IMG/VR virus record: IMGVR_UViG_3300011429_000001
Coordinates: 15,962 to 79,961 of that record
Source: a virus
Length of the DNA stretch: 64,000 nt
Strand: one strand, 5' to 3'
The notes under the pieces: generated by a model
Told to the model about the DNA's origin: nothing
Databases searched by the model: none
What the model saw: only the letters and a program-made list of their open reading frames with translations
Shown: in pieces, positions 1 through 64,000 of the stretch
How the letters are laid out: each line of letters begins with the position of its first letter
How positions within the stretch are numbered: the first letter of the stretch is position 1
Translations under genes and position numbers: made by a program

Positions 1-1712
1 GCGCTCAGGTTGATGACCGTCTCCTGCAGCTTCGCCATCTCGCCGTTCCACTCGGCGGTCATGTTTCGCGCCTGCTCCGTCGGCGTCACCGATCCAGCGA
101 CGCACTCCTCGTAGCCCTGGATCGCGAGCGTCGCGATGTCGAACGCAGCGCCGGTCGCGGTTACTCCATCGCCGAGGTTCCGCTGCGCCAAGACCGAGTT
201 CTCGATATCCCGATCCGTCGCGTCGAGGAGTCCGACCCACTGCTGCATCTTCAGCACGCCGAACGTGAACGACTCGCCGACGCTCATCTGCGCGTCGCCG
301 AAGAGCTTCGTGTCGGCGATAGCTGTGCCGATCTTCCACCCGGCGAATCCGGCGGCGGCGATAGCGGCGGCTGTGCCGATCGCGGTAATGCTCGCGATGA
401 CGGCCGGGTTAGCGAGCGCAGCCGCGAGTCCTTGGAACCCGACCGACGCGGCCTTAAACGCCGCGCCCATCCCGAGCATCACTGGACCGGCGACGGCGAC
501 GAGCGCGCCCATCGCGACGATCGTCGTCTGTATCGGTTGCGGGAGCTCCTTGAACATCGAGATCATGAAGTCGATACCCTTCGTGACCTTGTCCGCGCCG
601 TCGAGGAACCCGACGAAGGACGGCTTCATCGCGTCGAACGCGTTCACCGCGTTCGCCTGCATGTTCGCCAGCACCTGATTCCACTTTTGGTCGACGGTCT
701 TCGTCAGCTCCTTGAAGCCCTCGTCGACCTCGTGGAGGTCGGTCCGCATCTTCTTTTGTATTTCGAGCGTCGCCTCGCCTTGACGACCATAAGCACCGAG
801 GACGCCTGTCGCCGCGCGCACGTTACCGATAATCGCGGTGAGCGCCTCGCTGTTCCCCTTCGTCGCCGTCGTCAACTGCATAAAGCCTTCGGCGAGACCC
901 TCCTCGCGAATCTTCTTGCGCACGGCTTCGAGGTTAAACCCCATCGGGAGGAGGCCGCGCTCGCTGAGGTCTTGGAACGCGTCCGTCTGTTCCTTCGTCG
1001 GCGCGCTAATCGTCGTCAGTGCGCCGCGGAGCGCGGTCGCGGCTTCCTCTGCCGAGAGGCCGATCTTTGTCGTCGCGGCCATGAACGCGCCGAGGTCTTG
1101 GAACTTGACGCCCATCTCCGAGGCGATCGGGATGACGCGGCCGAGCGACCCGGCGATAGCGTCGGCCTCGCCCTTACCTTCGCGGACCGTCGCGACGAGG
1201 ACGCGGACCGCCTCCTCCGCGGTGATGTTCTCCTTACCGTAGGCGTTGAGGGCGCTCGTCGCCGCGTCGGCGACCGTCTTCGTCTCGCCGAGGCCGAGCG
1301 CGCTCGCCTTCGCAGAGACGCGCAAGGTATCGAGCGCCGCGGCGCCCTTCTGACCGGACGACGTGATGAAGTAGAGGGCCTCGGCGAGCTCCTGCGGCGA
1401 CTTACCGACCTCTTTCACCATCGCCATTACGCGCTCGCGATACATGTCGACTTGCTCGGCGCTACCGCCAGCGAGCGTCTGGATCTGCGTGAGCGTCTTC
1501 TCGAAGTCCTTCCCGAACTTGAACGCCGCGCCGCCAGCCGCGGCGAGCGCGATCGAGATCGGCATCATGTCGCGCCCGGCCTTTTCGAGGGCCGAGCCCA
1601 TCTTGTCGAGATCCTTCGACATCGAGAGCACGTTGCCGCGCGCGACCTTCAGCGACGGCGACAGCTTGTCGTCGAGAACCAGGTAGCCGATGAGTGTGCC
1701 GATGCTAACCAT
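1..1712 (-). CDS. Tail tape measure protein (TP901-like), 3' end runs off the window
   Basis: My translation from ATG 1712: MVSIGTLIGYLVLDDKLSPSLK...FEKTLTQIQTLAGG...GKSPQELAEALYFITSSG; Ala-rich helical; follows tail chaperones; missing from the ORF track. Confidence 0.93.
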   Translation of the reverse strand, partial: MVSIGTLIGYLVLDDKLSPSLKVARGNVLSMSKDLDKMGSALEKAGRDMMPISIALAAAGGAAFKFGKDFEKTLTQIQTLAGGSAEQVDMYRERVMAMVKEVGKSPQELAEALYFITSSGQKGAAALDTLRVSAKASALGLGETKTVADAATSALNAYGKENITAEEAVRVLVATVREGKGEADAIAGSLGRVIPIASEMGVKFQDLGAFMAATTKIGLSAEEAATALRGALTTISAPTKEQTDAFQDLSERGLLPMGFNLEAVRKKIREEGLAEGFMQLTTATKGNSEALTAIIGNVRAATGVLGAYGRQGEATLEIQKKMRTDLHEVDEGFKELTKTVDQKWNQVLANMQANAVNAFDAMKPSFVGFLDGADKVTKGIDFMISMFKELPQPIQTTIVAMGALVAVAGPVMLGMGAAFKAASVGFQGLAAALANPAVIASITAIGTAAAIAAAGFAGWKIGTAIADTKLFGDAQMSVGESFTFGVLKMQQWVGLLDATDRDIENSVLAQRNLGDGVTATGAAFDIATLAIQGYEECVAGSVTPTEQARNMTAEWNGEMAKLQETVINLS

Positions 1713-1715
1713 TGG

Positions 1716-2185
1716 TCATCGCTTCTTCTTCGGCTTGCGTTGCGTCTTGGCGTATGCGATCTGCGCCGCGATCTTCTTTACGATGTCGGCGTCGGTGCGC
1801 CCGTCCTTCCGCTTCCGACCTCGACGTCGCGAGATGGCTTGATGCATCGCCGCGTCGCCCATCGCCGTGATCCAGTTATCCCAATTCTGAACCGCCGAGT
1901 TCTTCCGCGTCGGCGCTTCAGGCGGCCCGAACTGCGGTAAGAAGTCCTTCGCCTCGTACGGCTGGAACCGCTTCCGCGTATCGCGATTGATGTTCGCTAG
2001 GAGCGCCATCAACATCGCGAAGTGCCAGTCGCTCCGCCGGAACCCGATCGGCTGCAGCGACTTGTACGCCTGCCACTCTACGAACGTGCGATACGGGATG
2101 CGGCGAAGCATCCCGTCCACATCGATCTCGCCGAGGTCGGCCGCCAGCTCGAACGCCGCTTGGCGTAAAGGCTGGCGGCTTAGTC
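1716..2185 (-). CDS. Tail assembly chaperone gpT-like C-terminal segment (reached by -1 frameshift)
   Basis: Frame open from the slippery site through RLSRQPLRQAAFELAADLGEIDVDGMLRRIPYRTFVEWQAY; between chaperone and tape measure genes. Confidence 0.8.
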
Positions 2186-2545
2186 GTTTTTTGCCTGAGC
2201 AACCGTCTCCTCGACGACGCCGTTCAGAACCAGCACGCGGTTCGTGAGCATGTTAACGGTCTTCGAGTCCTTCAACTTCAGGGCCTCGACCATCTTCTGC
2301 TCCTTCTCCGGCGTATCACACAACCGCACCTTGTCTTGCGTCACGAAGCTCCGCGCGAGGAGTAAGAGCCCGGCCTCTTTACGCTTCCCGGCTTGCTCGC
2401 GCTGTTCGAGCCATTCGAGGACTTCGCCCGCGGTAATCGACATCAGGGCGACCTTCTTGCCCCAAGCGTCCGCCTCTGCGTACTGGACGCCGGTCGCGGC
2501 CAGCACGTCGTCGAAACCCATGACACCGACATTCACTGCTTCCAT
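2180..2545 (-). CDS. Tail assembly chaperone gpG-like
   Basis: 121 aa between tail tube and tape measure; AGGAG RBS; ends in slippery site. Confidence 0.85.
   Translation of the reverse strand: MEAVNVGVMGFDDVLAATGVQYAEADAWGKKVALMSITAGEVLEWLEQREQAGKRKEAGLLLLARSFVTQDKVRLCDTPEKEQKMVEALKLKDSKTVNMLTNRVLVLNGVVEETVAQAKND
2186..2192 (-). other. Programmed -1 ribosomal frameshift heptamer A AAA AAC
   Basis: Minus strand GCA AAA AAC GAC TAA at the end of the chaperone ORF; X XXY YYZ pattern; -1 frame is open into 1716..2120. Confidence 0.85.
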
Positions 2546-2593
2546 CGTCTGCTCCTATCTGCTGCTCTACGTTACGGTTGTGTGTCGAGACGT

Positions 2594-3025
2594 TTACAGG
2601 TCGCCGATCTCCACGCCGTTCAGGATGAAGTTCCCCGAGAGGCGGACGGTCAGCGTCGCGGTCTGGATGCCATCGACCGGGCTCGCGCCCTGCAGGCCGC
2701 GCACGAAGCCGGATCCGATCCACTCGTCGCCGTCGGGGTTCTCCAGCTTGAAGCCGGTCTCCTCGTTGGCGATGAGCAGCTCGCGCAATCCGTCGTGCGA
2801 GGGCAGAGCCTGATTGAAGAACACCGGGACCGAGATCGGTTCACGGCGCAGGATGCCCATGATCCACTGGTCGATGTCCTTGTTGTGGATCGACGCGTCG
2901 AACTCGTTACGCATCAATCCCGGCGGCGTGATGTCGCCGAGCTCGGCGACCTCGATGAACGCGCCGCCAGGGGTGGGCTGGAAGGACAGAATCGTTCCGT
3001 GCGAAGAGAGGGCGTCAGTAGCCAT
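2594..3025 (-). CDS. Major tail tube protein
   Basis: GTILSF...IEVAELGDITPPG...GSGFVRG...ATLTVRLSG, lambda-like tail tube pattern and position. Confidence 0.85.
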   Translation of the reverse strand: MATDALSSHGTILSFQPTPGGAFIEVAELGDITPPGLMRNEFDASIHNKDIDQWIMGILRREPISVPVFFNQALPSHDGLRELLIANEETGFKLENPDGDEWIGSGFVRGLQGASPVDGIQTATLTVRLSGNFILNGVEIGDL

Positions 3026-3055
3026 ACGCAGTAGCCTCCAAGAGCCCGCCGAACC

Positions 3056-3478
3056 TTATAGGGTTACGACGGTCGTGTTGCGAACACTTGTAAGAGCGGC
3101 GTATGCCGCTCTCGCCATTGCTTCTGCTGCTGCTGCTGAATTCGCCCGCACCGTTATCTGCGCGGACGGACGCTCGTAGGACGGACCGCTAACGTCGTTC
3201 TGGGTGCGGATACCTGTTACGCCGCCGGTCGCCACGATGTTGAGATACGGACCGGGACCCGGCGGGATCACGGCCTTCGACGAGATGAAGATGTTCGTGC
3301 CGAAGACGCCGACGCCCGCGCCGACGAGGATCGCGACGAGCTCCGTCGAGAACGTCGGCGAGGGTTGCTTCGTGGCGACGACGTTGAACGTCCACTGCGC
3401 TCGGCTCTGGCCGTCGAGCACGCCGGTGTCGAACGGCGGCTGCTGCTCTTGAATGTCCAGATACCATGTGGTGGCCAT
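3056..3478 (-). CDS. Tail terminator / tail completion protein
   Basis: GTNIFIS...TGG...YERPSAQITVRA...AEAMARAAYAAL; immediately before tail tube. Confidence 0.75.
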   Translation of the reverse strand: MATTWYLDIQEQQPPFDTGVLDGQSRAQWTFNVVATKQPSPTFSTELVAILVGAGVGVFGTNIFISSKAVIPPGPGPYLNIVATGGVTGIRTQNDVSGPSYERPSAQITVRANSAAAAEAMARAAYAALTSVRNTTVVTL

Positions 3479-3479
3479 T

Positions 3480-3920
3480 TTACACCATCCGCTCTAGGTT
3501 GAGATCCTTCGCGAGGTCGGCCGGGAGCGTCGAAACGGCCGCCATCAGCGGGCGTTCGAGATATTTCGGTCCGGTGCCGCTCGGCGAGAACGTCACCTGC
3601 ACGCCTTGCCACGATGGCGGCGAGTATTTCGACGGGTGCTCGTGGACCGCGAGCGCGTAGGCCGCGGCGGCGCCGCCGTAGCTTAGTTCGACGGTTACCT
3701 GTCGGCCGAGGTAGTACGGCGGCGAGACCTGCCCGCTGTTCTTCAGGGTCGAGAGATCGACCGGGACGTAGTTCTCCTTCGAGTCGGCCATGATTCGCTG
3801 CGCGCGGCGATACAGCGCACCGGCGACCATCGTGCCGAACTTCGCCTCAAGCGCCAGCAACCTCTTCGTGATGCCGTCGCCGGTGAACTTCCCCTTCGAG
3901 TCCCTACCCGTTATCGCCAT
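3480..3920 (-). CDS. HK97 gp10-like neck protein
   Basis: ADSKENYVPVDLSTLKNSG...YALAVHE...GPKYLERP motifs. Confidence 0.8.
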   Translation of the reverse strand: MAITGRDSKGKFTGDGITKRLLALEAKFGTMVAGALYRRAQRIMADSKENYVPVDLSTLKNSGQVSPPYYLGRQVTVELSYGGAAAAYALAVHEHPSKYSPPSWQGVQVTFSPSGTGPKYLERPLMAAVSTLPADLAKDLNLERMV

Positions 3921-4107
3921 CGGACCTCACGCTCGTGACGCCGCACTCGAACGCCGCCGCGACTTCGTTAAGCCGCGCCGCGACCGCCGGTTCTTCGTCG
4001 ATCGCGACCTCGCGGATCAACGCGGCGACCTCTCGACGGATGTCGGCCATCAACTCCGGCATCGACGTGATCGAGAGCTCGCCGCGTACCGGTTCGCGTG
4101 TATCCAT
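3904..4107 (-). CDS. Hypothetical protein
   Basis: 67 aa ORF coupled to neighbours. Confidence 0.6.
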   Translation of the reverse strand: MDTREPVRGELSITSMPELMADIRREVAALIREVAIDEEPAVAARLNEVAAAFECGVTSVRSDGDNG

Positions 4108-4108
4108 C

Positions 4109-6352
4109 TTACGGCGCCGTTTCGAGAACCGGTTGCATTACTCCGCTCGTCGCCGCGCGCTTCTCTTGTAGCGCAGCCTCGACGAGTCGACAGACTTGCT
4201 GCCCGATATCCGGCCACCGATACTCCGGCCGCTGGACGAGATCGAGTCCGCGCTTGACCGCCGTCTCGTACGCCGTATGGCGACGATAGAGGAGGTCGAG
4301 CGCGTCGATATTCGCTTGCTTACTCGGGACGCCGCCGAGCGTGCCGACCTTCACGCCAGCCATCGGCGAGACGTGATTGAAGGTCGCCGCGACGTCGACG
4401 CACGGTACGAGCATCGCGGCCGGGCGCGCCCACTCGCCAAGCGCGGACCAATCCGGTGCGATCACCGGAACGCCGCACGCCATCGCCTCCATTACCGGGA
4501 GTCCCCAGCCCTCGCCCTGCGTCGTCGTGAAGTAGACGTCGAACGAGTTGTAGATCGCTGCCATCATCGACTCGGGCATCGTTCGCTTCAGCGCTGGCTG
4601 GAAGAGGACGAGCCGATGAAGGAGACCGTAGTACTGCATAATGCTCGACACGTCGAACGCGGCCTCGCTGGTCGGCGCCGTCTGGATGTAGAGGTAAGCG
4701 TCCTCGATACTCGCGGCCTTGACCCACTCGGCGAAATGTACCGCTGTGAGGTCGAGTCGCTTCCGCGGTTGATTACGCGCGATACAACCGACGACGAACG
4801 CGTCGTGGAGTTGCGCCGGGAGCGTCATCGTCTGTCGCGAGAGCCGCTTGTCCTTCGGGTGGAACGTATCGAGGTCGACGCCGAGCGGCACGACGGCCGA
4901 GCGACCGGTAAAGCCGCCGAGCCGCGCCTCGTTCTCTGCGTCTCGCGTCCACCAGATTGCGAGCGCGACGTCGTTCAGGTAATCGCAGCGGACGTTCTTC
5001 CCGTCGATCGGCATAATCGCGACGAACGGCGTCTTGCCGACCGCGCGGATCCAGTTCTGTACATGCCATGGATCGTGCTGCCCGATGACGACGTCCGGTA
5101 CGAACGTCTGAAGCAGGTGCGAGATCCGCGGCTCGATCGCGTTGCCGTTCACCGGCGGATAGACGTCGTATGGGATCTCGTCGCGATCGTAGGGACAGCC
5201 GTCGTGCGTCGTCCCGATCGAGACGACGTCGAACCGCGGCAGGAGCTCGCGGATGATGTTTACGCCCGCGCGGCCGAAGCCGGTCCACGGCGTCGTCGGC
5301 GAGTCGCCGATCCAGAGGAGGCGCGGCTTACGGTCCGAGGCGAGGCGCATATTGCCGCGGTTCTTCGGCGCGTCGGCGATCATCCGCGGTGCCAGCGAGG
5401 CGTCGGCGCGGCACGCTGCGGCGAGCGCGTGCCAGAATCCGGTCCCGAGCTTCTCCCAACTGAAGTCCGCTTCGAGGCGCGCGTATTCCTCATCGCTGAT
5501 CGGGTCCGGCTGCGTCGAGAGGACGCGGACGAGGTGCTCGACTAGCGCGTCGCCGCTCGACTCCGGTACGTAGACCGGGATGCCGCCGAAGAGGAACCGC
5601 TGCTGCGGCGTATCGAAGCAGATCGGCCGGGCGCCACAAGCGGCGCCTTCGAGGACCGGAAGCTCGAAGCCCTCGCCGTGCCGCAGGCCGCTCACCCACC
5701 GCGCGCGGCCGTAGAGGGCGGCGAGGAGCGCGTCGGCGACCGGTCCGATAGCGGACCAGCCCGGGACCTGTGCCGCCATTCCCTCGACCTGCGACGGCCC
5801 GAGGTGGAGCGTCGTCAGGCCGACCCGCTGCGCGGCGAGCGCGACCTCCTCGATCGCCTCTTCCGTAGAGCTCGACACGAACCCGCTCGTCACGATGCCG
5901 ACGTCGCGCGCGGAGTCGCTGCGACGGAAGACGGCGCGGTCGACACCGAGCGGCGCCCAGTAGAGTTGTCGCGCCGCGGGCGCGAGCTCGGCCGACGTAT
6001 AGGTGCTACTAACGCCGCCCCAGTTCATCGATGCGCGGATATCGTGGTGGGTCCAGACCGCGAGGGCCTTCGACCAGACGGTATCCCACGCGTTGAAGCC
6101 TTCCGGTACGACGATCTTCGAGCGGTGGCCGCGCGAGACGTTCTCCATCGTCAGCGCGTGCTGGACGACCGCGTAGCGCGCGGCGCGGATCTTTCGCCGC
6201 GCCTTGAGGTCCGTCGCTTGGATGATCTGGATGTCGGCGCGCTCGGCTTCTCCGGCGATCCGGACCCAGTCGGGCTTCGTATTCGCGAGCGCCTCCGCGA
6301 CGCGCAGTGTGCCGAGGAGCTCCGGCTGTCGGTCGACGTAGACGCTAAGCAT
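4109..6352 (-). CDS. Two-domain GT-B (GT4-like) glycosyltransferase fusion
   Basis: N domain EGFELPVLEGAACG; C domain TGFGRAG...RNQPRKRLD...EGWGLPVMEAMACGVP (EX7E motif). Confidence 0.9.
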   Translation of the reverse strand: MLSVYVDRQPELLGTLRVAEALANTKPDWVRIAGEAERADIQIIQATDLKARRKIRAARYAVVQHALTMENVSRGHRSKIVVPEGFNAWDTVWSKALAVWTHHDIRASMNWGGVSSTYTSAELAPAARQLYWAPLGVDRAVFRRSDSARDVGIVTSGFVSSSTEEAIEEVALAAQRVGLTTLHLGPSQVEGMAAQVPGWSAIGPVADALLAALYGRARWVSGLRHGEGFELPVLEGAACGARPICFDTPQQRFLFGGIPVYVPESSGDALVEHLVRVLSTQPDPISDEEYARLEADFSWEKLGTGFWHALAAACRADASLAPRMIADAPKNRGNMRLASDRKPRLLWIGDSPTTPWTGFGRAGVNIIRELLPRFDVVSIGTTHDGCPYDRDEIPYDVYPPVNGNAIEPRISHLLQTFVPDVVIGQHDPWHVQNWIRAVGKTPFVAIMPIDGKNVRCDYLNDVALAIWWTRDAENEARLGGFTGRSAVVPLGVDLDTFHPKDKRLSRQTMTLPAQLHDAFVVGCIARNQPRKRLDLTAVHFAEWVKAASIEDAYLYIQTAPTSEAAFDVSSIMQYYGLLHRLVLFQPALKRTMPESMMAAIYNSFDVYFTTTQGEGWGLPVMEAMACGVPVIAPDWSALGEWARPAAMLVPCVDVAATFNHVSPMAGVKVGTLGGVPSKQANIDALDLLYRRHTAYETAVKRGLDLVQRPEYRWPDIGQQVCRLVEAALQEKRAATSGVMQPVLETAP

Positions 6353-7565
6353 GCTGCGCCTCCTGCTGCTTCTGAACGACCGGGTGGCCGAGAACGGTAC
6401 GCCGGATTGCGTCGGCCGTCGCGACGCCGATCGACGACCATCGATGCTCGCGCTTATCGCACAGCTTAAACCCGGCGTCGATCATATGCGAGCGGCGCTC
6501 CTTCGAGCGATAGACGCGGTCGAGCGCGGCGCAGAACTCCCGGCGGTCCGCGATACCGCCGATTACGTTCGGCGCGAACGAGTGGCCGGTCGATGGCGTG
6601 GCCGCGTGCGAGTAGCACGGTACCTGCTCGGCGGCAGTCGCCCACTCGCCGAGCGCGCTCCATTGCGGAACGACTTGCGGAACGCCGCACGCCATCCCTT
6701 CCATCTGCGGCAACCCCCAGCCTTCGCCTTGCGTCGTCGTCATCATTACGTCGAAGACGTTATAGATCCGGGCGAGGAGTTCCTCCGGGACGCCCTGCTG
6801 GTCCTTCGTGACGGCGGTCACGATCAGCCGGTCGGTAATGCGGTAGTACTTCGCGAGCTGTTCGAGGTCGAACGCGCGCTCGCCGGTCGGCGCCTGTTGA
6901 ATCCAGAGCGCCGCGTCGGCGACGTCGTACTCGTGGATCCATTCGGCGAAGTATTCGAGGGTGAGGTCGAGTCGCTTCCGGTGCTGGTTGCGACCGACGA
7001 CGCCAACGATGAACGTATCCTCCGGGAGACCGCGCTGCCCGAGCACCTTCGGCATGCTCATCTTTTCGCGGATCGCCGCCTTATCGAGCGGCCGGTAGAT
7101 ATTCAGGTCGACGCCGAGCGGGACGACCGTGCTCTCGCCGCTGTAGCCGCCGAGGCGCGCCTGCTCCTCGCCGAACTTCGTCCAGAAGATCGCGTGCTGG
7201 AGGCCGTTCAGCAACGAGCCGCGGCAGTTCTTACCGTCGATCGCGACGATGCCGACGACCGGCGTCGTGCCGGTCCGCTGGAGGTAGTAGGGGAAGTTCC
7301 ACGGGTCGTTCTGGATCACGCACACGGCGGGACCGATCTTGCCGATCAACTCGTCGGTACGCGCGATCCCGATACCGTCGCCGCCGGAGCAGCGATAGAT
7401 CGGGAACTGATTCTGAACCGGGTGCGGGTCGCCGTCGTAACCGAGCGCGAGGACATGCACGTCGAAGTGCTCGCGCACGACCTTCAAGATCTCATGGGTG
7501 CATCGCGCGAAGCCAGTCGAGACGCCCGCGTCGCCGATCCACAATAGCCGTCGTTTCGTTGTCAT
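6345..7565 (-). CDS. GT4-like glycosyltransferase
   Basis: STGFAR...RNQHRKRLD...EGWGLPQMEGMACGVP. Confidence 0.92.
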   Translation of the reverse strand: MTTKRRLLWIGDAGVSTGFARCTHEILKVVREHFDVHVLALGYDGDPHPVQNQFPIYRCSGGDGIGIARTDELIGKIGPAVCVIQNDPWNFPYYLQRTGTTPVVGIVAIDGKNCRGSLLNGLQHAIFWTKFGEEQARLGGYSGESTVVPLGVDLNIYRPLDKAAIREKMSMPKVLGQRGLPEDTFIVGVVGRNQHRKRLDLTLEYFAEWIHEYDVADAALWIQQAPTGERAFDLEQLAKYYRITDRLIVTAVTKDQQGVPEELLARIYNVFDVMMTTTQGEGWGLPQMEGMACGVPQVVPQWSALGEWATAAEQVPCYSHAATPSTGHSFAPNVIGGIADRREFCAALDRVYRSKERRSHMIDAGFKLCDKREHRWSSIGVATADAIRRTVLGHPVVQKQQEAQHA

Positions 7566-7626
7566 CGTTTTTATCCTTGGCGTTGGCGGTTAGGTCCCTC
7601 GTCGGTTCCACCGCGCTCGCCTGCTG

Positions 7627-7938
7627 CTACTTCTCCGTCTCCTTACCTACTTCATCGACGCGGCGCCAGTAGTTCCCGAACACGGTCTGGCGGCTCGCGT
7701 GAACCACCGAGGACGCGCGCTCGATCTGGCGTCCGCTCCCGCCGTTGTCGCGGCGGTCTTCGTCGCCGGATGTGAACACGAGGTTCACCGTCGGCGCCGG
7801 ATCGTCGGTCTCTAGGATGTTGCCGTGCGCGTCCTTCTTGGCATCGCGGTTGGCGTCTCCCCAGATCGTGGTTAAGACGGCGCCGCGCGCGACGCCCGTC
7901 GTATCCACGTAGACGATCGGGTCACTGAGTTTCAACAT
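7627..7938 (-). CDS. Hypothetical protein
   Basis: 103 aa with GGAGG RBS, inside the GT island. Confidence 0.7.
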   Translation of the reverse strand: MLKLSDPIVYVDTTGVARGAVLTTIWGDANRDAKKDAHGNILETDDPAPTVNLVFTSGDEDRRDNGGSGRQIERASSVVHASRQTVFGNYWRRVDEVGKETEK

Positions 7939-7960
7939 TCCTCCTCACCTCCCTTCGCTT

Positions 7961-8641
7961 TTAGGTTCCGGTCCGCTTGATGTGGGGCTGCATCGCCGGG
8001 TGCTGCTTCTCCCACGGTAGGTACGCGTACTTCGCGATGATATTCTGCTTCGCGATCTCGAACTTCCGATGGTGCGCGTCGATCTCTTCGTTCGTCGCGC
8101 GCGCGTTCGTCTGGCTCCCGCCGTGGAGGACCGTACAGGGCGCATTCTGTTGGAGCCACGCGCCGCCGCCCTCCATGAAGAGCCGGACGCGCATGTCGTA
8201 GTCGATGTCCTCCCAGTACGCGTAGCCGGGCGAGATCGCCTCGTCGAACTTCCCGACCTTCTCGATCGCGCTGTCGCGAATCAAGTAGCAGGAGTAGCCG
8301 TGGCCGAAGACGAGGTCGCCGGGCGTATCGCGTATCTGCTCGACCGCGTCGGCCGTGAACGTGATGTCGTCGTTCGTGATGATTCGGTCCTCTGGCATGT
8401 TCTCGATCAAGTAGTTCCACGACTCGGCGATGCCCATCGGCGTCGGCGGTTCGCAGACGTCGACCGGGAACGGGAGGCCCTCGATCGCTTCGTGGACGCG
8501 GTCGTGCTTCTTCCCGTTGTCGATAATCCAGACCTTCGTCGGGACGAGCGTCCCGGCCGCGGCCGAGAGCAGCATCAACCGCAGGAGGTCGTATCGCCGG
8601 AGGACCGGGACGCCGATGTAGATCTGTTTCTTCTCGCCCAT
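7961..8641 (-). CDS. GT2-like glycosyltransferase
   Basis: Start MGEKKQIYIGVPVLRRYD after AGGAG; IIDNG, ITNDD (DXD), FDE...AYWED. Confidence 0.88.
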   Translation of the reverse strand: MGEKKQIYIGVPVLRRYDLLRLMLLSAAAGTLVPTKVWIIDNGKKHDRVHEAIEGLPFPVDVCEPPTPMGIAESWNYLIENMPEDRIITNDDITFTADAVEQIRDTPGDLVFGHGYSCYLIRDSAIEKVGKFDEAISPGYAYWEDIDYDMRVRLFMEGGGAWLQQNAPCTVLHGGSQTNARATNEEIDAHHRKFEIAKQNIIAKYAYLPWEKQHPAMQPHIKRTGT

Positions 8642-8652
8642 TGCTGCTGCTC

Positions 8653-9882
8653 CTACGCCGCGGTATGCGGCCGAATGAGAACCGTCACGTCCTCGCACCA
8701 AACGAAGTCCGCCGAGGTGTAGCCGGACTTCGCGGCGAACGTCTCTAGGTAGAGGACGTCGCCGCCGTAGAAGTCGCCGAACTCGCCGCGCCGGGCCGGG
8801 TCGTTCGGCACGAGCGCCATCGGCGTACCGACGTTGCCGCACTCGACGATCTGGCTCCGCCAAAGCTCCTGCCCGTTCGCGTAACGCATCCGGAAGATGA
8901 TCGGCCGTCCCGGATTGTTCTGAATCGCTGCGGCCATCAACGTCCGGTAGCCGGGCGCGTAGGCGTCGTCGTCGTCGAGATGCGCGATGTATTCGCACGT
9001 GGCGAGCGGCATCGCTGTATTCCGTTCGGCGTGCCCCCAGTTGTTACCCGGCGCGTGTTGAAGGTAGCGCGCGCGCGGATCGAGTTGCGGCGTCGCGTCG
9101 CCGACGACGATGAGCTCATCTCCCGGACGGAGCTCGATCGACGCCAGCGTCGCGACGAGCGTCGGGCGATTCGAGGTCGCCACGATGAACGAGATGCTAC
9201 CCGGTACCGGGCCGGGCCGGAGCATCGCGGAGAGCTTCTCGACTGCCTCCGCGACGGCCCGCTCGTGGTACTCCATGTGGTTCCCGGGAGCGCGCCGCGC
9301 GGCCTCGCCCTCGATGAAGGTTTGGTCCGGCGCGTGCCCGGCCCAGTCGTGTTGGATCTCGACCTCTCGAAGCTGGACCTGCCGACCGAGGCGGCCCATT
9401 ACGTCGCGTAGGTAGATATCGCCCCAGAAGATGCGCGGGTCGTAGAGGAAGCCGAGCCGATCGGCGACGGCCTTCGAGACGAGCGATAGCGGGAAGTGCG
9501 ACTCGTTATGCGTACGGACGCCGATATTGAAGACGCCGTCCGGATAGCGGTCCGCGGCGGCGAGGATCGCTGGCGCCCAGTCCGGCGTAACGAAGAGGAT
9601 GTCGTCGTTACCGAGCATCAGCACGTCGCCGTGCGCGACGACCGCGAGCTCGTTGAAGAACTTCGGGAGCTCCGCGTAGCCTCCGCCGCGCGGCCCGACG
9701 ATGACCGTGTGCGGCGTTCCGGCGAGGAGCGCGAGCGTCTCGGCGTCATCCTCGTCGGCGCGGAAGACGAGCTCGGATGCGCCCGGCGCAGCGGCCGTCG
9801 TGCGGTCGTAGCTATCGAGCAGCAACCGGAGGCGGTCGAGCCGCTTCCGCGTCGGCACGAGGACCGAGACCTTACGATACAT
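8653..9882 (-). CDS. Tandem GT-A (GT2-like) glycosyltransferase, two domains
   Basis: VSVLVPTRKR...LGNDD and ISFIVATSNR...GHAERN...HLDDDD. Confidence 0.87.
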   Translation of the reverse strand: MYRKVSVLVPTRKRLDRLRLLLDSYDRTTAAAPGASELVFRADEDDAETLALLAGTPHTVIVGPRGGGYAELPKFFNELAVVAHGDVLMLGNDDILFVTPDWAPAILAAADRYPDGVFNIGVRTHNESHFPLSLVSKAVADRLGFLYDPRIFWGDIYLRDVMGRLGRQVQLREVEIQHDWAGHAPDQTFIEGEAARRAPGNHMEYHERAVAEAVEKLSAMLRPGPVPGSISFIVATSNRPTLVATLASIELRPGDELIVVGDATPQLDPRARYLQHAPGNNWGHAERNTAMPLATCEYIAHLDDDDAYAPGYRTLMAAAIQNNPGRPIIFRMRYANGQELWRSQIVECGNVGTPMALVPNDPARRGEFGDFYGGDVLYLETFAAKSGYTSADFVWCEDVTVLIRPHTAA

Positions 9883-10042
9883 GCTTCTCCCGGTGTTGCT
9901 TCCGCAGGTGGTCGAGCACCGCGACGACCTGCTCGTCGGTGAGTACGCCTTCGTCCTCGGCGATTAGGAGCGCGACGTTGTCGTCGTAGCTGGCGCGGCA
10001 CCGAGGGCACCGCGCCAGAAGGGCCGTGAGTTCGTCGCGCAT
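9872..10042 (-). CDS. Small hypothetical protein (56 aa, CxxC)
   Basis: MRDELTALLARCPRC...; TAATG overlap with the radical SAM stop. Confidence 0.55.
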   Translation of the reverse strand: MRDELTALLARCPRCRASYDDNVALLIAEDEGVLTDEQVVAVLDHLRKQHREKHVS

Positions 10043-11658
10043 TAGTGCCCCGCGTAGGTCAGCGACGACGCGGCGGTCAAGGTGCCGTTCGCCGCGGCCT
10101 CGTCCTGCTGCGCTCGGATCCGCTTGTCCTCGTCCCACTCGGCCTTCGCCCATCCGTTCGCGACTTGGAAGTCGAACATCTCCTTCTTCACGCGGAACAT
10201 CTCGTCGACCGTGACGCCGTCCGGCTGGACGAGGATCTCGTCGCGCGCGGAGAACCCGACGATCCACTGGTTGTCGTAGTTGTAGTCGTGGATCGTGATG
10301 CCGCTCTCGCGAGGATGCGTCCACCACCGCGAGCCGGGATACGGGATCCCGACCGCGAGGTTGCAGGAGTCGAGGTAGGGCTTGACCTTCAGGAGCCAGT
10401 CCTGCGTCTCCTTCATCGTGTCGAGCGTCTCGCCCGCCATGCCGATGACGAGGAAGGCGATCGTGTAGAAGCCCTGCTCTTTCGCGCGGATGATCGCGTC
10501 GGTGTTCTGCTGAACCTTCGTGCCCTTCTGGTTCGCGTCGAGCACCTTCTGGCTTCCGCTCTCGATGCCGAAGCACGTGACCTTGCACGACATCCGGTGG
10601 AGGCTCTCGGCGACGTGGTCGTCCATCGTGTTCACGCGGGTGTGAATGCGCGCGGCGAACGCGTTCCGACCGAACGCCGAGTCGATCGAGTCGGCGAGCT
10701 CGCGGAGCTTCGTCCGGTGTAGGGTGTAGGTGTCGTCCTGGAACTTGAACATCCGGACGCCCTTGTCCATCACGCTCGCCATCTCGGCGATGATATTCGC
10801 CGGGCTTCGGTAGCGCGGCTTCTGCCCGATCCACGGCGTCGAGCAGTAGGTACACTTGTAGGGACAGCCGCGCGTACCGATAATCGACATCACGGCGCCG
10901 CTCGCCTCCGGGTGGAACTCGTTCGGGAAGTACTTCTTCTTCATCACGGCGACGCCGTCGTTGTAGATGTGGTCGTGCGGGAGGAGGTCCCACGCCGGGA
11001 ACGGAATAACGTCGAGGTCCATCGCGTCGGCCTTGTCGCCGTAGTAGAACGGCTGGAGCTTCCCGGCGTCCCAATCCGAGAGCGCCTGCAGGACCGCGAC
11101 CTCGCCTTCCATGATGACGACCGTGTCGAAGAGCCGCTCGCCGTCGGCCGCGCGGTAGTCGCGACGCTGCGAGAGGCGGCCCTTATAGTGATAGTGCTCC
11201 TGCCGCCCGGCCTCGTAGGTCTCCTTCGGCTCGTAGCTCGGGTGCGGTCCGCCCGCGACGAGGAGCGCCTCCGGGTTGCGGTCCTTGATGTAGGCCGCGA
11301 GCTCAAGCGCCTCGCCGAACTGCGGCGTGCAGAAGCCGAACATGTGGACGTCCGAGTCCATCGCCTCTTCGGGGAGATGGATGTTGCCCTCGTATCGCTT
11401 GTCGAGCATCGACGTTACGATGACGTCGTGGCCTTGCTCGCGCATCAGACCGGCGATGTAGAGGACGCCGAGCGGCACGTTGGTCTTCGAGTCGGCGAGC
11501 CACGGCGACGACGGCAGGATGCAGTTGATCTTTAACCGCCGTCCTTCCTTCGCGAGGTTCCGGATCGGGAGACCGGACGTCGTCACCGACTCGCAGCTTC
11601 CGGAGCCGCTCATCTGGTAGGCGCTATTCAGCGCCGACACTGGAATTACTTTGCTCAT
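10042..11658 (-). CDS. Cobalamin-binding radical SAM enzyme (class B methylase-like)
   Basis: PLGVLYIA...GGPHPS B12 domain; RGCPYKCTYC (CX3CX2C); FQDDTY; FGIESGSQ. Confidence 0.93.
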   Translation of the reverse strand: MSKVIPVSALNSAYQMSGSGSCESVTTSGLPIRNLAKEGRRLKINCILPSSPWLADSKTNVPLGVLYIAGLMREQGHDVIVTSMLDKRYEGNIHLPEEAMDSDVHMFGFCTPQFGEALELAAYIKDRNPEALLVAGGPHPSYEPKETYEAGRQEHYHYKGRLSQRRDYRAADGERLFDTVVIMEGEVAVLQALSDWDAGKLQPFYYGDKADAMDLDVIPFPAWDLLPHDHIYNDGVAVMKKKYFPNEFHPEASGAVMSIIGTRGCPYKCTYCSTPWIGQKPRYRSPANIIAEMASVMDKGVRMFKFQDDTYTLHRTKLRELADSIDSAFGRNAFAARIHTRVNTMDDHVAESLHRMSCKVTCFGIESGSQKVLDANQKGTKVQQNTDAIIRAKEQGFYTIAFLVIGMAGETLDTMKETQDWLLKVKPYLDSCNLAVGIPYPGSRWWTHPRESGITIHDYNYDNQWIVGFSARDEILVQPDGVTVDEMFRVKKEMFDFQVANGWAKAEWDEDKRIRAQQDEAAANGTLTAASSLTYAGH

Positions 11659-11686
11659 AATTGTGCCTTTCCGTTGTCACCAGCCG

Positions 11687-12421
11687 TTAGGCCGGAGTGG
11701 ATGCCGCACGTTTCCGCATGCAGAGGTTAACGAACGAGTAGTTGTGAACGAAGTCGCCGCGGTAGTCGAAGTCGGTGTCGCCGACGAACTCAAGCCCGAA
11801 CCGCGCCGGGAGCTCGGCGACGAACTCCGGACGGTAGGGCGTGACCTGCAGGTGCCGCGAGACGCTCTGCTCGAAGTGCGCGAGGTCGCGGAAATAGTCG
11901 CTGGTGATAAAAACGAAGCCGCCCGGCTTCGTAATCCGAACCATCTCGCGGAGCGCCGCGTCGTGGTCGTGCACGTGCTCGACTGAACTGATACAGAGCG
12001 TGACGTCGAACTTATCCGTTGCGCCGCCCCAGCCAGGCGTCGCGCCCTCCGGCATGTTTTCCATGTCGAGGTTCCAGCACGGAAGAGAGATCCCGTAGGC
12101 GGCGCGCTGCGCGGCGACCATCGGCGTGACGTCGCCGTATTGCATGTTATCCGTACAGCAGAGCCGCGGATAAAGCTGCGCGAGGAACGGGTCGAAGAAC
12201 GACGCGCCGCTCCCGAGGTCGATCATCTCCGCGTCGCGCGGGACGTCGAGGTCGTGAAGCTGCTGGAGGACGCTCGCGTATTCCCAGAAGCGATGCGGAT
12301 GCCACTCTCGGTGCGGGACGCCGCGCGCGATCATCTCGTCGAGGTGCGCGTGCAGTCGCTCGTCGTAGGCGCGGAGCATCGGGTAGTCGTCCGGGTGTAG
12401 CGAGCGGTTGAACGGTCTCAC
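11687..12421 (-). CDS. Class I SAM-dependent methyltransferase
   Basis: IDLGSG motif I; FDVTLCISSVEHV; KPGG. Confidence 0.9.
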   Translation of the reverse strand: MRPFNRSLHPDDYPMLRAYDERLHAHLDEMIARGVPHREWHPHRFWEYASVLQQLHDLDVPRDAEMIDLGSGASFFDPFLAQLYPRLCCTDNMQYGDVTPMVAAQRAAYGISLPCWNLDMENMPEGATPGWGGATDKFDVTLCISSVEHVHDHDAALREMVRITKPGGFVFITSDYFRDLAHFEQSVSRHLQVTPYRPEFVAELPARFGLEFVGDTDFDYRGDFVHNYSFVNLCMRKRAASTPA

Positions 12422-12753
12422 AGAGTCCTCCAGTTACCGGCCTCGAAGAAGCCGTGCCAGTTACTCTTACCCTTGTGCCAGATACTCGGCGCGAACGTCG
12501 GCGCCGAGACGCTCCCGTCCCACTGCCAATACCCGGCTTGCTTCTCGCCCGCGCGAACGTAGAAGTGATCGTGCTTCGAGACGTAGCCCTCGCCGTTACT
12601 ATTCAGGATGCCGTCCGGCGCGCGATAGCAGAAGAGCGCGACGCCTTGGTAGCGCGCCTCCGGGTATGGGTCGAGGTCGAGGAACCAATCGCCGGTCTCC
12701 CTGACGTCGGCGGCCGACGCGACGCGGCGCCCGGGCGTAATGCCGTCGCTCAT
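12418..12753 (-). CDS. DUF6527-like protein
   Basis: WQWDGSVSAPTFAPSI...WHGF; start at MSDG with ATGA overlap. Confidence 0.65.
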   Translation of the reverse strand: MSDGITPGRRVASAADVRETGDWFLDLDPYPEARYQGVALFCYRAPDGILNSNGEGYVSKHDHFYVRAGEKQAGYWQWDGSVSAPTFAPSIWHKGKSNWHGFFEAGNWRTL

Positions 12754-13547
12754 CGGTAGATGTGCTCCCCGTCGTAGCGTTCCCACAACTTCTTGATATC
12801 GACGCCGTACTCGGCGAGCTGCGCCGTCGCTGCTGCGAGGTCGCGCGGCGCGCCGTGATACGGGTGGAAGTAGAGGAGCTCCGGGATCCGGATCATCTCG
12901 ACGCCAGCCTTATGGAGGCGGAACTGGAACTCGGTCTGCGCGTGCCCCCAGACCGTAAGCTGCTCGTTCATCGCGCCGACCTTCTCGAACGCATCGCGCC
13001 GAATGAGGTAGACGCCGGTATCGATCAGCGTGTATTCGGCCGCGGCGCCGGGTAACGTCTTCAACGAGACCGCGCCGCCGTTAACGCGCCACCCGGCGGC
13101 GTCGCAATCGAGGACCGTCACGTGCAGGTGATAGCAGTCGCCGGTAACGAAGCCGTGCCAGCCGTACCCGCGGACCGCCGCTTGCTGGACGCTCCGCGCG
13201 AGGAGGCCATCGGCGAGGAGATAGTCGGCGCGCGTGAAGAAGACCCACGGCGTCTTGGCCTCTCGGACGGCGACGTTCGTCGACCAGCTGTGCGTCTTCG
13301 TCGGGTCGCCGTGCTTGAAGCTCAGGAGCCGCGTCGGCACCGGGAAGTTCTGCTCGTTGATCGCCGCGGCGATCTCCGGCTGCGAGTCCTCGGTATTGTT
13401 GTCGACGACGACGACCTCGGCGAGCATATCCATGTTCTGACGGCGCAGCGAGTAGAGCGCGGCCCGCAAGTTATCGAGCGTGAGCGACCTGAAGTAGGTC
13501 ATACACGCCGTCGCCTGTAGCCGCGGTACCGGTCCGGCGACGCTCAC
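12750..13547 (-). CDS. GT2-like glycosyltransferase
   Basis: VVVVDNN, FTRADY, WGHAQTEF; GTG start overlapping the upstream TGA. Confidence 0.82.
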   Translation of the reverse strand: MSVAGPVPRLQATACMTYFRSLTLDNLRAALYSLRRQNMDMLAEVVVVDNNTEDSQPEIAAAINEQNFPVPTRLLSFKHGDPTKTHSWSTNVAVREAKTPWVFFTRADYLLADGLLARSVQQAAVRGYGWHGFVTGDCYHLHVTVLDCDAAGWRVNGGAVSLKTLPGAAAEYTLIDTGVYLIRRDAFEKVGAMNEQLTVWGHAQTEFQFRLHKAGVEMIRIPELLYFHPYHGAPRDLAAATAQLAEYGVDIKKLWERYDGEHIYR

Positions 13548-13885
13548 GGCAGGTAGACCTCGTCGTAGATGACGCCCGTCTCGTCTGAGACCGGCTCGAT
13601 GCGAAGCGCCTGGACTTCGAGGCGGTGCGGTTGAAACGGGCTCGTGATATCGAAGCGCATAATCGACGGGTCGTGCGAGACGAGGACGCCGCCGACGATA
13701 CAGAGGACGCTGCTGACTACCTCTTGCCCTGACATGTCGCGAACGAGGTGCGGGCCGCCCTCGTACCGGCAGCGATACTCCGCGCTGCCGCCGCTCGCGA
13801 ACCACGTCCCGGCGCCGTCGACGAAGCCCGGCTGCGCGACGATGGTCGCGTCGAAGAGCGGGAGGAGATCGTCGAGGAACGCCAT
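13544..13885 (-). CDS. Head closure protein (SPP1 gp16-like)
   Basis: YRCRYEGGPHLVRDMSGQEVVSS; follows the adaptor gene. Confidence 0.75.
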   Translation of the reverse strand: MAFLDDLLPLFDATIVAQPGFVDGAGTWFASGGSAEYRCRYEGGPHLVRDMSGQEVVSSVLCIVGGVLVSHDPSIMRFDITSPFQPHRLEVQALRIEPVSDETGVIYDEVYLP

Positions 13886-13889
13886 GCGC

Positions 13890-14258
13890 TCACAGCGCTT
13901 TCAGGATCGCGGGACGCGAGAGGGAAAGGTGGGTGCACTTCTGACGGAGGCCGTTCAGGTAGTTGTCGTAGGCTTCGAGCGCGCTCTGCGTGCCGCCACC
14001 AGCGTATTGGATACGGAGCTTCGAGACGACCTTCTCGACGATACCGCCGGTCGACGCCATCCAGAACGCCATCGCGACGCTTCCGGCTTGCGCCGCCGCG
14101 CAGTACTTCGCGGCCTCGGCCGACGCGCCGTGCGCTTGGACCTCGACGAGGAGCGCCGCGATCGTCGCGTCGGTAACGGCCTCGTCGGTCGGATCGGTAT
14201 CTCCGATGAGGAGGCGGACCCAGTCCTTATCGGTCGGCAGCGACGGGTCGAAGCTCAC
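13890..14258 (-). CDS. Head-tail adaptor protein
   Basis: DWVRLLIGDTD...VTDATI pattern typical of adaptors; position after capsid. Confidence 0.75.
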   Translation of the reverse strand: MSFDPSLPTDKDWVRLLIGDTDPTDEAVTDATIAALLVEVQAHGASAEAAKYCAAAQAGSVAMAFWMASTGGIVEKVVSKLRIQYAGGGTQSALEAYDNYLNGLRQKCTHLSLSRPAILKAL

Positions 14259-14503
14259 GGTCGGCTACCTCCGCGCATCTGCGCCGTACGCGGCTCGTCG
14301 GTACGAATCAGTTCGACCGTCTTACCGCTATCGCCCATTACGTAGGCCATTCCGCCCGCAGGGATGTCGACGTTCTTCGTCGTGCCGTCCTTCAGCTTCA
14401 TTACGATCAGCTTTCCGGTCGGACGCGGCGCGACTTCGTACTCGGCGCACTCGTGCATCTTATGGCCGCGGACGTTCGGGAGCATCACCTTGATGGAAAA
14501 CAT
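14255..14503 (-). CDS. Hypothetical protein
   Basis: 82 aa coupled ORF. Confidence 0.65.
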   Translation of the reverse strand: MFSIKVMLPNVRGHKMHECAEYEVAPRPTGKLIVMKLKDGTTKNVDIPAGGMAYVMGDSGKTVELIRTDEPRTAQMRGGSRP

Positions 14504-14510
14504 CGACGGC

Positions 14511-14954
14511 CTACTTCCGTTTGCCAGCGGTCTTTTTCTTCGCCGTCTTTTTGGACTCGCGCGGCTTCGGCGTCTGCTCGTTCCCGCTCTTCGTCGGCGC
14601 GGCCGGTGGTGCAGCCGGAGGCGGCGGCGGCGGTACTGGCGCCGGTACCGCGGGCGGCGCGGGTGCGACGGGTTCGACCGGCGTAGGCGGCTCCGCGTCG
14701 GCCGCTGGCTCGGGCTCCTGCGTATTTACCGGCTGCGGGATCGGGAGCGGATTCATCTGCATCGAGAGGGCGCGCCCGGCGGCGATCTCTTCGGGCGTCG
14801 CGAGCCGGATCGACTCGTACTTCTCTTCCGCTTGTTCCAGAGAGAGCTCGATCAGGTCGCCGCGCTTTCGCGTGACAAGCGTGCCGCCCTTGCCCCTTGC
14901 GTCGCCGCCCTCGAAGCGTGCGAATTTGCCGAACTCAATAACGTATATGGGCAT
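14511..14954 (-). CDS. Pro/Ala-rich hypothetical protein downstream of the capsid gene
   Basis: AAGGAG RBS; PAPPAVPAPVPPPPPP linker; Lys-rich tail. Confidence 0.7.
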   Translation of the reverse strand: MPIYVIEFGKFARFEGGDARGKGGTLVTRKRGDLIELSLEQAEEKYESIRLATPEEIAAGRALSMQMNPLPIPQPVNTQEPEPAADAEPPTPVEPVAPAPPAVPAPVPPPPPPAAPPAAPTKSGNEQTPKPRESKKTAKKKTAGKRK

Positions 14955-14983
14955 GGGCTGCTACTCCTTCTATGTGGGAAACG

Positions 14984-15021
14984 GACCCGCGGGCGACGAT
15001 GGATTCGCGCGCCCGCGGGTC
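14984..15021 (-). terminator. Strong hairpin after the major capsid gene (terminator/attenuator candidate)
   Basis: 12-bp perfect inverted repeat GACCCGCGGGCG/CGCCCGCGGGTC with 14-nt loop; only a short U tract (CGTTTCCC). Confidence 0.5.
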
Positions 15022-15041
15022 GGTTCTTACGACGTCGAGAT

Positions 15042-16064
15042 CTAGACCGTGTTACCGGTCACGATGCCCGACTGGTCGGTGTAGGTCGTCTTCACGCGCG
15101 GGATAATGCACGCGAGAACGATCCAGTTCATCCCGAGACCGCCGTCCTGATCCCACGAAATAACCGTGGGCTCCTGACCGACGACGAGATCGATAACGTC
15201 GCTCGTGCGCTGCACGAGGACGGTGCGGTTCGCCGGGAGCATATCGGCCGAGCGGACGCGGAGCGTCTGGCCGCCGAACGACATCTGCTCCAGACGCTGA
15301 CGGATGGTCGTCGGGAACGTCGTGACGCCGTCCGTCCAGTTGCGGTTCAGGATCAGGTCGTAGGCCGTGTTCACGTAGAGCGTGTACGGGCCGAACTTCC
15401 TGTCGCCGACCGCGAGCGCGACCATCGCGAGAACGTCGTCGACGATCTCTTGACCGGTCTTGCCCGCCGCGTTCCACGCCTCGCCGCCCGCGTACTGATA
15501 CGCGTTGACGTTCGGCGCGTTCAGCAAGCCCGGGACCGAGCTGCCGAAGACCGGCGTCGGGATGCCGTTGATCGCGGCGTCTTCGATCGCCTCGTTCACG
15601 CGGCGCGTCGCGACCTCGATGAGCGTCGTGTCGAGCGGAACGCCGCCGCCACGCTGGCTCGCCGAGAGGGTGCGGATGCCGAGCTCGAAGCTGTCCCACG
15701 TCAGGTAGACGGGGAGGATCTTCGCACGTCGGTCAACGATGAAGTTCTCGCCGCGGGCGCGAGGCTCCATCGTGCGCTTCGCGCCACCGGCCTCGTTCTG
15801 CTCGTCCCACTGCACCTGCGTGGTGCCCCAGAACGACTGGCCGATGTCGTACGTGAGTCCGTCGCTCATCAAATCGGCGACGACGGAGAGTCGATCGAGA
15901 CCGACCTTGAGGACGGTATCGTCGATCAACTTCTGCGCGTTCTCCGGCAGTGGACGCAAGGCGCGGAACTGCTGGACCGTGAGCTTGCCCTCCACCAGCA
16001 GGCGAAGCGCGGGAGGCGCCCCTGCGGGGAGCGGCTGTCCGATGCTTACAAGGTTCCTCGACAT
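15042..16064 (-). CDS. Major capsid protein, HK97 fold, encapsulin/Linocin-M18-like
   Basis: PLDTTLIEVATRRVNEAIEDAAING...GLLNAP...FGPYTLYV; AGGAGG RBS. Confidence 0.9.
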   Translation of the reverse strand: MSRNLVSIGQPLPAGAPPALRLLVEGKLTVQQFRALRPLPENAQKLIDDTVLKVGLDRLSVVADLMSDGLTYDIGQSFWGTTQVQWDEQNEAGGAKRTMEPRARGENFIVDRRAKILPVYLTWDSFELGIRTLSASQRGGGVPLDTTLIEVATRRVNEAIEDAAINGIPTPVFGSSVPGLLNAPNVNAYQYAGGEAWNAAGKTGQEIVDDVLAMVALAVGDRKFGPYTLYVNTAYDLILNRNWTDGVTTFPTTIRQRLEQMSFGGQTLRVRSADMLPANRTVLVQRTSDVIDLVVGQEPTVISWDQDGGLGMNWIVLACIIPRVKTTYTDQSGIVTGNTV

Positions 16065-16072
16065 GTATCCTC

Positions 16073-16498
16073 CTAAACGGCCTCGACGCGGATACGCGCG
16101 TCGCCGGTGGTGGCGTTCTTGGCTTCGATGGCTCGCGCGAGCGGCACGCCTGCGGCCAGCGCGCGGAGCTTACCCGCACCGGCTGATTCGAGCACGGCAC
16201 CGTCGGCGACGTTCTGACCGGACGCCAGCCACGCGAGGCCGGTCGATCCCGCCGGGAACACGCCTGCCCAGAGCAGGTCGTTTGCCGCGTAGGTATCGTC
16301 GATGGTCTTGTTCATCTCCGGCGCGTCGAGCGCGAGAGTGAGCGGTCCCGCCGCCGCCGCCGGGTGGAAGCCGTAGGCGCCGCCGCTGCGCGCGACGGCC
16401 ATGCCGGGCGTCAACGCGACCGAGGTCGCGATGTCGTTGACGCGGACGATGTTGCCCGCGAGGTGGATTACGTTTGCCGCGTAGTGGGTGATGGCCAT
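16073..16498 (-). CDS. Capsid decoration/cement protein
   Basis: LTPGMAV...GQNVADGAVLESAGAGKL...ARAIEA; between protease and capsid genes. Confidence 0.75.
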   Translation of the reverse strand: MAITHYAANVIHLAGNIVRVNDIATSVALTPGMAVARSGGAYGFHPAAAAGPLTLALDAPEMNKTIDDTYAANDLLWAGVFPAGSTGLAWLASGQNVADGAVLESAGAGKLRALAAGVPLARAIEAKNATTGDARIRVEAV

Positions 16499-16524
16499 TG
16501 TCTGGGTCTCCTCTTACGCGAGGC

Positions 16525-18228
16525 CTAAGCCTGCGCTCCGTTGCGCTTCGCGACAGCCATCGACCACGGCTTCGGCGCTTCGGCGACCTGCGCCGGTTCG
16601 GTCGTCGCCGCGCGGTCGAGCGCCACGTAGTCGACCGACGCGGACTGCGCGGTCGTCAACTGGAGCAGCCCGGCGATGTCCTGGAGCTGTTCGAGCTCCA
16701 TCGTCTTGAGCCGCGCTTCGCTGTACTGCGTCTGCGCGCCCTTCAGTTGGTTCACCAGCACGTTCTTCTGCGCGTTCCTCTGCGCCGTGTGCTGTGCGGC
16801 CATCGAGCGGAGCGTCTGGAGCTCCTCGGCCGGGACCTGGACCGTACCCGCCGCCGCTGCCGTTGCAGCTGCCGTTGCGGCCGCGACGCGTTCCGCTTCC
16901 GCCCGCTCTTCCGCGGTCGGCTCGGCCTGCGCCGTCGCGTGCGTTTCGCACGCGGTGAGTCGGTCCTCGCTCAACGTATCGAGGTAGGCGCGGTCGCCCT
17001 CGTCGAACGGAGAGCGCGGATTGCTGATGAGCGCCGTTACGCGCTCGGCCTTCGTAGGCATCGTCGCTCCTTCTGCGCCCTCGGCGCCTCTGGTACCATG
17101 GCCGCCGCACGTGCAAGCGTGGCGCGCCGTTGAATGTTCCGCTGCTGCTGCTGTAACGGGCACCCACTCGGTCCGTTGCCGGACCGGCGCGCGCTCGTCG
17201 GAGAGGGTCGCCTTGCCGTCGGCCGACAGCGTGTAGCTACGCTGATACGGCTTCAATGGCGTCGGACCGCCAGGGTCCGGGTCGATGAGATAGACGAACG
17301 TCTTGTCGTCCGGCACGACGCTGGTCACCGCGACGAAGTTCGGCTCGACGCGACGGAGCGCCTCGCAGAGGATGTCGCGGAGTTCCGAGTCGCTCATACC
17401 AGCGAGCGTTTCGAGCTGCGCGAGATCGTCGACGCCGACGGCGCCGAGGTAGGCAGCGAGCTTTGGATTCACGGTCGCCTCCGATGCCGCGGTGGCTTCT
17501 TCTTCCTCGGCCGCCGCTGCGGCGGCGCGCAGCGTAGCCGACTCGGCGACTTGCGAGCGCAGCGTTGCGGTCTCGCCGTCGGTGAGCGCGCGGAGCCCAG
17601 TTGGTTCAATGTTGTAGTGCCGAACGGCGTTACGCGGCGTGCCGCAGCCCATCTCGACGCTGCAGGCTCCGATAAGGCCCTCGCGGAGGAGCGCGACGTG
17701 GTCGGGAATGATCTCGCGCCAGATGCTACCGTAGGTCTCGCCGTTCGGCGCGACGCCTTCGATACGCTCGGCGACGACGAAGCAGCCGACGGAGATCTCG
17801 ATCGGCTCGTTCTCGCGGAGGCGGCGGAGGATCTCGGCGCCGTCGGCGACGACCGCGGCGCGACGCGGGTCGATCCAGACTTCGCCCTGTAGCCGCTTCG
17901 ACTCGTAGATCGCGTTGAAGATCTGGCCGAAGCTGTGGCGCTCCAACACCGCGGGCGTATTCGCGGAGACCATCGCGCCCTCTTCCGAGGGATGGTCTCC
18001 TGCCATCAGCACGCGGCCGTTCCATCCGGCCGGTGCGATCTGGAGCGTCTCGGCCGGAACGAACTCCGGCGTCTCAGCGTTGATCGGGAAGATGACCGCG
18101 TCGCCGAGGAGCATTACGATCGGCGCGATGACGTGCTCGACGCCGAGCAGCGTGCCGAGACGGACTTCGGTCGTCGATACGGCGCCGACGAGCCGGATGC
18201 CGCGCAGTTCGCGATTTAGCGAGGTCAT
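16525..18228 (-). CDS. DUF2213-type prohead protease/scaffold
   Basis: HPSE...EISVG...IIPDHVALL...GACSVEMGCG; helical C-terminal scaffold. Confidence 0.85.
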   Translation of the reverse strand: MTSLNRELRGIRLVGAVSTTEVRLGTLLGVEHVIAPIVMLLGDAVIFPINAETPEFVPAETLQIAPAGWNGRVLMAGDHPSEEGAMVSANTPAVLERHSFGQIFNAIYESKRLQGEVWIDPRRAAVVADGAEILRRLRENEPIEISVGCFVVAERIEGVAPNGETYGSIWREIIPDHVALLREGLIGACSVEMGCGTPRNAVRHYNIEPTGLRALTDGETATLRSQVAESATLRAAAAAAEEEEATAASEATVNPKLAAYLGAVGVDDLAQLETLAGMSDSELRDILCEALRRVEPNFVAVTSVVPDDKTFVYLIDPDPGGPTPLKPYQRSYTLSADGKATLSDERAPVRQRTEWVPVTAAAAEHSTARHACTCGGHGTRGAEGAEGATMPTKAERVTALISNPRSPFDEGDRAYLDTLSEDRLTACETHATAQAEPTAEERAEAERVAAATAAATAAAAGTVQVPAEELQTLRSMAAQHTAQRNAQKNVLVNQLKGAQTQYSEARLKTMELEQLQDIAGLLQLTTAQSASVDYVALDRAATTEPAQVAEAPKPWSMAVAKRNGAQA

Positions 18229-18312
18229 TACGAGCGCGAAGAATAGACCATATATCCGCGCGTACGTGAAAGTCCTACTACATCTGGTAGGTTTCTACTG
18301 AAATGGCGAGGC
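18229..18312 (-). promoter_or_regulatory. AT-rich intergenic region upstream of the head operon (possible late promoter)
   Basis: Conspicuously AT-rich 84 bp with TTTCAC, TATATG and TATTCT hexamers and a short CCTAC/GTAGG inverted repeat; spacing not canonical. Confidence 0.3.
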
Positions 18313-18561
18313 CTACGGCTTGCGGATTACCTGCCGACCAGGCGTCGAGATACTCACGCTGACGCGGCCGACGAAGCCGTCCGCGACGAACTCGCGAATT
18401 TGGTCGAGGGAGATGGCGAGCTCGTAGGTGTTCCAGTCGTTTCCGCACTTGCAGACGTGGTGCCGCTTATGCGCGCCGACGCTCGGGACCGGTCGGCTAT
18501 CGGTAACGCGGCCTCGTCGACCGCACTTTAAGCAGAGTTTCGGATTCGCTGGGCGGCTCAT
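18313..18561 (-). CDS. NrdR/Ogr-like zinc-ribbon protein
   Basis: CLKCG...VTDSR...KRHHVCKCGNDWNTYE; ATGA overlap with the MuF stop. Confidence 0.7.
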   Translation of the reverse strand: MSRPANPKLCLKCGRRGRVTDSRPVPSVGAHKRHHVCKCGNDWNTYELAISLDQIREFVADGFVGRVSVSISTPGRQVIRKP

Positions 18562-19268
18562 CGTCGACGCTCCCGCGGCGCGATGGCGAGGACGATCGAG
18601 CAGCGACAATTCGGATGCGCTGGCGGCGCCTTCAGCGGGCCGTTACGACTCGGGAAGGTCGCGTCCATCGGCACTGTAACGCCGTCGAGCGGCCGACAGA
18701 CGGGGCACGTGCGCTCGTCGCGCGCGGTCGACCACCGCTTCTGTTCCGTGCCGCGGAGGAGCCCGTCGCGGACCGCCTGCTCCCATTGTAGAAGCTGGCC
18801 CGCGTTACTCGCCGCGATCGTTTCCGTCCGCGCAATGAGGAGCGCGCGTTGTCGGAGCTGGCGCTCGGAGTATCGCTTCAGCGTCGCCTGCATCCGTTCT
18901 GGCGTGAGGCCGCCGGGCGGCACCTTCAAGACGCCGCGCGGCGCGCCAGGGATCTTCACGCTGACCGCGCGGCCGGTCTGCGTCGCGCGCGCCGCGGCGT
19001 CGAGCAATCGCCGCCTCGCGTTGAGGACCGCGTCGACTTGGTCCGGCCGGAGCCCGACGATCTGTTTGATAATCCGCGACGCCTCGCGCGGTGCGATACC
19101 TTCCTCGAACGCGCGGACGATGGCGCGGCGGATCCCTTCGCGCGTCTCGGCCGTCACCGACGTTACGAGCTCCGCGCTGTGGTTCCTCGCCCACTCGATG
19201 GCTTCCGGCATCGTGCGGTCGAAGGCCATCAGGCACGCTTGTCCAGCGGCCGTTCGGAGTTCGATCAC
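18558..19268 (-). CDS. MuF/SPP1 gp7-like head morphogenesis protein (C-terminal part)
   Basis: LIARTET...KRWSTARDERTCPVCRPLDG...PPAHPNCRC. Confidence 0.9.
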   Translation of the reverse strand: MIELRTAAGQACLMAFDRTMPEAIEWARNHSAELVTSVTAETREGIRRAIVRAFEEGIAPREASRIIKQIVGLRPDQVDAVLNARRRLLDAAARATQTGRAVSVKIPGAPRGVLKVPPGGLTPERMQATLKRYSERQLRQRALLIARTETIAASNAGQLLQWEQAVRDGLLRGTEQKRWSTARDERTCPVCRPLDGVTVPMDATFPSRNGPLKAPPAHPNCRCSIVLAIAPRERRR

Positions 19269-19657
19269 GGCGCGAGGTTCCTCGGCGCGGTGATGAGACC
19301 AGAGACCCGGACGCGCGTCGTCACGCGATGCACGTCGTAGCTGTAGTTCGAGCGGCTCCCGTGAATCGACAGCGTCGACGCCGCGCGCGCGACGTCCTTC
19401 GCCGCGTCGAGGAGGACCGAGAAGCGGCTCTGCTCGTGGCCCGTTTTGAAGCCGTGCTCGCGCCCGTCAGGCGTGATGTAAGAAAAGAACCCCGAGTGAT
19501 CCCACGGCCGCATCTTATCGCGGCGTCCTCCCGGCCGGGTCGACCCGTAGGCGACGAGGACGAACGGCACGTCGCCGAGCGGCCACTTGGTGCCGAGCTC
19601 CTCGCGCTTCACGATCCGGTGCGGGATGTTGCCCATCCGGAAGCGGACGCGGTGCAC
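19265..19657 (-). CDS. Hypothetical protein (start uncertain)
   Basis: Open frame with normal composition coupled to the MuF start. Confidence 0.45.
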   Translation of the reverse strand: MHRVRFRMGNIPHRIVKREELGTKWPLGDVPFVLVAYGSTRPGGRRDKMRPWDHSGFFSYITPDGREHGFKTGHEQSRFSVLLDAAKDVARAASTLSIHGSRSNYSYDVHRVTTRVRVSGLITAPRNLAP

Positions 19658-19692
19658 TTGTATGCGCTTCTCGGCGTCGGCGGTTCGTCGCT

Positions 19693-20016
19693 TCAGATGC
19701 CACCCCCGCTCGAAAACCACGTGGCCTCCATGCCGAGGAGCGACCAGCACGCGGCGATCAGCGGATCGTCGTCCGCGACGTTGTTCGCGAACTGACCGCG
19801 GTAGCCGTCCGGCCCGATCCATCCGATCTCGATCGTCGCGTAGAGCTGCGGCGTCTCGGGATTGCGGACCGCGTAGAGGACGACGCGATCGAAGCGCCAC
19901 TTCCAATCGGCGGCGAACTCGGCGCGCGTGATGAGGCGGCACGCGACGCCCTGCAGCTTCAACTGCACGATCGCGAGCTGGAGCTCGTCGACGTCCGCGG
20001 CGAGGGTGGCGCTCAT
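19693..20016 (-). CDS. Hypothetical protein
   Basis: MSATLAADVDELQ...; ATGA overlap. Confidence 0.6.
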   Translation of the reverse strand: MSATLAADVDELQLAIVQLKLQGVACRLITRAEFAADWKWRFDRVVLYAVRNPETPQLYATIEIGWIGPDGYRGQFANNVADDDPLIAACWSLLGMEATWFSSGGGI

Positions 20017-20270
20017 GCGCTTCGTGGTCTCGTTCCCTGAGAGATGTAGAGCACGGTGTCGGCCTTCTCCGCCGCGTCCCGCAACTTGACCGCGACCGGA
20101 TCGTCGGCGCGCCGGAGCTCGTCGGCGAGCGCGAGCGGCCGTTCGGAGATCCCGGTCGACGCGAGCGCCTTGCCTTCCGCGCCGTCGAGCGCCGGGCGGA
20201 GGCGTCGCCACTCGGGTAACGTCGGACCCGGACTCAAGAACCCGTTCTGGTCGTAGTAGTCGAGCGGCAT
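20013..20270 (-). CDS. Hypothetical protein
   Basis: 85 aa, MPLDYYDQNGF. Confidence 0.6.
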   Translation of the reverse strand: MPLDYYDQNGFLSPGPTLPEWRRLRPALDGAEGKALASTGISERPLALADELRRADDPVAVKLRDAAEKADTVLYISQGTRPRSA

Positions 20271-20321
20271 CGCGGTAGGAAGTTCCGCGTCATTCTACGC
20301 CAAACAGGGAAGAGAAAACCG

Positions 20322-20609
20322 CTACAAGCGGTCGCGGAGCTCGGCCTGCGAGACTTCGGGCAATCGATCGACGTCGGCGATGCTCGCGATCCCTCGCCGG
20401 TACCGGTACGTGACGCGCGGAACGACCTGCCGCCGGTCGGCGATCAGCATATGGAGGCGGACTCCGTTCGCCTTCGCCCAGCGCTGGAGCCGCTTCGCGA
20501 CGCGGCCCGGTACCTCGACGCTCTCCGCGTCGCCTTGCTGAAGCGTATAGACGTTGATGCCGTGCGTCTTCCTACCGATCGTCACGAGGAGATCGGTTAG
20601 TTGTTCCAC
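20322..20609 (-). CDS. Hypothetical protein
   Basis: GTG start after GGAG, VEQLTDLLVTIG. Confidence 0.5.
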   Translation of the reverse strand: MEQLTDLLVTIGRKTHGINVYTLQQGDAESVEVPGRVAKRLQRWAKANGVRLHMLIADRRQVVPRVTYRYRRGIASIADVDRLPEVSQAELRDRL

Positions 20610-21391
20610 CGCAGCCACTCCATAAACATCCCGCCGTCGTCGCTCCGAACGACGACCGCGAAGATCCGATCGTGTCCGGCGGCCCACGCGCTCGCGGCCC
20701 GGACGTCGCCGTCGAGGATGACGCCCTGTTCGTTGACGACGATCGGCGGGACGGGGAGATTCGAGCGATAGCGGACGACGAGCTCGGAGTCGCCGCTCAT
20801 CACGCCGCCGCTCCCGGCCGACGGCTTGAGGTCCGCGATGTAGAGATGCTTGACCTGCGCGCCGGTCGAGTCGAAGCGCGCGACCGCGGCGGCCTCGCGG
20901 AGCGACTGCTCGACCATATCGGCGCGCGGAAGAATGTCGACCGGGCGCCGCAGCGGCGTCGTATCGAGCGCCCGTCGGATGTCGGCCGTCATCGCCACGG
21001 AGTCGTTCCCGATCATACGCCTGACGGCTTGCTCGCTGGCTTCGGCCGTTACCTGAGCCGCCGCGTCGGCTGCAGGGCGCGTGCGCGCGAGCTGCTCGGC
21101 CGGGCTCGTCGTCGGTCGAACGGCGCAGCGAGTCGCGTCGGCGGTATCGGACGCGACGTCGAGGAGCCGCTCGTCGAGCGGCTCGCGCGCGAGGGTGCGG
21201 AGATCGGCATCCTCGACGGCGTGTAGCGCGATGGCGAGCGCCCGGGCTCGGCTCCCGGATTGAATCGCCGACGAGAGCGCGCTCTCGCTGACGCGACCGA
21301 CGCCGCGACGGAGGGCGCCCTCGACGGCGACCGTTAACCGATTAACGTGCCGGTCGGCGACGTTGCGGACCGTGTTCGCTGTCGAGGCCAT
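20597..21391 (-). CDS. MuF-N-like region fused to a ParB/Srx-like domain
   Basis: C-terminal LPVPPIVVNEQGVILDGDVRAASAWAAG resembles the ParB PIvV...liDGhHR motif. Confidence 0.55.
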   Translation of the reverse strand: MASTANTVRNVADRHVNRLTVAVEGALRRGVGRVSESALSSAIQSGSRARALAIALHAVEDADLRTLAREPLDERLLDVASDTADATRCAVRPTTSPAEQLARTRPAADAAAQVTAEASEQAVRRMIGNDSVAMTADIRRALDTTPLRRPVDILPRADMVEQSLREAAAVARFDSTGAQVKHLYIADLKPSAGSGGVMSGDSELVVRYRSNLPVPPIVVNEQGVILDGDVRAASAWAAGHDRIFAVVVRSDDGGMFMEWLRWNN

Positions 21392-21588
21392 CAGGCGTCG
21401 TCCCAGTCTTCCTCGTCGGAAACGTCGCCGAAGCCCTCGCCGTCGAGCGCGTCGTCATCGTCGACGTCGACTTCGAGATCCGAGGCGCATTCTTGGCAGT
21501 CTCCGCTCTCGCTGCACGTTTCGCATCCGTCGCCCTCGCACTCGGGACAGATGCCGGAGTCGTCGCAATTATCGCAGTCTGAGGCCAT
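21391..21588 (-). CDS. Acidic Cys-rich zinc-finger miniprotein
   Basis: Four CxxC pairs, then a D/E-rich tail; GGAG RBS. Confidence 0.65.
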   Translation of the reverse strand: MASDCDNCDDSGICPECEGDGCETCSESGDCQECASDLEVDVDDDDALDGEGFGDVSDEEDWDDA

Positions 21589-21591
21589 TGG

Positions 21592-22233
21592 TTACTCCTC
21601 CTCGTCGTCTTCGTCTTCGAGCAACAGTTCGGCGGCGGCCATCAGTAGGAGGTCGTCGGTCCACCCGGCGTTCTCGGAGTCCATGCTGAGCGGCTCGACT
21701 TCGCGAAGGATGGCGAGCATCGCCGGTCGCAAGGCATCGTGCTCGGCGAGCAGCGAGATCCGCGCGACGGCGAGCGCCGCGGCTTCCGTGTCCGGGATGC
21801 TCCCGGCGGCGAACAGCAACACCCGGAGCTCCGCGGCGCCGGTCGCCTCCGGTGCCTCGACCTCGATGTCCAGCGTCGCCCTCGTAACGACGCCGGAGTC
21901 GGATCGCATCGTCGGCGGGAGGAGCGCGACGTCGGACGTCGCCGCGGCGTGCACGAACGCCTGCGCGGCCGAGGCGAGCTTTAGTGCGGTCAGCGAGAGG
22001 AGGCGCGCGCGGACCCGACCGAACGCGTAAACCTCGACGGCCGGGAGCTCGGCGTCCATCGAGAGCGCGACGACCTGCTTCCGTGGCTTCGGCTTCGGCC
22101 GCCGCCGCTCGCGTTCCCGCTCCTGCTCCTTCTCTCGACGCTGGAACTCTTTGAACCAGTCGAGCACCACGCTGCCGTGGTGTGGCTGCGGAGGCGTCTC
22201 GCCGCCGTAGAAGGAGTGGTAGTCGAGGAGCAC
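21592..22233 (-). CDS. Hypothetical protein
   Basis: 213 aa, acidic C-terminus DDLLLMAAAELLLEDEDDEEE. Confidence 0.65.
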   Translation of the reverse strand: MLLDYHSFYGGETPPQPHHGSVVLDWFKEFQRREKEQERERERRRPKPKPRKQVVALSMDAELPAVEVYAFGRVRARLLSLTALKLASAAQAFVHAAATSDVALLPPTMRSDSGVVTRATLDIEVEAPEATGAAELRVLLFAAGSIPDTEAAALAVARISLLAEHDALRPAMLAILREVEPLSMDSENAGWTDDLLLMAAAELLLEDEDDEEE

Positions 22234-22237
22234 GAAT

Positions 22238-22519
22238 CTACTCGAAACGAACCGTCAGCACTTTCGCGGTGACGCTTCGATTCGTCGCGAACGTATTCAC
22301 CTGAGCGGCCGTCGCGGCAGACTCGACCTTCGCGGAGACGGTGATGACGTACGCGCCGCCGGGCGCCTGCCCGATCGACGGCGTAAGCCCGGCATCAATG
22401 AGGTCGGCGACGAGGAGCTTCGCGGTGGCCTTGCTCATTCCGCCCTGCGCCGTAGCGATCTGCGACGGTGCGGCGAACAGAAGCAGCAGGACGGCGATTA
22501 CGACGCGTGTCTTGGTCAT
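22238..22519 (-). CDS. Secreted protein (Sec signal peptide)
   Basis: MTKTRVVIAVLLLLFAAPSQIATA/QGG. Confidence 0.75.
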   Translation of the reverse strand: MTKTRVVIAVLLLLFAAPSQIATAQGGMSKATAKLLVADLIDAGLTPSIGQAPGGAYVITVSAKVESAATAAQVNTFATNRSVTAKVLTVRFE

Positions 22520-22524
22520 TGGGT

Positions 22525-23187
22525 CTACTCCACTGTGAACATGATGCTGATCGAACCGAACGCGAGGCCGCCTGCGCCCGGCGCGCTAACCGAGACGCTA
22601 ACGCCGTTGGCGGTGCCTGCTGAGATGACGATAGGCTTAGTGCCGCCGTTAAGTCCGTAGACTTGACACTGCTGCGGCTGGCCCGGAACGTCGGCGGTGC
22701 CTGCCGCGAGTTCGCCAACCTGAAATCCCCACTGGTCTAGCGTCGCTCCGATAGTGCCGAGGGTCGGCGTGCGCCGGGCGATGCCGCCGAAGTTGGAGTC
22801 GGCCGGATCCAGCTTGCTCACCGCGTCCGCGCCTGTCCCCTCGGCCGTCAGTGTCGTGCCGCCGGAGCCAGCGGTCGAGCGCCTGTTTACAGTCACGGTA
22901 ACGCCAGCTGCGGCCGTAGCGTTGGTCACGCCGACGCAGATGCGGTGTATGTACACCGTTCCGACCGCCGGTGCCTCCAGCTGCATCGAATACAGCGCGG
23001 TCGTAACGAGCGCGCCACTAGTAGCGATGTAGGTGGCCTTCGAGCTCTGTCCCTGCGCGACCTCCATCGCCTTCTTGGTGTTGACGTTGGCGAGGTCGGC
23101 GCTCGCGCCTCCCTTTATCGGGAGGCCCTGCGCCTGCGCAGCGGTTGCGCATGCGACGACGAGTGCGGCGATCAGTATTCGTTTCAT
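22525..23187 (-). CDS. Secreted beta-rich protein
   Basis: MKRILIAALVVACATAAQA/QGL. Confidence 0.78.
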   Translation of the reverse strand: MKRILIAALVVACATAAQAQGLPIKGGASADLANVNTKKAMEVAQGQSSKATYIATSGALVTTALYSMQLEAPAVGTVYIHRICVGVTNATAAAGVTVTVNRRSTAGSGGTTLTAEGTGADAVSKLDPADSNFGGIARRTPTLGTIGATLDQWGFQVGELAAGTADVPGQPQQCQVYGLNGGTKPIVISAGTANGVSVSVSAPGAGGLAFGSISIMFTVE

Positions 23188-23191
23188 TGTA

Positions 23192-23686
23192 TCAGGCTCC
23201 TGTACAGTGGAAGCGGTGAGTGCCGGTGCTCCCGAAAGGATTAAAGACCATCAGGTCGAAGCCGGTGCCGACGACGCGGTTAGCGATGGTCACATCGAGA
23301 GCGGCGACCGCGACCTGCTCGGGCGTCAGGCCATCGTCGGTGGTGCCGAACGGGCCGCATACGATCTTGCTCGTGCCTGTCACCCACGCCTGCCCGGTAA
23401 CGGTCGTCGAATAGAAGCCGCTGCCGCCGGTCATCGCCAGCGAGACCTCCACGGTGTTCGCGCTACCTCCGGCGCCGACGTTGATCGTGACGACGCCAGC
23501 GCTTGCGGAGCACGTGACGCCGGTACCGGTGCAATCGACGGCGCGCGTCGCGCGGCCGACGTTCGAGCCTTCGTCGCGGAAGAGCAATGGAGGAGTAGAG
23601 ACCGCGCCGCCTGGGTTCGAGCCAGACTGCGCCGCCGCCGGAACCGAGAGCAATACGAGGATGAGGAACGCGAGCGCCTGTCTCAC
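23192..23686 (-). CDS. Secreted protein with a phage-fibre-like motif
   Basis: GTG start; MRQALAFLILVLLSVPAAA/QSG; FRDEGSNVG...TGTGVTC. Confidence 0.75.
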   Translation of the reverse strand: MRQALAFLILVLLSVPAAAQSGSNPGGAVSTPPLLFRDEGSNVGRATRAVDCTGTGVTCSASAGVVTINVGAGGSANTVEVSLAMTGGSGFYSTTVTGQAWVTGTSKIVCGPFGTTDDGLTPEQVAVAALDVTIANRVVGTGFDLMVFNPFGSTGTHRFHCTGA

Positions 23687-26613
23687 TTGACTACCTCCGT
23701 GACGCGAGCGGCGCCGGTCGAATCGGCCGACCAGATGCAACTGATAAGGCCAGTGTAGCCGAACGGTACCGTCAGCGATTGATCCGTGAAGAGTTTATAC
23801 GTGAACGATGTCGTACTCGCCGTCGCTCCGAACTTCACGTAAAGGTCGGATGTCGAATCGTTCGTAACGACCGCACCGAGCCGGTTCGAGTTCGACGAGA
23901 GGCAGGTCGTCGACGTCGCTTGATCGTTTACCGACGTTACGGCTGGCGAGCTCGCGCGCTCGGCCTGCACGACTTGCGTGAAGCCGGGCCACGGCTGCCC
24001 TTTCCCGGACGTCGCGTAGACGTCGAACGCGCTGCCGCTGACCCTGTGGATCTTGATGCTCTCGAAGCCAGCGCACGCGACGAGGTAGTCGCCGCTCGTA
24101 GTGATGCCCTCACCGACTCCCTGAACGAAGGTCGACAGGTTAATCACCGGCAACGGAACCGCGCCGCCGTTCGGCAACGTGCCTGTAATGTCCATCTCTT
24201 GGTCGGTTAGTTCGAGGCTTACGAGGCACGTCGAGTTGTTCACCGTCGATACCGGCAACGTCACGTCGGCGAGGGACGTCACCTGCCCGGTCGAATAAGC
24301 GGCGCTCGCCTCTCGAACGATCAGACCCCAGTCGCTCGGCCCAGGATGCGCGTCGAGGAGCGTCGCCGTCTCTCCGTTGAGTTCGATCGCGTTAATGCCG
24401 ATCGTTCCTTGCACTGCCTGCGATCCGCTCGGGATATTGCGCACGATGAGACCGCGCTCGGTACCCGAAGGGTTTGCTGTCGCTGATGCGATAGCGTTGC
24501 CGCTTCCGTCCTGCGTGCGCGACTGCGCGATCTGGTTACCGTTCGTTTGGTTCGCGCTCGTCGCGGCACCTGTCGGCAGAGGCAGCGACGCCGCGCTGAT
24601 CGGCTGCGTTCCGCTCGGGATATTGCGCGTAATTAATCCGCGCTCCGTCCCTGCTGGTGCCGTCGTCGCCGACTCGATCTGATTGCCTGCGCCGTCCAGC
24701 GTGCGCGTAGACCATTGCCCTGACTGCGAGACGCCGACTATCGACTCGATGTTACTGATGGCGACTGCGCCTGCGACCTTCGCCAGCACCACGTTCGGAA
24801 GCGTATTCGCCGTCGCGGTGATCGTAAGATTCCCAGTCGTCGTGTTCAACAACTCGACGCCGTAGTCTGTAACTCCTGCACCGCCGACGACGACGTACGG
24901 CGTGGTGGACATCTCGTCGAACGGAAGCTCGAACACCGCCCGGTCGCCGCCGACGTCGTAGATCTGAGAGCCGGAGTTCGGCGTCGACCACGTCGCGCCG
25001 TTGTCGGTGCTGTAGACCGCCTTCACGGCGCCGTCCCAACCTCCGGACTGCGCGAACGTGAACGCCGCGTTGGCCCAATTAAAGTAGCGCGTCGAGACCG
25101 TGAACCGCTGGCCGTTCGTCGTCAGCGCGGCCGACGTCGCGCGGTAGGACTGGCCCGCCTCACGCGTGACGAGGCCGCCCGTCGCGGCGCCGGTCGACTT
25201 CTGATCCGTCTCGACTTGCGCCGTGTCGGTCCCGTCGGTCGTGCGCGCGAGCTGCGTGCCGTTCGTTTGGTTGGCCGACGTCGACGCGCCCGTCGGGAGC
25301 GGAAGCGAAGCGGCGCTGATCGGCGACGTGACGCCAGACGGATCGACAGGCTGTCGACCTCCGACGAGCGCGGGCGTCTTCGCGTCGATGCTCGCGAGGC
25401 TGGCGATCTCGCTGGCTTGATTCGCGGCGGTAGAGGCGCCGGTCGGTAACGGCAGCGAGGCGACCGTGACGCTACCGTCCCACATATCCCAGTTCGTTCC
25501 GGCGGCATCCCACTTCATCACGAAGCTCTGGATCTTCGTCAGCTCGGGGTTCGGCGTGTTGTTGATCGGCGCCGCCGCCGTCGGGAGCCCGACCTGCCGC
25601 ACTGTGAGTCCGTAGTTGGTGTCGCCCGGTTCGCCGTTCTGGATTACAGCTTCTTGGTTAAACGCATCGGTCAGGGCGACGAACCACCGAGACGACTGGT
25701 CTCCGACTCCTTGGCGGACGGCGCCGTCCCAGCGGTTCCATGTATTCGAGCTGAATGGATCCCAGACCATCGGGAACGTCTGAATCTTCGTCAGCGTCGG
25801 GTTCGGCGCGGCGTCGGCGAGCGGCGCCGCGGTTGGGAAGCCGACTTGCCGCACGAACAACCCGACGTCGGTGCCGTCGACCTGCGGCGTCGCGCCGTCG
25901 GCGCGGACCGGGCTCCAGATGAATACGCCGCCGCCGGTGTCGACGAGACCACCGATCGGGAACAGCGGCATCTTCGGGTCGCCGATGTCGTAGGAGTCGT
26001 TGCTCTTGACGCCGCTGTGAATCTGCAACCCCCGCGCCACGTTGTCGCTTAGCACCGAGCCGATCGCGTTACCGGCCGAGTCCTGCGTGCGCGACTGCGC
26101 GATCTGGTTCCCGTTCGTCTGGTTCGCGGACGTCGCGGCACCGGTCGGCAGCGGTAAGGCGCTCGCGGTAACGGCGAGCGACGGATTCACAACGGTGACG
26201 TTCGACGCCGCGCCTCCGGAGATCGCCGACGGGAACGTCACCGGCGGAGAGCCGACCATCGCGGCGTTGACGGTTCCCGAGGTGAACGCCGTCGTGTGTG
26301 CCTTGACCTTCACGTATCCGGCCGACGCGATGATGAAGGTATCGTTCGCCGTCGTCGACGTCACGACCGTCTGCGTGCTCACGCGGAGGACGTTTGGGAT
26401 CGCAAAGTAGTCCGTGCCGTTCGTCGTCGCCGAGAACTGCACCGTAGCCGCCCACGTTCCAGTCAGTTGGATGCTGACCGTGCCGTGGCCGTTGAGGTCG
26501 AGGACGAGCTCCTGCGCGTTCGCGGTGAAGGTGCCGGTCGTCGAGACGTCCTGCGCGTAGAGCGGAGCCGCGAACGCGACGAGGATCGCGATGGTTACCA
26601 GTAGCCTCTTCAT
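23683..26613 (-). CDS. 976-aa secreted, repeat-containing fibre-like protein
   Basis: MKRLLVTIAILVAFAAPLYA/QDV; Ser/Thr/Gly-rich; C-terminal NDSTSDLYVKFGATASTTSFTYKL...ARVTE virion-type domain. Confidence 0.8.
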   Translation of the reverse strand: MKRLLVTIAILVAFAAPLYAQDVSTTGTFTANAQELVLDLNGHGTVSIQLTGTWAATVQFSATTNGTDYFAIPNVLRVSTQTVVTSTTANDTFIIASAGYVKVKAHTTAFTSGTVNAAMVGSPPVTFPSAISGGAASNVTVVNPSLAVTASALPLPTGAATSANQTNGNQIAQSRTQDSAGNAIGSVLSDNVARGLQIHSGVKSNDSYDIGDPKMPLFPIGGLVDTGGGVFIWSPVRADGATPQVDGTDVGLFVRQVGFPTAAPLADAAPNPTLTKIQTFPMVWDPFSSNTWNRWDGAVRQGVGDQSSRWFVALTDAFNQEAVIQNGEPGDTNYGLTVRQVGLPTAAAPINNTPNPELTKIQSFVMKWDAAGTNWDMWDGSVTVASLPLPTGASTAANQASEIASLASIDAKTPALVGGRQPVDPSGVTSPISAASLPLPTGASTSANQTNGTQLARTTDGTDTAQVETDQKSTGAATGGLVTREAGQSYRATSAALTTNGQRFTVSTRYFNWANAAFTFAQSGGWDGAVKAVYSTDNGATWSTPNSGSQIYDVGGDRAVFELPFDEMSTTPYVVVGGAGVTDYGVELLNTTTGNLTITATANTLPNVVLAKVAGAVAISNIESIVGVSQSGQWSTRTLDGAGNQIESATTAPAGTERGLITRNIPSGTQPISAASLPLPTGAATSANQTNGNQIAQSRTQDGSGNAIASATANPSGTERGLIVRNIPSGSQAVQGTIGINAIELNGETATLLDAHPGPSDWGLIVREASAAYSTGQVTSLADVTLPVSTVNNSTCLVSLELTDQEMDITGTLPNGGAVPLPVINLSTFVQGVGEGITTSGDYLVACAGFESIKIHRVSGSAFDVYATSGKGQPWPGFTQVVQAERASSPAVTSVNDQATSTTCLSSNSNRLGAVVTNDSTSDLYVKFGATASTTSFTYKLFTDQSLTVPFGYTGLISCIWSADSTGAARVTEVVK
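24520..26170 (-). repeat. Intragenic peptide repeats in the 976-aa protein
   Basis: Four copies of ASxLPLPTGA(A/S)T(S/A)ANQ, two of PTAAP..PNPxLTKIQxFxMxWD..WDG, several GLxVR/GLxTR motifs; degenerate at the DNA level. Confidence 0.85.
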
Positions 26614-27113
26614 TATTGCCTCCCGACGAACTGGACTCTCAGACCGGTCTGCCCGCTATTACAGCTAATGACGATCCCGTTCGAGAGCGACGCGCCGCCG
26701 AAGTTCAACGGCAGGACGGCCTTCGCGCTGACCGGCATCGCCGTGATGTATGGGTTCGCGTCGCCGTCGGCGAGCGTGAAGTGGCGCAACTGCGAGCTGT
26801 CGTTCAGGAGCAGTACGGTGCGGACCGACGTCGTCTGCGCCGTTACGGGAGTCGGCGTGTCGGTGACGTCGAGGATGCCGCTGTCGTAGTTTGGGTCGCT
26901 CGCGCCGCCGAGCGGGCGGACGACGATGCCGAGATCGGTCGGGTCCGGATCGTCTCCGCGGACCTTCGCGATCTTCGACCAGTCCTCCGGATCGCCGATG
27001 CCGATCACCTGCCGCTCGACGAGCGTCGTGTCCGGTTGCTGGAGCGCGACGTTGTCGATCTGCTTGGTGGGTGTAGTCGGCTCGCCTACGCCGACGCGCC
27101 CGGGCGTTATCAC
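26613..27113 (-). CDS. Putative virion structural protein
   Basis: PDPTDLGIVVRP motif shared with the 976-aa protein; no signal peptide. Confidence 0.65.
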   Translation of the reverse strand: MITPGRVGVGEPTTPTKQIDNVALQQPDTTLVERQVIGIGDPEDWSKIAKVRGDDPDPTDLGIVVRPLGGASDPNYDSGILDVTDTPTPVTAQTTSVRTVLLLNDSSQLRHFTLADGDANPYITAMPVSAKAVLPLNFGGASLSNGIVISCNSGQTGLRVQFVGRQ

Positions 27114-27532
27114 TGGCTAGCCGCCACCTTCGGCATGCGGAGGACGCAGATGTCGAGCGTGACCTCGGTGTGCTGGCCGATGATGCTCGCGCGGACCGTC
27201 ATCGCGCCGTCCTGATTCGTCGTGATATCGCCGTCGTAGACCGGCGTCGTCCCGTCGGCGCGATAGAGCCGGAACCACTTCGGCTTACCCTCCGCCTGTG
27301 CGTCCCGGTCCGGCACGACGGCGTTCGCCGTCGCGACGCCGTCGACTGGCGGCATGAACGCGGGACGCGCGAACTGAAGTTTGGCGAGGAGCGTCGCCGT
27401 GCGCGGGATCGCGGCGTCTCCGGTCGACGGCCGCGGGCCGTCGAAGATGCACGCGTAACCGCCGTCGAGGAGCTCGCAGATGGCGGCGCAGGCGGCGTTG
27501 GCCGCCAACGTCGAGAGTGTGATCTTGCTCAT
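27110..27532 (-). CDS. Putative virion structural protein
   Basis: LDGGYACIFDGPRP...LLAKL...GKPKWFRLYRADG...DGDI pattern seen in phage structural genes. Confidence 0.65.
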   Translation of the reverse strand: MSKITLSTLAANAACAAICELLDGGYACIFDGPRPSTGDAAIPRTATLLAKLQFARPAFMPPVDGVATANAVVPDRDAQAEGKPKWFRLYRADGTTPVYDGDITTNQDGAMTVRASIIGQHTEVTLDICVLRMPKVAASQ

Positions 27533-29112
27533 TCGTCGACCTCCTCGACTTGGATGCTGTCGGCGCGACCGCGCGGGTCACGACGAATGGTCAGCGAGCG
27601 GCGGCCCTTCTTCTTCGCCTTCGGTGGCCGAGCGCGTTCGGCGGCCAGTTGGAGCTTCGCCTCCCGCAACCGCGCCGCGAGTTGCTGCGCGTCGGCGACG
27701 TCCGGCATCGCGACGAGCTCGTCTTCTTCCAGTGGGTCGTAGTCGAGGATGTTGTCGCGGATCTCGTTCGTCGTTATGATCTGCTCGCCCTGATCCGCGT
27801 TCGCCTTCGCGGCCTTCGCCGCGAGGTCGAGGCGCTCCGAGAGGTCGAGGTCCTGCACGTCTGGCCAGCGCACCTCGTAGCTCTCGGGCGTCGGCGGGAG
27901 TTGCCCGAGGAGCTGGAGGCGCTCGACGAGCGGCCGCAGGATGACCGACTCGGCGAACTGTCGGCGCCGGTCGCGGATGTTCTGCCCCCAGTTGCCGCGG
28001 TCCTGCGAGCTCGCGAGGTCTCCCATCTCGCTGCCCATGAAGATGCGCTTTGGGATGCCGTATGGCGTCACGATCAACGAGATGAGCGCATCGATCTGCC
28101 GGTCGAACTGCGCGACGTCGCTGCTGCCGACCTCGTCGAGCTTCACGCCGGAGAGGCGGACCCATCGACGAAGGCCGTGCACCAGCTTGTCGATCTCCTC
28201 CTCGATGAGGGCCTCGTCGCCGGTCTTCAGCACCGTGCCCGGGTCGAGGGCGGCGGCGAGCATCGGCTGGACGCGGCGCCAGAACGCCTCGGACCCGGCG
28301 CCCGCGACCTTTTCGAGATCGTCGAGCCAGTTCCAGACGCTCGCGAGCATCGGCTCGCCCCACTCGTCCTCCTCGACCGCCTCGTCGGCGATGTGGATGA
28401 CGCGATTCCAGTGAACGAACTGCGAGCCCGACGTGCCGTTCGACTTCAACAGCTTCGTAAACTGGTAGCGACTCGGTTGCCCGAACCGCGGCGAGAGCCG
28501 GTCGTTGTCGAGGTCGCCGTCCTGCACCTTGACGCGGAGCTCGCTGAACTGCTTGATGTAGGCGACGCTCCCGGGCTTCGTCTTCTTCGCCTCGCCGCCG
28601 AGCGCGCCAGGGTAGCCGAGGAGGAGGACCGAGAAGCGACCGAGCTGCGACAGGATGTCGCCCTTCCGCATCCGGTCCCACGCGCGCGTCCGCGCCGCGA
28701 ACTCGATCCACGCGGCCTCGAACGGCGTCACGATGTCGACGTTGTCGTCCTGGACGAGGTCTGCGCCGGAGCGCCACGTCGCGTTCGGGAGCGCGTTCAC
28801 CAAGCGGCGCGCGACGCCGTTCCGGCGGTAGCGATCCCAGTAGAGCTCCGGCGTGATCGTCCTCGTATAGCCGAGCGCGGTGTAGTAATCGCGCTTGCCC
28901 TCGAACCCGAAGCCGTGGAGGCTCGCGAACGAGAGCCGGTCGTGGATCGCGCCGAGTTGCTTCAGGACTGCTTGCGCTTCGGCGGTCGAGAACCGCGGAT
29001 CCTTGTTCCCCTTCGGCACGACCTCGATCGCGGTGGTGGTGGCGGACGCTGCTGCTGCGGGTATCGTCGCGCGCGTTGTCGTGCGGCGACGCTGCGTCGT
29101 CCTCTTGGCCAT
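27529..29112 (-). CDS. Portal protein (DUF1073 type)
   Basis: YRRNGVARRLV...FIHWNRVIH-like HWNRVIH...GIPKRIFMGSEMGDLASSQD; immediately after TerL. Confidence 0.9.
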   Translation of the reverse strand: MAKRTTQRRRTTTRATIPAAAASATTTAIEVVPKGNKDPRFSTAEAQAVLKQLGAIHDRLSFASLHGFGFEGKRDYYTALGYTRTITPELYWDRYRRNGVARRLVNALPNATWRSGADLVQDDNVDIVTPFEAAWIEFAARTRAWDRMRKGDILSQLGRFSVLLLGYPGALGGEAKKTKPGSVAYIKQFSELRVKVQDGDLDNDRLSPRFGQPSRYQFTKLLKSNGTSGSQFVHWNRVIHIADEAVEEDEWGEPMLASVWNWLDDLEKVAGAGSEAFWRRVQPMLAAALDPGTVLKTGDEALIEEEIDKLVHGLRRWVRLSGVKLDEVGSSDVAQFDRQIDALISLIVTPYGIPKRIFMGSEMGDLASSQDRGNWGQNIRDRRRQFAESVILRPLVERLQLLGQLPPTPESYEVRWPDVQDLDLSERLDLAAKAAKANADQGEQIITTNEIRDNILDYDPLEEDELVAMPDVADAQQLAARLREAKLQLAAERARPPKAKKKGRRSLTIRRDPRGRADSIQVEEVDE

Positions 29113-29118
29113 GTGTGT

Positions 29119-30804
29119 TTACCTTCTCGGTTGCGCCTTCGCGTTGCGCGCGCCGCCCCAGACACCGGCGACCGGCTTCTCGGGCTCGACCTCGCGCTCT
29201 TCTATGCCCGCATATATTACCCCCTCGCCGCGATCCGGCGAGCGTCCGATGCGTTTCTTGATATCTTCCTTCGACTCGACGCGGATGCCGCGGACGGTCA
29301 TCTCGAAGCGCGCGGCCGTTAGGTCGGCGCGCATCTGCGGGTCCGGCGGGAGCGCGACGTTGTGACCCTTCGACGGGTCGAGGAGCTCGCGCATACCCCA
29401 GTGCCACTTCGCGCGTTTGTTGACGAAGCGGATCTCGCCGGTCGAGTCCGTCGACTCCGTACCGTGCCCGCCGTGTAGCCCGATGACCTTCTTGTAGCCG
29501 AGGCCGACCAGCGAGTCCTTCGTCGACGCGCCCTCGGAGTCGGAGTCGATCTGAACGCGGACGTCCTTGTTCGGGACGTGCGTCGCGACGTGCTGCGCGC
29601 CCTCGGGTCCGGTCCTCATCCCGGTCGACCGCTGCGCGACCGGCTCGGCGAACCACGGGCCGTATCGCTTCACGATGACGAACTCGTCGCCGCCGCCCCA
29701 CGACGGGTCGATGCCGACCTGCGTCAGCGGCCAGCTTCCGGCGCCGTCCTCGGTCCACCGTGCCTGCGCCTTCAGGACCCAGTCCGTCGGAATTACCTGA
29801 CGCGGGTGATCTTGAATCGACGCGCCGAAGTTACCTGAGCCCAAATTCCGGAACCCTCCCGAGAGGCCGCCGAGCACCCTCGCGTAGCCGGTCCGCATGT
29901 ATGTCGGGTTGTCCTCTACCGACGATGGGATGAAGGTCCGACTCCGCGGCCAGGCGATTCTACCGCCGCACTCGGGACACTTCATCGGGTTACTCGTCAC
30001 GTCGTGCTTGCACTTCGGGTTGTCGCCGCCGAAGACGATCGCCTGCGGTCGACCGGCGCCGAACTTCGGACCCGGGATCTCGATGTCGACGTCGTTGTCG
30101 TCTGTGACGAACCAGCGGAGCTCGCCCGGCCCGGCAGGGTTCGGATGTCGAAGGTCGAGCCACGGTGCCCAGTAGCGGATGACCCACTCGCCCTCGGACG
30201 TCAGCGGCGGGTTGCCGGTACCGACGACGCGCGTGCGCTGTCCCTCGCGCGACGTGCGCAGCCACGCGATGAGGAGTCGATACGCGCCCTCTGGAATCTC
30301 TGGGATCTCGTCGAAGGCCTTCAGGTCGTGCGGTCGGCCGGACCACTTCAACCACTCGGAGATCGTCGCGCCGGTCTGACCGAACTCCAACTTGCGAGCG
30401 CCGGGCAGCCGCTCGAACATGTGCTTGTTCTGGTTGTAGCGGTCGCGGAGGCCGACCATCTCTTGCGCGACCGCGATGAGGCCCTCGGCGCCGGAGAACT
30501 GCGTGAACTCGCGGCGGAAGATGATCGAGTTCTTGTGCTTCGTCATCGCGAGGCCGAGCGCGAGCTGCGACTTGCCGCCGCCCGGGCCGCCGCCGAAGAA
30601 GAGCTCGTCGGCGAACGACTCGATCGCGAGCTCCTGAGGCGAGAGCACGCGGCCGTCCGGCATGTCGAAGCCGCGGCCCGGTTGTGCGGCGAGCGGCGTC
30701 CAGATCGGCGCAGCGTCGACGGCCGACGCGCCCGCGTCTTCGAGCTCTTGGATCGCCGCGCGCACCGCTTCGTGGAGCGGCGCCGCCGCTTGTCGTCTCG
30801 CCAT
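29119..30804 (-). CDS. Terminase large subunit
   Basis: Walker A FFGGGPGGGKS, Walker B KAFDEI, GTGNPP, nuclease GIDPSWGGGD and SPDRGE. Confidence 0.95.
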   Translation of the reverse strand: MARRQAAAPLHEAVRAAIQELEDAGASAVDAAPIWTPLAAQPGRGFDMPDGRVLSPQELAIESFADELFFGGGPGGGKSQLALGLAMTKHKNSIIFRREFTQFSGAEGLIAVAQEMVGLRDRYNQNKHMFERLPGARKLEFGQTGATISEWLKWSGRPHDLKAFDEIPEIPEGAYRLLIAWLRTSREGQRTRVVGTGNPPLTSEGEWVIRYWAPWLDLRHPNPAGPGELRWFVTDDNDVDIEIPGPKFGAGRPQAIVFGGDNPKCKHDVTSNPMKCPECGGRIAWPRSRTFIPSSVEDNPTYMRTGYARVLGGLSGGFRNLGSGNFGASIQDHPRQVIPTDWVLKAQARWTEDGAGSWPLTQVGIDPSWGGGDEFVIVKRYGPWFAEPVAQRSTGMRTGPEGAQHVATHVPNKDVRVQIDSDSEGASTKDSLVGLGYKKVIGLHGGHGTESTDSTGEIRFVNKRAKWHWGMRELLDPSKGHNVALPPDPQMRADLTAARFEMTVRGIRVESKEDIKKRIGRSPDRGEGVIYAGIEEREVEPEKPVAGVWGGARNAKAQPRR

Positions 30805-30821
30805 CTAGGATCGTCTTAGGG

Positions 30822-31217
30822 TCAGGCTACGTGTTTCGCGTAGTCTAGCGCGGCTCGGAGTCGGCTGCCTTCGCTCGCCAGCGCGCAGAGGATCTCTTCG
30901 CTCAGTTGCTTCGTCGAGAGGGCGCTCGGTGCGTCGAGGAACTGACGCTCGATCGCGGACCAATCGTAACGAAGCCGCACGACGCGCGCGCCGGAGTAGG
31001 GCGACGTCGCGACGGTCGGACCGACGATCGGCAACGGCATCGTGAGCTCGATGTAGTACGCGTTCCTCTGGTCGCTGACCGTGCACCAGTATGAGATCTC
31101 GCGCGCGGCCCACTGAGGGTTCGGACGCGTCGGCCGATCGTAGCGCGCCTTATTCGCGCGCCAGACTCTCCAGTGGCTAGAGTCGGGATCGGTCGGCTGG
31201 ATCTCGACGACGATCAC
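30822..31217 (-). CDS. Hypothetical protein
   Basis: GTGA-coupled start. Confidence 0.55.
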   Translation of the reverse strand: MIVVEIQPTDPDSSHWRVWRANKARYDRPTRPNPQWAAREISYWCTVSDQRNAYYIELTMPLPIVGPTVATSPYSGARVVRLRYDWSAIERQFLDAPSALSTKQLSEEILCALASEGSRLRAALDYAKHVA

Positions 31218-31465
31218 GAGCGGTTCCTCGCGAGCGCCTCGATGCGTTGGGAGAGGTTCATCGTGTAGGTCTCGGCCCGGCCGCGGCGACTCCACGCGCC
31301 GACGGTCGTCCTCGCAACCCCCAGGCGGTCGAGCGTCGCGTGCGCGGCGTTCAGTTCGGCGGCGACGTAACCCTCGATCGGCGCGCGCTTCAGCGGCGGC
31401 GCCGGTGGCGGGTCCGGCCGCGTCTGATTCGTCGGAGGCGGCGTCGGTTGCTTGCGGTCGCCCAC
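31214..31465 (-). CDS. Hypothetical protein, Pro-rich N-terminus
   Basis: GTG start directly after the upstream TAA. Confidence 0.5.
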   Translation of the reverse strand: MGDRKQPTPPPTNQTRPDPPPAPPLKRAPIEGYVAAELNAAHATLDRLGVARTTVGAWSRRGRAETYTMNLSQRIEALARNRS

Positions 31466-31466
31466 C

Positions 31467-31520
31467 TTACTTGCCCCACGGACGCTTCGGCGGCTTCGGC
31501 GGTCTCGGTCTCTTAGCCAC
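31467..31520 (-). CDS. 17-aa Pro/Lys/Arg-rich peptide MAKRPRPPKPPKRPWGK
   Basis: GAGGAGG RBS before GTG; fills the gap between two coupled ORFs exactly. Confidence 0.45.
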   Translation of the reverse strand: MAKRPRPPKPPKRPWGK

Positions 31521-31803
31521 GGATCCTCCTCTGCACGGCCTCGATGCGCTCGCGGCTCGCGTGGATGTGAGTATAGCGATCCCAATACTCGGGAAACGCT
31601 TCCTTGATTCTGCGCAGGTTGTCGGCGTCGGCGTGGTAGCAGAGCTCGGCGAGATGCTTACAAAAGTTGCCGCCGTATTCGCTCATCGCGGCGATCGTGT
31701 TGATGTCGGCGTCCCGCTGCGCGGCGTTCGCCGGGCCGGTGATGCCGAGGATCTCGGGCGGGAGGTTGCTGTCGTCGGGTTCGGTCGAGCGGGTGGTCGC
31801 CAT
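31513..31803 (-). CDS. Conserved phage hypothetical protein
   Basis: YGGNFCKHLAELCYHADADNLRRIKEAFPEYW; AGGAG RBS. Confidence 0.7.
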   Translation of the reverse strand: MATTRSTEPDDSNLPPEILGITGPANAAQRDADINTIAAMSEYGGNFCKHLAELCYHADADNLRRIKEAFPEYWDRYTHIHASRERIEAVQRRIRG

Positions 31804-31941
31804 TCGCTGCTCCTCGTGCGGTAGCTGGCGCCGCCGCACTCGATGCGACGGCGCCGGAACTCCTTCCGCGCGTGGCGGACGAGCTGCTCGAAATACTACC
31901 GCAGGCTGCTGCGACCTGCTACTGCGATCTGCTGCTCCGTC

Positions 31942-32409
31942 CTACATCTCCGACGCGGCGTCTGGCTCCGGCTTCGTCAACGGCTGACCGCTCGTCGGGA
32001 GCGGCAATCCGCCCGGATGGTCGCGCAACTGCTGCTCGGCCTCGGCGGTCGCGGCCTGCTGCTCGCTGCGGTGCTCGCCGACCGACTTCCCTTGATTGAA
32101 GTTCGATTCCGACGTGATGTCGGCGTTCGCGTTATCCGCGCTGTTGGCGTTCATCGGCGTCGCGGCGCCGTTACCCTTCGCGACCGGTGCCGCTGGCGCG
32201 ACGCGCGTGCCGGGAACCGGCTGCGTGGTCGTCGTTGCGTTGCTGCTCCTTCGCTCCGGCGCCGAACGCGGAGCGGGCGCCGCGGGAACGCGCTGCGGAG
32301 CCGGTGCGGTCACCGGACGCGTCGGCGTCGAGGGCGTCGCCGGGGTTCGCGGCGAAGTCTTCGCCGCAGCGGACTTCGGCGCGGGCTTCGTGCCTTTGCT
32401 CTTGCTCAT
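31942..32409 (-). CDS. Low-complexity Pro/Ala/Thr-rich protein
   Basis: GGAGG RBS; TPATPSTPTRPVTAP, TTTTQP. Confidence 0.7.
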   Translation of the reverse strand: MSKSKGTKPAPKSAAAKTSPRTPATPSTPTRPVTAPAPQRVPAAPAPRSAPERRSSNATTTTQPVPGTRVAPAAPVAKGNGAATPMNANSADNANADITSESNFNQGKSVGEHRSEQQAATAEAEQQLRDHPGGLPLPTSGQPLTKPEPDAASEM

Positions 32410-32494
32410 CTGACTACCTCCGCGAGCAAGCTAAAGCGAAACGCGTACCAGCCGCGCCGGATGAACGCGGCTGGCACGACAGAAAGCGCGAGCG

Positions 32495-32788
32495 TCAGGG
32501 GATCGGGTTGTCCGGGTTAGCGCCGAGCGCCTTCAAGCCGTCAGCGACGGCGTTCAGCTCGGCGAGGACGTTCGCCTCGGCCTCGGCCGAGAGCCCTTGC
32601 CCGGTAACCTGTTCCTGCAGCTTTTGGATCCGCTCGGCGATCGAGTTCGTCGCCTCGTTGAACTTCGCGACCAGTGCGTCAAATTCTTCCTTGGTAGCCA
32701 TCTGTTTGAGTCTCCTTCGAGTGAGTTCGCCGCGGACCGCCACCACGGCGACCGCGACGACGACGACGAGCGTGACGATGTCGTTCAT
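32495..32788 (-). CDS. Membrane-anchored coiled-coil protein
   Basis: N-terminal hydrophobic LVVVVAVAVVAV, then heptad repeats. Confidence 0.6.
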   Translation of the reverse strand: MNDIVTLVVVVAVAVVAVRGELTRRRLKQMATKEEFDALVAKFNEATNSIAERIQKLQEQVTGQGLSAEAEANVLAELNAVADGLKALGANPDNPIP

Positions 32789-32799
32789 AGGCGCGTAGT

Positions 32800-33033
32800 C
32801 TACTCCTCGCTGTCCTGCGCGGCGAGGACCGCCTCTTGCTGCCCGCGGTGGAACTCTAGGTAGTCCGTCGTGCCCTTCTCGAACGGGCAACCCTTCGGGA
32901 CCTCCGAGTTCGGCCACGCGCTGTAGGTATATTCGAGGTAGCCCTTGCCGCGTGGACTCGCGGCGTCGTAGTCCGCCCGTATCGGCGGGTGGTCCTCGTC
33001 GATTACTCGTCGCTGCTGCTTCGCTTTCATCAT
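32800..33033 (-). CDS. Hypothetical protein
   Basis: 77 aa coupled ORF. Confidence 0.6.
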   Translation of the reverse strand: MMKAKQQRRVIDEDHPPIRADYDAASPRGKGYLEYTYSAWPNSEVPKGCPFEKGTTDYLEFHRGQQEAVLAAQDSEE

Positions 33034-33215
33034 CAGTTATCCTTCCGTGCGAGCGTGCTCAGAGCGGGGAGTCGCTGCGGTCGCTCGCGTCCGCAGACGA
33101 GGCAGCGCCATTCCGGCCAGACGCGCAAGATGGTGGCCTCGACCGGCTGCAGCTGGAGGCACCGACGACACCACATCCGCGTCTTCATCGCGATGGCGAT
33201 GTTGTAGAAGAGCAC
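33033..33215 (-). CDS. Small zinc-finger protein
   Basis: CRRC...CLVC. Confidence 0.5.
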   Translation of the reverse strand: MLFYNIAIAMKTRMWCRRCLQLQPVEATILRVWPEWRCLVCGRERPQRLPALSTLARKDN

Positions 33216-33230
33216 GGCCGAGAGAATAGC

Positions 33231-33485
33231 TCATCGCTTGGCCGAGTTCCCAACGCGATGCCGAACCCGGTGCAGTTGAATCGCGCGGAGGACGAGCTCG
33301 CGGTCTTCGTCCTTGAGAATGTGCTTCACGCCGTCGACGCGGATGTATGTCGGCGCGGTCTCGCTGTCGACCGAGACGGACTTGCAGTCGGCCGGGATCT
33401 CGTAGCCGACGTGGCGGAGCGCCTCTTGGATCGTCGAGATGACGTCGCCAGAAAGGAACTGCCGGAACGGCGAGCCGCGGCTCAC
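33231..33485 (-). CDS. Hypothetical protein (mini-family member 1)
   Basis: LRHVGYEIP...VSVD..TAPT...HR, similar to 34088..34324. Confidence 0.65.
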   Translation of the reverse strand: MSRGSPFRQFLSGDVISTIQEALRHVGYEIPADCKSVSVDSETAPTYIRVDGVKHILKDEDRELVLRAIQLHRVRHRVGNSAKR

Positions 33486-33883
33486 GAGATCTCCTCCTCG
33501 AACTCGATCGTCTCCTTGACTTCCGGGAGTCGAACGCTATACATCAACGCCCGCACGCTCGACACGCGCACGATCGCCGTCTCGCGCGCGCGGAGGTCGG
33601 CGACGATCCGCCGCGAGTCGTAGGTCAGGAACGTGGCCGCGTAGACGACGTACTCGCGGACGAGGGCCGGGCGTTTGGGGAAGTCTCGCGCGCGCAGGTC
33701 GCCGGTAACGGTGAGCGATCTGACCCGAACGTCCGGCGCAAGCTCGCGCCGCTTGCGGCGCACCTGCTTGAGCAACCTGACGACGACGCGCTGCCGCGCA
33801 ATCTCGGCGGCCGGGCGAGGGAGGTCGTCGACGACGACGTCGACGATGGTCGCGGCGTCCTTCGGGTCGATGCTATCGTTCAT
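33482..33883 (-). CDS. Hypothetical protein
   Basis: 133 aa coupled ORF. Confidence 0.6.
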   Translation of the reverse strand: MNDSIDPKDAATIVDVVVDDLPRPAAEIARQRVVVRLLKQVRRKRRELAPDVRVRSLTVTGDLRARDFPKRPALVREYVVYAATFLTYDSRRIVADLRARETAIVRVSSVRALMYSVRLPEVKETIEFEEEIS

Positions 33884-34091
33884 TGAGTCGTGCCTTTACC
33901 GCGAGGACTTGCATCGCGGCGCCGAGCTTGTGAAGCATCGGGCCGGTAAGGTTGCAGACGAAGATCAATTGAACGACGCCGTCGCCGGACGAGCGGATCT
34001 CCATGTTCACGATCTCGTCCGGGAGCGGGAAGTCCGCCTCTTTCATCGCTTCGTAGAGAAGGTTCGCCTGATCGGATAGCGGGTGCATCAC
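33873..34091 (-). CDS. Hypothetical protein (possible mini-family member 2)
   Basis: AMKEADFPLPDEIVNMEI. Confidence 0.6.
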   Translation of the reverse strand: MMHPLSDQANLLYEAMKEADFPLPDEIVNMEIRSSGDGVVQLIFVCNLTGPMLHKLGAAMQVLAVKARLNER

Positions 34092-34324
34092 CTATCGATC
34101 CTCATCGCGACGACGCGCGACGTGCGGTGGACGTCGAGCGCGGCGATCATCTGCGCGCGTTCGGCCTCTGTGAGGTCGCGAATCACCGCTGGCGCCGGTC
34201 CGCGCATCACGAACGAGACGCGCGTCGGCTCGGTGTAGTTGTCGATGATGACGTGCGACGCTTCCTCCGGGACGTCGAAGTCCATCGAGCGCAGGACGAC
34301 GAGGAGGCTCGGGATGGCGTTCAT
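34088..34324 (-). CDS. Hypothetical protein (mini-family member 3)
   Basis: LRSMDFDVPEEASHVIIDNYTEPT...HR; ATGA overlap. Confidence 0.65.
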   Translation of the reverse strand: MNAIPSLLVVLRSMDFDVPEEASHVIIDNYTEPTRVSFVMRGPAPAVIRDLTEAERAQMIAALDVHRTSRVVAMRIDR

Positions 34325-34533
34325 GCCTTCGGTTCGAGCGTCCAGTCGATCTGCTTCAGCAGGAACGCGATGGCGGCGCCGCTCGCGATGCACCCGTCGC
34401 AGAAGTCCTCGTAGGCTTGCGCCGCGTTGTCCTGATCCTGACCTTCCTCCGGGTCGATCGCGCGGACGGTTATCTCTAGGACTTCCGTCTGCTCGATGTG
34501 TCGCTTGCAGCTCCCGCAGATGCGCGCCATCAC
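34321..34533 (-). CDS. Small zinc-finger protein
   Basis: CGSC...DFCDGC. Confidence 0.65.
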   Translation of the reverse strand: MMARICGSCKRHIEQTEVLEITVRAIDPEEGQDQDNAAQAYEDFCDGCIASGAAIAFLLKQIDWTLEPKA

Positions 34534-34775
34534 GACGGCTTACGCAGTGACTCCGGGAGCGGCATCGGCGGGAGGCGGTGGTCGCGGACCGGCACGCGAC
34601 GAAGGATCTCGACGATCTCGTCGGCGGCCTTCGCGAGGACGGCCATCACCGCTGGATGGTCGCAGCGTTCGAGCTCGCCGTGCGTATGCGTGTGGTCGAG
34701 CGGCTGGATCTGGAGTGCGAACTTTACGTCGATCCCACCAGCGCCAACGGCGCGTCGGTCTAGTTGTATCTTCAT
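34530..34775 (-). CDS. Hypothetical protein (start uncertain)
   Basis: MKIQLDRR start after AGGA. Confidence 0.5.
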   Translation of the reverse strand: MKIQLDRRAVGAGGIDVKFALQIQPLDHTHTHGELERCDHPAVMAVLAKAADEIVEILRRVPVRDHRLPPMPLPESLRKPS

Positions 34776-34837
34776 TGGTTTCCTATCGTAGTTGCCCGCG
34801 CGCGCGGCGAGGACGATCTCCCATCCGGGACCGAACG

Positions 34838-35065
34838 TCAACGCACTATCCTGCCCGGGTCGTCCGGGTCGTCGAAAGGTAGCTGACCGACTACCTGCAT
34901 CGCGCGCTTCGTCGGCCAAATAAACAGCGAGATATGCGCGCGGATACGTTGCCACCTAGTTATGCGCGCGCGGCGAACGGCGTCGCGAAGGACTTGCCCG
35001 TCGTTCCGATCGCGTCTCCGCGGGTAGGGCTTTGCTGGTAGGCTCACATCAAGCTCACTCGCCAC
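34838..35065 (-). CDS. Hypothetical protein
   Basis: 75 aa; QLPF near the C-terminus. Confidence 0.45.
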   Translation of the reverse strand: MASELDVSLPAKPYPRRRDRNDGQVLRDAVRRARITRWQRIRAHISLFIWPTKRAMQVVGQLPFDDPDDPGRIVR

Positions 35066-35382
35066 GGGCCGATCTGTAGGATGGTTAGCGCGTAGTGCTC
35101 GTGGACGTCGCCGTGGTAGCTATCCTGCGACCAGCTCGCGCGACGCCACGAGAGCACGGCGACCTCCCAGAGGTAGCGTTCCTCGAACGAGAACCACTGA
35201 CTATAGAGGCGTCGCTTATGCGTGCGTGCGCGGAGGCAACACCTGTTCCAATCTATGAACCGGCGGAGCCGACTCGATCGAACGCGTCGAACGGCGGCGC
35301 GTAGCCGCTCGGCGGTATAGTCCCGCGGCGGCGCGTTACGGTCCGGCGGAGGCGGCGGAGGAACGTAGCCCATTGGTCGCAT
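35044..35382 (-). CDS. Hypothetical protein
   Basis: Poly-Pro N-terminus, Trp-rich body. Confidence 0.45.
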   Translation of the reverse strand: MRPMGYVPPPPPPDRNAPPRDYTAERLRAAVRRVRSSRLRRFIDWNRCCLRARTHKRRLYSQWFSFEERYLWEVAVLSWRRASWSQDSYHGDVHEHYALTILQIGPWRVSLM

Positions 35383-35402
35383 CCTCGGAATGGTGGCGCC
35401 CA

Positions 35403-35912
35403 CTACGGCAACCGTCCGGCCTTCGCGTCCTCGTCGTCGAACCAATCGCGACAGGCGCCGAAGTGAATCGAGCACGCAGCGTGGCACTTCCCGTCCGGGC
35501 TTCGGAAGACGACCGTCACCGGCGCTCCGAAGAGGATCTTCACGCGCTGCAGAAACGAGAGCCGCCGGTCGGACGAGAACCGCTTCCCGCTTCCGAGTTG
35601 CGCTTGGAGGTACCACGGGAACCCGGGCTTGAGTTGATCGACGTAGAGCGTGTAGAGGTCCGGAGCTTGCCGCATCCACCGGTCGTGCTGTCCGAGCTCC
35701 GTCTCGTGGTAGCCGCGCGTCCCGTCCGCGTTCGCTCGGACTTCGAGGTGGCCGTCAGGCGTCGTATAGCCGAGCGGCTTACTACTCCCGTCGTCCGGGA
35801 CGTCGTGCCCGGCCTCGCGCGCGAACCCGGTCTCGGTTCCGCAGTCGCACATCCCGCCGGTCCGCCGCTCGCAATCGCTCGCGTGATCTTCGATGTCGTC
35901 GCCGAACGTCAT
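35403..35912 (-). CDS. Hypothetical protein (His/Cys-rich)
   Basis: AAGGAG RBS; HASDC...CDC. Confidence 0.65.
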   Translation of the reverse strand: MTFGDDIEDHASDCERRTGGMCDCGTETGFAREAGHDVPDDGSSKPLGYTTPDGHLEVRANADGTRGYHETELGQHDRWMRQAPDLYTLYVDQLKPGFPWYLQAQLGSGKRFSSDRRLSFLQRVKILFGAPVTVVFRSPDGKCHAACSIHFGACRDWFDDEDAKAGRLP

Positions 35913-35925
35913 TGGCTGCTGCTCC

Positions 35926-36150
35926 TTACGTCTTCTTGTTAAGTTGCTTCCACTTGTCGACGTCCGGCTCGACCGACTCGATGGTGCAGGAAGTAGTCGC
36001 GAGCCCGGCGAGCCCGAACGTCTGCACCATCGCTTGCGTGCAGGCGTCGAGCGGCGAGTAGGCAAAGCATTTGACCTCTGTCCGAACCGGCGCGGCGTCG
36101 TCGCTCGCGACCGCTCGGAGCTTCACGATGAACGGGAGTGGCTCCGGCAT
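35926..36150 (-). CDS. Hypothetical protein
   Basis: 74 aa coupled ORF. Confidence 0.55.
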   Translation of the reverse strand: MPEPLPFIVKLRAVASDDAAPVRTEVKCFAYSPLDACTQAMVQTFGLAGLATTSCTIESVEPDVDKWKQLNKKT

Positions 36151-36395
36151 TAGACGTGCTGCATTATACGTTCTCGACGGCTCGGTATCGGGTCGTCGAT
36201 CTTGACGCCGTTCCGCAACATAATCCGCCGCTTAAAGTCGCAGATCGTCGCGAAGAGATCCGCCCAGTCCTCGGCCGTTACGCAGGCGTGCGGCTTCCCC
36301 TTCTTGTATTGCGCCCACGCCCGCTCCTCCGTCGGCGTGAGCTTCGCGTTCACCGCGCGCAGCATCTCGCCGCGCGTCGTCGTTCGCGCCGTCAT
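36150..36395 (-). CDS. Hypothetical protein
   Basis: ATGA-coupled start MTARTTT. Confidence 0.55.
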   Translation of the reverse strand: MTARTTTRGEMLRAVNAKLTPTEERAWAQYKKGKPHACVTAEDWADLFATICDFKRRIMLRNGVKIDDPIPSRRERIMQHV

Positions 36396-36889
36396 CCGTT
36401 CCCCGGCGGCGTGGACTCTCCGCACGTGCAGATCGCGAGCGCCTCGTAGACGGACCCGAGCGGAGTCGTCGTCCACCTCGCGCAGGTATCCTTATGAAAT
36501 AGCATGTCGGATCCGGGGAGCGGCGAGGCGAGCGGGTTCGCCTTCTTGTCCGCTTGCTTGAGGCGGCACTTCTCGATGACCTCTGGTCGATTCACGCGCC
36601 CGATCTCCAACGCGGCGCAGCGATGCATGTCGAGACCGTGGGCGGCGCAGAACCCGGCGAGCGTCAGAAGCACACCCCCGACCTCCTGCTCCGACGTGCC
36701 CGGCTTCCGGCCGTAGACGTACTCGACGAGCGCGTGGGCCTCGTGCTGCGATGCGCCCGCCGCCTGTCCGAGTTCGAGCGCCTCTTCGAGGAAGCGATGG
36801 GTCCGCTCCCGCTTGTCCTTGCTCGATTCGTCGCCGAACGCGCGCGAGATCCAGCGGGTAACGAGCGCCTGAAAGACTTGCATTATCAC
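36392..36889 (-). CDS. MazG-like (all-alpha NTP pyrophosphatase) protein
   Basis: RFLEEALEL...EQEVGGVLLTL (EExxE...ExG pattern). Confidence 0.7.
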   Translation of the reverse strand: MIMQVFQALVTRWISRAFGDESSKDKRERTHRFLEEALELGQAAGASQHEAHALVEYVYGRKPGTSEQEVGGVLLTLAGFCAAHGLDMHRCAALEIGRVNRPEVIEKCRLKQADKKANPLASPLPGSDMLFHKDTCARWTTTPLGSVYEALAICTCGESTPPGNG

Positions 36890-36911
36890 TGCTGCTGCTC
36901 CTTCTTTATTC

Positions 36912-37349
36912 TCATAGCGTTAACGGCGGGAACGACTCCTTGAATGGATGGACCTCGACGTTCGAGAGCGCCTCGGCGTCGTGAACCTCGACGTCGGTAT
37001 ACGTCGTGACGTAGACGCGCATGCTCCCCGTCAGGAGCAGGCGGAGGCGGTCGGCGCCGGAGAGTCGAACGTTGATCTGCGTGCGGAGGAACGTCCGCGT
37101 CTCGTGGTCCTTGACCGGCCACCACTTCGTCGGGAAGATCTTCCCCTCGATGTAGTTCCAGACCGACTTCGTCTGGACCATCCCGGCTTCGGCGACGAGC
37201 GGCGCGCCCTGAAGCCGCGCGCGGACGATGAAGAGTTTCCGTTCGCGCGCGAGACGCCGAGCGGCGACGACTCGCGCGGCCGACGGCACGAGGAGCACGA
37301 GCGCGACGATGACCGGGAGGAACGCGAGGATCGCGGCGACGGGCTTCAC
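36912..37349 (-). CDS. Membrane-anchored hypothetical protein
   Basis: N-terminal TM segment; TQINVRLSGADRLRLLLTG. Confidence 0.6.
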   Translation of the reverse strand: MKPVAAILAFLPVIVALVLLVPSAARVVAARRLARERKLFIVRARLQGAPLVAEAGMVQTKSVWNYIEGKIFPTKWWPVKDHETRTFLRTQINVRLSGADRLRLLLTGSMRVYVTTYTDVEVHDAEALSNVEVHPFKESFPPLTL

Positions 37350-37636
37350 GTTCGCCTCGGTCGAAGCCGCGGGACGAGGCGGAGCGGTGTCTTACGTTCG
37401 AGACGCAGACCGAACGCGGTCAGGTCGAGGAGGCGCATCGGGTTCATATCGTCGTGGTTATTGGTGGCCCATCTTAGCGCGACCTGTGCGCCGTACGCCA
37501 ATAGCTGCAAGGAGCGGTTCGGCGCCTTGAGGTCGACGTAGCGGGCGAGCGCGGCGAGCTCCGCGCGCTGCCGTTCCGGGAGCTGGAGGCCGTCGCGGCG
37601 TCGACGCGGACGGACCGCGCGGAGGCTACTCGGCAT
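37346..37636 (-). CDS. Hypothetical protein
   Basis: Coupled ORF. Confidence 0.5.
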   Translation of the reverse strand: MPSSLRAVRPRRRRDGLQLPERQRAELAALARYVDLKAPNRSLQLLAYGAQVALRWATNNHDDMNPMRLLDLTAFGLRLERKTPLRLVPRLRPRRT

Positions 37637-37934
37637 CGTCCCACTCCGGAAGGTTCGAGATGCGGTCGGCGAGCGTGACCCAACTGCGGTCCCACTGCCC
37701 GAGCTCTGTCCACGGCTTCTTCGGATCCGGCCGCGAGAACATGCGGAAGCCGCCGTCGTCCTTCCCGTAGCCCATCTGCATTCCGTTCGCGAACGTCCTA
37801 TGCACCGTCACGTGCTGCTGCTCCTCTTTCATCGCTCCCCTCCATAGAACGTCGTCGATGCCCTCGGCGAGAAGCTCGGTGGCCATCGCGACCGTCGCCG
37901 GGTTCGCGCCGCCGCCGTAGAGGCGCGACGCCAT
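37626..37934 (-). CDS. Hypothetical protein
   Basis: 102 aa ORF. Confidence 0.6.
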   Translation of the reverse strand: MASRLYGGGANPATVAMATELLAEGIDDVLWRGAMKEEQQHVTVHRTFANGMQMGYGKDDGGFRMFSRPDPKKPWTELGQWDRSWVTLADRISNLPEWDDAE

Positions 37935-37960
37935 CTCGTAGGCGCGACGCCGCTCGGGCT

Positions 37961-38287
37961 TCAGAATAGCACCTGCTGTTCGACGACTGTGCCGATGATC
38001 TTAGCGCCCGGGACGACCGACGTGATGTGCCCGTTCGCAAGGTCGACGGTAATCTGCTCTCCGACGTGTAGCCTCACCATCGACGTGAGCATGACGAGAC
38101 TCCCGTCCGCCATCTGTATCTTCGTCGCGTAGTGCGGCGCGCGCCGCGGCTGCGTGAGCCGACTCTTGACCTCGGCGATCTGCGCGATGAGCCGCGTCCT
38201 CCGTTCGAGGTAGAAGATGACCGACCAGAGGCCGCCGATCAGCGCGAGGTAGCCGACCGCAATGACGGTGTTCTCGTAAGTCCACAC
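37961..38287 (-). CDS. Membrane-anchored hypothetical protein
   Basis: N-terminal TM helix, small beta domain. Confidence 0.6.
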   Translation of the reverse strand: MWTYENTVIAVGYLALIGGLWSVIFYLERRTRLIAQIAEVKSRLTQPRRAPHYATKIQMADGSLVMLTSMVRLHVGEQITVDLANGHITSVVPGAKIIGTVVEQQVLF

Positions 38288-38289
38288 GG

Positions 38290-38556
38290 TTACATTCTCG
38301 CCGTGCGGTTTTCCGGGACCTCAGGCGGCCACGACTTACCTCGCAATCGTTCCTTGATGCGGAGGAGCCGCGTCCGGTACGCGATGTATCGGTAGAGCCC
38401 GGCCGAGATCGCGATGGCGACGAGCCCGACGACCGCCGCGCCCGGCTCGCCGCCGCGGTACCACTCGACGGACCCGAGCAGCGTCACGACCACGCCGAAG
38501 AACCCGGCGAACCCGGCCGGGATAACCAAGCCCGCGATGTCGATCTCTTCGCTCAC
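38290..38556 (-). CDS. Two-TM small membrane protein
   Basis: GTGA-coupled start; two hydrophobic helices and a basic C-tail. Confidence 0.6.
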   Translation of the reverse strand: MSEEIDIAGLVIPAGFAGFFGVVVTLLGSVEWYRGGEPGAAVVGLVAIAISAGLYRYIAYRTRLLRIKERLRGKSWPPEVPENRTARM

Positions 38557-38765
38557 GCGCCGTCCTCCTTCAGCGCCGGGTCGACGGCGTTCCACGCGCC
38601 TATGAACGCTTCGAGGAGTTCGATCGGGACGTAGACCTCCTCGCGTCGACCGCGGCCTTCGCGGTTCGGGCCGACCTCGATCGCGATGTGCGCGCTCCCG
38701 GTCTCGCAGTAGCGGATCGTCGTCGTCGTCGCGCCGACGACGCACGACTTCTCGATCGTAATCAC
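38553..38765 (-). CDS. Hypothetical protein
   Basis: 70 aa with GGAGGAG RBS. Confidence 0.6.
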   Translation of the reverse strand: MITIEKSCVVGATTTTIRYCETGSAHIAIEVGPNREGRGRREEVYVPIELLEAFIGAWNAVDPALKEDGA

Positions 38766-39295
38766 ATCTCCTCCAGTGGCGTATCATACGCGAGTCGGCT
38801 CGGGTGCCGCGGCCGACCGTCGGCCGTCTTCCCGAGGCACTTGACGTTGCCCTTCCGGAGGTTCCGGAGGAGCGACAAGACCTCGCCGTCGCGCCCGGCG
38901 GTCCACCCGGTTCCCCACGCGACGACGACGGTCGCGAGCGGCGGCGCGCTACAGGCCCACGCGATGTGCTCGTCGTTCATCGTGCCGACGACGTCGGACC
39001 GGGCCCACGTCGCGAGCTTCCGCCGGAGCTCGTTCGGGTCGGTCGCGCGGAGGGCGAAGAGGTTGACGAGGATCACGCCGCCGTGCCGGTGCCGCTTCGC
39101 GAAGCCGATCGTCTTCGCCAGCGTGAGGTCAGAGCGCGTCGCGTCGGCGACGCTCGGGTTCATCCCGCAGAAGACCATTACCGGCAGCGAGAGGTCCCAC
39201 ATCCGGTGGAGGCGGTAGCGGTAGAGGCCGCACGTCGAGACGATCGCTCCGGCCTTCTGCTCCGCCGTCAAGGGCGCGTCGAGCTCGAACATCAC
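38762..39295 (-). CDS. DUF1643 family protein
   Basis: CGLYRYRLHRMW...MNPSVAD...VNLFALRATDP...VVAWG...PRHP. Confidence 0.85.
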   Translation of the reverse strand: MMFELDAPLTAEQKAGAIVSTCGLYRYRLHRMWDLSLPVMVFCGMNPSVADATRSDLTLAKTIGFAKRHRHGGVILVNLFALRATDPNELRRKLATWARSDVVGTMNDEHIAWACSAPPLATVVVAWGTGWTAGRDGEVLSLLRNLRKGNVKCLGKTADGRPRHPSRLAYDTPLEEM

Positions 39296-39537
39296 GAGAC
39301 CGTCGGCCGGAGGAACTTCACCTGAAGCATGACCATCTTCTGGTCGACGCTGCGCTGGACGACCGGACAGACTGTATCGTCCCTCGTATCGAACCGATAC
39401 TCTGCGCCGCAGGTCAGGCAGTTGATGCCGGAGATGGCGAGGACGTTCGCGCTGAGGTCTTCGAGCGCGGCGATCTTCCAATCGAACTGGAGCTTGGGCT
39501 CGTGGCAGCAGTAGCCCGGGATCGGTTCCTTCGTCAT
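39292..39537 (-). CDS. Small Cys-rich hypothetical protein
   Basis: CCH...CLTC. Confidence 0.55.
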   Translation of the reverse strand: MTKEPIPGYCCHEPKLQFDWKIAALEDLSANVLAISGINCLTCGAEYRFDTRDDTVCPVVQRSVDQKMVMLQVKFLRPTVS

Positions 39538-39968
39538 ACCCAATACCAGAGGCCGGTCCGCGCGTTCGGGCCGACGCTCGCGAGATAGAGCTCGATGCCG
39601 TCGACGTCCTTCAGTGGGTCGTACCACTCGATGCCCGGACCCGGGTCGTAGACGCGGCCGTCGTGCCAGACGACCCAGTGTTGCATTCGCCGGTTCGCGT
39701 CGCGGCGCGTCTCGTGCGGCACGTCGGCGTTGATCTTCACGATGGCGAGCTTCGAGCGCGGCGGCGCGTACCGGTACGTGACGCCGAGGACGGTCCGGTG
39801 CATCGCGTCGAGCTGTCGCTGAAGCATCGCGCCGTTCATCCCGTAGGTCGGCCGCCAGTTCTGCGCGAGCTGCGCGCGCTTCCGAACGAGCTCGTACGTC
39901 TTGCCGGTCACCATCGCGATGCAGGCGACGCCGCAGCCCTTCCGGTCGGCTTGCTGGACGAGCGTCAC
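39534..39968 (-). CDS. C39-like papain-fold cysteine peptidase
   Basis: QQ...GCGVACIAMV...HWVVW...VYDP (Gln/Cys/His/Asp pattern). Confidence 0.75.
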   Translation of the reverse strand: MTLVQQADRKGCGVACIAMVTGKTYELVRKRAQLAQNWRPTYGMNGAMLQRQLDAMHRTVLGVTYRYAPPRSKLAIVKINADVPHETRRDANRRMQHWVVWHDGRVYDPGPGIEWYDPLKDVDGIELYLASVGPNARTGLWYWV

Positions 39969-40222
39969 AGCAATCCCGAGGCGTTGGCGAGGTCGCGCGT
40001 GACGCGGATGAGGAGGTCGTAGTGCTCGACCCACGTCTGTTCGTGCGACGAGCTCCAGCGCCCGGCGCGGATCGCCTCGACCGTCTTCGTCCCTTCGCAC
40101 TGCGGGCACGGCGTCGGCGTCACCTGCTCGTGCCAGCGGAGGTGGTCGCGCCATTTGACGTGCGACGCGCGGCCCTCGTCGAGGATCGCGAGCGCCTTCT
40201 CGACGTCGGCGCCGCTAACCAA
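39965..40222 (-). CDS. Hypothetical protein (CxxC)
   Basis: CPQC; coupled ORF. Confidence 0.55.
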   Translation of the reverse strand: MVSGADVEKALAILDEGRASHVKWRDHLRWHEQVTPTPCPQCEGTKTVEAIRAGRWSSSHEQTWVEHYDLLIRVTRDLANASGLL

Positions 40223-40724
40223 GGTTGCACTCCATGTTTCCGCGCTCGAAGAACTGGCAGACTGCCGCCGTGCTCGCGTCGAGGCCGCCGGTCCCGGCGC
40301 CCTTGAAGACGATGTCGATGATCTCCCGACCCTCGACGTGCCAGAGGATCGAGAGCTTCTCGATCGACGGCTGCGCGGCGAGCTCGGTCGCGTGCGCGAG
40401 GAACCACGACGCGAGCTTCTCGTCGGCCCACAGCCAGAGCTGCCCGGCCCAGACGTGGTCGCCTTGGTAGAGGCCGAGCCGCGCCTCTTGCTCGATGCAG
40501 TAGCCGCACATCGACGCGTCGGTGCAGCGGTGCCCCGAGCACGACTGAAGCGTGCAGAGGCGGTGGAGGCGGTTCAGGCGATCGACGAACGCGTAGATCT
40601 CCGGGTCCGGGTAGCCGTGCCCGCCGACGAATCCCGCCGGAGGGTTGATCGTGCGCTGGCGCTTCGCGGCTTCCCACGAGCGGAGCTCGACGGCCTTGTC
40701 GTCCTGCGTTAGATAGCGTCCCAT
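40215..40724 (-). CDS. TYW3-like fold protein
   Basis: DPEIYAFVDRLN...TLQSCSGH resembles the TYW3 D..I..L...IN...TxSSCSG signature. Confidence 0.5.
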   Translation of the reverse strand: MGRYLTQDDKAVELRSWEAAKRQRTINPPAGFVGGHGYPDPEIYAFVDRLNRLHRLCTLQSCSGHRCTDASMCGYCIEQEARLGLYQGDHVWAGQLWLWADEKLASWFLAHATELAAQPSIEKLSILWHVEGREIIDIVFKGAGTGGLDASTAAVCQFFERGNMECNLG

Positions 40725-40727
40725 GGG

Positions 40728-41117
40728 TTACTCCTTCGGCGGCGTGCCGACGCGGAGCGCGCTCGGCTTTAGGAGGATGCCGCCCTTCGTCCATCGATCG
40801 GAGACGTGCGGGTCGACGCCGATATAACTCTCGACCGGCGCCCCGAACGGCACGGTGGCGCCCATCTCGGTCGTCGCGATCTCGTACTCGCCGTCGGGGA
40901 GCGTCGCGAGCTTCGCCGAGATGTTCAGCGCGCAGTGTTTGCCGACGACCTTCGGGTCCGGCCAGGCGACCACGGTTGGGTTCTTCGGCGCGTTGACCGA
41001 GACGCCGACGACGGCGCCGTCGATGCCGCACGCCATCTCCGCGCGCTTGACGACGAGCGGCTCGATGTAGCCAGCGTTCCCGCTGAGGAGGATGAACCAA
41101 ATAGTGAGAGCTTCCAT
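40728..41117 (-). CDS. Hypothetical protein
   Basis: 129 aa, TAATG-coupled. Confidence 0.6.
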   Translation of the reverse strand: MEALTIWFILLSGNAGYIEPLVVKRAEMACGIDGAVVGVSVNAPKNPTVVAWPDPKVVGKHCALNISAKLATLPDGEYEIATTEMGATVPFGAPVESYIGVDPHVSDRWTKGGILLKPSALRVGTPPKE

Positions 41118-41263
41118 TACGATCGAACTCCTTTCACGACGAGGACCGCGAGCGCGACGAGCCCGATGCAGAACGCGACGACGGCGACGATGCAGAGGAC
41201 GGCGATGGCGATTAGCGTCCGGCCCGCGCGCTCCATCTCGACCTCAGATTCACGCTGGTCCAT
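41117..41263 (-). CDS. 48-aa single-pass membrane peptide
   Basis: MDQRESEVEMERAGRTLIAIAVLCIVAVVAFCIGLVALAVLVVKGVRS; missing from the ORF track. Confidence 0.55.
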   Translation of the reverse strand: MDQRESEVEMERAGRTLIAIAVLCIVAVVAFCIGLVALAVLVVKGVRS

Positions 41264-41462
41264 TTCGTCCCTTCTCTCGGCCGAAAGCATACGCCAAGAG
41301 GATGCCGATCACGACGCCCTGTGGTGCCCGGTCGAGCGCGGCGAAGATGGCGACGAAGAGACCGATCGTCTGGCCCTTCGTCGAGGTCGCGAGCGCGAGC
41401 ATCAGGAGGAACGCAAACGCGACGAGCTCGCCGAGATAGACCGGTACGGCGACGGGTTCCAT
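41250..41462 (-). CDS. Small membrane protein
   Basis: 70 aa, mostly hydrophobic. Confidence 0.55.
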   Translation of the reverse strand: MEPVAVPVYLGELVAFAFLLMLALATSTKGQTIGLFVAIFAALDRAPQGVVIGILLAYAFGREKGRNGPA

Positions 41463-42200
41463 CTAGGTCCCGGTCTCCCGCTCAGGCGTGACGTCGATGG
41501 CGTCGAGGACGCCGAACCGCTTCTTGAGCGCCGCCGCGAGCGCCGTCCGGATCTCTGGCATCGACGCCGTGATGCCGATGATGTCGCCGACGAGGGCCGA
41601 GACGATCGACGCGACCTGCGACGTCGGGACGTAGCCCGCGTCAGGCTGCTGGTCGACGCCGAGGAGCTTCCTGCGGCTCTCGCCGTTCCGCCGGAGCTGC
41701 GACGCCGCGTCGAGCCGGAGGCGCGCGAGCGGCTCGGCCTTCACCGGGACGGTAACGGTCCGCTGCTTCTTCCCGCTCCCGACCTTGACCCTGTCGCCAG
41801 CGACCTCGCCGCGGGCGACGGGAAGGAGCTGGCGGTCTAGCTGGTCGAGGCGCGCGAGCTCCATCTGTAGCCAGTGCTGCTGCGTCTGGACGGTCTCGCG
41901 CGTCGTCTCGTCGGCCATCTCGTGGATGTCCTTGCAGACCGTCTTCGCCGTGCAGGGCATCTTGTTCGCCGAGAGGTAGTCGGCGATGGCCTGCATCGTC
42001 ATCCGCTCGTAGACGTAGAGGTGCCAGGCGAGCTTCTTCCGTTCGCGGCGCGCGGCCTCTTGGGTCGCCTCGGCCTTGTTCCCGCCTGTCGGCGTCAGCG
42101 GGCCTGGCGCCGTCCGACCGGGTCGGCGCTTTCCGGCTTTAGCATTACCGGGCTTGCGGCCGCGCTTCTTCTTCGTTACGGGACGAGTCCTCCGCGTCAT
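41463..42200 (-). CDS. Terminase small subunit-like HTH protein
   Basis: AWHLY...TMQAIADYL...TVCKDI HTH; ELARLDQL; RRKLLGVDQ. Confidence 0.75.
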   Translation of the reverse strand: MTRRTRPVTKKKRGRKPGNAKAGKRRPGRTAPGPLTPTGGNKAEATQEAARRERKKLAWHLYVYERMTMQAIADYLSANKMPCTAKTVCKDIHEMADETTRETVQTQQHWLQMELARLDQLDRQLLPVARGEVAGDRVKVGSGKKQRTVTVPVKAEPLARLRLDAASQLRRNGESRRKLLGVDQQPDAGYVPTSQVASIVSALVGDIIGITASMPEIRTALAAALKKRFGVLDAIDVTPERETGT

Positions 42201-42490
42201 CGCGGGTCCTTCACGCCGAGGATCTCCCGGCGAACGATGTCGCTGTCGATGAGCTCGCCGAGCTCGACGCCGGAGACCATCCGCTTGCCGTAGGTCCGGC
42301 CGTCCTTCCGGCAGGTATACCAGCTGCGCTCGTAGGCCTCGACGTCGCCGTCGAATCGGCGCGCGAGGACCCGCAGCGCGGTCGAGAGCTTGATGTCCCG
42401 AATCTTGGCGAGAGCTTCGAGCCGCCGTCTGGTCTCCTCGGGGAGCAGGCGCCAGCGCACGCGGTCGGCCTTCCTGAGCTTACCGGCCAT
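42197..42490 (-). CDS. Array paralog (UBA/RHH-like module)
   Basis: RVRWRLLPEE...LEALAK...ALRVLARRFDGDVE. Confidence 0.7.
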   Translation of the reverse strand: MAGKLRKADRVRWRLLPEETRRRLEALAKIRDIKLSTALRVLARRFDGDVEAYERSWYTCRKDGRTYGKRMVSGVELGELIDSDIVRREILGVKDPR

Positions 42491-42692
42491 GGCGGCCCTC
42501 CGGATCGTAGGTCGCGACGAGGCCCTGCGGACCGGCGACGTCGATGCGCTTCCGGCCGTCGAGCGCGTCCTGTTCGATCGCCGCGGCGAGCGCCTTCGCC
42601 GTCGACGTGCCAGCGAGCTTCCCGAGCCGCCGGATGACCGGTCGGAACCACGCCGGGACGAAGCGCATCCGGACCCTATCGGCTCGCGTCAT
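42480..42692 (-). CDS. Array paralog (RHH-like)
   Basis: GGAGGAG RBS; ADRVRMRFVP...LGKLAGTSTAKALAAAI. Confidence 0.65.
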   Translation of the reverse strand: MTRADRVRMRFVPAWFRPVIRRLGKLAGTSTAKALAAAIEQDALDGRKRIDVAGPQGLVATYDPEGRHGR

Positions 42693-42966
42693 CGACGCTC
42701 CTCCGGATGAAGTCAAGGAACCCTGGCTCTTCATCGCACTGGACGTCGTGCTCCGACGGACCGAGGACTACCTTGATGGCCGCCACGGCGCGCTGCTTCC
42801 GCCACGCGTTGTAGAGGATGTTGAACCGCTCGACGCTCCCGTCGCACATAACGAGCCCTTCGACGATGGTCTCGCGCGAGAAGATGCGGAGCGGCCACGC
42901 CTGTTCGACGACCTCCTTGCAGGTCGCCTCGACGAGACGACGGCGGACGGTCTCTGCTTGCGTCAC
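42676..42966 (-). CDS. Array paralog
   Basis: VRRRLVEA...EGLVMCDGSVERF; GTGA start. Confidence 0.65.
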   Translation of the reverse strand: MTQAETVRRRLVEATCKEVVEQAWPLRIFSRETIVEGLVMCDGSVERFNILYNAWRKQRAVAAIKVVLGPSEHDVQCDEEPGFLDFIRRSVDDASR

Positions 42967-43328
42967 GTCTTGCCCTTCTTGCGGAGCCGGTCGACGGTCT
43001 GCGCGGCGCGGAACTTCCGCGAGGCGTAGGGTCCGATCGACGCGATGGTGTTCCGCAGCTCGCCGGTGTCGATCGGCGTCCGCTGCTTCGTCTCCTCGAA
43101 GAGCTTCGCTGCGAGGTGTTCCAGTGCGGTTTCGAGTTTCTTCACCGTCGCCTCGACGTCGCCGCCGTCCTTCACGATGAAGTAGGCCGCCATCTCGGTG
43201 TCGCCGCCGAGCATCTGCGCGACCCTGGCGACTTCGGCCGGGCGCGCCGCGGTGAGCACGCGGATGGCGACGCGCGTCTCCTGCGACATTATGAGGACTT
43301 CGCCCTTCGCGCGGAGCTCGACCTTCAC
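42963..43328 (-). CDS. Array paralog with gp10-like tail motif
   Basis: VAQMLGG...KDGGDVEA; PIDTGELRNTI. Confidence 0.65.
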   Translation of the reverse strand: MKVELRAKGEVLIMSQETRVAIRVLTAARPAEVARVAQMLGGDTEMAAYFIVKDGGDVEATVKKLETALEHLAAKLFEETKQRTPIDTGELRNTIASIGPYASRKFRAAQTVDRLRKKGKT

Positions 43329-43804
43329 GGGAGTCCTTCCGGCCCGACGCATCGACAGTTCGGATGCGGCTCGACCTTCGGCGGAACATGGTCGCGATAG
43401 AGTTGCCCGGCGTCTCCGTCGTAGCGTTCGGCGAGCAACGTCAGCGCCTCGTCGAGCGTGATGTTGCCGAGGTCGACGGTCAGGCCGACCGTGTTCTTCT
43501 GAAGCCCGGAGAGCAATCGCCAGCGGACGGCGTTCTCCTTCGACACTTCCAGTGGTACACCGTTCGTGCGTCGGATGCGTTCGAGCAAGCGGGCGCACTT
43601 CGGTCTGTTCTCGAACCGCGTGCGATCGAAGGCGACGCCGTCGACGGCCGCGAGGATGAGCTCGACGTCGCCGTCGGCGAGGAGCAACGCCTCGATCGCG
43701 ACGTCGCTCGGGATCCCATGGTCGTTCTGGAGGCGATCGATCAACGGCTTGTTCGACGTTTCAAGGAGGCGGCGTCGGACGAGGTAGGGCGAGGTGCCGC
43801 TCAT
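43325..43804 (-). CDS. Array paralog, two modules, MuF-like tail motif
   Basis: VRRRLLE...EALLLADGDVE; VRWRLL...YDGDAG; PHPNCRC. Confidence 0.7.
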   Translation of the reverse strand: MSGTSPYLVRRRLLETSNKPLIDRLQNDHGIPSDVAIEALLLADGDVELILAAVDGVAFDRTRFENRPKCARLLERIRRTNGVPLEVSKENAVRWRLLSGLQKNTVGLTVDLGNITLDEALTLLAERYDGDAGQLYRDHVPPKVEPHPNCRCVGPEGLP

Positions 43805-44157
43805 GGCTTCTCCTGTCCGGTTAGCGCGAAGTGAACGTCTGCGAGGTAGGCCGGGAACTGCCGGTCGCCGGAGATGAGGCGGTCGGCGACGGCGCGCTCG
43901 GCGATCTCGGTGTTCGTTCCATCCGACGCGAGCTTACTCGGCCAGCCATTCGGCGGGTTCTTCCGCGACTCCTTCACGATGTTGTAGATGGCAGCGGCGC
44001 GGAACTCGTCGACGTCTCCGTTGTAGTCATGGACCAACGCGCGAACGGCGCGGCGCATCGGTAAGTCGCAGATCTCGCATACGAGGTGGACCGTCCGCTG
44101 CGCCCGCGGCGGAAGTAGTCTGAACGCGGCGTCGGCCGCGGCGCCTCGGAGCTTCAC
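43801..44157 (-). CDS. Array paralog
   Basis: FRLLP...RALVHDYNGDVDEF. Confidence 0.65.
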   Translation of the reverse strand: MKLRGAAADAAFRLLPPRAQRTVHLVCEICDLPMRRAVRALVHDYNGDVDEFRAAAIYNIVKESRKNPPNGWPSKLASDGTNTEIAERAVADRLISGDRQFPAYLADVHFALTGQEKP

Positions 44158-44408
44158 GATCGGATCCTCTTCTTCGCGTAGGTGACGAAGTCCTCGTAGC
44201 CACCGCCGACGCTACCGCCGCCCCACGCCGCGAAGAGGTCGAGGATCCGCATCGGCGGGTCCGGGTAGCCGTCGGCGAGTCGAACGAGGTCGACGATCAA
44301 CGACCGGTGTAGGTGCGTCTTCGCGTGCACGAGGCTGACGCCTTGACAGAAGGCCGCCTCGACGAGTCTCCGGCGCACGCGCTCGACGCGTCGCTCCTCC
44401 TGCGTCAC
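44154..44408 (-). CDS. Array paralog with C5-MTase motif-I-like tail
   Basis: VRRRLVEA...LADG; MRILDLFAAWGGGSVG. Confidence 0.65.
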   Translation of the reverse strand: MTQEERRVERVRRRLVEAAFCQGVSLVHAKTHLHRSLIVDLVRLADGYPDPPMRILDLFAAWGGGSVGGGYEDFVTYAKKRIRS

Positions 44409-44680
44409 AGTCTACGCTCCTTGATGAAGTCCATCAAGTGACGAGTCGCGCCGGGCGTACTCGCGCCAGGTCGTTTACCGGCGCCGAGCTCGTCGAGACG
44501 GAGCCATGCGTCGATCGCTCGGCCGAACCGCGCGCGGTCTCCGCCGACGGCGATCAGGATGTCGGCCGTGTCGTCCGGTTCCCAACCTACGACCGAGCGA
44601 CAGTGGTCGATCACGTCGCCGAAGTTCGCATACATAAGGCGACGACGGAGGCGGACCGCCGGAGAGAAGATGGCGGTCAT
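44405..44680 (-). CDS. Array paralog
   Basis: LRRRLM...VVGWEPD...VGGDRARF; ATGA start. Confidence 0.65.
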   Translation of the reverse strand: MTAIFSPAVRLRRRLMYANFGDVIDHCRSVVGWEPDDTADILIAVGGDRARFGRAIDAWLRLDELGAGKRPGASTPGATRHLMDFIKERRL

Positions 44681-45186
44681 AGCTTCGGCAGCGGTCGACG
44701 CCGTAGGTGCGTGATGAAGTCGGCGACCGGGCCGTGCTGTTTTCGCTTCGGGTCGACCCACTTCGCGAACTCGATCTGGAACTCCTCTGGGCTGCCGCAG
44801 AGTTCGAGGCACGTCACGATCTCGTTCTCCGGCCAATACTTCTCGACGCGCGCTGCGATGAAGTCCGCGTAGTTCGATCGGATCATCCGGCGCCGGACCT
44901 CCTTCGCGCGCGCCAGTTCCCGATCGCGCTCAGCGTGAAGCGCGGAGAGGAAGGACCGGAGCGCGTCGTGCCCGCGGCCGACGTCCGACGGCGGTACGTT
45001 CAGTGCCGCGATCCATTCCTTATGCGAGGCGCGGAGCCTCTCGACGTCGCCGTCGCAGACGAGGAGCATCTCGACGATGCTCTCCTTGTCCCAGCCCATC
45101 GTCTCGTGGAGCTCGTCGATGTATCGCCGGTGGATGGTCTCGACGAGCCGACGCGAGACGGCGCCTGCAGGGTTCGCGAACTTCAC
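44677..45186 (-). CDS. Array paralog, two modules
   Basis: SRRLVE...IDELHETMGWDKESIVEMLLVCDGDVERL; VRRRMI...CLELCGSPEEF. Confidence 0.7.
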   Translation of the reverse strand: MKFANPAGAVSRRLVETIHRRYIDELHETMGWDKESIVEMLLVCDGDVERLRASHKEWIAALNVPPSDVGRGHDALRSFLSALHAERDRELARAKEVRRRMIRSNYADFIAARVEKYWPENEIVTCLELCGSPEEFQIEFAKWVDPKRKQHGPVADFITHLRRRPLPKL

Positions 45187-45551
45187 GGCGTCGCCTCAGG
45201 AGTTGTTAACCGGTTAACGTCGACGCCCGCTCGGTCGAGCAAGGCGTAGCAGTCGAAGAGGAACGGTGCGCGGGCCATCCCGGCAGGGTCGGAGGCGATG
45301 CCGCGCGAGCGGCCGTAGACCTTTCGCCGCTGCGTCAACGACATCAGTCGTAGGATGTGCCCGAGCGCGATGCCGCAGCGGTCCTTGACCTTCGTCGCTT
45401 CGGCGATGCAGAAGTCGATGTGCCCGTCGTCCATGTTTCCGTCGTCGAGCGCGATGTGGAGCGGGCCGCCGTTCTCGTTGCCTTCCATCATGTAGTAGGC
45501 GTCCGAGAGGTAGACGACGTCTGGCACGGTCGGTCGCTTCGGGTTCTTCAT
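45183..45551 (-). CDS. Hypothetical protein embedded in the array (different family)
   Basis: GGPLHIALDDGN motif; lacks the array module. Confidence 0.65.
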   Translation of the reverse strand: MKNPKRPTVPDVVYLSDAYYMMEGNENGGPLHIALDDGNMDDGHIDFCIAEATKVKDRCGIALGHILRLMSLTQRRKVYGRSRGIASDPAGMARAPFLFDCYALLDRAGVDVNRLTTPEATP

Positions 45552-45865
45552 CGCTTCAACCGTTGGCCCATATCCATTCCGGCGAACCGGATCGCGTTCG
45601 AGACGAGGTCCCGCTCGTAGCTCGCGAGTACGCTCCGCTTCTGAACGTCGCGCGGGAACCGCGTCTTGATGGCGCTATACGCGCGCTGGATCGCCTCGCG
45701 CGTGCGTCCCTTGTATTGGAGGCACGCCACGAAGATCAGCGCGGCCGAGTTAAGTCCGATCTGGTAGTTGTTCGCGAGCTCGCGCACGAACTTGTCTTGC
45801 TCTAAGAGCCGGGCCTTGACGCGCCAGACCTCGTGGACGTCGACGGTCGACGTTATGCGGGACAC
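45548..45865 (-). CDS. Array paralog (divergent)
   Basis: VKARLLE...VRELANNYQIG...CLQYKG. Confidence 0.55.
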   Translation of the reverse strand: MSRITSTVDVHEVWRVKARLLEQDKFVRELANNYQIGLNSAALIFVACLQYKGRTREAIQRAYSAIKTRFPRDVQKRSVLASYERDLVSNAIRFAGMDMGQRLKR

Positions 45866-46176
45866 GACTCGGCCTTCTGCGCCTCGCGCACTTCGATCAT
45901 GTGAAGGACTAGCATCTCGGGGAAGCCGTTCCACTTCTCGCCGCTCGTGAAGATGCGCGCGACCCACGGAGGGTCGTCATCCATCGCGCGCTTGAGCGCG
46001 TACTCCGCGACGGCGACGTCGCCCTCGAAGACGGCGAGGACAAGGGCCGCGGTCGGCCGCCGGTAGTCGTCGGCCATCTCGTGAAGGATCCGCGCGAGCG
46101 TCTCGACGCCTTCAGGGTTCGCGCTCGCGACGAGCGCCGCCTGAACCTCAAGCACCCGCGCGTTTACGATACGCAC
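45853..46176 (-). CDS. Array paralog
   Basis: VQAALV...LVLAVFEGDVAVAE. Confidence 0.65.
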   Translation of the reverse strand: MRIVNARVLEVQAALVASANPEGVETLARILHEMADDYRRPTAALVLAVFEGDVAVAEYALKRAMDDDPPWVARIFTSGEKWNGFPEMLVLHMIEVREAQKAESCPA

Positions 46177-46517
46177 GTCACGACTCCGAGGTTGCGTGGC
46201 GCGACGACCTCGGCGCCGTAGTTCGAGATGCGATAGCGGAGCGCGTCGGCGGCGTCCTTCGCGTAGAGGCTTTTGCCGCCGCCCGGATTACCGCCGAATA
46301 GCATCGCTGCCTCACTGGTCTTCACCAGGTTGTCCGCGACGTCCTTCATCGCGCTCTCGATCGACGCCTCGGCGGCCTCGACGTTCCAGCCGTGAGCTTG
46401 GGCGAGCGCCATTACGACGCCCGCCGGGATCCGCGTGCGCTCCGAGACGACGCGAACCTCCGCGGCGATCAGCGCGCGGCGAACGACGTCGAGAGGATCC
46501 TCTGGTTGCTGCTTCAT
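46164..46517 (-). CDS. Array paralog with TerL Walker-A-like tail
   Basis: VRRALI..EVRVVSERTRIP...AHGWNVEAAE; LFGGNPGGGKS. Confidence 0.7.
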   Translation of the reverse strand: MKQQPEDPLDVVRRALIAAEVRVVSERTRIPAGVVMALAQAHGWNVEAAEASIESAMKDVADNLVKTSEAAMLFGGNPGGGKSLYAKDAADALRYRISNYGAEVVAPRNLGVVTCVS

Positions 46518-46536
46518 TGCTGCTCCTTCGCCGCCG

Positions 46537-46758
46537 TCACTCTACGTTGATGTTCTCCGCGCGCGGTCCCTTGGCTCCGTGGCCGGACTCGTAGGTGACG
46601 CGGTCGCCTTCGTTGACGTCGCTGAAGGTCGCGTTCTGAAGCGCGGTGTGATGGAAGAAGATCTCGTCGCCGCCGCCCTCCGGCTCGATGAAGCCGAAGC
46701 CCTTCCGCTTACCGGTTGCCTTGTCGACGACGATGGTCTTGATCTTGCCTGCTGCCAT
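46537..46758 (-). CDS. cspA: Cold-shock domain protein
   Basis: KGFGFI (RNP1), IFFHHTAL (RNP2), EGDRVTYE...KGPRAENI. Confidence 0.95.
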   Translation of the reverse strand: MAAGKIKTIVVDKATGKRKGFGFIEPEGGGDEIFFHHTALQNATFSDVNEGDRVTYESGHGAKGPRAENINVE

Positions 46759-46781
46759 GTGACGCTCCTAGTTGAGGTTGT

Positions 46782-48197
46782 TCACGAATTATAACCGCCG
46801 CCGTAGCCGCTGTACTGCGGTCCGGGATCGCCGTCGGCCTCCGGCATCACGGCGAGGTTCGCCCACCGCGCTTGCTCCGAGATGAACGCGAGCTTCACCG
46901 TGCCGACCGGGCCGCCGCGGTTCTTCGCGATGATGACCTCCGCGATCCCTTGGACGGCCTCGTCGTTCGGCGTATACATTTCCTGTCGGAACAACAGCAT
47001 CACGAGGTCGGCGTCGAACTCCAACGCGCCGGACTCGCGGAGGTCCGATAGGTGCGGGCGCTTGTCGTTGCGCTTCTCGGCGTCGCGGCCGAGCGCGGCG
47101 ACGGCGACCATCGCGATGTCCTCGTGCTTCGCGAGCGTCTTTAAGCCGCGCGAGATCGTCGCGACCTCCTGCTGTCGATCCCTCGCCGCCGGGTTCCCCA
47201 TCAACTGGAGGTAGTCGAGGAAGAGGAGCCGGACGCCGTACTTGTCGCGCAGCCGACGCGCCCACGCCGAGAGTTGCGTCAGCGTGTTCGCCGAGCTCAC
47301 GAAGTAGAGCGGCCGGTCGGCGAGCTTCCCGATCGCCGCCGTCACCTGCGCCCATCCACGCTCGTCGACGAGGCGACGACGGACGCGGTCCGGTGAGACC
47401 TTCGAGTGCGCGGCGACGAGGTTCCCAGCGAGCGTCTCGTCGTCCATCTCCAGCGTAATGTAGCCGACCGGTTCGTTGCGAGCGGTGACGAGGTCGGCGA
47501 TCGACGTGATGAGGCTGCTCTTACCGACGCTCGGCCGCGCCGCGACGATCGACAACTTCTTGCGCTCGAAGCCGCCGACCATGCTGTCGACGTCGGTGAG
47601 GCCGGTCAGAATGCCGGGCGCCTTGTCGGAGACCAGCGTATCGGTATACGACTTCAGTGCATCGTTGAGCGACCGCTCGCCGACCGCACCAGTGTCGGCG
47701 AGCTTCAGCAACGCGTTGACGCCTTCCTCGATGACGAGGTTGGCCGACTGGTCCGCCTCGTACGCGGCGCCGAGCAAGCGATTGGCTGCGAAGATGGCGA
47801 GCCGCAGCCGCGACTTCTCGCGCACGACCTCGCAGTAGTAGACGACGTTCGTCGAGCGCGGCACGCCGTCGACGAGGGAGGCGAGGTAGGCCGGGCCGCC
47901 GACTTCTTCGAGGTCGCCTTCCTGTTCGAGATCCTCCTTGAGGAGCACGAGGTCGAGTGGCTTGCTCGCCTGCGCCAACCGCTCCAGCCCGCGGAAGATG
48001 CGCTTGTGCGCGTCGCGGAAGAAGTCGTCGGCCGTCACGAGGAGCGCGATGTCCGTCCACGTCGAGTTCTCGATCATCGCCGCGCCGAAGATGCTGCGCT
48101 CGGCTTCGAGGTTGTACGGCAACGTCCGCTGTTGCGCCGCGTCGTGCGGCGGCGGGTCCGGGCGCGGATCGTCTTTTACTTCTGCTGCGTCGGCCAC
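46782..48197 (-). CDS. dnaB: Replicative DNA helicase
   Basis: LPYNLEAERS; AARPSVGKS; LDYLQLM; RPHLSDLRESGALEFDAD; KNRGGP; true start is the GTG at 48197. Confidence 0.96.
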   Translation of the reverse strand: MADAAEVKDDPRPDPPPHDAAQQRTLPYNLEAERSIFGAAMIENSTWTDIALLVTADDFFRDAHKRIFRGLERLAQASKPLDLVLLKEDLEQEGDLEEVGGPAYLASLVDGVPRSTNVVYYCEVVREKSRLRLAIFAANRLLGAAYEADQSANLVIEEGVNALLKLADTGAVGERSLNDALKSYTDTLVSDKAPGILTGLTDVDSMVGGFERKKLSIVAARPSVGKSSLITSIADLVTARNEPVGYITLEMDDETLAGNLVAAHSKVSPDRVRRRLVDERGWAQVTAAIGKLADRPLYFVSSANTLTQLSAWARRLRDKYGVRLLFLDYLQLMGNPAARDRQQEVATISRGLKTLAKHEDIAMVAVAALGRDAEKRNDKRPHLSDLRESGALEFDADLVMLLFRQEMYTPNDEAVQGIAEVIIAKNRGGPVGTVKLAFISEQARWANLAVMPEADGDPGPQYSGYGGGYNS

Positions 48198-48529
48198 TCG
48201 ATGATCTCCGGTGCGCGTTTCCGCGGGCGCCAAATGTGGAGCTCGCGTCGACAATGCTTCGACCACTTCACTTCGCCGAACGCCTTCTCTGCGTCCTTTA
48301 TCAGCGTCGCCGTCGGCTTGCCTCCGCCCTTCGTCTGGACGAAGACCGGTACGTCGACCGCGAGGTAGAGGAGGTCGCTGCCGAATTGATCCTTCTTCGT
48401 CGTGAAGACGCCGTTCGGCGTGTGGTTCGTTCGGACGATCTCCATGTCGGCGACCGGGTGGCCGCGTTCGAGGAGCCAGTCCTTGCTTCGCTTCTTGTAG
48501 TAGGCGCCGCGCGAGGAGTTGCTCGACAC
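48176..48529 (-). CDS. PD-(D/E)xK nuclease, Holliday-junction-resolvase-like
   Basis: RGAYY...WL...DQFGSDLL...FVQTK. Confidence 0.7.
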   Translation of the reverse strand: MSSNSSRGAYYKKRSKDWLLERGHPVADMEIVRTNHTPNGVFTTKKDQFGSDLLYLAVDVPVFVQTKGGGKPTATLIKDAEKAFGEVKWSKHCRRELHIWRPRKRAPEIIEWPTQQK

Positions 48530-49080
48530 TACAACCCCCTGCGCTTCCAGTCGGCGGCGATCTCGTACGCGCCGACCGGCGGCCGACCGAGCGGGCCGCG
48601 CGCAAACACCGATCGTCGAGCTCGACGCACGGCGCCGCGCATAAAGCGGCGCGCCCTAGCGACGTTCGTCGGGTCGTTATACCAGCGATTGATGCCGGAC
48701 GGATGCGGCATCACGACGACGTCGGCCGCGCCGATGCGCCGCTTCGCGAAGTAGACGTCGCGCACGCCGAACGCCGCGGCGGTCCGGTGCCCGAGCAGGA
48801 TGACGAGACGGCCGCGCACGAACTTCGTCGCGAGCCGCTCTGCACCGCGCCTAGCCTCGACCATCGGGAACTGCGCGCCCTTCGAGGCGCCGGGACCGGG
48901 CCACGCGTCGAGCACGTTGGCGCGGGCGAAGAGGCGAAGGAACTCTGTGATGTCGACGCCGCCGAGCGCGGCGAGGATCGACCCGCAGCGACCATCGATC
49001 GGACGGTTCAGCATGCCGGTGCGGTTCGGCGCCTCGCCGATGACGAGCGGGCGCGGCTCAGATTGGGACGGCGTTCGCAT
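48529..49080 (-). CDS. Uracil-DNA glycosylase superfamily protein
   Basis: VIGEAP (motif A), ILLG, MPHPSG (motif B). Confidence 0.82.
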   Translation of the reverse strand: MRTPSQSEPRPLVIGEAPNRTGMLNRPIDGRCGSILAALGGVDITEFLRLFARANVLDAWPGPGASKGAQFPMVEARRGAERLATKFVRGRLVILLGHRTAAAFGVRDVYFAKRRIGAADVVVMPHPSGINRWYNDPTNVARARRFMRGAVRRARRSVFARGPLGRPPVGAYEIAADWKRRGL

Positions 49081-50434
49081 CGCGTTCGAGCTCCATGCCG
49101 AAGTTGTCGATCTCGTCGCGGACGACGAGGTCAGGTCGCGGAATAAGTTTATTGGATCTGAATCCAGAGTAGTCGACGTGATGATGCCACCGTCCCCACT
49201 TCTCGACGAGCGTCGAGATGTCCGGGTGGAGCTTCACTTGCATCTGCGACTTCGGGAGCGTGCCCTCGTGCGCGTAGAACTCCGCGGTGTTCCCGCCGCC
49301 GAGGACCTGCGTCGTCGTCTTCATCTGAAGGAACGAGTTGAACTGCACCGTCACGAGACCGGCTCGAAGCATCCGGATGGAGAGGTCGGTGTCTTCGTTG
49401 TAGCGCGCGCGCCACCGATAGGGGAGGTCGTTCCGAATGAGGTTGCACGAATAGATGCGCGTGTTGAGGACGAGCGGCGGCATGATCGTCTTCCGGCTCG
49501 CGAACATAAAGTAGTTCGGCCCGGCCATGCCGACGTTTGTATAGCGGTCGACGAACGCCTCCATGCATCGGAAGATCGCGCCGGTCACGCAGGGCGTCTT
49601 CAGGTTCTGATAGAGGCGGTAGAAGCCGTCGATGTTGTCGTCCATTACCCAGTGCCACCGCGCGCCGCTCGCAATCGCGTGGTCCCAGACGAAGTTGCGC
49701 GCCGGGCCTGGGCCCTTCCCCTTCGTGCTTCCGAGGTCGTCGCACGTGTCGTATTCGTCCTGATAGGTTGTGTCGAGGACGAGCAGCGTCGCCGTCGAGT
49801 CGACGGCCGCCGCGTATTGGTCGAGCTCCTGCGCCTCCACGACGATGTAGTGCGGGACGCCCATTGCGTGAAGCGACTTGCTGGTGAGTCGACTCTCCCA
49901 TCGTCCTTTCGAGACGATGTAGATCGGGTGCATCGGAACGACCGGCGCGCCGCGGACGACGAACCGCTTGTCGACCATCGAGGCGATCTCCGCTTTCGGA
50001 TACCAGAGGGAGCGCGTCCGGTCGGTGATCGTCTGACCGATCAGGGCCGCGAACGCGTCGCGACCGGCGTCGTCCTTGAAGTGCACGGACAAGCTCTGCT
50101 TCGGCGTCAGGTCGCGTTGCTCGAACTCCGGCATCCCGCGCCAGAGATCCTTCCATCGAGGTTCGAGGTCTCCGAAGAGGGAGACCTGCCCGTCGCCGAC
50201 GTCCTCCGTCTCGACGCCGCCGAGCCAACTCGACTCGGCGGCTTCTGGTTGCTCGGTCGGCGACGGCTCGGCGACCGCGTCGATCGGCGCATCGTCAGAT
50301 CGCTCTTCCTGCTCGCGTTGCTCTTGCCGCTCCTCGATGACCTCGACGACCGCGGGCGGGATGACCGGCGCGACCGACGCGTCATTGACGTCGAGAAACG
50401 AGAGCAGAGGTTGATCGGTAATGCGCTTCTTCAC
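49058..50434 (-). CDS. TAGT/GREB1-like DNA base glycosyltransferase with fused WxGMPEF N-domain
   Basis: PIYIVSKGR...IVVE..E...Y; GPARN..W; WVMDDNI; YNEDTDLS; HHHVDY. Confidence 0.78.
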   Translation of the reverse strand: MKKRITDQPLLSFLDVNDASVAPVIPPAVVEVIEERQEQREQEERSDDAPIDAVAEPSPTEQPEAAESSWLGGVETEDVGDGQVSLFGDLEPRWKDLWRGMPEFEQRDLTPKQSLSVHFKDDAGRDAFAALIGQTITDRTRSLWYPKAEIASMVDKRFVVRGAPVVPMHPIYIVSKGRWESRLTSKSLHAMGVPHYIVVEAQELDQYAAAVDSTATLLVLDTTYQDEYDTCDDLGSTKGKGPGPARNFVWDHAIASGARWHWVMDDNIDGFYRLYQNLKTPCVTGAIFRCMEAFVDRYTNVGMAGPNYFMFASRKTIMPPLVLNTRIYSCNLIRNDLPYRWRARYNEDTDLSIRMLRAGLVTVQFNSFLQMKTTTQVLGGGNTAEFYAHEGTLPKSQMQVKLHPDISTLVEKWGRWHHHVDYSGFRSNKLIPRPDLVVRDEIDNFGMELERDANAVPI

Positions 50435-50450
50435 TGGTGGCCTCGCGCGG

Positions 50451-51008
50451 TTAGAGGAGCTTCGCCCGCAAGTACGCGACCATCGCGTCGCGGCACTTCA
50501 ACGTGTCCTTCTGATCGAGGTTCGCCGGTTGAAGCCGCGCGTAGAAGCCGTCGGCGAAGTAGACGTTGATGTAGCGGTTCTTCTCCTCGGACCGCACGTC
50601 GACGATCTTAAGCTTCGTCGCGTCGTCCGGGAACGCGGTCAGCGAGAACGTCGTGCCCTCGTCGCCGGTCGGTGCGGCAGCCGCCTTCCGACGCGTCGTC
50701 GTCGGCCGAGCCGCGCTCCGCTTCGCCTTCTTCGCCGCCGACTTCTTCGCCTTTCGTCCGCTGGTCTTGCGTGATCGCTTTGCCTTTGCCATTGCTTCTC
50801 CTTCTAGTGGTGCTGCTACTTCTGTTGACGTGTCTTGCGCTACCGGCGGTGTCGCTTCTCCCGCGTCGACCGGCCTCGACTCGGGCTCGCCCATCGTCTC
50901 GTCTTCTGTCTTTGGTGTCGTCACTTTCCGTCCCTCCGGCTTCCTCGACCGCCGAGCCTTTGCGATCTCGTCGGCGATCCGTTGCATCTCTTGGGCGATC
51001 CTACTCAT
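50451..51008 (-). CDS. Hypothetical protein with basic histone-H1-like linker
   Basis: KAKRSRKTSGRKAKKSAAKKAKR; internal AAGGAG-ATG at about 50791. Confidence 0.65.
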   Translation of the reverse strand: MSRIAQEMQRIADEIAKARRSRKPEGRKVTTPKTEDETMGEPESRPVDAGEATPPVAQDTSTEVAAPLEGEAMAKAKRSRKTSGRKAKKSAAKKAKRSAARPTTTRRKAAAAPTGDEGTTFSLTAFPDDATKLKIVDVRSEEKNRYINVYFADGFYARLQPANLDQKDTLKCRDAMVAYLRAKLL

Positions 51009-51009
51009 G

Positions 51010-51594
51010 TCATGCTCCGCGCTCGGAGGTGGTGTAGCCTTCGGCCTCCAGCCGCTTCTGTAGCTTCGTTCGATCGGCGTCGCTCTTACACTTCACCATC
51101 AGCCAATAAGAGAGCTCGGCGCCGGAGCCCTCCGCCTTGAGGTTGGCCTTTAGCTTCGAGACGGTCCACGGCTCGGCGCCGTCTCCGGCCGCCGCCTTGT
51201 CGAGCCACTTCGATTGCTCGCGCGGCGGGAGCTTCGCGACCGCCTGATGGTGCGAGTAGGTTAACTCCTCCATGTGCCGGACTTCCATCGGCACCTTCTC
51301 GGCCGCCCACTCGTAGGCGCGCACCGTCTCGTGCGACCAGCCGGTCGCGGCAGTGATGATCTGGTCGGCCTTCTCGCCCCACCGCTCGCGGAGATACTTC
51401 GCCATGTCGCCGATACCGAACTGGATACCCTTCTCCATCGAGCGGAGCTGCTTCCAGCCCTCGTTGCATTCTGAGTAGTCCGGCTCGCCTCGCACGATGA
51501 GGCCGTGCGGCGTAAGCGTGAAGTGCTTCGTTACGAGGACCGGCGCGAAGTCCGGGCCGATACGTTGCAGTTGCTCGGTCGACTGATTCGTCAT
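51010..51594 (-). CDS. LmbU-like DNA-binding protein
   Basis: FGIGD...TGWSHETVRAYEW...LTYSHHQAVA...EQSKWL...WTVSKL. Confidence 0.65.
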   Translation of the reverse strand: MTNQSTEQLQRIGPDFAPVLVTKHFTLTPHGLIVRGEPDYSECNEGWKQLRSMEKGIQFGIGDMAKYLRERWGEKADQIITAATGWSHETVRAYEWAAEKVPMEVRHMEELTYSHHQAVAKLPPREQSKWLDKAAAGDGAEPWTVSKLKANLKAEGSGAELSYWLMVKCKSDADRTKLQKRLEAEGYTTSERGA

Positions 51595-52205
51595 TGTGCG
51601 CGCTCGAAGATGGATAGCAAACGGATTCGATGATTTGTGGACCGTTGAATATAGATCATTCCGACGGTGGCCCATTGATCCTTTCGATGCATCGGCCACT
51701 GCGTATCGAGCCAGCAGAGAAGCGCGCCCGGCGTCGCGACCCGCGCGAGTCCGGCGAGCGCGCGGCGTCGGTTCGGCGGCGGCGATTGATACTTCTTCGA
51801 GTCTGCCGTCGAGTAGGGCGTGTCGGCCACGACGAGCTCGAACGGCTCGACGTCGTCCGGGATCGACGCGACGTCGCACTTGAGCTCCGCGTCCTTGACG
51901 ACGTCGCAGCGCGTGTATGGTCCGGGCGGGAGGCTCCCGCTGAAGGCGTGCAGGACGCGACCGCCGAGCGGCAGCATGCCGGTAATGAGCGGGTAGTCGG
52001 GAAACATCGCCTGAAGCCGTTCGAGGTAGTTGCCGGGATACGCGCCATAGTAGTCGCTCTTGTTCCTGTAGTCCTGCCCGAACATCCAGATGCCCTGCAG
52101 CGTCTCTCGGCCCTCGGCGCCGACGAGAACCTGTAGGTGGCTCCCCTTGAACTCCGGGAAGACGCGCGCGTAGTTCTCCGCCCGCTCGCGCAGCGAGAGC
52201 TTCAC
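51591..52205 (-). CDS. Putative amino-methyltransferase (DTPY variant)
   Basis: LHAFSG SAM-binding motif; VVADTPY in place of DPPY. Confidence 0.65.
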   Translation of the reverse strand: MKLSLRERAENYARVFPEFKGSHLQVLVGAEGRETLQGIWMFGQDYRNKSDYYGAYPGNYLERLQAMFPDYPLITGMLPLGGRVLHAFSGSLPPGPYTRCDVVKDAELKCDVASIPDDVEPFELVVADTPYSTADSKKYQSPPPNRRRALAGLARVATPGALLCWLDTQWPMHRKDQWATVGMIYIQRSTNHRIRLLSIFERAQ

Positions 52206-52924
52206 GCAACCCCCAAGTCGAACGCGATCTGTTTGCCGCGGCGGCCCGGAACGCGGGCCATCCGCTCGTCGAGCTCAGTCTGTTGAAGGCGCCGCGCCGC
52301 GTCCTCGCACTTCTTCTCGTCGATCTCGACGAGGAGCGCGCGTCGGCCGCACATCTTCGCCGCGACGCCGGTCGTACCTGACCCGGCGAAGAAGTCGGCG
52401 ATGAGCTCGTCGACGTCGGTGAAGTCGCGCACAAGTTGGAGCATCAGCGAGACCGGCTTCTGCGTCTCGTGGACCCGATCGTCGCCCTTAACGATCGGCG
52501 CTCTCCACTTCCCCATCTTCCCGTTGCCGTTCCATCGCTTAACGCCGTCCGGGTGCCAGATGGCGATGCCCTCGGCGCCCTGCGCCGGGCGGTCGCCGGA
52601 GATTTGCGGCGTGCCGCCGTCGCGGTCCCAGACGCCGGACCGGATCCATCGGTCGCCGGTAAGGCGCTTGTAGTCTCCGAGCATTTCGAGCGCGCAGAAC
52701 GCGAGCGCCCAACGGCGCGGCTTCACGATCGCGACGACGTCGGCCGGGTCGATCGGCGCGAAACCGATCTTGAAGCCCTTCGAGTTCGACCTCGCACCGT
52801 CGTGCGTCTTCTCGTCGTACGGCGGGTCACCGATGAAGTGGTCGTAGTTGTAGAGCGACGGCGCGAGCTCGCGCGAGTCGCCGAGATACAACGTGACCGC
52901 GTCGTCGGCGTAGTAGGGCGTCAC
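52202..52924 (-). CDS. DNA N6-adenine/N4-cytosine methyltransferase (beta class)
   Basis: DPPY, HETQKP, DFFAGSGTT. Confidence 0.92.
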   Translation of the reverse strand: MTPYYADDAVTLYLGDSRELAPSLYNYDHFIGDPPYDEKTHDGARSNSKGFKIGFAPIDPADVVAIVKPRRWALAFCALEMLGDYKRLTGDRWIRSGVWDRDGGTPQISGDRPAQGAEGIAIWHPDGVKRWNGNGKMGKWRAPIVKGDDRVHETQKPVSLMLQLVRDFTDVDELIADFFAGSGTTGVAAKMCGRRALLVEIDEKKCEDAARRLQQTELDERMARVPGRRGKQIAFDLGVA

Positions 52925-53133
52925 GATAGTCCCTTTACGAGCGCCACGTTGAACCTCAGCTCGGACGTCAGCCGCTCGATCTCGCGTAGCAGTCGCTGAA
53001 GATCGTCGGCCGTCGACTTGTCCGAGACGTTCGCGGTCAGGACGCGGACCGAGAGCGCGAGCGCGACCTCCTGCAGTTGCTGGCTATCGCGGACGATGCG
53101 GACGCGCTGACGGAACGCGACGCCTGAGATCAC
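52921..53133 (-). CDS. Small coiled-coil protein
   Basis: GTGA-coupled start after GGAGG. Confidence 0.55.
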   Translation of the reverse strand: MISGVAFRQRVRIVRDSQQLQEVALALSVRVLTANVSDKSTADDLQRLLREIERLTSELRFNVALVKGLS

Positions 53134-53570
53134 GCGACCTCCTCCCATACGCCGTGCCCTTCCCGCGTCGCGCGGATCGGTCCGTCGCACCCACGGTCGG
53201 TGAGCTCCTTGATTCGGATCTGGTTCTGGTCGTACATCTGCGAGTGTTTTCGGCATAGCATCATCGAGTGCTCGACGCAGTGGCGTAGCTCCGGCGCCTG
53301 ACCCATCGTCTTGCTTCGACGATGGGTCTCGTTGTAGTGCGACCATTCGCTCGGCCCTTCGCACGCTCCGAAGAGTTCGAGCCGCGTCTCCTGCGGCGCC
53401 GACTGCAGGCGGCAGTAGCCGTCTCGATCGGCGACTCGCGGCCGCACCTTTTTGATGACGGCCGTCTCCTCGCGATCCTCTCGACCCTTCTGCGTGCTCC
53501 GGCGCTCGCCCTTCGGATTCGCCAGCACGCTGTAGTCGATGCCGGTCCTACTCTTCTTCTGGCGGAGCAT
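53130..53570 (-). CDS. HNH-like protein
   Basis: RDGYC...C...WSH...MLCRKH. Confidence 0.55.
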   Translation of the reverse strand: MLRQKKSRTGIDYSVLANPKGERRSTQKGREDREETAVIKKVRPRVADRDGYCRLQSAPQETRLELFGACEGPSEWSHYNETHRRSKTMGQAPELRHCVEHSMMLCRKHSQMYDQNQIRIKELTDRGCDGPIRATREGHGVWEEVA

Positions 53571-53835
53571 CGTCGTCGTCGACCTTGACTTTAACTTTCA
53601 CCTTCTCGATGCCGTCGGGTGGTTCCAGTGTTACTTCGACGCCGCCGTAGGCGTAGTGCTTCCGGTTGTGCTTGTGCATCAACTCGCGGACCTCACCCTT
53701 CGCCTCGACCTCCTCTTCGGTCAACTTCATGCGCGCCTTCTTGATCTTGTCGTACTTGAGCGCGGCCTTTTCGAGATCTTTGATCGCGCGATCCTCCATG
53801 CCGGGTAGGTCCGCGTTGCCCGCCTTCTTCGCCAT
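53548..53835 (-). CDS. Hypothetical protein
   Basis: AGGAGGAG RBS; helical, ends KVKVKV. Confidence 0.7.
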   Translation of the reverse strand: MAKKAGNADLPGMEDRAIKDLEKAALKYDKIKKARMKLTEEEVEAKGEVRELMHKHNRKHYAYGGVEVTLEPPDGIEKVKVKVKVDDDDAPPEEE

Positions 53836-54496
53836 GCTTCTCCTCCTCCTGCGTTACCGGCGGCAACTGCCGCTGGGCCTTCCCGTCGAGTCGACCGACC
53901 GCGACCTCGAACGCCGCGCGCACTTCGCCGCGGGCCGAGACGACGCCGATCGCGATGTTCGGCCGCCGCTCGTAGCGCCCGGCGCCACCTTCGAGCAAGC
54001 CGCGGAGCCGCGCCGGTTCGACGACGACGAGCGTCGAGTCTTGCGCCTGCCGCCGCAGATCGCGGTACGCCGCGAGGAACTGCTGGCGCTTCAGCGCGAG
54101 CTCCGGTCCCGGTTCCTGCGCGCACCAGTTCGGCCACGAGCCGAAGACTTGAAGCAACGCCGCGGCGGCGACAGTGTCCTCGAACTCGATCGATTGGTAG
54201 GCGCCGATCTTCATCGCCGCCGTTTCCATACTCGTCCACGCGAGCAGCGCCTCGTCGTCCGGCGTCGGCATCAACTGTCGCCGGATCTCGGCGACGCTCG
54301 GGAAGAACCCGCTGCCCTCGCGACGGACGCGCCGGAAGGCAGCGATCACCTGTTCGGCCGGGAGGTCGGCGAGGTCCGCGGCGTAGATGCGGATGCGCGC
54401 CTCGGTCAGCTTCGCGCCGCACGCTTCCGCGGCTTCGAGGATGATGCGCCCGAACCATTCGGAGACGTTGCCGTCTCGGTCTACGCTGCTCGTCAT
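53693..54496 (-). CDS. Helicase loader/inhibitor-like protein (DUF6475-like)
   Basis: IYAADLADL...FFPSVAEI...GAYQSIEFED...FGSWPNWC...FLAAY. Confidence 0.7.
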   Translation of the reverse strand: MTSSVDRDGNVSEWFGRIILEAAEACGAKLTEARIRIYAADLADLPAEQVIAAFRRVRREGSGFFPSVAEIRRQLMPTPDDEALLAWTSMETAAMKIGAYQSIEFEDTVAAAALLQVFGSWPNWCAQEPGPELALKRQQFLAAYRDLRRQAQDSTLVVVEPARLRGLLEGGAGRYERRPNIAIGVVSARGEVRAAFEVAVGRLDGKAQRQLPPVTQEEEKHGEEGGQRGPTRHGGSRDQRSRKGRAQVRQDQEGAHEVDRRGGRGEG

Positions 54497-55599
54497 ACCC
54501 GCATCGGCATCAGGATATAGCTGTAGTCGTAGCCCTCGGTGCCGACGGCCTTGAAGAGCGCCTGACTGACTTCGTCCTTGAGCTCGACCGAGATCTTCTC
54601 GCCGTCGACGGCCGCGAGGAAGTCCTGCAAATACTTCGCGTTGAACTTCATCGTCAACGGCGCGCCGTCGTATTCGGCGGCGACGCTGTCCGCCGCTTCG
54701 CCCGACTCGGCGTTCACGCAGTTGATGCCCACCTTCCCCTTTTCGAGCGCGAACTCGACGGCGCGGCTCCGGCTGTCGGCCATGATCGCGACGCGGCTCA
54801 CCGCCGCTTGCAGTGGCTCGCGCGCGATGGTGACGCGCTTGTCGTGTCCCTTCGGAATGATCTTGTCGTAGGCCGGGAACTGCGCGTCGATGACGCGCGA
54901 GATCAAGAGGCGCGGACCGCAGTTGAAGAACAGGTGATTCTCGCCGCGCTTGAACGTGACGTCTGGACCGTCGCCGTCGAGCATCGAGGCGAGCTCCTTC
55001 AACGTCGCCGCCGGAAGGATCGCCGTGCCGTCCTCTCCGGCGAGCGGCCCGACGACGTGGGTCAACCGGTGCCCGTCCGTCGCCGCCATCGTCGCCATGC
55101 CGTTCGCGAAGGCCAGCTGCGACCCGGCGAGGTAGAACCGCGTGTCGTCGGCGGAGAGGGAGAACCGCGTCTTGCGAACCATCTCGCGGAGAAGCGCGCG
55201 CGGCATCGTGATGCCGCCGTCGACCGGTTCCTCGGCGAGCGTCGGGAAGTCGGCGGCTGGAAGCACGTTCAGCTTCGAGACGAAGCCGCCGCACGCGACC
55301 TTCGCCGTACCCTTGCCGTCGAACTCGATCGTCACTTCCTCGCCAGACGGGAGCGCCTGCACGATCTGGTAGAGCTTCTCGGCCGGGAGTAGGACGGCGC
55401 CGTCTGCGACGTCCCACGACACGAGGTCGAACGTGCTTCGCATCGCGATGTTGAGGTCCGTCGCCGAGAGGCGGCAGCCCTGACCCTCGCGCGTCAGCAA
55501 GACGTACGCGAGCGTCGGGATGGTTGACTTGCGACTCGCGACTCCTTGAACGGCGTGCAGCTGTTGCTGAAGCACCGACCTATCGAACTGCAACTTCAT
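54493..55599 (-). CDS. dnaN: DNA polymerase III beta sliding clamp
   Basis: SATDL, ATDGHRL, FPAY..IIP, FNAKYL.D, C-terminal MPMR. Confidence 0.96.
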   Translation of the reverse strand: MKLQFDRSVLQQQLHAVQGVASRKSTIPTLAYVLLTREGQGCRLSATDLNIAMRSTFDLVSWDVADGAVLLPAEKLYQIVQALPSGEEVTIEFDGKGTAKVACGGFVSKLNVLPAADFPTLAEEPVDGGITMPRALLREMVRKTRFSLSADDTRFYLAGSQLAFANGMATMAATDGHRLTHVVGPLAGEDGTAILPAATLKELASMLDGDGPDVTFKRGENHLFFNCGPRLLISRVIDAQFPAYDKIIPKGHDKRVTIAREPLQAAVSRVAIMADSRSRAVEFALEKGKVGINCVNAESGEAADSVAAEYDGAPLTMKFNAKYLQDFLAAVDGEKISVELKDEVSQALFKAVGTEGYDYSYILMPMRV

Positions 55600-55614
55600 A
55601 CGGTCTCCTTCGTC

Positions 55615-56055
55615 CTACTTCTTGCGTCCCATTGCCTTCGTAACTTCGTGAACGTTGCTCGCCGTCTTCTCCTGCAGCGGGCTTCCGCGACTTCGTTTCA
55701 ACATCAGATACTGCGAGTGGTGCATGAAGTCCGAGACGTGCGACGACCGAACCTTCGAGACGACCGGATCGCCGCCCTTCTCGACCGGCCGTGCCGCGAG
55801 GAAGAAGTCGACGATGAGCGACGAGACGACCTCCTCGCCCCACGCCTCGCCCATCTTCTTGAGGATCGAGAGGTCGCGAACCTCGAAGAACTGGACAGGA
55901 TACGGATGCCCCCACGCCTTCGCGTAGCCGACCATGAACTTGCCGAGGAGCCGCTGCGAGAGCGTCTCCGAGGCCAGACGCTTTTCGAGCGTCATCGGCG
56001 CGCGCTTCTTCCTGACCTTCCCTTCCGACGGCCGCAGCACGAGTTCGTCGCTCAT
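55615..56055 (-). CDS. Hypothetical replication-associated protein
   Basis: 146 aa between sbcC and dnaN. Confidence 0.6.
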   Translation of the reverse strand: MSDELVLRPSEGKVRKKRAPMTLEKRLASETLSQRLLGKFMVGYAKAWGHPYPVQFFEVRDLSILKKMGEAWGEEVVSSLIVDFFLAARPVEKGGDPVVSKVRSSHVSDFMHHSQYLMLKRSRGSPLQEKTASNVHEVTKAMGRKK

Positions 56056-56336
56056 AACATCGAGAGCTGCTTCTCCGCCGGTTCCGGCAGCGGCTCTGGC
56101 GCGACGACGTCGGCGCCGGACGCGAGCCTCGCGGCGGCGGCCTTCGACTTCCCGCGGAGGAGGAGCGCGTGGTCCTTGACGACGGCGCCGACCGCGTGCT
56201 TGACGAAGCGCTGGACTTGCTTGCGCGTCGCCCGGCGCCGAACCTTGTCGCGCTTCTCGGTCGACGCCGCGGCGAAGAACTTCGCGATCACCAACCGATC
56301 GTGTTCACTGACTTCGAGTAACAGTCGGACCTTCAC
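56052..56336 (-). CDS. Hypothetical protein ending in QLSML
   Basis: 94 aa coupled ORF. Confidence 0.6.
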   Translation of the reverse strand: MKVRLLLEVSEHDRLVIAKFFAAASTEKRDKVRRRATRKQVQRFVKHAVGAVVKDHALLLRGKSKAAAARLASGADVVAPEPLPEPAEKQLSML

Positions 56337-58795
56337 GCCGCCCTCCGAATCGCTTTCACTTGTCCGTCCTCGACGACGACGACCGCGTCGGCCATCGCCG
56401 CGAGCTCCGCGTTGTGCGTAATGAACACCAGTTGTTCCGTGCCCGAGAGCTCGCGCAACTTCCGCAGCATCAGGAGGTAGCGCGGCGCCGCCTCGTCGTC
56501 GAGACCACCGTCGGCCTCGTCGCGCCAGATCGTCTTCGGTGGCTGTCGGCTATGCAGGCTGACGTAGCATGCGATGGCCGCGCGGATCGCTTCCTCGACC
56601 ACGACGCGTTCGCCGCCGGAGAGATCGCCGACGTCGCGCGGCTCGCCGCCGTGCGCGTTGTCGAGAACCTCGATGGTGAACTTCTCCTTCATGTCCTTCT
56701 TGTCGGCCGTCGCTACCTGGGTCACGATGCTGACCGCGAACCGCGGACCCCATCCGACTTCGAGGAGTTGATTGGCGAGGTCAGATACTACCGGACCTGC
56801 AGCGTCGATCTCCAATCTTTGTAGGCCGTCGCGTCCGAGCCGGTTCGCCAGCGCCTTCCACGCCAGCATCTCGTCCTCGCCCACGCGGCGCCTCCGTTCG
56901 AGCTCCTCGTTGCGGGCGTGCAGCCGTTCGAGCTTCGCCTGCGCGTCGACGAGGTGCGCGCGCTCCTGCGTCAGCTTCGCGAGCTCCCGCTCGGCCGCGG
57001 AGACCGAGCCCTGTAGCTCGACGCACGCGGCCGAGACCTGCGCGAGGAGGACCGGCGCGCTGGCCAAGGCGTCGACGTCGACGGCCGCGGCGGCGGCTAC
57101 CTCGCGCTGCTTCGCGAGCTCGGCCGCCAACTCCGTCGACCGCGCGGCGTTCGCGAGCTGCGCCTGCTTCAGCGTCTCCTCGGCCTCTCCGAGCTCGCGC
57201 CCGCGCGTCGCGTCGGCGTCGGCGACTTCGGCGTCGAGCGCCATAATCGCGACGACGTAGGCCTCGTTAGCGCGCCCTTGGTCGGCGCGATACTCGGCGA
57301 TCCGTTCCTCGGCCGCGGCAAGGTACGGTTGCCGCTGCACGTCGGCCTTCGACTTTGCGACGACGTCTTCGGCTTCCCTGATATCCCGGAGCGCCGCGGC
57401 TATCGCTTGGCCGTGTCGGACCTGCTCCGCCGACCAGTGCGAGATCGCGACTTGGAGTTCGTGCGCCGGTTCGGCCGCGAGCTTCAGCGCGGGGATCTTC
57501 TCGCGCGCCGCGGCGGCATCGGTCACGAGCGGGCAGACAGGGTCGACGGCGCAGTCGTCGCCGAACTTCACGGTGTCGATCAACGCGGCGCGCTTCGTCG
57601 CCGCGTCGAGTTCGGCTCCGGCGCTCACGCAGGCGCCGAGTTGTTTCTGCGCCTCGGCCTCCTTCTCGCGCGCGGTCGTTTGGTTCGTCCGCTCCGCGGC
57701 TTCCGTCTCGCGGCGCTTGGCGATTAACGCCAGCGCGTCGTCCGACTTCTTCGCAGCCGATTCGATCTGCGCCTTCTCGGCAACGAGCGCCTCGTTGTTC
57801 CGGATCCGTTCGTCGCGGTCGACCTTCGCCTTGTCGTAGTTCGCGGTCGTCGCCGAGCGTCGTCGAGCGATGCCGTCGAGCGCGTTCCGGTGGCGCGTCT
57901 CGATCTCGCGCACGCGATCCGCGTGGGCGCGTATCGGCGTCGCGACGTCGACGGCGTCGAGCGCCGCCTGCGCGCGAGCAACGTCGTTGTTCGCCGCGCG
58001 CGATCGTTCCTTCGCGGCGGCGTGCTTCTGCGCTTCTCCCTGTAGCCGCTCGCGGTTCTGCTCGCCGCCGCGCAGCGCCTCGCGCGCGCCGTCCAGCGTC
58101 GCGTTCCAGTTAATCTCCAACCGATCGATCTCGTCGAGGCGATTGACGATGAAGACCGGGTTCGCGGCGTCGACTTCCTGTCGGATCGTGGCGAGCGCGA
58201 CGCGGATCCGTTCGACGACGCTCTCTGCTACTTCGTGACACCGCCGCGCCGTCGCTGCGCGCTGTTCGAGGTAGGCGAGATCGGCGAGCTCTACGAAGAG
58301 TTCGAGCCGCTCGCGTTGCCCGAGCTCGCCGAAGCTCCCGCGGCGAGTCTGCCCGGCGAACGGCCCGGCGAGCAACGACCGCTGCGATGGGAAGCGCGCG
58401 TTGACCGCCTCGCGAAACGTCGAGATCTTTCCGTCGCCGAGCGGCGTCTCCGTCCCGTCCTCTCGAAGCTGCGTCAAGATCGCGTCGGTCGATCTGTTCT
58501 GCCCGTCGACGTTGACTCGCACGCGGAAGCGCCCGGCGGCGAGCTCCCAGACGTCCTCGATGAACGCCTCTCGGCTCGTCGCGTAGCGCGCCAGCGGACC
58601 CTCGCGGCTCGCGAACGCCTTCTGCTGGACGCCCGGACCGAAGAGCCCGGCGAGCGGGCCTTCGAGCGCGAGGCTGGTCTTGCCCTGACCGTTTCGCCCG
58701 GTGATCGCGACGAGTCCTGGCAGCGACGCGAAGTCGAGCTCGAACTTGCCGGATAGGTGGTTGAACCCGCCCATCTTGTGCGTTAGTAGTTTCAT
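56333..58795 (-). CDS. sbcC: SbcC/Rad50-like SMC ATPase
   Basis: GRNGQGKTS, Q-loop, coiled coil with Cys hook, LSGGE, DEADGGLD, FITH. Confidence 0.9.
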   Translation of the reverse strand: MKLLTHKMGGFNHLSGKFELDFASLPGLVAITGRNGQGKTSLALEGPLAGLFGPGVQQKAFASREGPLARYATSREAFIEDVWELAAGRFRVRVNVDGQNRSTDAILTQLREDGTETPLGDGKISTFREAVNARFPSQRSLLAGPFAGQTRRGSFGELGQRERLELFVELADLAYLEQRAATARRCHEVAESVVERIRVALATIRQEVDAANPVFIVNRLDEIDRLEINWNATLDGAREALRGGEQNRERLQGEAQKHAAAKERSRAANNDVARAQAALDAVDVATPIRAHADRVREIETRHRNALDGIARRRSATTANYDKAKVDRDERIRNNEALVAEKAQIESAAKKSDDALALIAKRRETEAAERTNQTTAREKEAEAQKQLGACVSAGAELDAATKRAALIDTVKFGDDCAVDPVCPLVTDAAAAREKIPALKLAAEPAHELQVAISHWSAEQVRHGQAIAAALRDIREAEDVVAKSKADVQRQPYLAAAEERIAEYRADQGRANEAYVVAIMALDAEVADADATRGRELGEAEETLKQAQLANAARSTELAAELAKQREVAAAAAVDVDALASAPVLLAQVSAACVELQGSVSAAERELAKLTQERAHLVDAQAKLERLHARNEELERRRRVGEDEMLAWKALANRLGRDGLQRLEIDAAGPVVSDLANQLLEVGWGPRFAVSIVTQVATADKKDMKEKFTIEVLDNAHGGEPRDVGDLSGGERVVVEEAIRAAIACYVSLHSRQPPKTIWRDEADGGLDDEAAPRYLLMLRKLRELSGTEQLVFITHNAELAAMADAVVVVEDGQVKAIRRAA

Positions 58796-59760
58796 TGCCA
58801 ATCTATCCTAGGGAGTTGAAGTGGACGTCTTCCTGACTCGCGTTCGATAGTCTCGAAATTAAAGTTCGGATCTTTATTCTTTTTTCCCCAATGATTTATG
58901 CGAGCGCGGCTAATCGCTATGCGTATTTGCGAAGAGCAAGTCGCCCGCTCTGAATCAGCCACGCTGCAAGGGACACCGAAGAATCGATCTTGCGTTCTCG
59001 GATCGATGGTTACGCAACGATCGAGCGGTATAGGGATCGGGCATTTGCGCGCGGCGGCGTACCATTCACGAGCCGCCTTCTCCGCCGACTCGTCGTGCGC
59101 GCGCAGATCGCACGCGATCCATATCATCGGTTGGTTGCTTTCAGATATATAGATGTCCCAGATAACCCTCCGAACGTGGACGCAGCATTGGTCTAGCTCG
59201 AAGTCGATATTGTCGTAGCCGCAGATTGCGGACAGCGCGAGGAAGGCTCTCGTCGAATGTCTCGGGCTCGCGACGGTGTTGAACGACGTTCGATAGCGCG
59301 TCTCTATGAAGTCCTGGAGGACCATCTCGCGCGCGGCGTCCGTCTCTCTAGCTCCCATAATGGTTGCGCAAAGAACTACGTCCGGTCTACACTTGGCGAT
59401 CTGGAACAGCGTGTGCGTGAGCCTATCGCTGTAGTTTCCGATTCCGTCGAAGTCGACGACGTCGACGTCCGGAATACGACGATGAAGAGCGTCGACGAAG
59501 TCGAGGCCGACCGTATTTACCGGCTCGAATCCTGCCGCCCTACATTTCATTGTTATATGAGCGCAGTGAGCTGGATTATCATTTACCGCCCAGAGGTTTT
59601 TGGGTTGGTATCCTCGCCGAAGATAGAACATGGTGTCGAGCGCGTCGGACGTATCGAGGTAGGCGACTCGTTGCGCGCGCGGATTGCCTCCGCGAATCCT
59701 CTCGATCGCGCTCGCACGCCGCGCTCGATACGTCGACTTATTATCGAAGTCGTATTTCAT
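58792..59760 (-). CDS. AT-rich gene, putative Rossmann/SAM-MTase-fold protein
   Basis: AYLD...LWAVN...DVVDFDG resembles class I MTase strands; base composition differs visibly from flanks; both ends ATGA-coupled. Confidence 0.55.
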   Translation of the reverse strand: MKYDFDNKSTYRARRASAIERIRGGNPRAQRVAYLDTSDALDTMFYLRRGYQPKNLWAVNDNPAHCAHITMKCRAAGFEPVNTVGLDFVDALHRRIPDVDVVDFDGIGNYSDRLTHTLFQIAKCRPDVVLCATIMGARETDAAREMVLQDFIETRYRTSFNTVASPRHSTRAFLALSAICGYDNIDFELDQCCVHVRRVIWDIYISESNQPMIWIACDLRAHDESAEKAAREWYAAARKCPIPIPLDRCVTIDPRTQDRFFGVPCSVADSERATCSSQIRIAISRARINHWGKKNKDPNFNFETIERESGRRPLQLPRIDWQ

Positions 59761-61073
59761 TGACCTACCTCGACCAGCGGTTCAAGCCGCGCCTCTACAT
59801 CGGCGACGACGGCGTCACCGTCCTCGGTCGCGAGGAGAAGCGCGGCGCACCGCTCGACGTCTCCGGCCCACTCGGTGCCGTCGAGACGCGCCATCGCCTT
59901 CAGCTTCTCCTCGACCGTCGTCGCCGCTGCGACTTCTGGCGCGCGCAACTGGCGGTCCGGCACGGCGGAGAGTTCGATCTCTAGGTGCCGCGCGCCTGGG
60001 AACATATTGGCGATGCGCTCGCGGGCGTCGCCGATTACCGCGCGCTCCGACTGCGGGTACTTCGCTCGGACGCGAACGTCGCAGCCGGTCCAGTCGACGA
60101 CCTCCTCCGAGTCGACGACGTCGCAGGCTATCGAGAGTAGGTCGCCGACGAGCTCGGTGTGCGTCGGCTTGAGCGCGCGGATGTGGCGCGCCGTCGGCGG
60201 TTCGTCCGTCGGACCGTCTGGTCCCTTGCGCACCTGCCAGTCGAAGGCGTCGCGCGAGAGGGTGCCCTGAACGTGATACATCGAAGGGATCGCGAGCTCC
60301 TTGAACGTCCAGCTATGACGCCACGGCTTCGCGTCGCGTTCGTTTCTGAACTCGACGAGGAGCCATCCTTTACGTTCGGTCTCGCCCCAGTCCATCCGGC
60401 AGGAGCTCCCGACGTAGACGGCGTCGCCGACGACCTGATGCTTGTGAATGTGCCCGAAGACTTTCGGCACGTCGCCGTAGCGCGCGAGCGTCAGCGGATC
60501 CATTTCGAGCTCGACGGCGACGAGCGGTTGCCCGACCGACGTCACGGCGCCGCGGATAGTCAAGTGTCCGACGACCATCCGCGGACCGCGGTCGCCCTCC
60601 CACGAGGCCGCGTCGACCATCGCCATCAGGTCGAACGCGTCGTGCGCGATCTGGACCTGCGACTCGCGCGTCGCTCCGGCGGCGACCATCGCGGCCTTCG
60701 ACGGATAGGGCAGGACGGCGAACGTCACGCCGCCGAGTCGCAGGATCTCCGGCGACGTAACGACGCGGATCTCGTGCTTCGACTTCAGTCGCGCGTAGAT
60801 GTTCGTGTCCTTCTGCCGCCCGTGGTTCCCTTCGACTTCGAGGAACGGCGCGAGGTCGGCCGCGCGCTGGACGAGGTCCGCGACCGCGAGCCGGTCCTCC
60901 GGCGTCGACGTCGTGTGAAAGACGTCGCCCATGTGAACGATCGCGGCGAGGCGCGGGAGCTTCGAGGCCGCGTCGATCGCGTCCGCGAACGCGCGGAGCC
61001 GGTCGGCGTTCCGCCAGTGCGTCGACTGTAGATGCGTGTCGCCGATGCAGGCGACCTGAACGAGTTCGCTCAT
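59757..61073 (-). CDS. sbcD: SbcD/Mre11-like metallophosphoesterase nuclease
   Basis: GDTH, GDVFH, GNHG, GHL, GHIH, YVGS. Confidence 0.92.
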   Translation of the reverse strand: MSELVQVACIGDTHLQSTHWRNADRLRAFADAIDAASKLPRLAAIVHMGDVFHTTSTPEDRLAVADLVQRAADLAPFLEVEGNHGRQKDTNIYARLKSKHEIRVVTSPEILRLGGVTFAVLPYPSKAAMVAAGATRESQVQIAHDAFDLMAMVDAASWEGDRGPRMVVGHLTIRGAVTSVGQPLVAVELEMDPLTLARYGDVPKVFGHIHKHQVVGDAVYVGSSCRMDWGETERKGWLLVEFRNERDAKPWRHSWTFKELAIPSMYHVQGTLSRDAFDWQVRKGPDGPTDEPPTARHIRALKPTHTELVGDLLSIACDVVDSEEVVDWTGCDVRVRAKYPQSERAVIGDARERIANMFPGARHLEIELSAVPDRQLRAPEVAAATTVEEKLKAMARLDGTEWAGDVERCAALLLATEDGDAVVADVEARLEPLVEVGQ

Positions 61074-61765
61074 AACATCACCGTTAGCTCTCCGCCGCTC
61101 GGCGTCTCGACTTGAAGGAATAAGCACGACTCGCGACCGACCATCCTCGGCTTCGCTCCGCCCCGGACGGCCGCTGCGATGTTCGTCAACGTCTCCTCGT
61201 CGCGCCACCTGAGAGCGCCGACGAGGGCGGCGTTCAGGTCCGGGCTGACGTCCTTCTCGACGAGGTCGGCGACTTCCTTCGCCAGATCGCCGCGTAACTT
61301 CTTCACGCCCTTATCCGGCAGCTTGTTCAGGATTACATCGCCCCACGTCCGAAACGATCGCCAGACGAAGAACGGGATCGTTGGATCCGCTTCGAGTCGG
61401 TCGCATAGCTTCTTGTAGAACTCGCGAAGCTCGGCGACCGGCGCCGACGTCAACGGGAGCAGGTGCTCCTCGCTATCAAACTCGCACTTGTCGACGTCCG
61501 CCTTCTCGTGCGCTGTCGCGAGACCGCGAATAATTGGGATCCACTTCTCGATCATTGCATCGACGTCCACGCTGCTTCTCCTTCTCCGACTCGGATGCTC
61601 TACGGCATACATCAGGAACATCCGCATGCCGTCGATGTTTAGTTTGCTGTTCCGAACCGACAGCGGGCGCTCCGGGTCCCCGCCGCGGTAGATCATCACG
61701 AGCTGCTCGGCGAGCTTTACGTTGCTCCAGATCGCCATCACCGCGGATCGGACGTCTTCAGTCAT
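61070..61765 (-). CDS. Hypothetical protein
   Basis: ATGA start; strong internal RBS plus GTG at 61570. Confidence 0.6.
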   Translation of the reverse strand: MTEDVRSAVMAIWSNVKLAEQLVMIYRGGDPERPLSVRNSKLNIDGMRMFLMYAVEHPSRRRRSSVDVDAMIEKWIPIIRGLATAHEKADVDKCEFDSEEHLLPLTSAPVAELREFYKKLCDRLEADPTIPFFVWRSFRTWGDVILNKLPDKGVKKLRGDLAKEVADLVEKDVSPDLNAALVGALRWRDEETLTNIAAAVRGGAKPRMVGRESCLFLQVETPSGGELTVML

Positions 61766-62058
61766 GGAATCCTTTGCGGCGGCAGCATCTTCCGCGCCGC
61801 GCCCTGAATCTCTTGCTCCGTCGGTTCCGGACACGTCCAGTGTTGGACGCGCTCGGCCGCGCGGACGGTCCGCAGCAAGCCGAGAACCTCGGTGCGTTCG
61901 TAGCCGTCGGCCTCGCGCACGTCGCGCTTCGTCAGCGTGTATTCGTAGGACCCGAGCTGGAACTTGTAGACGGTCCGGTTCGCGCACGTGTGTGCGTGGA
62001 CCGACGCGTTCTCGAACAAGCGCAGCTGCACGATAACGTCCTGAAGGATGATGCCCAC
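61762..62058 (-). CDS. Hypothetical protein
   Basis: 98 aa coupled ORF. Confidence 0.55.
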   Translation of the reverse strand: MGIILQDVIVQLRLFENASVHAHTCANRTVYKFQLGSYEYTLTKRDVREADGYERTEVLGLLRTVRAAERVQHWTCPEPTEQEIQGAARKMLPPQRIP

Positions 62059-62312
62059 TAGTCCCTCCGGACCGTCGCCTTCGATAGACGCAGGAGCGCC
62101 TCGACGTGGACGTCCTTCCAGTATGTCGTCTTCGAGATGAGCCCGGCGTCGCGCATTGCTTCGACGACCGCGCGCCGCCGAGGGTCAGCCTCGCCCTGCC
62201 AGTCTCGATGTAGCTGCGGTCGCGCACGTAGCCACTCGACGCGCTCGCGAACAGACGACGCGTGGCGCCCGCGCTTCCGCTCCATCGTCATCCCTCGCCC
62301 GCGGCCGGTCAA
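62058..62312 (-). CDS. Hypothetical protein
   Basis: Coupled ORF. Confidence 0.55.
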   Translation of the reverse strand: MTGRGRGMTMERKRGRHASSVRERVEWLRARPQLHRDWQGEADPRRRAVVEAMRDAGLISKTTYWKDVHVEALLRLSKATVRRD

Positions 62313-62605
62313 AAGCGCACCACGAACTGCGAGGCCTTCCGCTCCAAGAGGAGGCGGAGGATCTGATCGAGCGTGCCGCCTGGCAGCGAGGTATAAAGCG
62401 CCGCGACGATCGCCTCGGCGTCGACGACGTGGATCCGCGCGTGGGCCGCGAGGTCGGAGCCGTGCTTATAGTCCGGCATCTCGTTCGTCGCGGCGATGCA
62501 GAGCGGCGGAACGCCGACGCCCTGCGCCTTGAACGCCATCGTGACTTCGAGTCCCTCGCCGCCGCGTTGGACGGCGAGGGTCGGATCGAATTGCGACGTG
62601 GCCAT
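62309..62605 (-). CDS. Hypothetical protein
   Basis: 98 aa ORF. Confidence 0.6.
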   Translation of the reverse strand: MATSQFDPTLAVQRGGEGLEVTMAFKAQGVGVPPLCIAATNEMPDYKHGSDLAAHARIHVVDAEAIVAALYTSLPGGTLDQILRLLLERKASQFVVRF

Positions 62606-62606
62606 T

Positions 62607-63902
62607 TCAGTACTTCAGGCCGCCCGGCGCCGAGCTCTCGATGATCTGCCGGTACGGTTCGTTGCCGACCATCACGCGCTCGGTCGAGATCTCGCGCGGC
62701 TGGCCGTCCTTCTTCGCGGCCATCATCGGCTTGAGCATTCCCTCGTCGGTGAAGTAGAGCGTGCTGCCTTCCTTTGTCTCGACGAAGTACTGCGAGTCGA
62801 CGCCCTTCCCTTTGCGGCGGACGTTCGTCACGGTGTAGATCGTCCCGACCGGCTTCACCGGTTCGTCGACGAGCTCCTCCGCGTCGGACGGCGGCGCCGC
62901 GGTCTTCATCCGCTCGGCGGCCTCCGGCTCGGCGTCCTCGACGACTTCGCCGGGCAGCGTGTGCATCGGCTCGCCGTGCGCGTGCGTGAGCGGCGCGCCC
63001 TCGCCGGACGGGAGCGCGGCGCCGGGATACATCGAGAAGCGGGCGCCGAGGTTCGCGGCCGTGACCATCTTCGCGATCTCCGGGTTCGACATGTCCGGCA
63101 TGAACATTGGCCGCATCACGACGAACGGCTTCCGCTTCAACTCGTCGATCGTGTAGCCCTGCCGAACGCCCAGCCGCCGCGAGAGGCCGTTGAGCGACTT
63201 CGTCTTCGCGAGCTGACGCCCGTACTTCCGGACACCGGCGACGCGCTCACCGGTCCAGCCGTTGATCGGCTCGGGCTTGATCTTCCACTTCTCCTTCTCC
63301 GGCGCGTTCTTCTTCTGCTCCTCGGCGATCTTGACGCGCTTCGCCCATTCCTCCGGCGTCCACTCGCCGATGTCCGCCGAGCCGTCGCGCGCGTCGAGCG
63401 ATCCGATCCCGGCGGGCAACTTGCGGACGCGGCCGTCGAACTCGATGACGTCACCGGCGGTCTCGCAGACCCAGAGGTAGCGTTCCCGCGAACCGTCCTG
63501 CGTCCAGATGCTGTCGTGGACGTTGACGCCGACCGCGGCGAGGATGCGCGCGAGGCCCTGCGCGTTGAGGCTGACCTCGACCGGGACGTAGTCGTAGCCG
63601 CCGCCGGGCCGGTCCACCTTCTTGCTCTTGTGGATGCTCCGCTGGAAGTAGACGTCGGCGCCGCGACCGCTCTCCGGGTCGACGCTCGGATCGATGACGA
63701 CGATTACCGGCACGATCTCGTAGCCGGGCGCGATCGACGCGACGGCCGTCGTCGGCGAGAGGATGAACGCGTGCTCTTGCGCGAACGCGATCCGGTCGCG
63801 GAGTTCCTGCGGCGTCTTAATGTTGCTGGCGACGATTTGCGCGAGCGCCTGCTGGTGAACTTCGCTCGCCTTGACTAACTCGGCTTGTGCCTGTGGTGAC
63901 AT
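62607..63902 (-). CDS. Putative single-strand annealing/recombination protein
   Basis: AKTKSLNGLSRRLGVRQGYTIDELKRKPFVV core; position upstream of sbcD/sbcC; function inferred from context. Confidence 0.55.
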   Translation of the reverse strand: MSPQAQAELVKASEVHQQALAQIVASNIKTPQELRDRIAFAQEHAFILSPTTAVASIAPGYEIVPVIVVIDPSVDPESGRGADVYFQRSIHKSKKVDRPGGGYDYVPVEVSLNAQGLARILAAVGVNVHDSIWTQDGSRERYLWVCETAGDVIEFDGRVRKLPAGIGSLDARDGSADIGEWTPEEWAKRVKIAEEQKKNAPEKEKWKIKPEPINGWTGERVAGVRKYGRQLAKTKSLNGLSRRLGVRQGYTIDELKRKPFVVMRPMFMPDMSNPEIAKMVTAANLGARFSMYPGAALPSGEGAPLTHAHGEPMHTLPGEVVEDAEPEAAERMKTAAPPSDAEELVDEPVKPVGTIYTVTNVRRKGKGVDSQYFVETKEGSTLYFTDEGMLKPMMAAKKDGQPREISTERVMVGNEPYRQIIESSAPGGLKY

Positions 63903-63912
63903 TTCGCTGCTC

Positions 63913-64000
63913 CTATGGGATCTTCGTGAACGGGTGCTTCGCCGCGTCGGCGCGCACGGTCTGATGAAAGAAACGGCCCTTGCTTTCCGAGGTGAGGAAC
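63913..64000 (-). CDS. KTSC-domain protein, C-terminal fragment
   Basis: FLTSESKGRFFHQTVR...FTKIP* matches the KTSC A.SkG.ff...Ir pattern. Confidence 0.65.
   Translation of the reverse strand, partial: FLTSESKGRFFHQTVRADAAKHPFTKIP

Follow-up and report, generated by a model that had tools for sequence, protein, structure and literature searches.

A tandem array of small genes in the replication block

The window analysed here comprises 64,000 nucleotides of an uncultivated phage, whose complete 100.6-kb genome has direct terminal repeats at its ends. Thirteen small genes (g1 to g13) form an array in the replication/early block of this genome, all on the minus strand, closely spaced and overlapping at their start and stop codons; the structural genes are situated downstream of this block. 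The array is bounded upstream by a cold-shock-domain gene (46537..46758, minus strand) that is kept in all relatives, and downstream by a conserved 245-aa gene (41463..42200, minus strand) that matches phrog_645. No sigma-70-like promoter was found, and terminator-like sites occur at chance frequency.

By a core profile, five of the genes are clear members of a single protein family, seven are more distant or doubtful, and one, g4, lies outside it. Typical members include g6 (44405..44680, 91 aa), g7 (44154..44408, 84 aa) and g11 (42676..42966, 96 aa). Two family domains are present in the single protein encoded by g5 (44677..45186, 169 aa), and two are fused in g9 (43325..43804, 159 aa). Distant members are g2 (45853..46176, 107 aa), whose start overlaps the stop of g1, g12 (42480..42692, 70 aa) and g13 (42197..42490, 97 aa), the last gene of the array. 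The membership of g8 (43801..44157, 118 aa) is distant or doubtful, and that of g3 (45548..45865, 105 aa) is very distant or doubtful. Both g1 (46164..46517, 117 aa), which opens the array next to the cold-shock-domain gene, and g10 (42963..43328, 121 aa), whose N-terminal part is family-like, match the core profile marginally (E 0.048 and 0.003, respectively). The non-family gene g4 (45183..45551, 122 aa) is kept in two relatives, L001 and L003.

An unannotated, lineage-specific protein family

Family proteins are ~90 aa long and carry the signature AVRRRLVE..GW..D.L..DGD..W..linker..FLxFVR, in which the linkers are generally rich in Gly and Pro. Most members share a common C-terminal helix. 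An AlphaFold2 model of the typical member g11 consists of five helices (pLDDT 83.7). We considered RiPP-like leader/core precursors and rejected them, given a conserved C-terminal helix that packs into the fold of this model.

The family itself is matched by no Pfam or PHROG model, and fold searches with a typical member (Foldseek against PDB, VIA wide, AlphaFold DB clusters and Atlas) returned no convincing structural relative. The best fold matches are weak and generically helical (ECF sigma region 2, an AAA lid and UBA; Foldseek E above 1, Z ≤5.7). UBA_2 matches two of 66 array proteins, scoring 20.1 bits in g5 against a cut-off of 23. Among 1.84 billion representatives, the family accounts for 63 clusters, nearly all of 80-110 aa. 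Our analysis thereby delineates a family of small phage proteins without annotation, which is confined to one lineage of uncultivated phages of roughly 90-100 kb.

Across this lineage the arrays range from 10 to 18 genes. The order of cold-shock gene, array and 245-aa gene is kept in L001, L003, L015 and L019; in L007 and L008 just the end with the cold-shock gene is kept, and in L005 just the end with the 245-aa gene. Change in the array comes about as genes are duplicated, lost, reordered and fused, and the two family domains of g9 are separate genes in L006. A DNA search with the array against 50,697 phage records gave no match, and neither g9 nor the 245-aa flank retrieved a relative when scanned against IMG/VR. 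A metagenome scan with the same flank yielded one short contig only, a near copy of L003. The 98-kb contig that encodes the TerL homologue P0083 has no array in the 10 kb that were read, and its gene order upstream of TerL differs.

Virion- and packaging-like stretches in array members

The original prediction reported isolated look-alikes of conserved phage protein motifs in four array members. These four peptides, and the two motifs with which they were compared, do translate from the minus strand at the coordinates given below.

The resemblance of PIDTGELRNTI in g10 (43044-43076) to HK97-gp10 exceeds chance by Pfam, both in g10 and in its orthologues. Residues 60-97 (43038-43151) match positions 13-51 of the HK97-gp10_like profile (PF04883) with 21.3 bits and E 5.5e-4, and a six-frame search that takes in neighbouring residues gives 21.8 bits, over the Pfam gathering cut-off of 21.4 bits. 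HK97-gp10_like is the top Pfam match in g10 and in three orthologues (E 2e-5 to 6e-3), of which the one in L006 scores above the cut-off (25.8 bits) and those in L001 and L003 below it (18.6 and 17.9 bits), and the g10 tail is the sole PF04883 match in the whole genome. PHROG Neck1 models (phrog_5, phrog_169, phrog_927) match as well, and in g10 and its orthologues together the matches cover profile positions 13-55. Like HK97-gp10_like proteins, the segment has a long helix followed by P-x-D-T-G-x-L-R. Unlike them, g10 has about half of the 78-position domain, placed behind an unrelated helical part, and resides in the replication block, whereas Neck1 proteins belong to the head-tail module. 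Judged from its sequence, g10 carries the N-terminal helix-plus-strand segment of a Neck1/HK97-gp10 protein, and it is the only array gene in which a chimera of a family-like N-terminal part and a virion- or packaging-like stretch is statistically solid. At least this one family member is shown to be a stable chimera that incorporates part of a neck protein.

We rejected g10 as the real Neck1 of this phage, because a separate full-length Neck1/tail-completion protein is encoded at 3483..3926 (minus strand). The g10 tail aligns with the matching segment of that protein, VPVDLSTLKNS, and is nearer to the family consensus than to this Neck1. A homologue search with the g10 tail alone returned only the tail itself, and the g10 alignment, used for a profile search of PDB, gave nothing relevant.

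Near the C-terminus of g9, HPNCRC (43349-43366) is an exact match, as predicted, to a motif at 18600-18617 in the MuF-like minor head protein (18558..19238, minus strand), and it is too rare for chance: the 30-kaa proteome has just 56 six-mers of such low probability, and the expectation for shared ones is 2.8e-5. An exact copy is present in g9 and in two orthologues (P0007 and P0011). In g9, in the phage's MuF and in the MuF of L018, it is found near the C-terminus after prolines, as in MuF/SPP1 gp7-like proteins (PF04233). In other respects g9 is unlike MuF, as the upstream C-x-x-C is absent, only about 10 residues are alike and there is no model-level match. PF04233 gives no match in g9 and its orthologues at E up to 10, the real MuF being the sole match in the genome; the best PHROG match of g9, the MuF-like phrog_1657, is not significant (E 0.34-0.65); and gapped blastp-short against the phage's own proteome gives p of about 0.07. 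The predicted 16/18 nucleotide identity between the two motifs is present and equals the codon-bias expectation, with third positions alike in 4/6 codons (3.7 expected) and flanks that are unlike. The end of g9 has a motif typical of the MuF C-terminus.

The third stretch is a Gly-rich, P-loop-like loop in g1, LFGGNPGGGKS (46269-46301), which had been compared with the Walker A motif FFGGGPGGGKS (30568-30600) of the phage's TerL (29119..30804, minus strand). This likeness is above chance both by shuffling and by profile: shuffled sequences would give the Walker A pattern in 0.064 of 13 array genes, and g1 scores 13-17.6 bits against a TerL-segment profile, compared with a maximum of 9.2 in 2000 shuffles. 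The loop shares 8/9 residues with the TerL of the lineage in the window (GG-PGGGKS) and 9/9 in orthologues (GGGPGGGKS), and is kept in five orthologues, down to 38% identity. G-x4-G-K-[ST] is present in the window's g1, in P0006, P0009 and P0010 and in the L001 orthologue; a Ser to Gln change (K-Q) breaks the pattern in L015, and in L019 the g1 loop is absent while TerL retains its own. Only 7/120 TerL homologues read GGGPGGGKS, and the TerL proteins of Acidovorax AP1, Bordetella BPP-1, Acinetobacter 4316 and Caulobacter SR18 have GG(A/S)AGGGKT. The Gly-rich loop that g1 carries thus matches the Walker A variant of this lineage's TerL, a large terminase of the Terminase_6N clade related to Bordetella phage BPP-1.

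The rest of a large terminase is missing from g1. The protein ends 34 residues past the loop, with neither a Walker B motif nor an ATPase fold, and in a shallow AlphaFold2 model the loop, at low confidence, lies between helices rather than in a strand-loop-helix arrangement. Neither g1 nor its orthologues have a significant match to a P-loop family, and Terminase_6N matches nothing in the genome outside TerL. An Atlas feature search with g1 returned AAA-fragment clusters at most at 0.81, below the trust level.

The fourth look-alike, in g7 (44205-44252), had been compared with C5-methyltransferase motif I. It covers family helix 4 and the Gly-rich linker, reads F-A-A-W-G-G-G where the methyltransferase core would be F-x-G-x-G, and decays in the L006 and L015 orthologues. 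The look-alike has no Pfam match, and PF00145 is absent across the whole genome. Because the stretch is the family's own helix, lacks the core and is not conserved, we conclude that this resemblance is a coincidence. By profile match, rarity or shuffling, the tails of g10, g9 and g1 are thus distinguished from chance, and that of g7 is not.

A narrower reading is that only g10 contains a true fragment, and that g1 and g9 have independent, short functional motifs whose likeness is coincidental: a flexible Gly-rich hinge or phosphate loop in g1 and, in the HPNCRC of g9, a Cys/His metal-binding end. The Gly/Pro-rich character of family linkers agrees with this, as do the Gly run of g7 directly before the family C-terminal helix and the residues that follow the loop in g1 orthologues (DFQYRV), which resemble that helix. 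TerL profile matches reach just 14-17 residues, MuF and P-loop models give no significant match, L019 has lost the g1 loop, and the gapped whole-proteome search attains p of only 0.045-0.07, the lower value being that of g1. However, HPNCRC is an exact rare 6-mer, with expected sharing of about 3e-5, the g1 loop equals a TerL variant specific to the lineage and is no generic Walker A, and Gly-rich 9-mers are otherwise almost missing from the proteome (2 in 30,072 aa). We regard this narrower reading as possible, with odds clearly against it. Our preferred reading, which we hold with slightly better than even confidence, is that g10, g9 and g1 are old, rare chimeras or old insertions kept by purifying selection. 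On this reading, selection has maintained hallmark motifs of MuF and TerL in two further members, g9 and g1.

Tails are stable across relatives

The original prediction described a conserved scaffold plus captured gene fragments, analogous to a protein-level repeat-spacer array. The part of this description that stands is that some genes are chimeric; ongoing capture and the repeat-spacer analogy are not supported, and g1 and g10 are marginal members of the scaffold family. C-terminal tails differ among paralogues and not among orthologues. When related genomes were checked for different motifs at the same position, the same motif was found on the same gene in orthologues from L001, L003, L006, L015 and small contigs. 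The motif codons of these orthologues vary synonymously, the g1 loop included, and N-terminal parts and tails have similar divergence rates. Tails are therefore invariant across homologues, an outcome set beforehand as speaking against capture, and since they travel with their gene in relatives, repeat-spacer-like capture is not supported.

DNA comparisons agree. The one 14-mer that g1 and TerL share is present as predicted, and is expected from codon bias; shared 14-mers are common, with 792 pairs in the genome. At the DNA level, nothing beyond codon bias points to capture from genes of the phage itself. We also considered gene conversion between g1 and TerL and rejected it, as the codons give it no support.

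Continuing capture of gene fragments, whether from this phage's own genes or from others, would fit the differences in tails among paralogues, and also the other additions borne by array genes of the more distant L019, one being a beta-rich tail of 90 aa and the other an N-terminal Cys/His extension. Against it, relatives hold the same tail on the same gene, tails and N-terminal parts diverge in step, identity to donor-gene DNA does not exceed codon bias, an unbiased Pfam/PHROG screen of 66 array proteins found no further phage-protein fragments, and the common family helix ends most members. We consider continuing capture hardly credible. Polymorphic toxin loci have a constant N-terminal part and C-terminal cassettes that are swapped by recombination (PMC3482391), and the tandem genes here likewise pair a shared N-terminal part with differing C-terminal ends. 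Unlike those loci, the array has no spare cassettes and no toxin or immunity domains, and its tails are stable across relatives. Under the preferred reading of old chimeras or insertions, the fragments may have arisen by rare in-frame illegitimate recombination or insertion, with no dedicated capture process.

Possible functions

The structural description of the array and its chimeras is well supported, and what follows on their mode of action is a low-confidence guess. The small array proteins are probably stoichiometric binders, and the borrowed segments of three of them may engage the usual contacts of those segments at the portal-neck-packaging vertex, or alternatively may bind a small ligand such as phosphate or a metal. 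Such binding could restrain assembly factors at an early stage of infection, or it could compete with a factor by which they are recognised; we assume that the array proteins are made early because their genes are in the replication block. If the segments are mimics, the array would be a compact natural case of motif-level mimicry of core virion proteins, with a bearing on the regulation of phage assembly or on evasion of motif-reading defences. If they are not, the array counsels caution: striking resemblances of short motifs in GC-rich phage genes ought to be checked against orthologues and profiles. Here one of the four look-alikes proved purely coincidental, and the shared DNA was uninformative.

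The tails might instead be decoys that show the least mutable packaging and neck motifs early and in excess, thereby soaking up a factor of the host or of a rival element that recognises those motifs. The three conserved motifs do stem from head, neck and packaging proteins, the genes lie upstream of the structural genes in the replication block, the g1 loop is modelled as exposed and flexible, and the Lit and CapRel defence systems read short motifs of the major capsid protein (PMC13581612). Avs sensors, however, are reported to use shape complementarity on extended surfaces rather than motifs of 6-14 residues (PMC13581612), which argues against an Avs decoy specifically. Moreover, a copy of a motif would be expected to trigger an activating sensor, not block it, the g10 motif differs from that of the phage's own Neck1, the L019 phage does without the g1 loop although its TerL loop is kept, and array proteins have no match to a defence or anti-defence family. 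Decoys therefore seem unlikely to us. Slightly less likely still is that the motif set (TerL P-loop, MuF HPNCRC end and Neck1 helix-strand) on a small scaffold forms non-activating competitors for factors of the host or a rival element that read short motifs in core virion proteins; a protein-motif decoy set of this kind has not been described so far and, if true, would be new.

The portal vertex is the site of action of each of the three donor families, as is established for SPP1 gp7, TerL and neck proteins. The MuF, Neck1 and TerL segments could thus be head-targeting tags that dock the array proteins there for packing into the capsid and co-delivery with DNA, which likens them to internal head proteins. 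MuF is described as a packaging-associated domain that brings fused cargo into phage heads (PMC3482391). The borrowed stretches span only 6-40 residues, however, and occur in only 3/13 genes, and this conjectural proposal strikes us as very improbable.

In large phages, lineage-specific arrays of small paralogous genes with accessory or early roles resemble this array in their tandem arrangement, tight packing, fast divergence, lack of database annotation and restriction to one phage lineage. The present array is unlike them in that three members carry what appear to be fragments or motifs of morphogenesis proteins.

Setting and composition of the array

The 13 small genes designated g1 to g13 form an array based on an undescribed small-protein family that includes a few conserved chimeric members. 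They are read on the minus strand from 46517 down to 42197, with ATGA and GTGA junctions and start/stop overlaps throughout. A cold-shock-domain gene (46537-46758, minus strand) lies upstream, as does dnaB, and a conserved gene for a 245-amino acid protein (41463-42200, minus strand) lies downstream. Because no sigma-70-like promoter was found at the array and terminator-like sites there occur at chance level, the genes are likely expressed as one long transcript. The 245-amino acid protein matches phrog_645, annotated as 'Rnase E' (E 1.8e-7), and its middle resembles a helix-turn-helix.

The phage record from which the window is taken (bases 15962-79961) is 100,629 bp long, has direct terminal repeats and is rated complete. 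It is 65% GC, and its minus strand carries essentially all genes. TerL is about 37-40% identical to its counterparts in Acidovorax phage AP1 and Bordetella phage BPP-1, and no close relative of this phage is present among 50,697 deposited phages.

Twelve of the array genes, with 14 domain copies in total (two each in g5 and g9), share the N-terminal signature V-R-R-R-L-V-E, followed by G-W and then D-G-D-V-E. In typical members this is followed by a fourth helix with a Trp residue, a linker that is variable and rich in Gly and Pro, and a C-terminal F-L-x-F-V-R helix. A profile of these typical members recognizes g5, g6, g7, g9 and g11 strongly (E 1e-14 to 1e-32), g2, g10, g12 and g13 weakly (E about 1e-3) and g1, g3 and g8 marginally (E 0.05 to 0.26), and it detects neither g4 nor anything beyond the array. 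A search of 1.84 billion representative proteins with the family profile retrieves just 63 clusters, almost all of 80-110 amino acids. The family is not represented by any Pfam or PHROG model; its best match, UBA_2, stays below threshold. An AlphaFold2 model of g11 based on 52 homologues has five helices and a short hairpin (pLDDT 83.7, pTM 0.72), and four structure searches with the family model returned weak, generic helical matches only.

Related arrays

Related arrays were found in a 97-kb JGI contig (loci L001 and L002), a 13-kb ENA contig (L003, of which L005 is a near copy), the Logan contigs L006, L007, L008 and L016, the 12-kb contig L015, which is more distant, and a 91-kb JGI contig (L018 and L019) with a 69% identical TerL. 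The order of cold-shock gene, array and 245-amino acid gene is complete in L001, L003, L015 and L019. Only one flank is preserved in L005, L007 and L008, which are short contigs, and neither in L006 and L016.

These arrays comprise 10 to 18 genes, and their content and order vary. Motif-bearing genes pass to relatives as whole units, and in comparisons of orthologues the tails and N-terminal parts diverge at similar rates. The original prediction viewed the array as a protein-level analogue of a repeat-spacer array, with tails captured from phage genes. The tails are invariant across homologues, an outcome that the prediction itself had named as contrary to it, and the capture interpretation is not supported. 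The evidence instead favours ordinary evolution of a lineage-specific paralogue family, by duplication, loss, reshuffling and fusion, with a few old chimeric events that selection afterwards retained.

Segments resembling virion and packaging proteins

All six peptides on which the prediction was based translate exactly as written, and three of the four proposed motif resemblances hold: a Pfam match in g10, a rare 6-mer in g9 and the loop of g1. In an unbiased scan covering 66 array proteins drawn from every locus, only one virion-protein signal recurs; it comes from the g10 group and corresponds to HK97-gp10_like in Pfam and, in PHROGs, to Neck1 families and to phrog_556 for the g10-type protein of L015. 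Beyond this signal there is just one virion-protein match, to a minor tail protein (E 0.003).

HK97-gp10_like is the top Pfam match of g10, with residues 60-97 aligned to profile positions 13-51 at 21.3 bits (E 5.5e-4), and g10 is the sole match when the whole genome is searched with PF04883. PHROGs agrees with Pfam in assigning g10 to Neck1 / tail-completion families. The sequence T-P-(I/V)-D-T-G-x-L-R is kept in the g10-type genes of L001, L003, L006 and L015, and HK97-gp10_like is the top Pfam match for all three orthologues scanned (L001, L003 and L006), with the L006 protein exceeding the cut-off at 25.8 bits. The g10-type protein of L015, scanned against PHROGs only, has Neck1 / tail-completion phrog_169 as its top match (E 7.6e-4).

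A separate gene of the phage encodes a full-length Neck1 (3483-3926, minus strand; phrog_5, E 1.6e-5), which scores below detection with PF04883. The g10 tail aligns to residues 37-71 of this protein with 10 of 35 positions identical (E 0.019), and Neck1 reads V-P-V-D-L-S-T-L-K-N-S where the g10 motif aligns. The g10 tail is thus nearer to the family consensus than to this Neck1 and does not represent a recent self-capture.

The g9 gene (43325-43804, minus strand) shares HPNCRC with the MuF-like protein (18558-19238). By a residue-frequency model, no more than 56 six-mers of the 30,072-amino acid proteome are equally improbable, and the expected number in common with the array is 2.8e-5. HPNCRC is also found in MuF of the L018 phage, and is probably the general MuF consensus. 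In L006 (2213-2724), the second half of g9 is a stand-alone gene of 87 amino acids (P0011) beside a separate gene of 83 amino acids corresponding to the first half, so g9 is the product of an in-frame fusion between two neighbouring array genes. The first half also occurs alone in L003, as an 85-amino acid gene, and a 90-amino acid protein of the second-half type (P0007) is encoded on a 764-bp contig. HPNCRCVGP is kept in g9, P0011 and P0007.

The g1 loop, LFGGNPGGGKS, resembles the Walker A motif of TerL (29119-30804), FFGGGPGGGKS. Shuffling predicts only 0.064 of the 13 array genes to contain a Walker A pattern, and Gly-rich 9-mers are nearly missing elsewhere, with two in the proteome, one of which is the TerL loop. 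Against a profile of the TerL P-loop segment built from 103 sequences (the window's own and homologues), g1 and its orthologues score 13-17.6 bits, compared with a maximum of 9.2 in 2000 shuffles, in an alignment that spans only 14-17 residues. GG(G/N)PGGGK is invariant in six g1-type sequences, down to 38% identity, and its codons differ synonymously (for example, GGC GGA GGA CCC GGA GGA GGG in L007). The loop Ser is replaced by Gln in the g1-type gene of L015, and the 32% identical orthologue in L019 is without the loop altogether.

Of 120 metagenomic TerL homologues, 7 contain GGGPGGGKS, each of them a near relative with at least 70% identity, and the four named phages checked among terminase relatives have GG(A/S)AGGGKT. 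The g1 loop thus matches the TerL variant of its own lineage and not a generic P-loop. In a shallow AlphaFold2 model, the Gly loop lies between two helices with low confidence (pLDDT below 50, residues 75-85), which fits a flexible, exposed loop better than the folded core of an ATPase. Across the TerL clade (30568-30600 in this phage; homologues P0075-P0194), Walker A is unusually rich in Gly, reading GG(A/G/S)(P/G/A)GGGK(S/T), and its exact variant tracks phylogeny.

DNA similarity, which the prediction also invoked, is uninformative. The 16/18-nucleotide identity at HPNCRC includes four of six matching third codon positions, versus 3.7 of six expected for identical peptides, and the flanks are unlike; for the DNA common to g1 and TerL, the genome contains 792 same-strand pairs of identical 14-mers. 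Gapped searches of array proteins against the phage's own proteome do rank TerL and MuF top for g1 and g9, but with p only about 0.045 and 0.07 relative to shuffled controls, so the within-genome resemblance of g1 and g9, taken alone, is modest.

Possible roles

Our preferred reading, a tentative one to which we assign a low probability, is that the three conserved segments were borrowed from proteins of the portal-neck-packaging vertex and serve as small elements for docking or ligand binding. A substantial alternative, though also less likely than not, is that the motifs of g1 and g9 are functional in their own right and only happen to coincide with famous ones. The proposal that they act as decoys lacks support. 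According to a 2026 survey, Avs sensors recognize core phage proteins via extended shape complementarity, in contrast to the short-motif readers Lit and CapRel (PMC13581612), which makes a 6-14-residue decoy for Avs unlikely; a motif copy might also activate a sensor instead of blocking it. The MuF domain has been described as packaging-associated and as carrying fused cargo (PMC3482391), which prompts the speculative alternative that borrowed segments target small proteins to the head. The array is of moderate interest, which would become high only if mimicry were demonstrated.

Other sequences in and around the arrays

The fourth proposed resemblance, of g7 to methyltransferase motif I, does not hold. 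The F-x-G-x-G core is missing, the stretch has no Pfam match, and no C5 methyltransferase was found in the genome. Its R-I-L-D-L-F-A-A-W aligns with the family's fourth helix, R-F-N-x-x-Y-N-A-W, and the look-alike is degraded in both L006 (V-I-L-G-L-Y-D-A-W-G-G-G-V-G) and L015 (R-V-L-A-L-W-W-A-W-S-K-A).

The g4 gene (45183-45551, minus strand) encodes a 122-amino acid protein that is unrelated to the family though within the array, is conserved in L001 and L003, and has no Pfam or PHROG match. Its middle is acidic and His/Asp-rich: HIALDDGNMDDGHIDFC. DnaB (46785-48710, minus strand) contains R-V-R-R-R-L-V-D-E-R-G-W in its normal linker region, resembling the family's N-terminal signature and sharing the 7-mer RVRRRLV with g7; this likeness is probably due to chance. 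Beyond the window, a 187-amino acid ORF (genome 91893-92453, minus strand) scores highest of all short alignments to g5 within the genome (33 bits, exceeding all 200 shuffles), by way of a V-R-R-R-M stretch, and is unrecognized by the family profile (E 4.2). Two array genes of L019 (L019:7393-7848 and L019:9690-9992) carry additions unlike those in the window: a beta-rich tail of about 90 amino acids on one, and an N-terminal Cys/His-rich extension (C-G-H ... C-P-I-C) on another.

Follow-up and report, generated by a model that had tools for sequence, protein, structure and literature searches.

A TAGT-family glycosyltransferase fused to an adaptor domain in a phage replication module: a candidate DNA-tethered enzyme

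The DNA analysed here (the window) is a stretch of 64,000 nucleotides from the IMG/VR virus record IMGVR_UViG_3300011429_000001, a genome of 100,629 bp with direct terminal repeats and a CheckV completeness of 100%. A row of genes lies next to the replicative helicase gene dnaB (Table 1). The set of genes that an earlier note had named was recovered in full, all of them contiguous and on the minus strand, with stops and starts that overlap or abut. The region had no megablast match among cultured phages. The putative sliding clamp gene showed weak tblastn similarity (22-24% identity) to stretches in two replication-module loci (L201 and L208).

Table 1. Genes at the locus, with positions in the window
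Feature	Position	Strand	Evidence
DnaB-type replicative helicase (dnaB)	46782..~48100	-	DnaB_C PF03796, E 7e-75; true start inside long ORF
Putative small viral UDG-superfamily protein	48529..49080	-	PF03167, E 1e-4; phrog_12275, E 1.4e-19
Adaptor-TAGT fusion glycosyltransferase, 458 aa	49058..50434	-	PF20691, E 5.5e-42; phrog_842, E 2.7e-46
185-aa protein with a Lys/Ala-rich basic stretch	50451..51008	-	No family match
LmbU-like putative DNA-binding protein	51010..51621	-	NF038070, E 8.6e-15, under the NCBIfam cut-off
'DTPY' small amino-methyltransferase	51591..52205	-	phrog_3816, E 2.9e-38
DPPY beta-class N6/N4 DNA methyltransferase	52202..52924	-	PF01555, E 6e-19; motifs DPPY ... FAGSGTT
Putative phage-encoded DnaN-like beta sliding clamp	54493..55599	-	Identity read from the ORF translation

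The glycosyltransferase (GT), earlier described as TAGT-like, proved to be a genuine TAGT-family GT-A enzyme. It matches PF20691 with 144.5 bits against a cut-off of 27.5, over profile positions 2-205 of 205, and its AF2 model shows a GT-A fold with a core pLDDT above 90. Fold matches of this model included GnT-I, ColGalT1 and GpgS, and the closest viral structures were TAGT-domain proteins, while sequence searches of the PDB with the single sequence and with a profile gave no useful match. The protein opens with an acidic tail (residues 1-92, net charge -17) in which residues 83-87 read QVSLF, a candidate beta-clamp-binding peptide. Then follows an adaptor domain of about 65 aa (residues ~93-160; pLDDT 50-77 in the AF2 model of the fused protein, a low confidence), joined in frame to the GT-A TAGT core at residues ~166-450. 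The catalytic motifs of the core are intact: alignment A1 contains 60 invariant columns, and R246, D265-D266-N267 and E347-D348-T are invariant across 40 sequences. Compared with the published pattern R...DDD...ED(Y/F) (Pyle et al.), the third residues of the two acidic motifs differ: N replaces D in the first, and T replaces Y/F in the second. The cores of the clade are basic, with a median pI of 9.2, whereas the window's own core is not (pI 6.6).

Judged from sequence comparison, the companion that is conserved with the GT is the adaptor domain, which may or may not carry a ParB-fold head and which had been missed in the earlier note. Its pattern, W.GMPEF...HF...F..L.GQ..T..T..WFP, stands immediately before the GT core, and residues 93-159 of the window protein match a profile of the upstream proteins at E 1.1e-25. 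In most loci the adaptor is found directly upstream of the core, either fused (12), split with a long ParB-type head (85) or split with a short head (14). In the 85 long-head cases, among 132 relatives, a separate ParB-fold protein ends in the adaptor, usually just before the terminase genes. Since Pfam gave nothing at E <= 1 for the ParB-adaptor protein of locus L005, the assignment of the head needed profile and structure comparisons, which place it in the ParB/Srx fold (profile E 1.7e-11 to Noc and ParB; Z 12.1 to pNOB8 ParB-N). All 16 adaptor-bearing proteins of 251-802 aa carry PF20691 only. The head is absent from the window GT and had no significant match elsewhere in the genome (best E 0.31); a DGQHR-type ParB-like gene without the adaptor lies about 20 kb from the GT. 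The GT gene sits in the replication module and not directly upstream of terS/terL, a placement shared by L003, henriette and Vibrio phage 1.124.O; elsewhere the GT stands directly before terS and terL, and in about 55 of 80 relatives it is within ~1.5 kb upstream of terL. An FkbM-type methyltransferase was considered as a regular partner and discarded, as it only adjoins the GT in L002 and is fused to the ParB-adaptor protein in L030.

The clade is large and widespread. We counted 666 clusters at 50% identity with E <= 1e-30, and relatives are present in at least 591 loci of IMG/VR; the tree was built with FastTree. Across 22 genomes that are complete or nearly so, with a GC content between 31 and 67%, the GT is the sole protein family common to all. 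Bacterial proteins bind the beta clamp through a QL[SD]LF-type pentapeptide located in disordered sequence. In the window protein QVSLF, a short consensus match, falls within a segment of low pLDDT, and a Qxx[LM][FL] peptide stands 14-17 residues before the conserved Trp of the adaptor in the window, L001, L002, L027 and L183. Of 72 representatives, 11 contain such a peptide, where shuffled sequences would give 1.8, and of 61 ParB-type partners only one does; a Qxx[LM]F peptide is frequent in forms that, like the window GT, lack ParB. Other members are joined to DNA machinery by direct fusion: the TAGT domain is fused to an SNF2 helicase at L020:1901-4234 and, in two independent cases, to a family-A DNA polymerase (P0197 and P0223; Pol I E 5.9e-53 and 7.2e-30). 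The long representatives P0186, P0137 and P0236 also have extra domains. Long fusions in metagenomic data could be gene-calling errors; that the two polymerase fusions are less than 50% identical argues otherwise.

The earlier note had joined the GT, the UDG-like protein, the two methyltransferases and the LmbU-like protein into one hypermodification module, and this idea did not hold up, as the latter four do not travel with the GT. Among the window genes compared, only the GT recurs across 80 related loci, where a DPPY methyltransferase and a UDG-like gene are found once each and DTPY and LmbU-like genes never. In turn, none of 22 loci with a DTPY-family methyltransferase has a TAGT gene within 7 kb, and L199 and L214 lack TAGT but still have, in this order, dnaB, a DTPY-family methyltransferase and a DPPY methyltransferase. 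The DTPY enzyme, with VLHAFSGS as motif I and DTPY as motif IV, had been tentatively proposed as a source of a novel base. The consensus of its family is ADPPYS (alignment A3), with D, P and Y invariant; the T is a lineage substitution in a one-residue variant of the ordinary DPPY family and no sign of new chemistry. The protein used as a single query found no close relative in IMG/VR; its 130 homologues include one that JGI names RsmD-like. The DPPY methyltransferase has CcrM-like NCBIfam matches under the cut-off. The UDG-like protein reaches 22.9 bits with PF03167, under the Pfam cut-off of 24.3 bits, has an Atlas score of 0.95 to viral UDG clusters, and contains the motifs GEAP and PHPSG, conserved in four of five relatives. 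As a single query it found one close relative in IMG/VR, and PDB sequence searches (single and profile) gave no match. Its relatives lie in phage replication modules, of which L003 contains TAGT and L207 and L208 do not, and it is a neighbour of the GT that probably serves as a replication or repair accessory. For the LmbU-like protein neither a Pfam match nor a link to the GT was found. The best explanation for these flanking genes would be that they are ordinary residents of the replication module and are inherited separately.

No TET or hydroxymethylase gene had been seen in the window, and this extends to the entire genome, where the TET and thymidylate synthase (TS) homologues that the earlier note suggested looking for were not detected. 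Neither PF00303, in a search with positive controls, nor PF12851 (TET/JBP), in one without, had any match across the complete genome, and hmmscan of most larger non-structural ORFs (~130 aa and up) returned no oxygenase. Without a TET/JBP or hydroxymethylase partner in a complete genome the acceptor of the GT stays unexplained, as the note had said. The picture in related viruses is similar: among 39 records, 21 of them at least 90% complete, one has a TS-family gene and none a TET gene (the latter without a positive control). Among cultured phages, Aeh1 and phage 65 are described without gene 42 (PMC2993671); Aeh1 gave only a td-like match, and Vibrio phages 1.076.O and 1.124.O had no TS-family match. 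GT and TS-family gene occur together in Kuja (Ackermannviridae) and in one IMG/VR genome (G021).

The T2/T6 beta-glucosyl-HMC-alpha-glucosyltransferase shares with the window GT the PF20691 family and the GT-A fold, and it is likewise a phage enzyme that modifies replicated DNA with a host UDP-sugar. It is very distant, with no Tequatrovirus tblastn match at E 1e-5 and about 11% identity between a T-even-type enzyme and the window GT in structural alignment. The T2/T6 enzyme extends a glucose already present on hmC and needs gp42 and alpha-GT. Neither was recognised here, gp42 on the evidence of the PF00303 profile search, and neither an adaptor domain nor a ParB partner has been described for the T2/T6 enzyme, unlike for the window clade. 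The TET/5mYOX-associated phage GT-A enzymes and the trypanosome JGT are of the same family and fold and have the same R...DD(D/N)...ED pattern (PMC8256090; 10.1101/2023.12.21.572611). Genes for ParB, terminase, polymerase and clamp are also frequent around the TET/5mYOX-associated enzymes, but the bases on which these act, 5hmC or 5hmU, come from a dioxygenase encoded next to them, and no such gene was found here. About 65% of GT contigs, those without such a neighbour, were set aside by Pyle et al. as less obviously DNA-modifying (10.1101/2023.12.21.572611). Phage thymine dioxygenases offer another parallel, with forms that need and forms that do not need a dedicated ParB-fold partner without a DNA-binding domain, both adjoining terminase genes (O'Toole 2026, PMC13229309). 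In contrast, the enzyme here is a glycosyltransferase; its partner has a distinct adaptor at its end, and in the forms without ParB this adaptor is part of the enzyme itself by fusion. In E. coli W a Rac-type prophage encodes a ParB_N protein followed by a PF20691 GT, terS and terL. Identity between the E. coli GT and the window core is only 23%, and the tail of the ParB partner in E. coli does not match the window adaptor; these ParB-partnered TAGT pairs are a sister subfamily.

The reading that best accommodates these results, for which we see about an even chance, is that of a DNA-tethered, replication-coupled glycosyltransferase. It would be a fused version, independent of ParB, of a two-part system that is widespread in phages and made of the ~65-aa adaptor and the TAGT-family GT-A core. 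The enzyme would transfer a sugar from a host nucleotide-sugar to phage DNA during or after replication; DNA, which we infer as the acceptor, is the most likely target, in agreement with the earlier note. Besides the fusions to DNA enzymes, the place of the gene in replication modules or before the terminase genes and the basic cores of the clade speak for a link to DNA; the core of the window GT, not being basic, speaks against it. The phage's own beta sliding clamp may hold the GT on DNA through QVSLF just before the adaptor, a job that in most relatives would be done by the ParB-fold partner and in a few by the family-A DNA polymerase or SNF2 translocase to which the GT is directly fused. 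There is precedent for both arrangements. The T4 alpha-GT co-purifies with the gp45 clamp and so couples to the replisome through a sliding clamp, as we propose here (Sommer 2004; PMC13216743), but it has an unrelated GT-B fold and acts on hmC, and clamp binding by the window GT is suggested by its QxSLF-type peptide only. Phage thymine dioxygenases are activated by ParB on double-stranded DNA (PMC13229309). The acceptor would then not be the usual phage-made 5-hydroxymethylpyrimidine but either a canonical base or some other feature common to all DNA. A bolder version, possible but doubtful in our view, is that the adaptor-linked TAGT clade directly glycosylates a canonical feature (the exocyclic amine of an unmodified base, a backbone or an end position) without prior hydroxymethylation, with the ParB clamp, beta clamp, polymerase and SNF2 motor as interchangeable tethers. 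This chemistry would be without precedent, as to our knowledge no DNA glycosylation is known without a hydroxylated base, and every characterised phage case that we know of begins with a hydroxylated pyrimidine.

Tethering to DNA is no proof that DNA is the acceptor, since GREB1, an animal TAGT homologue, O-GlcNAcylates a DNA-bound protein, the oestrogen receptor (PMC7968844). In this sense, it is conceivable, if rather unlikely, that the GT glycosylates a protein sitting on DNA (of the replisome, the nucleoid, packaging or host defence) and that ParB, clamp, polymerase or helicase merely bring it to this client. The lack of detectable acceptor-base synthesis in these phages would suit such a role, as would the position of the GT gene of Vibrio phage 1.076.O between portal and head-morphogenesis genes and the closest solved folds, which are mostly protein- or glycan-directed GT-A enzymes. 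However, DNA is the target of the phage GT-A relatives whose experimental characterisation we found in the literature (10.1101/2023.12.21.572611; T2/T6 enzyme), and a single client across many phyla and hosts of 31-67% GC is hard to name, because the genomes have no second protein family in common. The same scarcity bears on a hidden first step, in which an unrecognised phage or host enzyme supplies 5-hydroxymethylpyrimidine (or 5-hydroxycytosine) to an ordinary hmC/hmU pathway. The T2/T6 TAGT, the TET-associated GT-A enzymes and JGT are family precedents for it, Kuja and G021 have both genes, many ORFs of the genome have no family assignment, and the PF12851 search had no positive control. 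Yet besides the GT and its adaptor no family is found in more than 8 of the 22 genomes by blastp or even at profile level, no conserved gene, such as a concealed dioxygenase, lies upstream of the cassette, and the carriers include small phages (28-48 kb) with few unassigned genes, so we consider this improbable.

Least probable is the model of the earlier note, in which the methyltransferases (chiefly DTPY), the UDG-like protein and the GT cooperate, so that the methyltransferase-like enzyme makes a new base for the GT to glycosylate, and DNA with and without the modification is told apart by the UDG-like protein. The abutting or overlapping genes with a single direction of transcription would fit it, as would the N6-adenine methyltransferase two genes from the GT in Vibrio phage 1.124.O; moreover, a DTPY-family methyltransferase 53% identical to that of the window (P0020) and a fused GT 70% identical over the adaptor (P0122) may share a contig (longest 98,385 bp each). 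Against it stand the lack of co-inheritance, the DTPY motif as a variant of the DPPY consensus, and the fact that the GT clade works in genomes without any of these neighbours.

The arms race between phages and the restriction, CRISPR and DNA-glycosylase defences is shaped by the glycosylation of phage DNA, which has also supplied tools for epigenetic base mapping. The clade described here is linked to DNA-bound machinery by what may be four kinds of tether, yet it is found in complete genomes without a known route to a hydroxylated base. If the tethered enzyme does glycosylate DNA directly, this would be a new kind of DNA modification across hundreds of phage lineages and many bacterial phyla. 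Finding the acceptor would reveal either a new DNA modification or a hidden hydroxymethyl-base route; otherwise it would show that phages use a family of "DNA" glycosyltransferases on DNA-bound proteins as well, as animals do with GREB1. The clade has cultured carriers, namely Aeromonas phage Aeh1, the Vibrio phages 1.076.O and 1.124.O and a prophage of Pantoea stewartii ATCC 8199, which makes the question of the acceptor directly testable.

The window comes from a complete virus record of 100,629 bp, which has direct terminal repeats and is rated 100% complete by CheckV. In the window itself, with a G+C of about 65%, the minus strand carries nearly all genes, and those from 46.8 to 52.9 kb overlap or abut. 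This arrangement, with the family matches in the table, confirmed the contiguity beside dnaB described in an earlier note, and the TAGT type proposed there for the glycosyltransferase (GT) was borne out by the PF20691 match and a GT-A fold.

Genes in and around the GT region, in window coordinates
Feature	Position	Strand	Matches and remarks
DUF1643 protein	38762-39481	-	E 4.9e-32
Cold-shock-domain protein	46537-46758	-	PF00313 E 2e-17; just downstream of dnaB
dnaB	near the 46.8-kb end of the gene run	-	PF03796 E 7e-75
117-aa ORF			listed between dnaB and the UDG-superfamily gene
UDG-superfamily protein, 183 aa			PF03167 E 1e-4, just under the Pfam cut-off; phrog_12275 E 1.4e-19
TAGT glycosyltransferase (GT), 458 aa	49058-50434	-	PF20691 E 5.5e-42, full profile covered; phrog_842
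185-aa Lys/Ala-rich protein	50451-51008	-	between the GT and LmbU-like genes
LmbU-like protein			NF038070 E 8.6e-15, below cut-off
"DTPY" methyltransferase, 204 aa	51591-52205	-	phrog_3816
Beta-class DPPY methyltransferase, 240 aa	52202-52924	-	PF01555
Putative beta clamp ORF, SbcCD-like genes, helicase	further along the strand

GT relatives occur on at least 591 IMG/VR stretches, and 80 loci were fetched. Among the window genes between 38 and 62 kb, the GT alone recurs throughout these loci; the DPPY methyltransferase, the UDG-like gene and the small cold-shock-domain gene were each found again in one of the 80, and the DTPY and LmbU-like genes in none. The earlier note had tied the GT to the methyltransferases, the UDG-like and the LmbU-like proteins as one DNA hypermodification module, a tie that fails with each neighbor present in at most one GT locus of the 80. 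Its suggestion of a novel base made perhaps via the DTPY enzyme fared no better. The family of this protein counts about 130 small methyltransferases, whose motif IV consensus is ADPPYS with D, P and Y invariant, so that the T of DTPY is a lineage substitution, and none of 22 viral loci with such a methyltransferase has a TAGT gene within 7 kb of it. UDG-like genes recur among these 22 loci, two of which (L199 and L214) retain the order dnaB, DTPY-family and DPPY methyltransferase. Since its neighbors do not travel with it, the GT appears to have been inserted into a replication-module backbone. As for the UDG-superfamily protein, it has an Atlas score of 0.95 to viral UDG clusters, and its motifs GEAP and PHPSG are kept in relatives. 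The DUF1643 family is presumably related to the UDG superfamily; if this kinship is real, the phage would encode two UDG-like proteins. The 185-aa protein next to the GT combines a histone-H1-like stretch rich in AKKA/KR with a C-terminal domain without assignment.

We also fetched 21 complete or near-complete genomes (28-102 kb, 31-67% G+C) encoding GT relatives of 50-71% identity. The GT is the one protein family that all 22 genomes, including that of the window, have in common, the next-best family reaching 8 of 22 both by blastp clustering and by profile. At 43-53% identity, the best cultured relatives come from several Vibrio phages, Tenacibaculum phage PTm1 and three giant phages of Aeromonas (Aeh1, 65 and phiAS5). 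The GT lies in replication modules in the window, the high-GC IMG/VR phage L003 and Vibrio phages henriette and 1.124.O, and elsewhere directly before packaging genes. In Vibrio phage 1.076.O (MG592452.1 6534-7703) it is flanked by portal and head-morphogenesis genes, not by replication or terminase genes.

We found that the GT core goes together with an adaptor domain of about 65 residues (residues ~93-160 of the window GT; pattern W.GMPEF...HF...F..L.GQ..T..T..WFP), which is poorly resolved in the structure model of the window's fused protein. For 85 of 132 GT genes, a separate upstream protein with a long head has the adaptor as its C-terminal tail, and its gene lies in a different frame from the GT gene and overlaps it or ends a few bases apart. 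In 14 the adaptor stands alone as a short protein, in 12 it is fused to the core, as in the window, and in another 14 it was not detected, a further 7 GT genes being at contig edges. PF20691 is the sole family carried by adaptor-bearing proteins of 251-802 aa (16/16), and some fused forms have two adaptor copies. The fold of the long head is ParB/Srx: a profile built from 38 of the upstream proteins matched the N-domains of Noc, ParB and Spo0J (E 1.7e-11), and an AF2 model of a ParB-adaptor partner (pLDDT 89) aligned to pNOB8 ParB-N with Z 12.1, KorB and sulfiredoxin being further structural matches. Small phages have these genes in the order ParB-adaptor, GT, terS, terL and portal, and the terL genes adjoining such pairs come from five different families. 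The ParB head is never present in fused forms. A FastTree phylogeny of cores placed the window with the fused forms of L001 and L002 (SH-like support 87), nested in a set of 32 rows, itself well supported, in which ParB-split forms predominate, and thus the ParB-less form of the window derives from a ParB-partnered kind. In the window GT, residues 1-92 (50159-50434, minus strand) form a strongly acidic disordered tail of net charge -17, in the place occupied in relatives by the acidic ParB head (median net charge -9.5). This tail may be a functional replacement of the ParB head or an autoinhibitory DNA mimic. Another ParB-like protein, of DGQHR type, is encoded about 6 kb past the window end, in a lower-GC block (L081:6722-7570, minus strand); it lacks an adaptor domain, matches no Pfam family and showed no link to the GT.

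ParB-less forms often carry a pentapeptide, Qxx[LM][FL], at a fixed spacing of 14-17 residues ahead of the conserved Trp of the adaptor. In the window GT it is QVSLF (residues 83-87, inside the acidic tail), with QPNLF in L001, QLDLL in L002, QLDMF in L027 and QRCLF in L183, and cluster representatives have QLDLF, QLSLF and QLDMF among others. It was observed in 11 of 72 representatives, as against 1.8 expected from shuffles, and in only 1 of 61 ParB-type partners. The bacterial beta-clamp-binding consensus is QL[SD]LF, which the pentapeptide matches, and clamp binding would be in keeping with this likeness; an ORF at 54493-55599, about 4 kb from the GT, reads, from its translation, as the phage's own beta clamp. 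Other relatives are joined to DNA-acting domains. P0197 and P0223, two cluster representatives of about 1,020 aa that are less than 50% identical to each other, combine the adaptor, the TAGT core and a full family-A DNA polymerase (Pol I matches of E 5.9e-53 and 7.2e-30, respectively), and a region with weak likeness to PolB is present in P0262 (1,108 aa). A single 777-aa ORF (L020:1901-4234, plus strand) unites a TAGT core (residues 7-215) with an SNF2/Helicase_C translocase (322-731), and the small adaptor protein upstream of it carries QSVLF. There are precedents for such associations: the alpha-GT of T4, which is of the GT-B type and unrelated, co-purifies with that phage's clamp gp45 (PMC13216743), and phage thymine dioxygenases are activated by ParB proteins on double-stranded DNA (PMC13229309). 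Taken with the clamp peptide, these precedents lead us to regard ParB, the beta clamp, PolA and SNF2 as tethers that would substitute for one another in holding the GT on DNA.

Solitary TAGT homologues were reported in 288 of 753 phage genomes (PMC13216743), and about 65% of GT contigs have no 5mYOX or ThyS neighbor (10.1101/2023.12.21.572611); orphan TAGT genes are thus noted in the literature but left without explanation there. In our literature searches we came upon no account of the adaptor domain, of a ParB-headed GT partner that carries it or of the clamp motif. E. coli W has a comparable locus, with a ParB_N protein followed by a PF20691 GT, terS and terL. However, this GT shares only 23% identity with the core of the window GT and the tail of its ParB partner does not match the adaptor, so the pair constitutes a sister subfamily. 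The R, DD(N) and ED motifs of the GT are invariant. Orthology with the T2/T6 enzyme was ruled out, as a search of 50,697 phage records gave no T-even match at E 1e-5, and a structural alignment shows about 11% identity to a T-even-type enzyme.

What the GT acts on is the question raised by its solitary state, and the earlier note was right that the missing acceptor pathway is what makes this enzyme interesting. Its observation that no such pathway is visible held genome-wide: no thymidylate-synthase family match was obtained in the whole 100,629 bp in a search with working positive controls, nor any Tet_JBP match in one run without a positive control. Direct hmmscan of most larger non-structural ORFs returned helicase, nuclease, MoxR/vWA, DUF1643 and similar families, and no oxygenase or nucleotide-metabolism enzyme. 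Among 39 records with close GT relatives, a TS-family gene occurs in only one and TET in none (the latter again without a positive control); TS-family genes are absent from Vibrio phages 1.076.O and 1.124.O, and Aeromonas phages Aeh1 and 65 have no gene 42 (PMC2993671). Beside these results, a hydroxymethyl base supplied by a hidden enzyme seems to us quite improbable. A DNA-bound protein client, proposed by analogy with GREB1, would be somewhat less improbable, if still unlikely. We count the ParB fold of the dedicated partner as evidence for a target on DNA, along with the SNF2 and DNA polymerase fusions and the siting of the gene in replication modules or right before packaging genes; additionally, GT cores are basic (median pI 9.2) and ParB-adaptor partners acidic. 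We give DNA itself about an even chance of being the acceptor, by a chemistry that would have no known precedent.

Some phages carry further genes around the GT. An FkbM/RfbT-type (sugar O-) methyltransferase adjoins the fused GT in L002 (5032-5877), and in L030 (9449-10972) one forms a fusion with the ParB-adaptor protein, which hints that the transferred sugar may be methylated in some phages. Furthermore, two tandem TAGT paralogues occur in Vibrio phage Kuja (NC_048827.1 30264-32952) and in L003 (6912-9196 and 9790-12153), where they adjoin a PolA that bears a UDG domain at its N-terminus, and where a stand-alone UDG-like gene is present too.
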